From contig CAZHYH010000001.1 in NCBI GenBank assembly GCA_964536655.1, positions 1-27,459 of the forward strand: a stretch of 27,459 bases of DNA, written 5' to 3'. The notes beneath the pieces are model-generated. The model did not search any database. It saw nothing but the letters and a program-made list of their open reading frames with translations, and was not told the origin of the DNA. A program made the translations under genes and the position numbers. The DNA is from an uncultured Candidatus Saccharibacteria bacterium. GTDB lineage: Bacteria > Patescibacteriota > Minisyncoccia > UBA6257 > Colwellbacteraceae. Shown in pieces: positions 1 to 27,459 of the stretch (position 1 is its first letter; each line of letters begins with the position of its first letter).

Positions 1-61
1 TACTGTTGCCCTCCCATGAATTAATGTTTGATCCGGAAACATTAAGGGGCGGGACGTTATT

Positions 62-70
62 ATTATAACA
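62..70 (-). promoter_or_regulatory. Putative extended -10 promoter (TGTTATAAT) firing out of the left edge of the window
   Basis: The minus strand reads TGT-TATAAT, a consensus TGn + -10 hexamer, just downstream of a terminator-like hairpin. No good -35 is visible. Confidence 0.45.
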
Positions 71-95
71 AATCACAAAGATATATAAAACAAGT

Positions 96-127
96 AAAAA
101 GGACTCTAGAAACAGTTCTAGAGTCCT
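96..127 (-). terminator. Putative intrinsic terminator
   Basis: Perfect 12-bp stem AGGACTCTAGAA / TTCTAGAGTCCT (100-111 / 116-127) with a 4-nt loop, followed by a T run on the minus strand, 64 nt after the stop of ORF 192..440. Confidence 0.6.
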
Positions 128-191
128 GATAAATATGCCCCTTAATAAATGCGGGGCAAGCAGCGTCCTTTGTTTATGTTTAGTTAAACAC

Positions 192-440
192 TTAAGTATG
201 GTTGTAGATAACGTCTTCCGTACGAGGTATGAGCACCTTAGTCAGCTGCTCAAGCCGCTTAATCTGATGTGAACGTCTCTTTCCATTTCCTCCGCACTTG
301 ATTCTTTTCTCCAGTGAATTCCTTTCTTCCAGATAACATGCGAACCTGGAACATAACTCAGTGATTGATCCATCGTTGTCCGATTTCCTTACATTCTTGA
401 GCTGCTTGAGCTGCTGCACATTTCTGTCTTTTCTCAACAT
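192..440 (-). CDS. Hypothetical basic protein, 82 aa
   Basis: ATG start with a purine-rich SD-like AAGGAGAAGGAGGG at 453-466 and a downstream terminator. No recognisable motif. Confidence 0.45.
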   Translation of the reverse strand: MLRKDRNVQQLKQLKNVRKSDNDGSITELCSRFACYLEERNSLEKRIKCGGNGKRRSHQIKRLEQLTKVLIPRTEDVIYNHT

Positions 441-594
441 AATGTCTAAATACCCTCCTTCTCCTTAAGTTTTAGTGGTTTGGCGGACGCTGCTTTAAAA
501 GAACTACTAGGATAAACAATGTTATCCAGTTAGAGTTTAACACGTGAAACTGTTTGGGTAAATTCTTTAATCACTAAATAAATCGGAAACAGCG

Positions 595-1200
595 TTATTC
601 CAAGATGCCGTCTAAGTTAACGTCGTAAAGAATACTTTCGTTTATGAGGCGGTAGTTGAGCAGCTCTTCCGGATTAAACCAAAGAGCTATTTCTTTTTCG
701 GCTTCTTCAGGCGAACCGGAAGCATGAAGTAAATTTCTTACCGCTCTGCTATCTATATCAGCCATCTCGTAGGAATCAATTGTAAGGTCACCCCTTATAG
801 TGCCAACATCAGAAGTTAGTGGTTCGGTGCCGCCGGTAATCTTCCTTATAATTCCGACAGCATGTATGCCTTGCCAAACCATAGCAACAACCGGACCAGA
901 GACAAGATATTTCTTTAAGTTTCTCAATATAATCTCTGTAATCTGCAAGGGGTCTTCCGATGGCGGCATCTTACCCTTTTTCTTATAAGATTCGATGGTT
1001 TTGAGGCCTGTTTTTACACGCCACTCGGGATCGAGCGAATAGTGCTTTTCCACGAAGTCGGGTGATGGAACCAGCATTTTCAAACCTACCAGCTTCAAGC
1101 CGGTTCTTTCATAACGACCCAAAATCTCCCCTATCAAGCTGCGTTGAACACCATCCGGTTTTACGACAACCAAAGTTCTTTCTTTTTTTAAATCAGCCAT
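595..1200 (-). CDS. ndk: Nucleoside diphosphate kinase (long form with internal insertion)
   Basis: ERTLVVVKPDGVQR N-terminus, GTIRGD, and catalytic RNLLHASGS. Confidence 0.95.
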   Translation of the reverse strand: MADLKKERTLVVVKPDGVQRSLIGEILGRYERTGLKLVGLKMLVPSPDFVEKHYSLDPEWRVKTGLKTIESYKKKGKMPPSEDPLQITEIILRNLKKYLVSGPVVAMVWQGIHAVGIIRKITGGTEPLTSDVGTIRGDLTIDSYEMADIDSRAVRNLLHASGSPEEAEKEIALWFNPEELLNYRLINESILYDVNLDGILE

Positions 1201-2632
1201 TATCTTTTTGCGTCTTAGAGATTTCTATATGCAGCTCTTTTAATTGTTCATTAGAAACTTCCGAGGGAGCCCCCATAAGCAGGTCCCTCCCGTCTCCTGT
1301 CTTTGGGAAAGCGATGACCTCGCGAATGTTGGGTTCATTTTCTAGAATCATCATAAATCTGTCAATTCCCGGGGCAATTCCGCCGTGTGGCGGAACCCCG
1401 TATTCAAAAGCTGTCAACATGTGGTTAAACTGCTGTTTTTGTTCGTCTGAAAAACCGATTAAATCAAAAATTTTCCTCTGAACCTCCGGCTGATGAATTC
1501 TAATACTGCCACCCCCTATTTCATATCCATTCAAAACCAAATCATGTTGGAGCCCTCTTGCTTTTAATGGGTCGGCATCCAGAAAATGCAAATCGTCCGG
1601 ATGCGGCGCTGTAAACATGTGGTGCGAGGGAGCAAATTTGGCTGACCCGGAGCCATGAAAAAAATCTTCTTTTATCTGCTTGTTGAAAAGAGGAAAATCT
1701 ATCGTCCAGCTAAAGGCAAGCTCGTTGGGATTACCTTTGTCTTCTCTTAAATCCGGTTTGTCTGTTCCAAACTTCTTTCGCGCTTCGCTATGCGATAGAC
1801 GCGGCCATGGAGATTTGGAGATTATTTTGTGAGGAAATAATTCTTTCACCAAACTGGAAAACAACTCTTCAGTCAAATTTAAAATGTCTTCCTGCGTTAT
1901 AAAACTCATCTCTACGTCAAGCTGCGTGAATTCCGGCTGCCGATCACCTCTGGTGTCCTCATCGCGGAAACACCTGGCTATCTGGAAGTATCGTTCCAGC
2001 CCCCCAACCATAAGAAGTTGTTTGTACTGCTGCGGCGATTGCGGCAAAGCATAAAAATTGCCTGGATAAATCCTGGAAGGCACTAAATAATCCCTTGCCC
2101 CTTCCGGAGTAGATTTACCCAAATTCGGAGTTTCTACTTCTACAAATCCCCGTTCTGTCAGAAAATCACGCATGAACTTTATAACCTTGTGGCGATTTCT
2201 CAAGTTTTTAGTAAGGCGCCTGCGGCGCATATCAAGATAGCGATACTGCATTCTTAACTCTTCGCTTACTTCGTAGCCGTCCGTGTCCAAAGCGAAAGGC
2301 GGGGTTTTGGCTTTAGTGATAATTTCCAATTCGGTTACCTGAATTTCCAACTTACCCGTTTTCAAATTATCGTTAATCATGCCTTTAGGCCGCTCGCTCA
2401 CTTTCCCCTTAACTTTAATAACCCACTCTTGCCTCAAAGTATCAGCCAGTTTATACACCTCCGGATTTTCTTTTGGCACAAAAACTAGCTGGACAATGCC
2501 GCTTCTGTCTCTTAAATCAATAAAAATAATCTTGCCGTGATCGCGCCTTACGTCCACCCAACCGGCAAGTTCTATTTCCTCGTTCAACTTATCTAATATT
2601 TCTTCCGATAGAGTCCTCATATTCTTTAACAT
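1193..2632 (-). CDS. aspS: Aspartate--tRNA ligase, probably non-discriminating (Asp/Asn), lacking the GAD insertion domain
   Basis: OB-fold GWVDVRRDHG..IFIDLRDRSG, motif 2 YFQIARCFRDED, QLDVEMSF, motif 3 PPHGGIAPGIDR. The start is uncertain: the ORF track gives GTG 2650, but ATG 2632 or ATG 2620 is more likely. Confidence 0.96.
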   Translation of the reverse strand: MLKNMRTLSEEILDKLNEEIELAGWVDVRRDHGKIIFIDLRDRSGIVQLVFVPKENPEVYKLADTLRQEWVIKVKGKVSERPKGMINDNLKTGKLEIQVTELEIITKAKTPPFALDTDGYEVSEELRMQYRYLDMRRRRLTKNLRNRHKVIKFMRDFLTERGFVEVETPNLGKSTPEGARDYLVPSRIYPGNFYALPQSPQQYKQLLMVGGLERYFQIARCFRDEDTRGDRQPEFTQLDVEMSFITQEDILNLTEELFSSLVKELFPHKIISKSPWPRLSHSEARKKFGTDKPDLREDKGNPNELAFSWTIDFPLFNKQIKEDFFHGSGSAKFAPSHHMFTAPHPDDLHFLDADPLKARGLQHDLVLNGYEIGGGSIRIHQPEVQRKIFDLIGFSDEQKQQFNHMLTAFEYGVPPHGGIAPGIDRFMMILENEPNIREVIAFPKTGDGRDLLMGAPSEVSNEQLKELHIEISKTQKDNG

Positions 2633-2640
2633 GTATTTGG

Positions 2641-2649
2641 AGTATATCA
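2641..2649 (-). promoter_or_regulatory. Putative extended -10 promoter (TGATATACT) for aspS
   Basis: TGn-TATACT lies 8 nt before ATG 2632, and its TGA is the stop codon of the upstream ORF. Confidence 0.4.
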
Positions 2650-3486
2650 CTTCTCCTTAAAAATATTAAGTCTGCCATCTTTGATTTTAAAATGTACGAG
2701 CCCATCTTCATCGTTCCGGTAAATACTTGAGCCGGTTTGCGCCAATCTCGCTATTGCTTCTTTAGTAGGATGACCGTATCTGTTTTTACCAACCTGAATA
2801 ACGGAGAAAAGAGGAGTTGCTTCGCTTATAAAGTTAATGCCGCTCGAGTATTTAGAGCCGTGGTGCGCAACCTTCAACACGTCTATATCGAGGTTATATT
2901 TATCGATAAGTTTTTCTTCCACCTTGAAGCCGATATCACCGGTAAATAATAATTTAGCGCCCTCTGAATCTAATTTTGCAACTAAAGCCGTATTATTTAG
3001 CTCGCCTCTCACAAAATTTTCATCCGGGGAAAGTATATCTATATCATTATCTCTATAATTTATTTTATCACCGGCACCCAGAACAATTGTCGGGATTCGT
3101 TTTTCCTCTAATATTTTCAGTAAATCCTTCCACGCTTCTATTTCTCCATCGCGGCCATTGTAAACAAAAGCGCCTATTCGATAACGATCCAAGACCGGAA
3201 TAAAACCGGCAAAGTGGTCCATCTCCGGATGAGACAAAATCAACAAGTCTATATAACGATCGGTGGGAGTAAGAATTTTATCCAATTGAGCCAAAACACT
3301 TTTATCCGGTCCGCCGTCAATAAGCACTTTCGGTCCATAAGGCAGAACAATTAAACTGCTATCCCCTTGTCCGACATCCAAAAAGTAAACGTCAAGAACA
3401 TCCGACGGCGCGCCGGCAATAACCCAATACCAAATAAATATATTAAGAAAGATAAACGCCGAAAAGGTTAATGATGAATATTTCAT
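2647..3486 (-). CDS. ComEC/Rec2-type metallo-beta-lactamase-fold nuclease domain protein with N-terminal membrane anchor
   Basis: FLDVGQGDS, LIDGGP, LSHPEMDH, LFTGDI, KVAHHGS and NRYGHP motifs of the ComEC C-terminal domain. Confidence 0.9.
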   Translation of the reverse strand: MKYSSLTFSAFIFLNIFIWYWVIAGAPSDVLDVYFLDVGQGDSSLIVLPYGPKVLIDGGPDKSVLAQLDKILTPTDRYIDLLILSHPEMDHFAGFIPVLDRYRIGAFVYNGRDGEIEAWKDLLKILEEKRIPTIVLGAGDKINYRDNDIDILSPDENFVRGELNNTALVAKLDSEGAKLLFTGDIGFKVEEKLIDKYNLDIDVLKVAHHGSKYSSGINFISEATPLFSVIQVGKNRYGHPTKEAIARLAQTGSSIYRNDEDGLVHFKIKDGRLNIFKEK

Positions 3487-4735
3487 ATCCCAGTAGAATT
3501 CCCGTTATCGACCCGGCTATAACTGATAGATGATATGATACAACACCTAAAAACATTGTCACGAATCCTAAAAACATAGTCAGCGGTATAAATTCAAGTA
3601 TAAGGACATTGGAAAATAAAGATAACGGCGAGAAGTAACCGAAAGTAGCAATCACAACAGGCAAAACAGCCATCTGCGCGGAAAAAGTCTGCAATAAATT
3701 TTCTCGCCAATTAAGAAAAGTTTCTTTTTTGGCGATGTTTAAGAGTTTCTCCAGGGCGGGTTTCAAATAAATCAGACCAATAAGCGCCATAAAAGAAAGT
3801 TGGAAACCGACATTGAAAATAAGCAGCTTGGGATTTAGAAGAAGCATCACGAAAGCCGTTAGAGTGACAGCGTTTCTGAAACTGTATAGGCGGCTTGATC
3901 GCTCGGCAACCAGAAAAACTATACCCATAATAGCCGCACGCACTACTGACTCTTCAGCGCCAGTCATTAAAACGAAAGCTACGACGAAAACAATACTAAA
4001 CCAAAATGCTTTACGCCTGCCACCAAAATAAGCAAACATATTAGAAAGAGCAATGGCTATTATGGAAACATTGTAACCGGATAAGGCTACCAAGTGCGTC
4101 GTACCGCTTTTCTTTAGTGCCTCGGTGAACTCCGGAGAAAATTCGCCTCGTTCGCCAAATAGAATTCCGGCAAGAAAGGCGGATTTTTCTCGGGGTAAAA
4201 CACGTTCTATGTTATTGATTAACGTCTGTTTTATAGAGAAAAGGAATTCTTTCGCGCGATTACCATGATTAACGCCCTCTAATTTTATTGTGGGAAAACT
4301 TACTATATTTGAGCGATTGGACGAAGATTTGCTGACTTCACCGGTAATTTCTAAGAGGTCTCCGTAATGATATTCCGGATAAAGAGCGGTATAAATTCTT
4401 ACTTCGCCGCTGTAAGGTTTGTTAAACCCCAAGACAATTTCTTGCGACTTCAAACCAAAAGCAGGCTCTTTAATAACAATTCCCGCAAAGGTAATTTCTT
4501 TATCAAAAACTATATGTTCTTCGTGGAGAACCAAATAGAAATTGTAATAAAAATAGCCCATAAAAAATAAAAAAAGAACAATAGTATACCAAAATACTGA
4601 TCGATGTTTTAGTATACTAAAAATAAGAATTGCGGCGATAGGCAAAGATAACCAGATGTTTATCCTCAAGCTGGCCGCGGCGATTCCTATGATAAAAAAA
4701 ACCGCTATATAAAAAGCGGCATCATATGCCTTCAT
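3443..4735 (-). CDS. comEC: ComEC/Rec2 competence channel (membrane domain)
   Basis: GTTHLVALSGYNV, SVVRAAIM and GFQLSF motifs with multiple TM segments. ATG 4735 (MKAY) is preferred over GTG 4747. Confidence 0.92.
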   Translation of the reverse strand: MKAYDAAFYIAVFFIIGIAAASLRINIWLSLPIAAILIFSILKHRSVFWYTIVLFLFFMGYFYYNFYLVLHEEHIVFDKEITFAGIVIKEPAFGLKSQEIVLGFNKPYSGEVRIYTALYPEYHYGDLLEITGEVSKSSSNRSNIVSFPTIKLEGVNHGNRAKEFLFSIKQTLINNIERVLPREKSAFLAGILFGERGEFSPEFTEALKKSGTTHLVALSGYNVSIIAIALSNMFAYFGGRRKAFWFSIVFVVAFVLMTGAEESVVRAAIMGIVFLVAERSSRLYSFRNAVTLTAFVMLLLNPKLLIFNVGFQLSFMALIGLIYLKPALEKLLNIAKKETFLNWRENLLQTFSAQMAVLPVVIATFGYFSPLSLFSNVLILEFIPLTMFLGFVTMFLGVVSYHLSVIAGSITGILLGYEIFIINLFGVYLS

Positions 4736-4740
4736 AATAG

Positions 4741-5262
4741 TCAGCACAAATCAGCGTTAGCGAATTTCTTCTTGTTGAAAGGATGTTTTATTTCTTTCAT
4801 TTCGGTAACCAAATCCGCTTTTTCAATAAAAGAGGCTGGCGCGTTTCTGCCAGTAAAGATAACTATTTTCTCCGGCGGCAAATCTTTCACTGTTTTTAAT
4901 ACCTTCTCGGCGGTGAGTAATCCTAAAGAAACCGCTACGTTTACCTCATCTAAAATAATGGCATCTCTCTTGGCCAACTCTTCTTTGAAATATTTTAGAG
5001 CTTTACGGGCAGCTTCGGAGTGCTCCTCCTTGGGAAGTTTATCACCCAAAATACCTACAAAACCCAACCCCATCTTTTTTATCTCAAAACTGCCTTTACC
5101 GTTTTCTTTATTTTTTATCTCTATATTATCTTCTCCTGATTTCAAAGGTCCCTTAATAAATTGAATCATTAAAACATTCTTTCCGCGCCCTACGGCCCTT
5201 ACCGCTTGCCCCAACGAAGCGGTAGTTTTGCCTTTGCCATTACCAGTGAAAACGATAAGCAT
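4741..5262 (-). CDS. cobO: Cob(I)yrinic acid a,c-diamide adenosyltransferase (CobO/BtuR family)
   Basis: VFTGNGKGKTTAS P-loop, QFIKG, IILDEVN, IFTGRNAP and ADLVTEMKEIKHPF. Confidence 0.9.
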   Translation of the reverse strand: MLIVFTGNGKGKTTASLGQAVRAVGRGKNVLMIQFIKGPLKSGEDNIEIKNKENGKGSFEIKKMGLGFVGILGDKLPKEEHSEAARKALKYFKEELAKRDAIILDEVNVAVSLGLLTAEKVLKTVKDLPPEKIVIFTGRNAPASFIEKADLVTEMKEIKHPFNKKKFANADLC

Positions 5263-5269
5263 AGATTTA

Positions 5270-5278
5270 ACAGTAACA
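5270..5278 (-). promoter_or_regulatory. Possible extended -10 element (TGTTACTGT) for cobO
   Basis: TGn-TAnnnT 7 nt before the cobO ATG; weak match to consensus. Confidence 0.25.
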
Positions 5279-5279
5279 A

Positions 5280-6380
5280 TTATTGTATCACCCCACCACC
5301 CAGCATCAATCCGTCTTGTGCATAAAATACTACTGATTGGCCGGAAGCTACAAATTTTTGAGGAGAATTAAAAGTAACTCTGTAATAATCGGTTTTTATT
5401 TTATCTATCGTCGCCAATATCAAGGGTTGACGATATCTGACTCGCGCTAAAACGAGAAGCGGTAATCGTGGTTCCTCTCCGGCTACCCAGTTTGCAGCAC
5501 ATATTTCGATTTCGTTTTTATACAAGAGCGGGCTATCACTGCCCAGAGCCACGGCTACCGTATTCGTAAATGTATTTTTACCGGTAACGTAATACGGGCG
5601 GCCGCCGCTCACGCCCAACCCGTGCCTCTGACCAACGGTATAAAACTGCGCGCCTTCGTGCTCCCCCAAAATCTTACCAGTATTATCAACAACAAAACCT
5701 TTGCGCGGCGGTAAGTGCTCGCCTAAGAATTCTTTCAAGGTAACCTTACCGACAAAACATAAACCTTGCGAATCTTTTTTCTCAGCTGTCGGCAGGCCAA
5801 CTTTTTTAGCTATAGCGCGGACTTCTGATTTCAAATAATCGCCTATCGGAAATAAGCAATGACGCAGTTGCTCCTGTGTTAAAGTCCACAAGAAATATGA
5901 CTGGTCCTTCTTGGTATCTTTAGCTCGCCAAAGACCAAATTTTGAATTTTTAATTTTTAATTTTGAATCAAATTCGAAATTCGAAATTCGAAATTCAGAA
6001 TTTCGTCGCAGACGGACATAGTGTCCTGTCGCTATATAGTCTGCTCCCATCTCTAAGGCTTTCTTAAGGAAAAGTCCAAACTTTATTTCTTTATTACACA
6101 TCACATCCGGGTTAGGAGTGAGGCCGGAGGCATACCCGCTAACCATATAATCCACGACTTTTTCTTTATATTCTTTCTCCAGGTCCAGAACGTAGAAAGG
6201 AACATTTAAAAGCTCCGCTACTCGGCGCGCGTCCTCGGCATCTTTTACGTTGCAGCTATTTTTGTTCCAGCAACGTAGATGAACACCAACGACGTCAAAA
6301 CCACGCTCCTTCAGTAGATAAGCAGCGACTGACGAATCAACACCGCCTGACATCGCCACAAAAACCTTAGATTTTTTCAT
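5280..6380 (-). CDS. mnmA: tRNA-specific 2-thiouridylase MnmA
   Basis: VAMSGGVDSSV, TPNPDVMCNKEIKF, IATGHY, KDQSYFL, KKDSQGLCF, YTVGQRHGLG and GQSVVFY. Confidence 0.97.
   Translation of the reverse strand: MKKSKVFVAMSGGVDSSVAAYLLKERGFDVVGVHLRCWNKNSCNVKDAEDARRVAELLNVPFYVLDLEKEYKEKVVDYMVSGYASGLTPNPDVMCNKEIKFGLFLKKALEMGADYIATGHYVRLRRNSEFRISNFEFDSKLKIKNSKFGLWRAKDTKKDQSYFLWTLTQEQLRHCLFPIGDYLKSEVRAIAKKVGLPTAEKKDSQGLCFVGKVTLKEFLGEHLPPRKGFVVDNTGKILGEHEGAQFYTVGQRHGLGVSGGRPYYVTGKNTFTNTVAVALGSDSPLLYKNEIEICAANWVAGEEPRLPLLVLARVRYRQPLILATIDKIKTDYYRVTFNSPQKFVASGQSVVFYAQDGLMLGGGVIQ
5937..6005. repeat. 69-bp heptamer-period low-complexity tract inside mnmA
   Basis: The minus strand reads (GAATTTC)-like units followed by (AAAATTA/C)-like units. 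It is in frame and encodes RNSEFRISNFEFDSKLKIKNSKF. Confidence 0.85.
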
Positions 6381-6493
6381 AATAGAATCACCTCTATAAT
6401 CATCTAAAAACCTCGAAAAATCAAGAAATTTATGGTCTTTTTAACCCTGATGCCTATAGTAGAGGGGTATAAAAGGTCGATTTAGTATAAATT

Positions 6494-6883
6494 TTGCTCA
6501 ATAATATGGAAGAAGATAGTTATCAAGTCACTTTTGTTCCTAAAAGACTAAAGGTTGACGATAAGCCAGAATTCAACCATTTTCCCGTGAATATTCTTTT
6601 TGCCAGTATCAAGAAAAAAGATAATAAGCAAAAAGTTCGTTATTCTGTCTATCTGCCGGATCTTTCAACCTATACCGAAAATGATAAAAACCAAGGAATG
6701 GAGTACTACAATGTAATTGATAGAAATTATTGGCTCTGGATATCACGCAATAAAGAAAGTGGTTCTTATATAGGTTTTAAATATCGCGGTCCTCGTTGTA
6801 ATCCTGAAAGTCTCGGCTCTGCCACAGGGATAAATTACGAAGTATTCTTCAGATTTTTTACTGCTCTCGGGGTAAAGGAATAA
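6494..6883 (+). CDS. Hypothetical protein, 125-129 aa (only plus-strand gene)
   Basis: Open frame filling an otherwise empty gap and divergent from mnmA. The start is TTG 6494 or ATG 6506. No recognisable family. Confidence 0.6.
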   Translation: MLNNMEEDSYQVTFVPKRLKVDDKPEFNHFPVNILFASIKKKDNKQKVRYSVYLPDLSTYTENDKNQGMEYYNVIDRNYWLWISRNKESGSYIGFKYRGPRCNPESLGSATGINYEVFFRFFTALGVKE

Positions 6884-7063
6884 AAAAAACTGGGCAATAC
6901 TTTCATACTGCCGAGACTATATTTACACTTAAATTGTCCACTGATTATATATTTTTAAAGGTTCTAGAGGGTTTGAATGCTGGAGAATAAAATATATAAA
7001 AGCGCAAAGAAACTAAGTAGTGGTAAAAATTAAGGAGTTATTTAAGAGATCCAAATATGAGAA

Positions 7064-7276
7064 GTAGAAAATCTTTTCGTAGCCAACATGTTGGAATGAA
7101 GTTATAAATTACCGAGCAAGGAGGAAAGAAGTAGGAAAATGTCTCTGTCTGAATCCCAATATATTGACTTACGAAGTCAATATATTGGTTGAGTTCGATA
7201 TTTTCCGTTAACTTTTAACGACGAGCGAGAATAATTTATCTGAATGGAAATGGCTGGCGAGAAAAGGATTTTCTAC
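7064..7276. repeat. Degenerate long palindrome with a perfect 15-bp central stem (7156-7188)
   Basis: CCAATATATTGACTT-ACG-AAGTCAATATATTGG at the centre. Colinear inverted blocks GTAGAAAATC, TTTTC, AGCCA, ATAAATTA and GGAAAAT lie in arms of 107 and 103 nt. Confidence 0.7.
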
Positions 7277-7286
7277 GAATCCAACC

Positions 7287-7856
7287 TTACGCTTTTTCGA
7301 CTCGTTCAACATAAGTTCCCATTTCTGTATTAACTCTAATAACATCGCCCACGTTGATAAATAAAGGCGCGTTCACTTTGGCACCGGATTCGATAATAAC
7401 GGCTTTATTACCGCCAGAGGCCGTGTCGCCCTTAATGGCAGGCGGCGCTTCCACAACTTTGTACTCCGCTTTAATAGGAAGCTTGGTACCGACAATCTCA
7501 CCACTAAAAGTGAGGGCGGTTAAAATCATATTTGGTTTAAGGTATGAAATCTGTCCCGCTAGCCTTTCCTCCTCAACTTTAAATCTTTTAGATGGGTCGT
7601 TAGGATAAACAAACCAATATTCTCCCCTATGCCCATAGAGATACCTCAAATTTTTCTTCTCTATTTCCGCTTCTTTAATAGAGTCGTTCTGGTGGAAAGT
7701 ACGATCTTGAACAGCGCCAGTTATCATATTCCTTATTTTAGTTTTAGAAACTGGCTTCCTTTGTTGCATACGCAGAAATTCGTACTCCAAAATTTCCCAC
7801 GGACGACCCTCGAGAATTACAAACGTTCCCGGTTTCAGTTCATTGTAGGATAGCAT
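7287..7856 (-). CDS. efp: Translation elongation factor P
   Basis: ELKPGTFVILEG N-terminus, YLKPNM, and the conserved C-terminus GDTASGGNKAVIIESGAKVNAPLFINVGDVIRVNT..G.YVER. Confidence 0.95.
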   Translation of the reverse strand: MLSYNELKPGTFVILEGRPWEILEYEFLRMQQRKPVSKTKIRNMITGAVQDRTFHQNDSIKEAEIEKKNLRYLYGHRGEYWFVYPNDPSKRFKVEEERLAGQISYLKPNMILTALTFSGEIVGTKLPIKAEYKVVEAPPAIKGDTASGGNKAVIIESGAKVNAPLFINVGDVIRVNTEMGTYVERVEKA

Positions 7857-7857
7857 A

Positions 7858-8004
7858 CCAGGTAGTAGAAACTCGACTTGTTAAATTCTTTTTGTTTTTG
7901 ACCTTTGAAGTTGATAGGATTTTCATAAATTATTTACTTATTTTGAGCCTGAAGTGAAACTTATTTAAAATTTAACAAAAAGTAGTCGAGTTTTCACTAC
8001 CTGG
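7858..8004. mobile_element. MITE-like element, copy 1 (147 bp; 21-bp TIRs; 4-bp flanking direct repeat CATA = TATG on the coding strand)
   Basis: Left end CCAGGTAGTAGAAACTCGACT (7858-7878) and right end AGTCGAGTTTTCACTACCTGG (7984-8004) are 19/21 complementary. CATA occurs at 7854-7857 and 8005-8008. Confidence 0.85.
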
Positions 8005-8009
8005 CATAG

Positions 8010-9443
8010 CTAAGATTGATCTTCTTCTTTATGTTCTTTCTTAATTGATTTAGATAAAACTTCTCGCAGTTCTTCTAAATTTACCGGTTTCCTTTCTTTC
8101 TTCGCAACTTCAAGTATTTCAAGCGGCTGCTCCGCGCGACGCTCGGATTTCTCCACTATTTCTTTTTTGCCGCCTTGCCACTCTTCCTCTATTTTTTTAT
8201 TGACTGTTTCTTTGGGTGTGCCATACCGCCTGCGATTGTTTTCAACGATAGCGTCTAAGGGCGTATCTTTGATTATTTCCCTTGGCGGCAAAGTTTCTGC
8301 GGAGAACGGCCGCGAAGCAATGCCGTCAATCATTAATTTAATGTAAATACTATGCTGTGACAAATTTACCAAATCGTTCGAGTTAAATTCAGGTAAAAAT
8401 TCTTTTTCTACAAACTCAGCATCTTCGGCGCCTATCCTAAAAGTAGCCATAGTGCCGACATTGCCAAAAATAGCAAACTTAACTTTTTCATCAAGCTGCT
8501 CAATATATTGATGAGCTAAAGTAAGGCTTAGCCTGTATTTTCTTGCTTCCGATAAAATATTGGCGAAGGATTCCGTAGAGAAATTCTGAAATTCGTCTAT
8601 ATAAAGAAAGAAATCGCGGCGCTCTGCTTCGGGAAGATTAACGCGGCTCATAGCTGCCAATTGGATTTTGGTAATAAGCATTGCGCCTAAAAGGGCGGAA
8701 TTATCTTCTCCGATTTTTCCTTTAGAAAGATTAGCGATAAAAATTTTTCCCTCATCCATCATTCTTCTTATATCTATTGTTGAATGCGGCTGGCCGATAA
8801 TATTACGTATCAAGGGGTTGGCAACGAACTGACCGACTTTATTTAAAATGGCGGCTGTAGCCTCGGCTTCAAGCCTTTGAGTATAACGGGCAAATTCGTT
8901 AATCCAAAAACTCTTGATAACCGGATCAGCTAAACGCTCCACCACCTCACGCCGATAGTCTCTCTCGGTTAAAAGTCTCATTATACCCAGAAGCGTAGAA
9001 CCTGGGAACTCAAGAAGTGAAAGTAAAGAATTGTTTAAAATATATTCCATCCTAGCTGACCAAACATCCGGCCAAATTTTTTTGAATATTCCCATGAGAC
9101 CCGAAGCCACAATGTGATGATACTCGTCACCAACTTTCTCAAGCGGATTGAAACCTATGGGATAGTCAATATCAGCCGGGTTAAAGTAAATAACATCGTC
9201 AATCCTATTTTCTGGAATAAAATGAAGAATCTTTTCGGCAAAATCCCCATGCGGATCAACAAGTCCGATGCCGCGACCGGCTAAAATATCATCAATTACC
9301 ATATTTTCCATCATAGTTGTCTTACCGCTCCCAGTTTTACCGATAATATAAATATGGCGCCTACGATCGTCGGTCTTGATTCCGAATTTGGCTTGCCCAT
9401 TCCTAAAATTTGTTCGCCCTAATGGCGTAATTATTTCTTCCAT
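8010..9443 (-). CDS. VirD4/TraG/HerA-like P-loop ATPase (type IV secretion coupling-protein-like, DUF87-type)
   Basis: RRRHIYIIGKTGSGKT Walker A, LVDPHGD, FFLYIDEFQNF Walker B, SEARKYRLSLTLAHQY, IFGNVGT and FRIGAEDA. Confidence 0.9.
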   Translation of the reverse strand: MEEIITPLGRTNFRNGQAKFGIKTDDRRRHIYIIGKTGSGKTTMMENMVIDDILAGRGIGLVDPHGDFAEKILHFIPENRIDDVIYFNPADIDYPIGFNPLEKVGDEYHHIVASGLMGIFKKIWPDVWSARMEYILNNSLLSLLEFPGSTLLGIMRLLTERDYRREVVERLADPVIKSFWINEFARYTQRLEAEATAAILNKVGQFVANPLIRNIIGQPHSTIDIRRMMDEGKIFIANLSKGKIGEDNSALLGAMLITKIQLAAMSRVNLPEAERRDFFLYIDEFQNFSTESFANILSEARKYRLSLTLAHQYIEQLDEKVKFAIFGNVGTMATFRIGAEDAEFVEKEFLPEFNSNDLVNLSQHSIYIKLMIDGIASRPFSAETLPPREIIKDTPLDAIVENNRRRYGTPKETVNKKIEEEWQGGKKEIVEKSERRAEQPLEILEVAKKERKPVNLEELREVLSKSIKKEHKEEDQS

Positions 9444-9448
9444 AGGAT

Positions 9449-10747
9449 TTAATCAGTAACAATAGGTAAATTGGGAGGGGAGCTTCCTTTTTTAGCTTCT
9501 AAAGGTTTTAAGCTCGGCGCTCCTGCCGCGGCAATGGGCGGATGATACAAAGTTGCTAACTCTTCAATAGAAAACACAGAAGTCTTAAAACGCAAAACGA
9601 ACGGTATCTTTGGTTCCAGTGGCATTTCACGTTTCAGGTAGCTCTTAAATAATTTTTTCTTGCGCTTAAGAAGCCTGCGTTTGCGAAATATCTTACCAAC
9701 AACTCGCGGAACAGTAAGCGTGCTTGCATTCGGACGCAGAGAATTAAGATTCTGCGTACCGAATTGTCTCATTGCTCCCATGACTGCCGCTACGTTAGAA
9801 GCAGTAAAAGAGTCTTTCTTATCTAAGTATATGAATCTCAAAATCGCCTCAAAACCAAGCTTAGATATTTTATTTTCAATCGCTTTTAAAAACTCTTGCT
9901 CGCCGGGAGTAGGCATTTTTCTATCGGTTGGTTTTTCTTCGCCACCACCTTTGGACCAAGTAGGATACTGAACAGGCGCTAAAATAAGATTGCTTAAAAA
10001 TTGTATTAAGGCATCTCCTATTCCCTGTGGCGGCGCTTTAGGAGTTCTACCCATAACTTTATTAATTACTTCTTCGGCTTCACTTCGCCAAATATTGCCC
10101 GTTGGCCTAATAAGAAGTTGAAGCCAAATCATTTCATCAGATTTAAGACCTGACATTGCCTCAGAAATATTAGCAATCGGGTCCAACCTTCTCTCTTCAA
10201 TGTTTTCTTCAAAAAATTGGTAAGTTTTAATGGGATAATAGTTTTCTCTTGCGAGAATGAAATCCGTACCAAAAATATCGTAGGTATCATTAGGTAAATC
10301 ATCGCCAAATTTACCGGTATAATCCTCTGCTTCATGTATTTCAGTTTCGGGATATTGAGAAAAAAGCGAAGCCTCTACTAAATTCCGATATTTTTCAGGT
10401 ACATAAGCATAAAAATGTATGCCGTGAGCGAATCCTACCATCTCCAGAGACATCCATTCTTCCACCTTACCCACCCACCATCTATCGACCCATATTAATC
10501 CAAAGCTATAAGTGGCGTGGAGGCTCGCGAAAACCTGTTCCATAGCTTTCGGTGATTTCAGATTCTCTTTGGGTATTTTTATTTCAAGCATCACCCACTT
10601 GATGTTTTCAATAAACTTTTTCCGGACACGAATAAGCCACCAATATCTCCCTAAAATAATGAGAACATAGAGAGATATTAAAAAAACTATAAGTCCGGCC
10701 CAACCACTAAGGACTTCTCCAATCCTTGTCAAAATTGAGCTAACCAT
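9449..10747 (-). CDS. Hypothetical membrane-anchored protein, probable partner of the adjacent ATPase
   Basis: N-terminal TM helix, LEIKIPKE..KSPKAMEQVF, and C-terminal SIEELATLYHPP...PPNLP. It ends 5 nt upstream of the ATPase. The family resemblance is from recall of CPR gene pairs. Confidence 0.8.
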   Translation of the reverse strand: MVSSILTRIGEVLSGWAGLIVFLISLYVLIILGRYWWLIRVRKKFIENIKWVMLEIKIPKENLKSPKAMEQVFASLHATYSFGLIWVDRWWVGKVEEWMSLEMVGFAHGIHFYAYVPEKYRNLVEASLFSQYPETEIHEAEDYTGKFGDDLPNDTYDIFGTDFILARENYYPIKTYQFFEENIEERRLDPIANISEAMSGLKSDEMIWLQLLIRPTGNIWRSEAEEVINKVMGRTPKAPPQGIGDALIQFLSNLILAPVQYPTWSKGGGEEKPTDRKMPTPGEQEFLKAIENKISKLGFEAILRFIYLDKKDSFTASNVAAVMGAMRQFGTQNLNSLRPNASTLTVPRVVGKIFRKRRLLKRKKKLFKSYLKREMPLEPKIPFVLRFKTSVFSIEELATLYHPPIAAAGAPSLKPLEAKKGSSPPNLPIVTD

Positions 10748-11586
10748 TACTTTTTTAAGTGCTCTTTCAGGGCGTATGTTCCGCGACCAACTAAAACGAA
10801 ACGCGGATCCTTAATGAGCTCGTTGTGGATGGTGGCAGGGTGAGCCTGCTTTTTACCCAACCCATTAACCAATGAAGCGATTTCTTTAAAGTGCAAAGGC
10901 ACACCCTTCTTTTTTAAAACCAAAAAACTTTTATCTCTCACCGTTTTAGGGTGAATATGAATCCAATGTTTAGCGCCTAAGTCGCCGTAAGGACCGATGC
11001 CGAAATGTTTAGAGACCGAAAGATAATTAACCACCACAACTTCCGGCAAATCAAACTTAGCCATAGCCGCTTCAAGAAACTTATTGAAGTTATGTTCCTT
11101 AAACTTCAATAAATAACCGACCATAGAGGTGGCTGTTTTATATGATGTTTTATCGTTATGCCAGATATCGTGCCAATCATCGTCTTCGTCAATTACCTCC
11201 GGTTCACCCAATACTTTAGCTATAAGATATAATTCATTGCCAAAAATCTCTTCTTCATATTTGACGCCGAATAATATGCGTAAATCTCTTACTAGCAGAT
11301 CTTCGCGCCTCAAGTTGCCTATCTTATTTAAATAGTCATGGATTAACTCTAAAATAGCCTTAGTTTCTTCTCCATCAATAAACTTTTTTAAGGACTGAAG
11401 AGAATTATCCTCTATTTGCCTTACTCGTTCTCTTGTCAAATTATAGGCGCTGCCTAATAAGGCTAAGGTTTTAACCTCCTCTCCGTAAAGACCGTAACGA
11501 CTTATTAAAATTTTGGCCGACCTATCATCAAGTCGTCCGAAAGCTCGATCTATGACCTTGCGCAACTTCAGAGGTGTGCCTAACAT
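10747..11586 (-). CDS. Sigma-70 region-4-like HTH plus C-terminal HARE-type winged HTH protein
   Basis: N-terminal ILISRYGL...TLALLG..YNLTRERVRQIE (sigma region 4). C-terminal LVLKKKGVPLHFKEIA...TIHNELIKDPRFVLVGRGTYAL (winged HTH). No sigma region 2 is visible. Confidence 0.8.
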   Translation of the reverse strand: MLGTPLKLRKVIDRAFGRLDDRSAKILISRYGLYGEEVKTLALLGSAYNLTRERVRQIEDNSLQSLKKFIDGEETKAILELIHDYLNKIGNLRREDLLVRDLRILFGVKYEEEIFGNELYLIAKVLGEPEVIDEDDDWHDIWHNDKTSYKTATSMVGYLLKFKEHNFNKFLEAAMAKFDLPEVVVVNYLSVSKHFGIGPYGDLGAKHWIHIHPKTVRDKSFLVLKKKGVPLHFKEIASLVNGLGKKQAHPATIHNELIKDPRFVLVGRGTYALKEHLKK

Positions 11587-11592
11587 GCTATA

Positions 11593-11621
11593 AAACTACA
11601 ATTTTTTGATCTATAAGTCAA
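11593..11621 (-). promoter_or_regulatory. Putative sigma70 promoter TTGACT-N17-TAGTTT
   Basis: -35 at 11616-11621, 17-nt spacer, -10 at 11593-11598, then 6 nt to ATG 11586. Confidence 0.5.
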
Positions 11622-11623
11622 TC

Positions 11624-12529
11624 TTAAATCTTAGAATGGCGTGATAATCTATGAATCACAACAAGCAAAGGGCTCGCAACAAAAATAGAAGAGTATGTTC
11701 CGACAACAGTGCCAATTAAGATAGTAAGCACAAAATACTGCAAACCGACCGGTCCCCAGAAATAAAGAGCAAATAATACAAAAACTAAGGTCAGTGAGGT
11801 ATTAATTGACCTGGCAAAGGTTTCATTAACGCTTTTATTGACTATCTCGTCTAATTCCATGTTAGTATCACGGGCTCTCGTTAAATTTTCTCTTATCCTG
11901 TCAAAAACAACAATCGTATCGTGAACGGAAAAACCCATTACCATGAGTAGAGCCACAATAAAATTCGAATCTACGGCCACTCCTATAAAATTTCCTAAAA
12001 TTGCGAATACCCCGGCTGGAATTATTACATCATGAGCTAAAGTGATTAAGGTAATAATGCCGTATTTCCAAGAACTTACCGGGCGAGAAACTTTTCTAAA
12101 AACGAAAGCAATGTATAAAGAGATAACCACCATAACTAAAATAACGGCGGTTATGGATTTGCTCCTTAACTCTTTGGAAACCGAAGGGCTTATTCTCTGG
12201 AAATCAAAATCCTCAGCACCGCTGAAATTCTTCTCAATCGTGCCGAAATGAATTTGTCTGTCACTGTCGGGTATCTCAGGCAACGTAACTGCATATATAT
12301 CACTCGCTCTATCAAAAGCTATCCCTGAAACTTGAAGACCTAAGTTTGATCTAAAAAATTCTTCCAATTTTTGAGCGTCCGTACCAGGAATTTTAATTTG
12401 CCACAAAGTCCCACCCGTGAAATCCACTCCCAAACGAAATCCAAAAACAAGCATGCTTACAATACTAAGAACTATGAACGCGGTTGATATCCCAAAAAAT
12501 ACATTTTTATGTCCTATAACGTTAAACAT
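11624..12529 (-). CDS. secF: Protein translocase subunit SecF
   Basis: LGVDFTGGT, ISPSVSKEL, GFSVHDTIVVFDRIRE, TFARSINTS and GTYSSIFVASP. Confidence 0.95.
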   Translation of the reverse strand: MFNVIGHKNVFFGISTAFIVLSIVSMLVFGFRLGVDFTGGTLWQIKIPGTDAQKLEEFFRSNLGLQVSGIAFDRASDIYAVTLPEIPDSDRQIHFGTIEKNFSGAEDFDFQRISPSVSKELRSKSITAVILVMVVISLYIAFVFRKVSRPVSSWKYGIITLITLAHDVIIPAGVFAILGNFIGVAVDSNFIVALLMVMGFSVHDTIVVFDRIRENLTRARDTNMELDEIVNKSVNETFARSINTSLTLVFVLFALYFWGPVGLQYFVLTILIGTVVGTYSSIFVASPLLVVIHRLSRHSKI

Positions 12530-12530
12530 G

Positions 12531-13784
12531 TTATTTTCTAATAAAAACTTTAAGCATATTTCTCGTCACAAAGATTGCTGAAAACATACTAACGGCAACT
12601 CCTATGCCTAGCGTTAAAGCAAAACCTTGGACGAAACTGGAAGTAAAAAAATAAAGAATTGTGGCTGTAATGATCGTACTTATATTTGAGTCGCGGATAG
12701 GAAGCCACGCACGTTTAAAACCCTCCTCGATGGCTGCGGTTTTTATAAGTCCTTTTCTTAACTCCTCTTTGGTGCGTTCAAAAATAAGTATATTAGCATC
12801 TACCGCCATACCTACAGAAAGGATAAAACCCGCAATGCCCGACAATGTCATGGTAAAAGAAGGAATAAGCCAGAGTGCGCCGGATTTAAAAACGGCTAGT
12901 GTCAAAGCAGTATAAATAAGCAAGGCTAACACCGCAAAAATGCCAAGTAGTCTATAATAGGCAAGCATAAAAAGCATAACTATGCCTGTCCCTATTGCTC
13001 CGGCAACAATAATTTTATACAAAGCATCTTGAGCTGCGGTGGCGCTTACCGTTCTCTGATTAGTTAAAGAGATTGGGGCAGAAAGAGCGCCAGCATTTAG
13101 TCTCTGAATTAATTGTTTAGCCCCTTCTACTGTGAAACCTTCTCCTCCACCAGATATAGTTGCTTTACCGCCAGAGATTTTTTCATTCACCCGCGGCGCA
13201 TCCGTCAATTGATCATCAACAAATATTGCAAGCGGCTTCCCGACATTACGAGCCGTAATCTCTTCAAAAATCTTGGCGCCTTCTTCATTAAACTTTAAAC
13301 TCACGATTGGCTCATTTAAGTTACCGAACTCCAAAGAAGAGCCCGATATATATCTTCCGGTAAGAGGGGTTTTGGTAAAAATTATATTCTCTCCATCTTG
13401 GCTTACCTCTCTAAAATCGAGGCGCGGGGTTTCTCCTATCTGCCGAACCGCATCTTTCAAGTCTTTGACGCCGGCCAAATCTACTAAAAGTTCATAAGAG
13501 CCTCCCTTTTGGGCAATAGTAATTTTTGGTTCTGCTACGCCGTAAAGATTAACCCTTTTCTCGATAACCTCCCTCAAACCGGCCACTACCGCTTCGTATT
13601 CGCTTTGGTCTACTTCGCTTAGATCTATTTTATACGCTAAAGAAGTTCCTCCAACCAGATCTAATCCTAAACTCCAAGGCTTATATTTGGAGCCATACCA
13701 TTTAGGATAGATGAAAATGCCGGCGGCGCTCGATACCAGTAAAATAATGATTAAAATAATTAAATTGGCTTTGAAGCTTTTCAT
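12531..13784 (-). CDS. secD: Protein translocase subunit SecD (short periplasmic region)
   Basis: LGLDLVGG, AIFVDD, LNAGAL, GMAVDANILIFER, IRDSNISTII and VQGFALTLGIG. Confidence 0.95.
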   Translation of the reverse strand: MKSFKANLIILIIILLVSSAAGIFIYPKWYGSKYKPWSLGLDLVGGTSLAYKIDLSEVDQSEYEAVVAGLREVIEKRVNLYGVAEPKITIAQKGGSYELLVDLAGVKDLKDAVRQIGETPRLDFREVSQDGENIIFTKTPLTGRYISGSSLEFGNLNEPIVSLKFNEEGAKIFEEITARNVGKPLAIFVDDQLTDAPRVNEKISGGKATISGGGEGFTVEGAKQLIQRLNAGALSAPISLTNQRTVSATAAQDALYKIIVAGAIGTGIVMLFMLAYYRLLGIFAVLALLIYTALTLAVFKSGALWLIPSFTMTLSGIAGFILSVGMAVDANILIFERTKEELRKGLIKTAAIEEGFKRAWLPIRDSNISTIITATILYFFTSSFVQGFALTLGIGVAVSMFSAIFVTRNMLKVFIRK

Positions 13785-13791
13785 AAATATG

Positions 13792-13862
13792 TCCCCCCAC
13801 TAGGAATCGAACCTAGATCAATTGCTTAAAAGGCAACTGCTTTACCACTAAGCTATGGGGGG
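13792..13862 (-). tRNA. tRNA-Lys (anticodon TTT), CCA not encoded
   Basis: Cloverleaf: acceptor CCCCCCA/TGGGGGG, D arm GCTT-AGTGGTA-AAGC, anticodon arm GTTGC-CTTTTAA-GCAAT, T arm CTAGG-TTCGATT-CCTAG, discriminator A; 71 nt. Confidence 0.95.
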
Positions 13863-13885
13863 CAAGACCCCAAGCTTACGGAAGA

Positions 13886-14968
13886 TTACTCTTCTTTAAT
13901 CAGTTTTTCAAGTTCTTCGAGCAACTTCTTGGCTTTGGCGCCAATGTTTTTAGGAATTTTAATATCAAGTTTGACAACTAGATCGTTTTGTGGAGTCATC
14001 CCTTCACCTTTGATTCTTATTTCCTCATTTAAATTGTGTTGAGACGGAATCGTAATCTCTACTTTACCATCGCCTAAGGCGTGAACCTTAATTTTTCTGC
14101 CCAAAAGAACATCTATAATATCCGCCGCAACTGTAGTATAAAGATCATTGCCCTTTCTCTCAAATTTCGCGTGAGGTAAAATTCTAACCCGTACATAGAG
14201 ATCTCCGGATTCTGCCTGTCTTGCCCCCGCTTCACCAATGCCCTTTATTTTGATAATCTGGCCGTCATCTACGCCCGGTCTTATCTCAAGAACAGCATTT
14301 CTTGTGCCCGAGACGCGTCCTTCTCCCTTGCAGGCGGCACAAATCTTATTCGGTATCTGGCCGAAGCCGCTGCAATGTTTGCAAGCGACTACCTGGACAA
14401 AGTTACCGAAGAAAGTATTTCTTGATTCTCTTATTTCTCCTCTGCCGCCGCAATATTCGCACTTCTTAAGACCGGCTACATGGTCGTATCCTAATCCGCG
14501 GCAAACGTTACAAATAAGATGCGTTTGATATTCCAGGTTAACTCTTTTCCCTGATTTTGCTTCTTCTAAAGTAACCGTCACGCTTATTTCTAAATCCGAA
14601 CCACGCTTGTAAGTTTTACGCTTTGGTTTAACTCCCAGCCCTTCAAAAAAAGCATCGAATACTTCGCCCAAATCAGAGGTATCCCCGAAGCCGCCAAGGT
14701 TAATATCCCAGTTAAACCCTTCTGGGTTCACTCCGCTCCAGGCGCCGTAATTCGAGCCGTCGCTAAACACTTTGCCGAAACGATCGTACTCCGCCCGCTT
14801 TTTAGCATCAGAGAGCACTTGATAAGCTTCGTTTATTTCCTTAAATTTCTTCTCATCGCCGCCTTGCTTATCAGGATGATATTTATGCGCTAAACGCCTA
14901 TAAGCCTTCTTAATTTCTTCGGTAGAAGCGTTGCGGAGAACTTCTAAGATTTTGTAATAGTCATTCAT
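13886..14968 (-). CDS. dnaJ: Chaperone DnaJ
   Basis: J domain with HPD, G/F-rich linker, four CxxCxGxG repeats and C-terminal GDLYVRV. Confidence 0.97.
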
Positions 14969-14969
14969 T

Positions 14970-15105
14970 CCAGGTAGTAGAAACTCGACTAATTATATTG
15001 GTAATTTTGACCTTTAAGTTTTCCATTATTTATAGGTAAATTCATTTATAACTATTTGATTATTTTATTCGCCTTTGGCGAACGAGTCGAGTTTTCACTA
15101 CCTGG
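14970..15105. mobile_element. MITE-like element, copy 2 (136 bp; same 21-bp TIRs; 4-bp flanking direct repeat CATT = AATG on the coding strand)
   Basis: CCAGGTAGTAGAAACTCGACT (14970-14990) and AGTCGAGTTTTCACTACCTGG (15085-15105) are identical to the ends of copy 1. CATT occurs at 14966-14969 and 15106-15109. Confidence 0.85.
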
Positions 15106-15109
15106 CATT

Positions 15110-16072
15110 TTATTTTAATATAATTACCTCTCTGCTACGAGATTCAAGTTGAACCACGGCAAAATTAAACGCCAATAATATTTCATATACAATAAAAGCT
15201 AACAAAGCAATGGGCGCATGAATAAACGGAATAAAACTTCTAACCAGTGAATAAATTAATATTAAAGAAACGCTCCAGAGAAAAACTTTCGAAGAAGGCG
15301 TAAGATCGATGTATTTAAAACGTAAAGTATCATAGATGTTAGCAGATATCGGTTTCCCCAAATCTATCTTGCTGCCAATAATATCCTCCACTTTCTCCGT
15401 CAGCTGATCTACGGACTTAGTAATTAGCTGATTTTGCGCCCAGAGAGGCAGTTTATTTAAATCTTGTACCTCTTTATCGCCTAAGTTCGAAACTACAATA
15501 TTATTTAATAATTCGCGCATAGGCACGGAGGGAGAAAAAGTTGGGTAATATCTCATAACCAGCGGTGTAAGCGGTCTTAAAAGGATATTTACTCCCTCTT
15601 CGCTAAATAAGCCGCCTTTCATAACAAACATAACTATGATAAAAAGCACGAGAGCGGGCGCGACGAGATTTAAAGACAAACGCGAAACCCTGAAAAAGCG
15701 AATTTTCATAGTGGCTTCCAGTTCTTTACGGCTGTCAAAAGAAGCTTTAAATAAAAGAACTGTAAGAACGAAAACAGCTATAACAAAAAGCCCTGAAAAA
15801 TTTTGGTAAAAGGGTAAAGCGAAAGCTATTGATTCTAAAAGAATCGCAAAAAAAAGTTTATCAAAGCCCTTAATAAAAAGATTTTGCAGGATAAAAATAA
15901 CTAGAAATATAATTGTGAAAACGGCGCCATATATCAACTTGCCTTCCTCAAGAAAGTAACCGGCTAAACCCGCAAAGAGTACGGCAGCAAAAATGACAAT
16001 AGAAATTTTAAGAATAGACCTGTCTACATCAGCCACATCGGAAGCGCTCTGTAGAAGAGAATTATTGTCCAT
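15110..16072 (-). CDS. Hypothetical multi-pass membrane protein
   Basis: 320 aa with about five N-terminal and two C-terminal hydrophobic segments around a soluble domain. It overlaps the dnaK stop. Confidence 0.75.
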   Translation of the reverse strand: MDNNSLLQSASDVADVDRSILKISIVIFAAVLFAGLAGYFLEEGKLIYGAVFTIIFLVIFILQNLFIKGFDKLFFAILLESIAFALPFYQNFSGLFVIAVFVLTVLLFKASFDSRKELEATMKIRFFRVSRLSLNLVAPALVLFIIVMFVMKGGLFSEEGVNILLRPLTPLVMRYYPTFSPSVPMRELLNNIVVSNLGDKEVQDLNKLPLWAQNQLITKSVDQLTEKVEDIIGSKIDLGKPISANIYDTLRFKYIDLTPSSKVFLWSVSLILIYSLVRSFIPFIHAPIALLAFIVYEILLAFNFAVVQLESRSREVIILK

Positions 16073-17876
16073 CCCCTTTATTATATAGGGAGCTGCCTAT
16101 TTTTTGAAGTTCTTGAGAGAGCTCATTCACTGCCGCTTCTATAGTGCTTTTGTCGTCACTTTTTGCGGCTTCTCTTACGACTTCTATTTTAGATTTAACG
16201 CTTTCTTTGATTTCAACCGCTACTTTATCACCGGCATCATTTAAAGATTTTTCGGCAACATAAATCAAATTCTCCGCTTTGTTTTTGGTTTCCACTAAAT
16301 CCTTTTTCTTTCTATCTTCCTCCGCATGCAAGGTAGCTTCTTTTTTAAGTTTCTCAATTTCTTCTTTAGAAAGCGAGGTTGTGGCTTCCACGCGGATCGA
16401 TTGGCTCTTGCTTGTCGCTTTATCAACGGCTTTCACGCTTAAGATGCCATTGGCATCAATATCAAAAGTCACTTCTACCTGAGGAGTGCCGCGAGACGCA
16501 GGCGGGATGCCGTCTAAAATGAACCTGGCTAAAGTTTTATTACCAGTTGCCATCTCTCTCTCACCTTGCAAGATGTGCACTTCAACGGATGTCTGATTGT
16601 CGGCGGCAGTAGAAAATATCTGTGTTTTAGCCGTAGGAACGGTAGTATTTTTATCTATAAGCTTAGTAAATATCCCTCCCAACGTTTCGATGCCTAAAGA
16701 TAGCGGAGTTACATCAAGTAAGAGAATATCTTTGACGTCCCCTTGAAATATACCGGCTTGAACTGCGGCTCCCATGGCTACCACCTCGTCCGGATTTATT
16801 CCCCTGTGCGGCTCCTTGCCGAAAAGTTTTTTGACTGCCTCTTGTATTGCCGGCATTCTCGTTTGCCCACCAACAAGAAGAATTTCGTCTACTTCGTCCA
16901 TTTTAAAGCCGGCTGATTTAATAGTTTCCTTGGTAAGCTCAATTGATCTATCAATGTAATCGGAAACTAAAGACTCTAGTTTAGCTCTGGTTAGTTTTAT
17001 TAGAAGATGTTTAGGGCCAGCGGAGTCCGAGCTGATATATGGTAAATTAATTTCCGTTTCAAGCGCAGTAGAAAGTTCATGTTTAGCGCGCTCAACCGCT
17101 TCTTTCAATCTTTGCAAAGCCAGAGGGTCACGGGAAATATCTATACCTTCCTGCTTCTTATAATCACTCACTATGTGTTCAGTTATTCTTTTGTCAAAAT
17201 CATCTCCGCCCAAGTGAGTGTCTCCTCCGGTGGACTTAACCTCTACGGTGTCGTCTCCAACTTCAAGGACCGAAATATCAAATGTACCGCCGCCGAAATC
17301 ATAAACAACTATCTGTTCATTTTTCTGCCTATTCATGCCGTAAGCTAAAGCCGCGGCCGTCGGCTCGTTTAAGATGCGACGCACCTTAAAACCGGCGATT
17401 TCACCGGCATTTTTGGTCGCCTGTCTTTGCGAATCATCAAAATAGGCCGGCACCGTAATCACGGCCTCGTCTATCCTTTCACCCAGTTTAGCTTCTGCGT
17501 CGGCTTTCAACTTAGCTAAAACCATAGCTGAAACCTCTTCGGGCTTATACCATCTGTCGCCCATCTTAATCTCCACGCCGCCATCCGCTCCTTCTTTTAT
17601 CTCATAGGGCAATACCTTTTTATCCAGTTGCACTTTTTCATCGGAGAATTTTCTGCCAATCAAGCGTTTTACGGAAAAAATAGTGTTCTGGGGATTGGTA
17701 ATCGCCTGTCTTTTACCCAGCAACCCGACTAAACGCTCATTCGATCTGGACATGGCGACTATTGAAGGCGTAGTTCTCGCGCCTTCAGCGTTTTCCAAAA
17801 TAATCGGTTCGCCGCCGGAGACAACCGCCATAGCGGAGTTAGTTGTGCCTAAATCTATACCTAGTATTTTGCTCAT
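16062..17876 (-). CDS. dnaK: Chaperone DnaK (Hsp70)
   Basis: [45 protein letters not shown] and [11 protein letters not shown]. Confidence 0.98.
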
Positions 17877-17879
17877 TTT

Positions 17880-18404
17880 TTACTTAAATAATCTGACTCT
17901 CGTCGGCCTTAAGACTTTATTATATAACATATAACCAGTCTCAACCTCTTCCGCAATAGTACCGGATTCGCCATTCTCCGAAACGTTGCCCACCGCTTCA
18001 TGATAGCTTGGGTTAAATTTATCATTTTTATTGACCTTAATTTTCTGCAATCCTCTTCTTTTCAGAATATCCTCCAATTGAGTCTTGATGAGATATATTC
18101 CCTTTTCCACCTTACCTTCTGATTTCTCTAAAGTGACAAGAGCCAGTTCAAAGCTGTCCAAAACGGAGATTAAGTCCCGTATGACTTCCTCATTGCCGAA
18201 TTTAGCCATTTCTTCCAGGCGTTTCAGCTCTTCTTTTTTATAGTTTATTAAATCAGCTTTGCTTCGACGCCAACCATCCAAATATTCATCTCTTTCTTTA
18301 GAGATTTTTTCAAGTTCTTCCTGCAAAGCTTTGGCTTCATCTACGCCTTCAAGCAATTCCGGCTCTTGTTTTTTGTTTTCTTCTTTTTTATTCTGCTCTT
18401 CCAT
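17880..18404 (-). CDS. grpE: Nucleotide exchange factor GrpE
   Basis: ADLINYKK coiled coil, FNPSYHEAV and GYMLYNKVLRPTRV; immediately upstream of dnaK. Confidence 0.95.
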   Translation of the reverse strand: MEEQNKKEENKKQEPELLEGVDEAKALQEELEKISKERDEYLDGWRRSKADLINYKKEELKRLEEMAKFGNEEVIRDLISVLDSFELALVTLEKSEGKVEKGIYLIKTQLEDILKRRGLQKIKVNKNDKFNPSYHEAVGNVSENGESGTIAEEVETGYMLYNKVLRPTRVRLFK

Positions 18405-18427
18405 GAGAAATTCGAAATTCCTTCCAA

Positions 18428-18456
18428 AATCTAAGCGAAATGGGACAGATTGTCAA
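18428..18456 (-). promoter_or_regulatory. Putative sigma70 promoter TTGACA-N17-TAGATT for the grpE-dnaK operon
   Basis: Perfect -35 at 18451-18456, 17-nt spacer and -10 at 18428-18433. No CIRCE inverted repeat is seen. Confidence 0.65.
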
Positions 18457-18485
18457 GGATTAATAGAAAGCTTAATCAACATAAA

Positions 18486-19088
18486 CTAAATCCTCCTCTC
18501 TAAAGCATTGCTTAAAGTATCCTCGTCGGCGAACTCGATCTCGCCACCGGTCGGTATGCCTCTGCCTAAACGAGTGACTTTATTAGCAAAATTTTGAAGT
18601 TCTTTAGCTATAATTGAGGCGTTTAAATCACCGTAGGTGGTTGGGTTAATAGCTATTATGATTTCCTCCGCTTTACCGTTTAACTTCTCGCTAATCCAGC
18701 TTTTTAAACTTTGCATCCTTAATTTTTGACTTGTTTCTAAAATCCCGTTTTTATGCAAATCTCCCAATATTAAGTAGCGCCCGTTAAACTTCCCCGTGCT
18801 TTCTATAGAAAGAAGATCTGTTTCTTTTTCAACTATCGCAATTATCTTGTGATTCCTTTTGATATCGCTGCAAATATTACAAAAGCCGCTTGGGTTTTCG
18901 TGAATATAAAAACACTGCCGGCAGATTTTTATATTTTTAAGGCTAGCTATTGTCTTGGAAGCCTCTGCGTCAAAAGCAGTTCCTTCGTGAATAAAATAAA
19001 AGGCCAGCCGGACAGCTTGACGAGGACCTATGCCCGGCAGTTCGGAAAAAATATCGACAAATTTCTTAATGGCTCCCGGAATTCTCAT
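18486..19088 (-). CDS. recR: Recombination mediator RecR
   Basis: LPGIGPRQAVRLA HhH, C4 zinc finger CRQC...CNIC, Toprim IAIVE, and VTRLGRGIPTGGEIEFADEDTL. ATG 19088 (MRIP) is preferred over 19130. Confidence 0.95.
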   Translation of the reverse strand: MRIPGAIKKFVDIFSELPGIGPRQAVRLAFYFIHEGTAFDAEASKTIASLKNIKICRQCFYIHENPSGFCNICSDIKRNHKIIAIVEKETDLLSIESTGKFNGRYLILGDLHKNGILETSQKLRMQSLKSWISEKLNGKAEEIIIAINPTTYGDLNASIIAKELQNFANKVTRLGRGIPTGGEIEFADEDTLSNALERRI

Positions 19089-20433
19089 CTCTTTTATCCA
19101 CGTTAAAGAAACTAACCTTTTGTTTGTCAAAATACAGATTTACCGACCCTGTAGGACCATTGCGGTGTTTGGCTACGATAACATCAACTATATTTTGCTC
19201 TTCCACTGAAACATCTGTTCGCCCGGTGTCTTTAGGATGAAGTAAGAGAACAACGTCTGCGTCTTGTTCAATAGAACCGGACTCACGGAGATCGGACAAT
19301 CTCGGCATTTTGCCATCACGCTGATCCACGGCACGAGAGAGCTGTGAAACCGCGATCAGCGGAATATTTAATTCTCTGGCCAAGCCTTTAAGACCCCTCG
19401 ATATTTCCGTGACCTGCTGGACTATGGATTCGTAGTTGGTTCTCGGCTGAATAAGCTGCAGGTAATCAACCACTAAGAGCCCCAAAGATTTATGCTCGGC
19501 CTGCAACCTCCTAGCCATGGAACGCATCTGCACCACATTAGGCGAAGGCGTATCGTCTATGAATAAGGGAGCGTTAGATAACCTATCTAACGCAGTTTGC
19601 ACCATTTCAAATTCCAATTCGTCTCTTAAGCGCCCGGTACGCAGTTTCCAGAGATCAACTTGGGCTTCAGCGGCAATAAGCCTATCGATAACCTGTTCAC
19701 GACTCATCTCCAGCGAAAAAATACCTACGCTGGCGCCATGTCTTACAGCCGCATTTCTCGCAATATCTAACACAAGAGCAGTCTTTCCATAAGAAGGCCG
19801 CGCTCCGACAATAATAAGATCTGACTTCTGCAGACCGGATAACATACTATCAAGTCCTGTAAAGCCGGTTGGCACTCCGCGCATTCTTCCTTCGTCTCCG
19901 TGATGCAATTTTTCAATCCTTTCGTAAGCGCCTTTAAGTTCTTCTTTTATTGGAACGAAATTTTTAATGGTCCCTTGTTGGGAAATAGAAAATATTCTTT
20001 GCTCAACGAGATCGAGAATGCTTTCTAAATCATCTTCGGGATGAAAAGCGCTTTCGGCAATCTCTGCCGAAGCGCTAATTAGTTCCCTTAATATCTTCTT
20101 TTCTTTAACAATCTTGCCGTAATGTAAAATGTGGGAGGAAGTTGGAACTGTATTTACTAATTCGGTTAAATAAGCCGAACCGCCCACTTCTTTCAAGTTC
20201 TCGCTTCTCCTCAACTCCGCAGTAACACTCAAAACATCTATCGGTTCGTGCTTTCCCCAAAGTTTTAACACCGCTTCGTAAATAAGACTATGAGATTTTT
20301 TATAAAAATCTGATGGTACCAAAATATCCGCCACGGAAAAAATGGCGTCTTTGTCTATCATTAGAGCGCCTAAGACAGACTGCTCGGCGTCTAAATCTTG
20401 AGGCGGTAGTTTTAAATCCTTAGTTATTGCCAT
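19066..20433 (-). CDS. dnaB: Replicative DNA helicase DnaB (no intein)
   Basis: PPQDLDAEQSVLG, GARPSYGKT, FSLEMS, VDYLQL, SQLSR and SDLRESGSIEQDAD. Confidence 0.97.
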   Translation of the reverse strand: MAITKDLKLPPQDLDAEQSVLGALMIDKDAIFSVADILVPSDFYKKSHSLIYEAVLKLWGKHEPIDVLSVTAELRRSENLKEVGGSAYLTELVNTVPTSSHILHYGKIVKEKKILRELISASAEIAESAFHPEDDLESILDLVEQRIFSISQQGTIKNFVPIKEELKGAYERIEKLHHGDEGRMRGVPTGFTGLDSMLSGLQKSDLIIVGARPSYGKTALVLDIARNAAVRHGASVGIFSLEMSREQVIDRLIAAEAQVDLWKLRTGRLRDELEFEMVQTALDRLSNAPLFIDDTPSPNVVQMRSMARRLQAEHKSLGLLVVDYLQLIQPRTNYESIVQQVTEISRGLKGLARELNIPLIAVSQLSRAVDQRDGKMPRLSDLRESGSIEQDADVVLLLHPKDTGRTDVSVEEQNIVDVIVAKHRNGPTGSVNLYFDKQKVSFFNVDKRDENSGSH

Positions 20434-21793
20434 TTATGATGCGTGGACCGCTTTCAGTGTCTTCTATCCTATATCCTAACGCCTTCACTTCCTTTCTCAA
20501 AGCGTCTGCCTGAATAAACTGTTTATTAGTCCTGAATTTTTCTCTCTGACTCACAAGTTTGGCTATTTTGAGAGGCACAATTGTCTTGCGTGGCTTTACG
20601 TTCTTAAGCCCGAATCCGAAGATTTCATCGAAATTATAAGCGAGTTCCTTCTTAGAAATTGGCGGTATATCCCTATCTTTCACGATCCGCCACAAGACAT
20701 TCAACGCCTTGGGAATGTTAAGATCGTCATTTACGGATTCCATAAAATCTTTTTTGTAAGCTGCCACTTTTCTGCTAGTTAAAGGAGATAACTTTTCTTT
20801 CTTTATAGAGTAGAGTCCGGCCATAGTGTTTACGAGTTTATTGAGGGCGTTTTCAGCCGATACCAAACCATCCCAAGTAAAATTAAGCTTCTTGCGATAA
20901 TGTGTGCTAAAAGTGAAGTATTTGAAACTTAAAGGATTGAATCCCCTGGCTTCGATATCGCGCAAAGTGAAGAAGTTTTTCAACGATTTGGACATTTTCT
21001 GTCCGTTTATAAGAAGATGTTCTCCTTCTAACCAATAATTAACGAATTTTTTGCCTGTCGCCGCCTCTGCTTGGGCAATTTCATTTTCATGATGCGGAAA
21101 CAATAAATCGACTGCGCCAGTATGAATGTCAAAAGAGGCGCCTAAATATTTCATACTCATTGCAGAACATTCAATATGCCATCCAGGTCTGCCTTGTCCT
21201 AATCTGCTTTTCCAAGAGGGTTCACCGGGTTTCTTCGCTTTCCATAGAACAAAATCCTGAGCCTCTTCTTTATTGTATTCGTCGGCTTCAATCCTTGCGC
21301 CGACTTTTATCTCTCTTTTTTGCAGTCGAGAAAGCTTGCCATATTTTTTGAATCTGGAAATGTCAAAATATATTGAACCGTCCTTACCTTTATAAGCGAC
21401 ACCCTTTTTTATCAGCTTGCTTATCAAACTCAGCATTTCTTGTATATGTTCCGTCGCTTTTGGATAAACCTCTGCTTTTTCTATATTTAATTTTTTAATG
21501 TCGTCGAAGAACGCCCTGGTATACGGGACGGAAATCCCCTTGATTGATTTTCTCTCTTTTTGGGCACGCTTTATTATCTTATCGTCAACATCGGTTATAT
21601 TCATCACCTGTCTTACTTTGTAACCGTCATATTTAAGGGTGCGGCGAAGCAGGTCGTCAAAGACGTAAGTCCGCAAATTGCCGACATGAGCATAGTCGTA
21701 AACAGTTGGTCCGCAAGTATAGAAACGCACCAATTTGCCTTTAAGAGGTTTGAATTTTTCTTTTTTGCCCGACAAAACGTTATAGAAAAACAT
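20420..21793 (-). CDS. cysS: Cysteine--tRNA ligase
   Basis: YTCGPTVYDYAHVGN (HIGH), GRPGWHIECSAM, DLLFPHHENE and KMSKS. The start is ATG 21793 or TTG 21796. Confidence 0.97.
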   Translation of the reverse strand: MFFYNVLSGKKEKFKPLKGKLVRFYTCGPTVYDYAHVGNLRTYVFDDLLRRTLKYDGYKVRQVMNITDVDDKIIKRAQKERKSIKGISVPYTRAFFDDIKKLNIEKAEVYPKATEHIQEMLSLISKLIKKGVAYKGKDGSIYFDISRFKKYGKLSRLQKREIKVGARIEADEYNKEEAQDFVLWKAKKPGEPSWKSRLGQGRPGWHIECSAMSMKYLGASFDIHTGAVDLLFPHHENEIAQAEAATGKKFVNYWLEGEHLLINGQKMSKSLKNFFTLRDIEARGFNPLSFKYFTFSTHYRKKLNFTWDGLVSAENALNKLVNTMAGLYSIKKEKLSPLTSRKVAAYKKDFMESVNDDLNIPKALNVLWRIVKDRDIPPISKKELAYNFDEIFGFGLKNVKPRKTIVPLKIAKLVSQREKFRTNKQFIQADALRKEVKALGYRIEDTESGPRIINGNN

Positions 21794-21801
21794 CAAGATA
21801 A

Positions 21802-21810
21802 ATTATAACA
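21802..21810 (-). promoter_or_regulatory. Putative extended -10 promoter (TGTTATAAT) for cysS
   Basis: Consensus TGn-TATAAT 8 nt upstream of ATG 21793, with no SD in between. Confidence 0.55.
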
Positions 21811-21836
21811 TAGCATCAAAATAAGCGGCTAAATTG

Positions 21837-22157
21837 TTAGCCGCTTATTTTAGTTATCTCTGCCTCCGTAAAAGCCTGACGGTGCCCTTTTTTCTTCCTA
21901 TACCTGGATTTAGAGTGATATTTAAAAACAATCTTTTTTCTATCTCTTGCTTGTCTTATAACTTTGGCCTCTACCTTCGCGCCGCTTACATAAGGCCGGC
22001 CAAGACGCAAACTGCCGTCATCACCCACAAGTAATACTTTATCGAACACAAAAACACTGCCGCCTTCAGCGTTAACCTTTTCTATTTTGATTTTATCCCC
22101 CGGGGAAACCTTGTATTGCTTTCCGCCAGTCTCTATGACCGCAAACATAGTGGTCAT
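21837..22157 (-). CDS. rplU: 50S ribosomal protein L21
   Basis: FAVIETGGKQYKV, G.PYVSGAKVEA and KKGHRQ. The start is ATG 22157 or ATG 22148. Confidence 0.97.
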   Translation of the reverse strand: MTTMFAVIETGGKQYKVSPGDKIKIEKVNAEGGSVFVFDKVLLVGDDGSLRLGRPYVSGAKVEAKVIRQARDRKKIVFKYHSKSRYRKKKGHRQAFTEAEITKISG

Positions 22158-22163
22158 GATAAT

Positions 22164-22493
22164 TTAATTTACTGATGAAATCAAGTAAACAGAAATGAAG
22201 GTAAGGATGACTATTATCAGCGAAGTGCCGGAGAAAATATAAGATAAAATCCTCTCGCGATTATAAAGATGATAAGCTAATATGAAATTTATAAGCACAA
22301 TAATTCCGGCAATCGTTATGATGTTAAAAATATTTCCATTCCCACCTATAACATCCACCTCACCTTTATAATTGAAGTGAATAATAAACGGGCCTTCTAC
22401 GCCGTACAAAGTCGTATAGGTCATGACACCGGAAACTATCAACAGCGTCAAACTTAAGCCGAAAAGACTGATAATAAGTAAATTTCTAATCAT
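22164..22493 (-). CDS. Small three-TM membrane protein, DUF1648-like
   Basis: Three hydrophobic segments; loop motif IIHFNYKGEVD resembles the P.HF...G..D loop of DUF1648 proteins. Confidence 0.6.
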   Translation of the reverse strand: MIRNLLIISLFGLSLTLLIVSGVMTYTTLYGVEGPFIIHFNYKGEVDVIGGNGNIFNIITIAGIIVLINFILAYHLYNRERILSYIFSGTSLIIVILTFISVYLISSVN

Positions 22494-22567
22494 GGTAGCC
22501 CCAAGGGGAATCGAACCCCTGTTCCCGCCTTGAGAAGGCGGTGTCCTAGCCGCTAGACGATGGGGCC
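22493..22567 (-). tRNA. tRNA-Glu (anticodon CTC) with encoded CCA
   Basis: GGCCCCA/TGGGGCT acceptor, anticodon arm CCGCC-TTCTCAA-GGCGG, T arm AGGGG-TTCGATT-CCCCT, and ACCA end; 75 nt. Confidence 0.95.
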
Positions 22568-22801
22568 TCTCCTACGCTCCGATTACCATCGGAGCTTCGG
22601 AAGAGCAAGTAGTGGTAATTAACAGTTTACTTGTCCTTCCGAAGCTCAAATGTTCATTTGAGCGAAGGAGGAGACGATGGGGCCTCTCCTACGCTCCGAT
22701 TACCATCGGAGCTTCGGAAGAGCAAGTAGTGGTAATTAACAGTTTACTTGTCCTTCCGAAGCTCAAATGTTCATTTGAGCGAAGGAGGAGACGATGGGGC
22801 C
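22555..22801. repeat. Tandem repeat: two identical 117-bp units plus a third 13-bp copy of the tRNA-Glu 5' end
   Basis: AGACGATGGGGCC occurs at 22555, 22672 and 22789. The identical 104-bp interiors (22568-22671 and 22685-22788) each contain three hairpins. Confidence 0.92.
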
Positions 22802-22822
22802 ATAACGCTCGCTTCGCTCGCT

Positions 22823-22913
22823 AAAATCAAAATTTAAATCTCAAAAATCAAAATTACAATAATCTAAAAAGTTTGTATTGTCATTTTTAACTTTGATATT
22901 TACATTTTACACT
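22823..22913. repeat. Inverted pair of degenerate heptamer-repeat arms
   Basis: A-rich units aaaatca/aaattta/aatctca/aaaatca/aaattac (22823-22857) face T-rich units tgtcatt/tttaact/ttgatat/ttacatt/ttacact (22879-22913). Confidence 0.6.
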
Positions 22914-24194
22914 TTATAACCATTTGCCATACTGGCGAACCAATAAGTCTTGAGCCAATTCCGGATTAGACATAATTTCCAGCACTATCTTTTCCATTCT
23001 CATGGATTGCGACCCCTTAATTAAGACTAGATCGCGGCTTCCTAATATCTTCTGTATTTCCGGCTTTGCTTCTTCCGTGTTCCAGAAACTGTAGATGTCT
23101 TTTTTGGGGAAATCCGCCTTTCTTGCTCCTTCAGCTATAAAACGAGCCTTAGCGCCCACTGTTATCAGTATATCAGCAACGCCTACTGTTTTACGGCCGA
23201 TTTCTTCATGAGCATAAGTAGCGTATTTGCCCAATTCCGCCATATCACCAAATATCGCAACCTTTCTCGGAGCAGATAAATCTTTAAGTATGCCTAAAGC
23301 GGCCTCCGTTGCGAGCGGTGAGGAGTTATAAGTATCATCAAGTATATAACTATTCTTAATCCCTTCTATAAGGCGGCATCTCCCGGGTTCACCTTTATAT
23401 TGCGCAAGAGCTTCAGAGATTTTAACTAAATTCATACCCTTAATCAAACTGACTGCGGCAGCGGCGGCTGCGGCATAAGCTTGTGAATTTCCGAATACCC
23501 CATCAATCCTTACCGGCACAAAATTGTCCGATGTTTCTAATTTAAACGATATACCTAACGGTTTTCCAAATTCGCTTCTATTTACGAAACTGCTTATCCT
23601 CAAATCCGCCCCCTCTCCGAATCCATAAGTAACAGCCTTGCCCTTAAATAAGTTTTTCATATCCATAACAAGCGGATCATCAAAATTCAGTATTGCTGTA
23701 TCGTTTATGTTAAGCGCCTGGATAAGTTTAGATTTTTCTTTGGCTACCTCCTCCGTGTCGCTATAAAATTCTACGTGAACCGGAATACTTCCTATGGCAG
23801 TCACTATAACAACGTCCGGCTTCGCGATAGCAAGCAGATAATCAATATCACCAGGACGGTCCGCGGCATATTCCAAAACAAGCGCTTCGGGATAATGAGC
23901 CTTAAACAAAAGCTGTTCTAGAGACCTTAGAACAACGCTCAACCAAAACAGCATACCGCCAGATTTTTCATAATCTCCTAAAATAGCCAAAGGCATCCCC
24001 AATTCATTATTAAGGTTGCCTCCAGCTTTTCGTACGCTAAGACTTGATTTCAAAACTGTGTTAATGGCGGATTTGGTAGAGGTTTTCCCTACGCTGCCGG
24101 TGATGCCGATAATTGCGGGCTTGTATTTCGCTATCGTAAGCTTCGCTAAAACTTTCAAGATAAATTGCAATATGCTAAGAAAGTAAGTCTTCAT
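22914..24194 (-). CDS. murF: UDP-N-acetylmuramoyl-tripeptide--D-alanyl-D-alanine ligase
   Basis: GITGSVGKTSTK, NNELGMP, LDDTYNSSP, GDMAELG and VLIKGSQSMRME. Confidence 0.93.
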   Translation of the reverse strand: MKTYFLSILQFILKVLAKLTIAKYKPAIIGITGSVGKTSTKSAINTVLKSSLSVRKAGGNLNNELGMPLAILGDYEKSGGMLFWLSVVLRSLEQLLFKAHYPEALVLEYAADRPGDIDYLLAIAKPDVVIVTAIGSIPVHVEFYSDTEEVAKEKSKLIQALNINDTAILNFDDPLVMDMKNLFKGKAVTYGFGEGADLRISSFVNRSEFGKPLGISFKLETSDNFVPVRIDGVFGNSQAYAAAAAAAVSLIKGMNLVKISEALAQYKGEPGRCRLIEGIKNSYILDDTYNSSPLATEAALGILKDLSAPRKVAIFGDMAELGKYATYAHEEIGRKTVGVADILITVGAKARFIAEGARKADFPKKDIYSFWNTEEAKPEIQKILGSRDLVLIKGSQSMRMEKIVLEIMSNPELAQDLLVRQYGKWL

Positions 24195-24206
24195 AAATAA
24201 TTAAAT

Positions 24207-25853
24207 TTAATTCTCTAAATTATCCGGCGGGATATTATAGTAATTTAATATAAACTGCGCCAAATCGCGAAAAGCAGGGACAATGGTAAGCCCCGCCAAA
24301 GGCGCGCCAAGCGGTTTATCCATCTTCAAGAGAATGATGAATTTCGGGTCATAAGCCGGAGCAAAACCAATATAGGTATTAATAACTTCGTCGGTGTATC
24401 CACCATATTTAAAATCAGGCACTTGAGCCGTACCGGTTTTGCCTGCAATATTATACCCTCTAATTTTCGCTATCTCTGCTTTATTTACGGCGTTTACCAT
24501 CATACCTATAACTTCCTTACTGGCTTTCTCTGTTATTACTCTGCCAATCATTTCTGGTTCTTTTTCGACATTCACATATGGTTTCATCATCACACCATGA
24601 TTGGCAACAGCTGACATGGTTTTTAGAAGGCCTATAGGAGTTACGGATATGCCTTGGCCGAAAGAAGCGGTGGCGAAATTAATATCACGCTTATCAACTT
24701 CAAGCGGTCTTAAGCTGCCAACAATCTCGCCCGGTAAATCAATATTAGTTTTTTCTTTAAGGCCAAATTTTACCAAGTAACTATAAAAAAGGTCGTGCCC
24801 CAAAGTACTTTCGGCAAAAACGGCTCCAGTATTAACCGAACCCCCTATCACTTGTGTCATAGTAATTTTTCCGTGAGCCTTAAGGTCCCAATTTTTAATA
24901 GTCTTGCCGTTTAAAGTCAAAGAACCAGTATCCACGTAAGTGGTGTCCGGTGTAATCTTCCCGGCGTCTAAGCCGGCAGCCATCGTAATAATTTTAAAAA
25001 TTGAACCAGGTTCATAAACGGCTTGAGTTGCCGGATTTAAAAACGCGCCCACTTCTGATTCGCCGTAAGAGTTAGGATTAAACGTAGGAATGTTTGACAT
25101 GGCCAAAATTTTTCCGGTCTTAGGGTCTTGAACTATTGCTGTCCCTCCTTGAGCTTTATATTTCTCGACCAGCACGCTTAAGATTTTCTCCGCCTCCCTT
25201 TGAATATTAAGGTCTATCGTTAGTTTTAGATCCTCTCCTGCTTCAGCCGGATTAACCAGTTTATCACCTTCCGAAATCCCTGCTTTTCCTTTGAGTCTAT
25301 CGTTATAATAAAACTCGACTCCGTAAGCTCCACCCACGCTTTCATCAGCAGAGACAAATCCTAAAAGATGGGAAGCAATCGTACTCAACGGGTAAAGCCG
25401 GGAACGCTCATATTTAACGCCAAACCATTTTTCTAAATCTTTCCTGATAGACTTATACTCCAGAATTTTATTGACTTGGATCTCTGTGGCTTTTTTTACA
25501 ATAGGCTCATAAGGATCGTCCTTTTTGCTCAAAATATCGACAAGTTCATTTTTATCCCTGCCGCTAATTTCACTAAGTATTTGGGCCGCTTCTGGAACAT
25601 TTTCGATACCATTAGGGTTGGCGTAGATTATCGAATATTCTTTATTGATAGCTGCGGGCATACTTACGTTATTCTTGTCGGTAAAATAAATACTGCCTCT
25701 TACAGGATTCAACATGCCAGCAGCAAGATGGTAGAAAAAGGCCTTGGCTTGATAAGTCTCCCGTTCCTCTATTTGAAGAGTGTATAACTTAAAAATTAAG
25801 GAAGAATAGAGCAGACTAAAAAAAACTATTAAAACTGTGATGCGAATTCCCAT
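24207..25853 (-). CDS. Class B penicillin-binding protein (FtsI/PBP2-type transpeptidase)
   Basis: N-terminal TM helix, RGSIY, RLYP, SxxK (PGSIFK), SxN (GSVN) and KTG (GKTGT); located in the mraZ-rsmH-ftsL context. Confidence 0.93.
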   Translation of the reverse strand: MGIRITVLIVFFSLLYSSLIFKLYTLQIEERETYQAKAFFYHLAAGMLNPVRGSIYFTDKNNVSMPAAINKEYSIIYANPNGIENVPEAAQILSEISGRDKNELVDILSKKDDPYEPIVKKATEIQVNKILEYKSIRKDLEKWFGVKYERSRLYPLSTIASHLLGFVSADESVGGAYGVEFYYNDRLKGKAGISEGDKLVNPAEAGEDLKLTIDLNIQREAEKILSVLVEKYKAQGGTAIVQDPKTGKILAMSNIPTFNPNSYGESEVGAFLNPATQAVYEPGSIFKIITMAAGLDAGKITPDTTYVDTGSLTLNGKTIKNWDLKAHGKITMTQVIGGSVNTGAVFAESTLGHDLFYSYLVKFGLKEKTNIDLPGEIVGSLRPLEVDKRDINFATASFGQGISVTPIGLLKTMSAVANHGVMMKPYVNVEKEPEMIGRVITEKASKEVIGMMVNAVNKAEIAKIRGYNIAGKTGTAQVPDFKYGGYTDEVINTYIGFAPAYDPKFIILLKMDKPLGAPLAGLTIVPAFRDLAQFILNYYNIPPDNLEN

Positions 25854-26122
25854 TGTGGATTCTTGTCGTAGATTAATCCCTTTTCTTTAGCTAATTCTTC
25901 AAGTTTTCTCGAATCAACAGTTGAATAGAAGTCATTCTTAAGCTCGGCATTATCAACTCTTAACCTCTCCAGCTCCACCTCGATTTTTTCTATGTCATGC
26001 TTTAGGCTCACTGTATTTGAATAAACAAAAACGTACAAACTAGCTACTACAACAAGCAGACTGCCGAAAATAAAAAGCAAGTGTATTAAATTTTGGCTTT
26101 TGTTTGGTTGTATGACTGTCAT
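25829..26122 (-). CDS. FtsL-like cell division protein (single TM plus coiled coil)
   Basis: 97 aa, TM followed by heptad leucines; positioned between rsmH and the PBP gene. Confidence 0.7.
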   Translation of the reverse strand: MTVIQPNKSQNLIHLLFIFGSLLVVVASLYVFVYSNTVSLKHDIEKIEVELERLRVDNAELKNDFYSTVDSRKLEELAKEKGLIYDKNPQWEFASQF

Positions 26123-26124
26123 TT

Positions 26125-27021
26125 TTAATATTTAGGAATTTTTATAATGGCGGCGCGAAGTTTGGCGGAGCGGCTGCGAGGGTTAATTAGTATTTCTTCC
26201 CTTTCGGCAACCATCGGTTTTTTTGTGATAATTTGAATCAATCCTTGTTTTTCCATATCCCGAAAATAGTTTTTAACAATCCTATCTTCTAAAGAGTGAA
26301 ATGAGATTATAATTATTACTCCGCCTGGTTTTAGAATATTGTGTAAACTTTTTAAAACAGACTCCAAGTTGCCTAGTTCATTATTTACATAAATGCGCAA
26401 CGCCTGGAAAATTCTTGTTGCCGGATGTATCCTGCCGCGCTCATAGGATTTCGGCACTGCGCCTCTTATGGCTTCCACGAGATCAAAGGTCGTAATAATC
26501 CTCTTTTTTCTCCTTGCTTCAATTATTCCCTTGGCAATATTTCTCGCATATCTCTCTTCCCCGTATCGAAAAAATACATCTGCTAACTCTTTCTCATTCC
26601 GTCCATTTATTATCTCGGCGGCCGTAGGACCATCTAGAGCGTAACGCATGATGAGTGGCTCGTCCTTCATAAAACTGAATCCTTTCCCTGAATTTTCTAA
26701 TTGTTCTGAAGATAGCCCTAGGTCTAAAAGCAATCCATCCGCTCTCCCCAGTTTTTTACTTTTCAAGATGGCCGGCAGGTCAGCATAGTTTCCGAGAACG
26801 AGGTGAACTTCTACTTTCGGCACTTGGCCTATCCTTGATTTCGAGCCGGCAATCATACTCTTGTCCCAATCTATTCCCAAAAATATTCCGTTAGGCTCCA
26901 ATCGTTTAACGATTTCTGCAGCGTGTCCTCCACCGTCTACCGTCCCGTCGATAATAAATTTATCCGGCAACGGCCTCAATATTTCTAAAACTCTATTTAA
27001 AAGAACCGGAACATGCGCCAT
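26125..27021 (-). CDS. rsmH: 16S rRNA m4C1402 methyltransferase RsmH (MraW)
   Basis: HVPVLL, DGTVDGGGHA, LLDLGLSS, HPATRIFQALRIYVNNEL, ISFHSLEDRIVK and NPRSRSAKLR. Confidence 0.97.
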   Translation of the reverse strand: MAHVPVLLNRVLEILRPLPDKFIIDGTVDGGGHAAEIVKRLEPNGIFLGIDWDKSMIAGSKSRIGQVPKVEVHLVLGNYADLPAILKSKKLGRADGLLLDLGLSSEQLENSGKGFSFMKDEPLIMRYALDGPTAAEIINGRNEKELADVFFRYGEERYARNIAKGIIEARRKKRIITTFDLVEAIRGAVPKSYERGRIHPATRIFQALRIYVNNELGNLESVLKSLHNILKPGGVIIIISFHSLEDRIVKNYFRDMEKQGLIQIITKKPMVAEREEILINPRSRSAKLRAAIIKIPKY

Positions 27022-27452
27022 TAAATCCCCAACTCGCTCAACTTCTCGGCTATTTCCTCTGACTGACTTTCGGTTTTCGCTTTGTAATCACTCCATGACT
27101 TCGCATCCCATACTTCCATCCTGTTATAAACGCCTGTTACCACTACTTCCTTACTCAATCCGGCATATTTTCTTAAGTAATCCGGAATAAGAATTCTACC
27201 TTGAGTATCCAGTTCCACATCCGTTGCGCCGGCAAGCATATTCCTTGCGAAAGCACGAGAGTTAGCTTGAGCCAAAGGTAAACCAACAAGCTTTTGCGCG
27301 AGAGTTTCCCAATCCTTATTAGTAAATACGAATAGGCAGTGATCCAACCCTTTTGTGATAATTGCCCCACCGGAAAGTTTGGCTCTGAATTTAGCCGGAA
27401 TAGCTATTCTGCCTTTGGGGTCAATACTATGTCTGAATTCTCCTATAAACAT
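27021..27452 (-). CDS. mraZ: Transcriptional regulator MraZ
   Basis: MFIGEFRHSIDPKGRIAIP, DTQGRILIP and MEVWD; upstream of rsmH. Confidence 0.97.
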   Translation of the reverse strand: MFIGEFRHSIDPKGRIAIPAKFRAKLSGGAIITKGLDHCLFVFTNKDWETLAQKLVGLPLAQANSRAFARNMLAGATDVELDTQGRILIPDYLRKYAGLSKEVVVTGVYNRMEVWDAKSWSDYKAKTESQSEEIAEKLSELGI

Positions 27453-27459
27453 GCCAATT

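Follow-up and report, generated by a model that had tools for sequence, protein, structure and literature searches.

The inserts that precede efp and dnaJ in a 27,459-nt stretch of DNA from an uncultured Candidatus Saccharibacteria bacterium (hereafter the window, taken over its whole length) are mobile DNA, and they belong to an element family that is widespread in CPR/Patescibacteria. They are probably ORF-less copies of a CPR hairpin element, whose full copies carry a GIY-YIG nuclease ORF that appears to capture the ATG of the host gene, and it is this nuclease that would mobilise both kinds of copies.

Results

Two inserts at the start codons of efp and dnaJ

Both inserts lie between two genes and are flanked by a 4-bp direct duplication. 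The features, in window coordinates, are as follows.

7858..8004, − strand: element copy 1, 147 nt, ORF-less, between the TrwB-like ATPase gene and efp
8004-7984, coding strand: 5′ arm of copy 1, the "GA" arm, CCAGGTAGTGAAAACTCGACT
7878-7858, coding strand: 3′ arm of copy 1, reverse complement of the "AG" arm
8005..8008, − strand: upstream TATG duplication of copy 1, with its ATG at 8007-8005
7854..7857, − strand: downstream TATG duplication of copy 1, whose ATG (7856-7854) is the efp start codon
8007-7972, − strand: vestigial ORF of 11 codons, MPGSENSTTFC and a stop, opened by the upstream TATG and mostly encoded by the 5′ arm
7287..7856, − strand: efp, host gene with targeted start codon, 189 aa, frame intact
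8010..9443, − strand: TrwB/TraG-like ATPase gene, upstream of copy 1
14970..15105, − strand: element copy 2, 136 nt, ORF-less, between the gene for a 320-aa membrane protein and dnaJ
15105-15085, coding strand (−): 5′ arm of copy 2
14990-14970, coding strand (−): 3′ arm of copy 2
15106..15109, − strand: upstream AATG duplication of copy 2, with its ATG at 15108-15106
14966..14969, − strand: downstream AATG duplication of copy 2, whose ATG (14968-14966) is the dnaJ start codon
15108-15052, − strand: vestigial ORF of 18 codons, MPGSENSTRSPKANKIIK and a stop, opened by the upstream AATG
13886..14968, − strand: dnaJ, host gene with targeted start codon, 360 aa, frame intact
15110..16072, − strand: gene for the 320-aa membrane protein, without Pfam hit, upstream of copy 2

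Both copies were re-located in the window with the positions and sequences given in the initial annotation, which had also rightly described them as sharing one orientation relative to the genes and as supplying, by their downstream repeats, the ATG at which the efp and dnaJ ORFs start. The ATPase stop codon TAG (8012-8010) is 1 nt before the upstream TATG of copy 1, and the stop codon TAA of the membrane-protein gene (15112-15110) directly adjoins the upstream AATG of copy 2. With the element and one repeat removed, the efp junction reads TAG-CT-ATG, as had been described, and the dnaJ junction reads TAA-A-ATG, instead of the TAA-AA-ATG given originally.

Both copies have 21-nt inverted ends as arms, and the two mismatches in them are identical. 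CCAGGTAGTAGAAACTCGACT is found at 7858-7878 and 14970-14990 on the + strand, and its partner, CCAGGTAGTGAAAACTCGACT, at 7984-8004 and 15085-15105 on the − strand; shuffling the window 100 times with dinucleotides preserved yielded no match to the arms at ≤3 mismatches. The interiors (105 and 94 nt) were AT-rich, with 22-25% G+C, and largely unalike, as first noted, the 11-mer AAAGGTCAAAA being the sole sequence that they share. RNA folding predicted long hairpins of −49.4 kcal/mol for copy 1 and −43.9 kcal/mol for copy 2, with z-scores of −7.3 and −7.5, respectively.

An Rfam scan of the window returned two tRNAs only and no match at either element. Promoter and terminator scans of both copies gave scores at or below those of shuffled sequence, and a TTGACC motif common to both copies (+ strand) was left unsupported as a promoter. 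No nuclease-coding copy was present within the window. A 129-aa ORF, in an extra 0.9 kb downstream of efp, was considered as a candidate transposase and discarded, being without Pfam hit. The region of the window's genome also encodes a ComEC-type competence protein (PF03772).

Relatives carry empty sites

Relatives whose EF-P is 84-88% identical and which share the gene order had tight empty junctions at both sites, namely ...cttaATG, ...tttatcaATG, and ...ttcaataATG for efp, and TAAgtATG and TAAcaATG for dnaJ. Tandem and nested copies of the element were observed at three loci (L032, L063, and L107). What looked like an efp element shorter by 40 nt in GCA_002772315.1 (L050) was not a polymorphism, but a scaffold N run.

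The window copies have the features by which MITEs are recognized: both are short and non-coding with terminal inverted repeats, their target duplications differ from each other (TATG and AATG) and across the flanks of the family, and the family has several copies per MAG or contig and empty orthologous sites. The initial proposal of a non-autonomous mobile element with a true target duplication, sitting in operon junctions without gene disruption, agrees with these empty alleles as well as with the flanks of 136 copies and the start-codon enrichment described below.

A family of hairpin elements in CPR bacteria

Searching elsewhere for the 21-mers, a check that had been suggested at the outset, yielded the same ends in 33 DNA stretches from 17 species-representative MAGs of CPR bacteria and in at least 120 metagenome stretches. 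From 153 fetched DNA stretches, ~190 ends were analysed. There were 143 paired elements, which combined one GA arm with one AG arm in 140 cases. The flank statistics used 136 non-redundant copies and the site test 130 insertions. No paired copy was longer than 363 nt among the 143 pairs, and neither kb-sized copies nor a DDE transposase bounded by the arms was found at the ~190 ends of the 153 stretches. Unpaired arms corresponded to contig edges, partners that had diverged or acquired indels, truncations, or arms interrupted by another small palindrome. Contigs L044-L046, L051, and L052 end within the element. Scanning viral contigs with the arm pattern gave four matches, all single and without partner arm; the two that we inspected (L034 and L035) lay in non-element sequence, and the matches were treated as chance. 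A search of the literature returned no description of the element.

The family ends are inverted arms of 20-21 bp, CCAGGTAGT(GA/AG)AAAYTCGAC, terminal and not subterminal, which form a stem of 20 bp. A tandem mismatch occupies stem positions 10-11, with G.T at position 10 in 128 of 131 arm pairs and A.C at position 11 in 129 of 131, and two other positions covary, position 15 (T-A 87, C-G 41) and position 20 (C-G 100, T-A 24); part of this arm conservation is a search artefact, because the copies were recruited with a near-exact arm pattern.

Insertions favor start codons

A matching 4-bp flanking repeat was present in 100 of the 136 non-redundant copies. Eighty-four of these repeats were NATG/CATN, none was ATGN/NCAT, and 16 were other 4-mers. 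The base before the ATG at the sites was T in 84%, A came next, and G and C were also present, the duplicated target being most often TATG. The preference for WATG at start codons that had been proposed was therefore right about the ATG and the gene starts and too narrow about the first base, N describing it better than W. We rejected the possibility that the right-hand NATG is part of the element, as in IS200/IS605, because unusual 4-mers (AATG, GATG, TATA, CACA, TGTG, TCAA, and others) are identical at the two flanks.

At 91 of 130 sites, the insertion coincided with the ATG that opens a called gene. When only non-genic ATG sites were taken, 91 of 99 (92%) were the first ATG of a called ORF, compared with an expected share of 23% for all ATG and 36% for TATG only (p = 1e-48 and 8e-32, respectively), this background coming from a crude ORF caller with ATG starts only and a threshold of ≥70 aa. 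The enrichment could partly reflect selection. Sites without ATG amounted to 21 of 130, so that targeting is a preference and not an absolute rule. The same was true of orientation. Relative to the strand of the gene, 83 copies had the GA arm upstream, versus 24 with it downstream (p = 9e-9); counting ORF-less copies only gave 73 and 23, respectively. The fixed orientation relative to the gene suggested by the two window copies is a bias across the family, not a rule.

Full copies encode a GIY-YIG nuclease

Longer copies with a gene, which the initial annotation had envisaged, do exist, but the gene that they carry between the same ends and at the same target encodes a GIY-YIG nuclease and not a known transposase. 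All full copies, of 311-363 nt, had a single ORF filling the interior. Its product, of ~87-91 aa, had Pfam GIY-YIG (PF01541) as sole domain, with E about 1e-18, and the catalytic residues Y, Y-x-G, R, H-N, and E were invariant across 36 homologues. The predicted structure (pLDDT 82) was a bare GIY-YIG domain, whose best structural matches were the SLX1 nuclease domain and UPF0213 BH0048; the best PDB matches were UPF0213 (1zg2, 1ywl) and SLX1. The ORF begins 3-6 nt past the 5′ arm and is closed by a stop that overlaps the 3′ arm. Arms vary together with the nuclease, as exemplified by CCAGGAAGT/ACTTCCTGG around P0285. The DDE, IS1380-type parentage first suggested for the element was not borne out, given these ~90-aa nuclease-coding copies and the absence of any copy >363 nt at ~190 ends.

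Seventeen unique full copies were available for analysis of the reading frame. Fourteen were preceded by an ATG and 13 were in frame with it (p = 3e-4 versus 1/3); in 4 of the 17 the ORF did not share the frame of the upstream ATG, and 3 of the 17 did not lie at an ATG. The distance from the nuclease stop to the host ATG was 20-21 nt in 10 of 12 copies. The protein clusters number ~870-900, and most called proteins start with MPGSENST or MPGSRNST; this start is encoded by the 5′ arm, and is found in the proteins because the ORF is usually in frame with the upstream duplicated ATG. Even the proteins called without this prefix are preceded by an in-frame TATG and arm. In P0181, P0192, P0215, and P0240, the internal Met is replaced by Ile or Val, so that these proteins can be started only from the borrowed ATG. 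We saw no initiation signals belonging to the nuclease ORF itself.

Weak similarity to the nuclease ORF was detected in 13 of 122 ORF-less interiors, and the view that ORF-less copies are plain internal deletions of coding copies was therefore dropped. As most ORF-less interiors are dissimilar to the ORF, what links riders to coding copies is their shared ends, target, and duplication.

Discussion

Insertion with duplication, biases toward start codons and toward one orientation, and a nuclease ORF lying in frame between mismatched arms are the observations to be joined in one scheme. Because coding copies have the same ends, target, and duplication, we read the window copies as ORF-less riders of a very compact hairpin element. 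Such an element lands on the start codon of a gene and duplicates 4 bp. Given this position, the upstream duplicated ATG and the 5′ arm (MPGSENST) would be read in frame into the nuclease, and the downstream duplicated ATG, 20-21 nt beyond the nuclease stop, would restore the host gene, whose translation might rely on termination-reinitiation or proceed across the hairpin foot. The substrates of the nuclease would be NATG targets and the arms themselves, folded as a hairpin or cruciform, and it could in this manner move both the full copies and the ORF-less riders, including the two copies in the window. The element appears to capture host start codons, and the GIY-YIG enzyme would be its mobilising activity.

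A bolder reading, to which we give an even chance, is that the full copies constitute a new class of autonomous elements of ~310 bp, whose sole protein, a SLX1/UPF0213-like GIY-YIG enzyme, would recognise its own mismatched hairpin and borrow the host ATG. Such an element would lack its own promoter, ribosome-binding site, and start codon; by inserting at NATG, it would let the host start codon initiate the nuclease and the duplicated ATG restart the host gene. To our knowledge, an element of ~310 bp would rank among the smallest autonomous mobile elements. A hydrolytic GIY-YIG nuclease alone cannot join DNA, and host ligation or repair would therefore be needed.

That the window copies are classical MITEs, moved in trans by an IS1380-like DDE transposase encoded elsewhere, with the GIY-YIG ORF as cargo or as a homing-type gene in the loop, seems to us unlikely. 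A 4-bp duplication is a classic DDE transposase signature, and the terminal inverted repeats, the fixed length and varied sequence of the duplication, the ends that begin with CC, and the lack of relation between most ORF-less interiors and the nuclease ORF all fit such a view, as does the fact that GIY-YIG enzymes are not known to join DNA. Yet no copy >363 nt and no arm-bounded transposase came out of ~190 ends in 153 stretches, the nuclease ORF fills the interior at fixed spacing across diverged protein clusters numbering in the hundreds, arms and nuclease vary in concert, and the two duplex binding sites of one transposase would not be expected to keep a tandem mismatch in 98% of arm pairs. 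Bacterial MITEs such as the Correia elements of Neisseria, RUP, and ERIC resemble our elements in being short, non-coding, and multi-copy, with terminal inverted repeats and a target duplication, and in lying between genes, where they are co-transcribed as hairpins. Classical MITEs are, however, tied or presumed tied to a DDE transposase and target TA or short sites regardless of start codons, whereas here every coding relative carries a GIY-YIG nuclease gene instead, 84% of the 4-bp duplications are NATG in one register, and the tandem mismatch of the stem is kept in 98% of copies. As for the IS1380 family, CC ends and a 4-5-bp duplication are shared with it but are not diagnostic, being common to many unrelated elements; IS1380 elements are about 1.7 kb and encode a DDE transposase, and no such transposase was bounded by the arms here (143 pairs, 153 stretches).

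We regard as improbable that the nuclease is an Ssn-like enzyme kept by the host together with its recognition repeat, for instance for cutting incoming single-stranded DNA close to the repeats during natural transformation, and that the repeats spread without it, whether through recombination or otherwise. Chenal et al. (Nat Commun 2025; PMC11893778) described the Ssn nucleases with their NTS/SRM hairpin repeats: these are ~94-aa single-domain GIY-YIG enzymes encoded by genes that have hairpin repeats on their flanks, with further copies of the repeats across the genome, and they recognise hairpin sequence and structure in single-stranded DNA and cut it beside the repeat. There is a partial likeness, as our nuclease is also a single domain of similar length (87-91-aa core, PF01541 only), its gene lies between arms that are dispersed as many gene-less copies, the Ssn authors themselves remark on an IS-like layout (PMC11893778), and the ComEC-type protein encoded in the same genome region would suit a role in transformation. 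In contrast with Ssn, which has a separate 28-nt hairpin on each flank (PMC11893778), the two arms here are not individual hairpins but pair together into one long hairpin with the gene in its loop, and the hosts are CPR bacteria. The precise and varied 4-bp duplications, the empty orthologous sites, and the tandem and nested copies argue for a transposition-like insertion, and the start-codon placement with an in-frame ORF, probably translated from a captured ATG, resembles the expression route of a parasite; none of these has been reported for Ssn. Ssn falls in class cd10448; the best sequence and fold matches of the element's nuclease are UPF0213 and SLX1.

A fixed cis-regulatory RNA hairpin in the efp and dnaJ leaders, although in keeping with the very stable predicted hairpins that pair part of the start codon region and with the covariation of the arms, is already contradicted by the empty sites of close relatives and by the same ends lying before >100 unrelated genes, in many lineages and both orientations, and with the flanking duplications and nested copies of the family and the lack of an Rfam match it is hardly credible.

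Two other kinds of selfish DNA bear some resemblance to the hairpin element. IS200/IS605 and PATEs are likewise very small, with hairpin DNA at their center, a tetranucleotide target, and a preferred orientation. IS200/IS605 elements use a HUH tyrosine transposase, have subterminal hairpins instead of terminal inverted repeats, and produce no target duplication, unlike the present elements with their terminal repeats, GIY-YIG ORF, and flanking 4-mers that match whatever their sequence. Free-standing GIY-YIG homing genes (I-TevI-like; T4-type phage seg; PMC2988022) are also selfish, wedged between host genes, and dependent on host transcription. These combine the nuclease with an additional DNA-binding domain, lack inverted ends and a target duplication, and are copied by recombination only into the cognate empty allele, whereas here we found the catalytic domain alone, inverted arms, 4-bp duplications, and many unrelated loci.

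On a practical level, the hairpins of these elements break assemblies, and the elements yield spurious "MPGSENS..." protein calls. The nuclease and its hairpin could serve as a compact DNA tool specific for sequence and structure, a use already proposed for the related Ssn enzymes (PMC11893778). For the hosts, the elements mean that essential genes are preceded by a stable hairpin and a short ORF. If the nuclease does move the element, GIY-YIG would join what are, as far as we know, the enzymes of DNA transposition (DDE, HUH, serine and tyrosine recombinases, and Cas1), and autonomous mobile elements would, again as far as we know, have a new lower size limit. It would also represent a new parasitic strategy, in which transcription and translation initiation are left to the host through landing exactly on a start codon and regenerating it, and such a strategy would account for the spread of a selfish element in tiny, gene-dense CPR genomes without the loss of genes such as efp and dnaJ.

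Both window copies are insertions at start codons

The genes around both elements all lie on the − strand of the window, and in each case the ATG of the gene that follows sits within the downstream of two 4-bp direct repeats, so that the second ATG restores the host ORF.

Elements and adjoining genes in the window
7858-8004: element copy 1, before efp, flanked by TATG/TATG
7287-7856, − strand: efp, its ATG within the downstream TATG of copy 1
14970-15105: element copy 2, before dnaJ, flanked by AATG/AATG
13886-14968, − strand: dnaJ, its ATG within the downstream AATG of copy 2

On the coding strand, both elements have CCAGGTAGTGAAAACTCGACT (the "GA" arm) at their start and CCAGGTAGTAGAAACTCGACT (the "AG" arm), as its reverse complement, at their end. 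With up to 3 mismatches allowed, these four arms were the only matches in the window and shuffled windows gave none. The interiors (105 and 94 nt, 22-25% G+C) have only AAAGGTCAAAA in common. Stop codons of the upstream genes directly precede the upstream repeats, as TAG-C-TATG at the efp site and TAA-AATG at the dnaJ site. Of the pre-insertion junctions reconstructed in the initial annotation, the one at efp was right and the one at dnaJ was off by one base, the correct reading being TAA-A-ATG.

Relatives with 84-88% identical EF-P have the same order of sigma-like gene, DUF8128, TrwB-like ATPase and efp, with dnaK, the membrane protein gene, dnaJ, secD and secF further upstream. Their ATPase-efp junction spans 0-8 nt and their membrane-protein-dnaJ junction 2 nt, both element-free. 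Hence, both window elements are insertions. In assemblies of the window's species from several samples, with recurrence in aquifer samples, both are always present, and several of the contigs terminate inside the efp copy, as expected of a repeat.

Other features of the window were noted in passing. In this lineage, efp is preceded by a conserved block of three genes (8010-11586), which code for a sigma-70 region 4/HARE-HTH protein, DUF8128 and a coupling ATPase of TrwB/TraG type, a gene context unusual for efp. On its other side, about 0.9 kb (6381-7286) separates efp from mnmA; it is missing in relatives, where the two genes overlap, and resembles a further insertion. Within it are an ORF of 129 aa (6494-6883, opposite strand), for which Pfam gave no match, and a perfect hairpin with a 13-bp stem (7156-7188). 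Directly 5' of tRNA-Glu, two perfect tandem units of 117 nt (22555-22801) each open with the first 13 nt of the tRNA (GGCCCCATCGTCT, three occurrences), the other 104 nt carrying inverted repeats of their own (CTCCTTCGCTC...GAGCGTAGGAG). These units may represent two insertions of some other small element at the tRNA gene's 5' end.

A family with a conserved mismatched stem

Matches to the arm pattern were found in 33 DNA stretches from 17 species-representative MAGs (L numbers here and below denote single stretches of DNA), labelled Saccharibacteria, Parcubacteria, Gottesman-, Lipton-, Portnoy- and Paceibacteria. Two more bins that hold the element carry the labels Gammaproteobacteria and Spirochaetia, and their contigs resemble CPR DNA; either the label of the bin or the binning of the contigs is probably wrong. 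They correspond to L002 (CAYHFH01) and to L015, L022, L023 and L026 (QYPD01); the flank and element of L002 are identical to those of the Patescibacteria contig L014, and an EF-P with a Spirochaetia label shares 61% identity with that of the window. A slightly looser pattern retrieved at least 120 metagenome stretches; the scans demanded near-exact arms.

Among the matches listed, we counted 143 paired elements, the copies from related genomes not being fully independent of one another. One GA arm was joined to one AG arm in 140 of them, which is not a search artefact since the pattern admitted all four purine pairs. Sizes clustered at 64-74, 111-156, 207 and 311-363 nt, and none of these 143 elements exceeded 363 nt. 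Unpaired arms were accounted for by contig edges, indel-bearing partners, truncations or split arms. Copies also occurred in tandem (L032; three in L063) and nested, with an AAAA duplication (L107).

In 131 distinct arm pairs the stem was 20 bp long, with G.T at position 10 in 128 and A.C at position 11 in 129; positions 15 and 20 alternated between two Watson-Crick pairs, with mismatches almost absent, a conservation that partly reflects the near-exact search pattern. The base pairing predicts the same mismatched hairpin for both DNA strands and for RNA copies of them. The 3' arm is split precisely at the mismatch (…TTTTC / ACTACCTGG) by a further small palindrome in L059 (2080-2164), L074, L137 and L172. 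The inserted sequence is the GC-rich CCTGCCTGCCGGCAGGCAGG, possibly a REP-like repeat in its own right with the mismatch as its target, and it also occurs at another place in L137; L172 has a different insert, of 42 nt.

Full copies encode a GIY-YIG nuclease

Every copy of 311-363 nt contained one ORF on the GA-arm strand, whose only domain match was the GIY-YIG catalytic domain (PF01541, E ~1e-18). The full form encodes this nuclease only, in a frame that runs from the upstream ATG through the arm. By sequence, the closest solved structures were UPF0213 proteins and SLX1, and the structure predicted from 36 homologues (pLDDT 82) had BH0048 and the nuclease domain of SLX1 as its best matches. 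All 36 share the catalytic residues without variation (Tyr, Tyr-x-Gly, Arg, His-Asn and Glu). Homology searches gave some 870-900 protein clusters (86-104 aa), only a few of them named, as "putative endonuclease" or "GIY-YIG nuclease family protein" of Patescibacteria or CPR.

Most homologues start with MPGSENST or, more rarely, MPGSRNST, precisely what ATG and the GA (or AG) arm encode together; about 2 codons further on comes a conserved MFYYVY. The internal Met is replaced by Ile or Val in 4 of the 43 sequences examined. Where proteins had been called without this prefix, an in-frame TATG and arm still preceded them. In the fetched DNA, an ATG preceded 14 of 17 unique full copies and was in frame in 13 (p = 3e-4). 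At the other end, the nuclease stop overlapped the beginning of the 3' arm and left 20-21 nt to the host ATG in 10/12. Two full copies occupied operon junctions, in the orders Metallophos / nuclease / AMMECR1 and DNA_alkylation / nuclease / 102-aa gene.

One full copy (L114, 1233-1595; nuclease homologue P0184) carries a 31-nt mini element, CCGGGTAGTGAAAC-AAA-GTTCTACTACCCGG, in frame within the nuclease ORF. It has 14-nt arms, mismatch included, and a CAAAG repeat, and adds 12 residues, which suggests that the outer 14 bp with the mismatch may be enough for mobility.

Insertion favours the ATG of gene starts

The initial annotation had proposed that the element duplicates start codons, and this now extends to the family: insertion occurs with a 4-bp duplication, favours the (T)ATG of gene starts and favours the GA arm adjoining the upstream ATG. 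A matching 4-bp repeat flanked 100 of 136 non-redundant copies among the matches listed. NATG or its complement made up 84 of these repeats, TATG/CATA being dominant; none was in the ATGN register, which would likewise preserve the start codon, and 16 were other 4-mers (e.g. TATA, TAAA, CACA, TGTG). Such counts point to an enzyme that prefers a sequence in fixed register, the requirement apparently not being absolute.

After elements were removed in silico and ORFs of at least 70 aa crudely called, 91 of 130 sites coincided with the first ATG of such an ORF; the others were 8 intergenic ATGs, 10 "genic" sites, several of which are probably true starts, and 21 sites without ATG. Starts thus made up 91/99 of non-genic ATG insertions, as against background shares in the same DNA of 23% for non-genic ATG and 36% for non-genic TATG (p = 1e-48 and 8e-32, respectively, on crude gene calls). 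Relative to the gene's strand, 83 copies had the GA arm upstream and 24 had it downstream, and ORF-less copies alone gave 73 versus 23.

Many targeted starts lacked a Shine-Dalgarno motif, and at several a TATACT/TATAAT-like box lay 6-9 nt upstream, pointing to leaderless genes as common targets. Other targets were tight operon junctions, as at both window sites. In L009, L076, L088, L102, L173, L090, L161 and L165 the flanking 4-mers were unequal, CATG upstream and TATG downstream, and only one CATG/CATG pair was seen. This directional asymmetry is unexplained by a simple 4-bp duplication.

Alternative explanations and related systems

A DDE transposase acting in trans would account for the duplication. 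However, we found no candidate in the DNA retrieved, and neither the fixed architecture of the nuclease copies nor the conserved mismatch would be explained, so that we consider it unlikely. Still less probable is a host-kept system of the Ssn type, which accounts for the protein but leaves duplications, empty sites and nesting unexplained. The empty alleles and the spread over many loci rule out a fixed regulatory RNA.

Ssn/NTS is nonetheless the closest described system; its authors noted an IS-like layout and reported no mobility, duplications or start-codon use (PMC11893778). Classical MITEs share the outer anatomy of the element but differ in enzyme and target logic, whereas homing endonuclease genes code for nucleases of this family but differ in ends, duplication and the many target loci. 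Full-text literature searches, with partial journal coverage, found no published description of the element.

A model for mobility and expression

Branched DNA is recognised by SLX1, and by analogy with SLX1 and Ssn the nuclease may recognise the mismatched hairpin or a cruciform. Ssn enzymes recognise hairpins in single-stranded DNA (PMC11893778). The nuclease would cut for excision or copying and make a 4-nt staggered cut in the target, host repair and ligation finishing the event.

The nuclease, apparently devoid of initiation signals of its own, would be translated from the captured start codon, and ribosomes ending at the arm-embedded stop would start again 20-21 nt further on, at the host ATG. 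Where the ORF is absent, the hairpin may instead place the second ATG next to the original upstream signals, in the manner of phage T4 gene 38 with its split ribosome-binding site. The window copies retain only arm-encoded stubs, MPGSENSTTFC and MPGSENSTRSPKANKIIK, each followed by a stop, and no coding copy of the nuclease lies within the window; they would therefore rely on a nuclease provided in trans.

Follow-up and report, generated by a model that had tools for sequence, protein, structure and literature searches.

A 104-nt hairpin-rich unit at the 5′ end of a CPR tRNA-Glu gene belongs to a family of structured cassettes found after tRNA nucleotide 13

Elements that move by tyrosine integrases replace the 3′ portion of a tRNA gene or sublocations in its anticodon loop or T-loop, and accretion arrays separated by att cores are known. 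To our knowledge, the known integrases replace the 3′ part of the tRNA rather than the 5′ part, and mobile DNA has been little described in the tiny, streamlined genomes of CPR/Patescibacteria. The casposase of A. boonei needs a duplicated segment of 15 bp and the adjacent 18 bp of the tRNA T-loop, a target design that makes repeated integration at the same site possible in principle (PMC5137440). Among smaller inserts, miniature inverted-repeat elements (MITEs) usually generate duplications of 2-10 bp (PMC11602168), and RNase III cleaves the RNA of one such family, Correia (PMC2229807). Rickettsia palindromic elements (RPE) and fungal mitochondrial double-hairpin elements are inserted in protein genes and structural RNA genes (tmRNA, RNase P RNA), with no obvious duplication (PMC2229807). 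Here, we describe a 104-nt unit, labelled E, at the 5′ end of a tRNA-Glu gene. The main result is the existence of an E family and its precise targeting to nucleotide 13 of tRNA genes.

The window, which is the whole 27,459-nt stretch of DNA that was analysed, is of CPR type (~41% GC), with genes that lie nearly all on the minus strand, in the order mraZ-rsmH-ftsL-ftsI-murF-repeat-tRNA-Glu-109-aa membrane protein-rplU-cysS-dnaB-recR. Its MurF shares 99% identity with a protein of Parcubacteria group bacterium CG1_02_42_13. The 3′ CCA of the tRNA-Glu gene shares one base with the ATG of the downstream membrane-protein ORF (22491-22495), and in the relatives L034 and L037 only 1-16 nt separate the murF stop codon from tRNA-Glu +1. 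The tRNA is thus embedded in an operon, and must be excised from a polycistronic transcript. The features of the locus are as follows.

22493..22567, minus strand: intact tRNA-Glu(CTC), found with ARAGORN and with Infernal and the Rfam tRNA model (61.4 bits)
22555..22567, minus strand: proximal 13-mer GGCCCCATCGTCT, the functional tRNA nt 1-13
22568..22671, minus strand: E unit 1, 104 nt, tRNA-proximal (Tandem Repeats Finder; covariance-model match of 111 bits)
22671-22664, minus strand: unit 1, 5′ strand of closing stem P0 (consensus structure)
22663-22644, minus strand: unit 1, hairpin H1 (consensus structure)
22643-22596, minus strand: unit 1, hairpin H2 (consensus structure)
22595-22576, minus strand: unit 1, hairpin H3 (consensus structure)
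22575-22568, minus strand: unit 1, 3′ strand of P0 (consensus structure)
22672..22684, minus strand: middle copy of the 13-mer (tRNA nt 1-13)
22685..22788, minus strand: E unit 2, 104 nt, distal, 100% identical to unit 1 (Tandem Repeats Finder, covariance model)
22789..22801, minus strand: distal copy of the 13-mer, a non-functional 5′ tRNA fragment
22802..22913, minus strand: AT-rich spacer from the murF stop codon to the distal 13-mer; lineage-specific, 1-70 nt long in relatives

An earlier, sequence-only reading of this DNA had described a tandem 104-bp unit, each copy of which regenerates the first 13 nt of the tRNA. This description was confirmed by Tandem Repeats Finder (22555-22801; period 117, 2.1 copies, 100% matches), by an exact count of the 13-mer, and by ARAGORN and Infernal. 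Read towards the tRNA, positions 22555-22801 consist of a 13-mer, 104 nt, a second 13-mer, 104 identical nt, and a third 13-mer that runs on into tRNA-Glu(CTC). The 13-mer GGCCCCATCGTCT occurs exactly three times, all on the minus strand (22555-67, 22672-84, and 22789-801), compared with 0.02 occurrences expected by chance. In the Infernal alignment it comprises the 5′ strand of the acceptor stem (nt 1-7), nt 8-9, and the 5′ strand of the D-stem (nt 10-13). Since the bases beyond the repeat differ at both ends, its length is exactly 13 nt, and since the alignment places its end at the 5′ strand of the D-stem, the E junction falls exactly between nt 13 and A14. The termini of E (CCTCCTTCGCTC ... 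GAGCGTAGGAGG) are inverted repeats with 11/12 complementary positions, kept in all members of the family described below. As had also been claimed, the unit has essentially no coding capacity: no ORF within one unit exceeds 32 aa, and a 70-aa ORF on the plus strand runs across the units only because they are in tandem. When Rfam was searched at gathering and permissive thresholds, tRNA alone reached threshold, the best non-tRNA match being a plant miRNA model (26 bits against a gathering score of 96). No promoter-like site was found inside the 104-nt unit. The AT-rich spacer carries a sigma-70-like site (22884 to 22856), a match to the consensus only, which could drive the units together with the tRNA. 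With a candidate promoter at this upstream position, the tRNA would be made with a leader that holds both units and would be trimmed by RNase P.

For the unit of the window alone, minimum-free-energy folding prefers one long imperfect hairpin (z-scores of -8.8 and -6.3). RNAalifold analysis of six family members gave a four-way junction without unpaired junction bases, in which 89.7% of the alignment cells are paired. The closing stem P0 is formed by CCTCCTTC/GTAGGAGG with a conserved T.T mismatch, H1 and H3 have the forms GCTC-x-GAGC and GCTC-y-GAGC, respectively, and H2 is TTCGGAAGG...CCTTCCGAA. Nine pairs showed compensatory changes, compared with 4.5 ± 1.3 in shuffled alignments (0/500 as high), and controls in which the structure was slid gave lower values. 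The interiors of H1 and H3 are entirely different between members, yet self-complementary. A change at the base of H1 in one copy from the viral contig L047 (L047a), from GCTC/GAGC to GCTG/CAGC, keeps the cloverleaf and breaks the long-hairpin alternative. The three hairpins and closing stem proposed in the sequence-only reading are therefore real, with the six-member alignment and its covariation behind the four-helix form. Neither the counts of G.U versus A.C nor sense and antisense folding energies (7 versus 8 members) revealed a strand preference, so that the structure could act in RNA, in single-stranded DNA, or as a cruciform.

A scan of a genome collection with the central stem detected E in three other CPR metagenome-assembled genomes (MAGs; L021, L023, and L026). 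A metagenome scan with the two termini added a tRNA-Glu(TTC) context (L031/33), more copies at tRNA-Arg, and three copies away from tRNA 5′ ends. Three further loci from the genome scan (L022, L024, and L025) were rejected as unrelated hairpins that have the central stem alone in common with E; L025, from a Spartobacteria MAG, carries an unrelated array at 7296-7480, with repeated units that contain GCTTCGGAAGCTC and GAGCCTNTTTCATAG. Covariance model R1, run over the 27-kb window and 27 loci, revealed no further diverged copies. In the genome scan, each genome had one locus with the exact pattern; several copies were seen only in the viral contig L047, which has four.

In 5/5 independent tRNA contexts, the arrangement is tRNA nt 1-13, then E, then tRNA nt 1-13 continued by nt 14-76, with the junction at 13/14 and E in the tRNA-sense orientation. 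The 13-mer matches the adjoining gene's own tRNA at 13/13 positions in tRNA-Glu(CTC), both in the window and in L026, and in tRNA-Arg(CCG) (L023/28/29/49), and at 12/13 positions in tRNA-Asn(GTT) (L021) and tRNA-Glu(TTC) (L031/33). At tRNA sites the 13-mers are spaced 112-117 nt apart. The duplication begins exactly at tRNA +1 in 4/5 contexts, and the E-to-tRNA junction varies by 0-2 nt (GGAG, GGAGA, GGAGGA, GGAGGAT). The tRNA-linked members are 72-84% identical to each other, and the L023 member joins an L021-like H1 to a window-like H3. The sequence-only reading had, beforehand, made its interpretation depend on finding related units at other tRNAs or in relatives; these were found at tRNA-Asn, tRNA-Arg, and tRNA-Glu(TTC), and in relatives, and the family copies support its picture of a gene-less, hairpin-forming, non-autonomous unit tied to the tRNA 5′ end. 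Pairing of the E loops, in the manner of guides, was no better to the cognate tRNA than to non-cognate tRNAs.

At the tRNA-Arg locus L023, the right half of an L021-type E, followed by the first 5 nt of the tRNA, lies upstream of the intact E. The truncated unit gave an alignment score of 41, compared with a null maximum of 23. Two different E subtypes in series indicate two separate insertions, with the intact E adjoining the tRNA. Amplification as proposed earlier, whether the unit inserted repeatedly or the 13-mers recombined with each other, is plausible. In contrast to L023, the upstream sequences of the window and L026 held no significant older, degraded units. Between the truncated older E and the distal 13-mer of L023 (5436-5475; also in L028, L029, and L049) lies a 33-nt piece with two 7-bp hairpins that have TTA loops (CCCGCGC-TTA-GCGCGGG and GCCGAGC-TTA-GCTCGGC) and GCCCC on either side; it may be another tiny insertion with a 5-bp duplication. 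A search for the empty tRNA-Arg site by way of GH1 homologues was uninformative, as synteny was gone at 66% identity. On the 3′ side of the occupied tRNA-Asn, L021 (2284-5760) encodes a type I restriction R subunit and an HTH-ATPase-DUF4325 protein, which looks like a small defence island.

Presence of E at the tRNA-Glu(CTC) locus is polymorphic. The syntenic murF-tRNA-Glu(CTC) loci L034, L035/36, and L037-39, with MurF proteins that are 73-78% identical, carry no E, and the murF stop codon lies 1-70 nt from the tRNA. Because these orthologous loci are empty, E and its additional 13-mers represent a derived insertion. In L035 (3791-3860) and L036 (2318-2387), a 9-nt microsatellite, (AAGCTAWCA)n, occupies the murF-tRNA-Glu spacer. 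In L026, E is present at the same tRNA-Glu, also in tandem, although its second unit enters a 100-N scaffold gap. The E units of the window and L026 are identical at 101/104 positions (97%), compared with nucleotide identities of 64% for murF and 65% for cysS, and 60% for the MurF protein. The 13-mers are lineage-specific, the window and L026 differing in the GGCCCC and GGCCTC variants, and each genome carries the variant of its own tRNA; the GGCCTC tRNA is unoccupied in L037-39. Near-identical E units beside host-own 13-mers point to recent spread to the same target in separate lineages, and the host-own variant argues that the duplication was copied from the recipient.

The number of units at this locus was compared among contigs that encode exactly the 109-aa protein of the window together with MurF (20 loci from JGI, NCBI, ENA, and Logan assemblies). 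In the other assemblies of the same Parcubacteria species, 15/15 region-spanning loci had a single unit, and their murF-to-ORF gap was 303 nt, compared with 420 nt in the window. The tandem read from the window is present there, with 100% matches in Tandem Repeats Finder, but it is not the species norm (one unit in at least 15 assemblies): unit 2 is missing in other assemblies of the species, and the two-unit state rests on one assembly. Five short contigs end in or at the unit, one of them exactly past the distal 13-mer and three in the H2 loop. The fifth contig reads past this stop point in H2 and has a variant loop, TTAATCG, as in L026. The pattern of contig breaks is consistent with variation in the sequence and number of units within the population, and the tandem of the window is a strain-level or assembly-level variant of a normally one-unit locus. 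At the end of contig L018 (1942-2010), a strain variant of the window E, with CAGATG and loop TTAATCG, follows the upstream flank known from the window; that this loop is the version found in the distant species L026 hints at a possible exchange of E variants between species.

An alternative is that the genome really has one unit, the second being an artefact of assembly or one way of resolving a mixed population. This would agree with the 15/15 complete one-unit loci from other assemblies of the organism and with the several short contigs that break within or at the edge of the unit. We nevertheless consider it unlikely. The junction ...GGAGA-GGCCCCATCGTCT-CCTCC... arises only where two units are adjacent, and k-mer assembly of a one-unit genome would be unable to yield the tandem because this unit-13-mer-unit junction would not exist in it. 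The 13-bp repeat is below the usual assembly k-mers, and a one-unit genome would offer no repeat long enough. In addition, the tandem also occurs in the independent assembly of another species, and breaks at the 13-mer edge fit heterogeneity in copy number.

E also occurs away from tRNA 5′ ends, in settings that the earlier interpretation had not foreseen. No flanking duplication was found at 3/3 other cellular E sites or around the viral copies. In L030, E replaces a 16S rRNA helix: in the alignment to the Rfam SSU model, P0 takes the place of the helix at positions 177-200, and 83 nt are additional. This 16S rRNA gene (1-1277, minus strand) carries E in a V2-region helix and a further insertion, ~185 nt long, in the V1 region, at the helix of model position ~83. 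Another copy lies at the 3′ end of queH, six profile positions short of the end, and a third lies 68 nt upstream of tRNA-Ala in a GC-rich organism. The full-length end pattern gave 0 matches in viral contigs; relaxed half-patterns identified shorter and longer versions of E in GC-rich viral contigs. L047, a GC-rich, podovirus-like contig with tail genes that resemble those of 40-44-kb phages, carries four E-like cassettes in 8 kb (3794-3884, 4519-4599, 6065-6163, and 6834-6927). At least 3/4 of these copies lie directly 5′ of a start codon: GTAGGAGG, the 3′ end of E, touches the ATG and is paired with the 5′-end CCTCC. In at least three copies the stop codon of the upstream gene lies one base before E. 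At the RNA level, the two ends of E thus correspond to an anti-SD-like and an SD-like sequence that pair with each other. L044 has an orthologous copy ahead of the same gene. A blastn search of an annotated phage collection with the window E and the L047 E gave no matches. All copies with the GTAG asymmetry (12/12) are co-oriented with host transcription. Judging from its placement, the L047 cassette may have a role in intercistronic processing or translational coupling, and E as a processing or coupling hairpin appears likely for the phage copies and possible at the tRNA of the window. The earlier interpretation thus held in part; it had not anticipated duplication-free copies in a 16S rRNA gene, at a gene 3′ end, and between phage genes.

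Comparison with described systems places E between several of them. Casposons and CRISPR spacer integration share with E a long, fixed duplication (15 bp in A. boonei, 13 bp for E), an adjacent tRNA segment that is recognised, and a target that survives. What would be expected of a casposon-type target is found in E: a 13-nt duplication that ends at 13/14 in 5/5 contexts, tandems in the window and L026, and serial insertion in L023. However, a casposon is a large element with genes for Cas1 and PolB that targets the tRNA 3′ end and T-loop, whereas E is a gene-less unit of 104 nt at the 5′ end and D-arm, and no Cas1-family casposase or PolB was found in the examined flanks. MITEs such as Correia/NEMIS, RUP, and ERIC resemble E in being small, non-coding, bounded by terminal inverted repeats, and co-transcribed with their neighbours, and E duplicates its target at tRNA sites. 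In contrast to MITEs, which are multicopy and have a cognate IS, E has about one detectable locus per genome rather than multiple dispersed copies, makes its 13-bp duplication only at tRNAs, and has internal hairpins that are preserved by covariation.

RPE and the fungal mitochondrial double-hairpin elements are likewise palindromic inserts, of ~100-150 nt, but these families are genus-restricted and multicopy, whereas the termini of E are near-invariant across CPR, GC-rich bacteria, and viral contigs, and E has a tRNA-specific mode with duplication. Intervening sequences of rRNA and intergenic RNase III hairpins of phages correspond to the E copy that extends a hairpin in place of a 16S helix tip and to the copies at cistron boundaries. 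Unlike E, rRNA intervening sequences are not known to occur beside a duplicated tRNA fragment at the 5′ end of a tRNA gene, and cleavage of E is a prediction. Integrative elements that target tRNAs with tyrosine integrases, including CIMEs, have flanking direct repeats that are part of the tRNA, as E does, and restore the tRNA; however, they carry an integrase and share an element-borne core, whereas E uses the 5′ 13 nt and a host-specific repeat, with no integrase in the flanks. E behaves like a MITE- or RPE-type palindromic insert, with casposon-like target logic and positions typical of intervening sequences.

The REP-like nature that the sequence-only reading had assigned to the unit did not hold, as size, copy number, and anatomy do not match: E is ~57-112 nt long with four helices and low copy number, compared with the 20-40-nt, high-copy REP/BIME palindromes headed by GTAG/CGTC, and its GTAG lies in the 3′ terminus rather than at the head of a simple hairpin. 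The suggested derivation from a nuclease-bearing parent also found no backing, since no nuclease, transposase, or integrase gene was seen beside E copies in the examined flanks. Several further classes were set aside as not matching in anatomy: CRISPR arrays, TIGR arrays, retrons, integron attC sites, IS200/IS605 ends, and self-cleaving ribozyme units. The "spacers" are identical, the examined flanks hold no Cas gene, reverse transcriptase, or integrase, a GTT-type core is missing, and Rfam gave no ribozyme match. Literature searches by topic and by conserved motif strings retrieved no description of the E family.

On balance, we lean towards E being a non-autonomous, mobile, structured cassette, mobilised by a trans-acting enzyme that duplicates a 13-bp tRNA target, with tandems formed by re-insertion or by recombination between 13-mers. 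E would integrate into CPR tRNA genes just after nt 13, always in the tRNA sense, and integration would duplicate nt 1-13 of the recipient gene's own tRNA. The downstream copy, with nt 14-76, would form the working tRNA, and the upstream copy would be left as a dead fragment that subsequently decays. We infer a trans-acting integrase or transposase that would make 13-bp-staggered cuts and read its target from the tRNA body; the target, being intact after insertion, could be hit again on the tRNA side to give arrays. The tandem of the window might reflect such a second hit, or unequal recombination or slippage between the 13-bp repeats. At the boundary between the murF and tRNA cistrons, the E transcript would probably be removed by RNase P, possibly with RNase III. 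The constant 13/14 junction, host-specific duplication, fixed orientation, and arrays would all be expected from a staggered-cut integrase that reads an adjacent tRNA segment. No transposase, integrase, or reverse transcriptase was found in the flanks of L021, L023, and L031. Against a simple transposase are the junction that varies by 0-2 nt, which seems atypical of DDE transposons, and the low copy number, which is unlike that of a typical MITE. Since the non-tRNA copies have no flanking duplication, a single transposase-type mechanism does not cover the whole family.

The start of the duplication at exactly tRNA +1 would be more naturally explained by a process at the RNA level, in which E RNA becomes linked to tRNA RNA at two points, the mature 5′ end that RNase P creates and a position past nt 13 in the D-arm; a DNA copy of the product would then enter the gene by recombination. 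The duplication would then reflect RNA ends rather than staggered DNA cuts. The +1 start in 4/5 contexts, the 0-2-nt fuzziness of the E-to-tRNA junction, the co-orientation of the 12/12 GTAG-asymmetric copies with host transcription, and the copy within a 16S rRNA helix would all suit such a route. We know of no bacterial pathway for it, however, no reverse transcriptase was seen near E copies in the examined flanks, and stability does not differ between the sense and antisense folds (7 versus 8 members), with G.U versus A.C counts that do not favour the sense strand; RNA-mediated insertion is considered very improbable. A selected RNA module, rather than selfish DNA, has a better though still modest claim: E would be a processing hairpin for RNase III or RNase P, or a translational coupler that sequesters the SD sequence, with the tRNA-linked copies as one use and the duplication as an incidental by-product. 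This is consistent with the L047 copies between a stop codon and the next ATG, where GTAGGAGG abuts the ATG and pairs with CCTCC, with the 16S copy, in which E substitutes for a helix where intervening sequences are typically found, with the position of the window E between murF and an operon-embedded tRNA, and with Correia/NEMIS repeats being RNase III substrates (PMC2229807). It leaves the arrival of E and the duplication of tRNA nt 1-13 unexplained, close relatives do without E, no Rfam family matches, and the structure has no strand bias. E could instead be the scar of site-specific recombination, a minimal cis-mobilisable remnant whose attP core is tRNA nt 1-13; the 13-mers would be attL and attR, and the tandem would have formed by accretion at the att site, as for CIMEs next to ICEs. 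Direct repeats identical to part of a tRNA are the signature of tRNA-targeting integrases, and tandems occur in both the window and L026. Yet every tRNA (Glu, Asn, Arg) has its own 13-mer, although E itself remains 72-84% identical; each E copy would thus need its own attP core, and an att-core model fits poorly. The visible 13-mers of the window and L026 are all of the host's own variant, and no integrase gene lies nearby in the examined flanks, which makes a recombination scar improbable.

If the cassette is mobilised in trans, as we prefer, a more speculative and rather unlikely extension is that CPR possess a ruler-type integration system, casposase/Cas1-like or wholly new, that would read the tRNA body, cut at -1/+1 and 13/14, and insert a 104-nt four-way-junction cassette with duplication of nt 1-13, building polar, CRISPR-like arrays; different phyla and podovirus-like phages would have this cassette family in common, and in the phages it would serve intercistronic processing or coupling. 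We give a minority chance to the integration system of E being new. A family that inserts precisely at the 5′ D-arm junction and leaves essential, single-copy tRNA genes functional would represent a mode of targeting not reported before, and the 13-bp host-derived duplication and array formation provide a testable link to integration chemistry of the casposon/CRISPR type. Termini that hardly vary between CPR, GC-rich bacteria, a 16S rRNA gene, and phage sites suggest a widely shared structured cassette that RNA and repeat libraries may have missed. E-type units also break assemblies, and can corrupt the annotation of tRNAs, rRNAs, and small ORFs.

A second element is shared by two 5′-UTRs on the minus strand of the window (7852-8010 and 14964-15112), which belong to efp (7287-7856) and dnaJ (13886-14968), respectively. 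In both, ATGCCAGGTAGTGAAAACTCGACT pairs with AGTCGAGTTTCTACTACCTGG just 5′ of the start codon, enclosing ~100 AT-rich nt, and the folds have z-scores of -3.8 and -7.6. The pair may represent a common regulatory hairpin, or a further small mobile element. Immediately upstream of the efp 5′-UTR element (8010-9443, minus strand), the window encodes a 477-aa protein with coupling-protein domains of the TrwB/TraG/VirD4 type.
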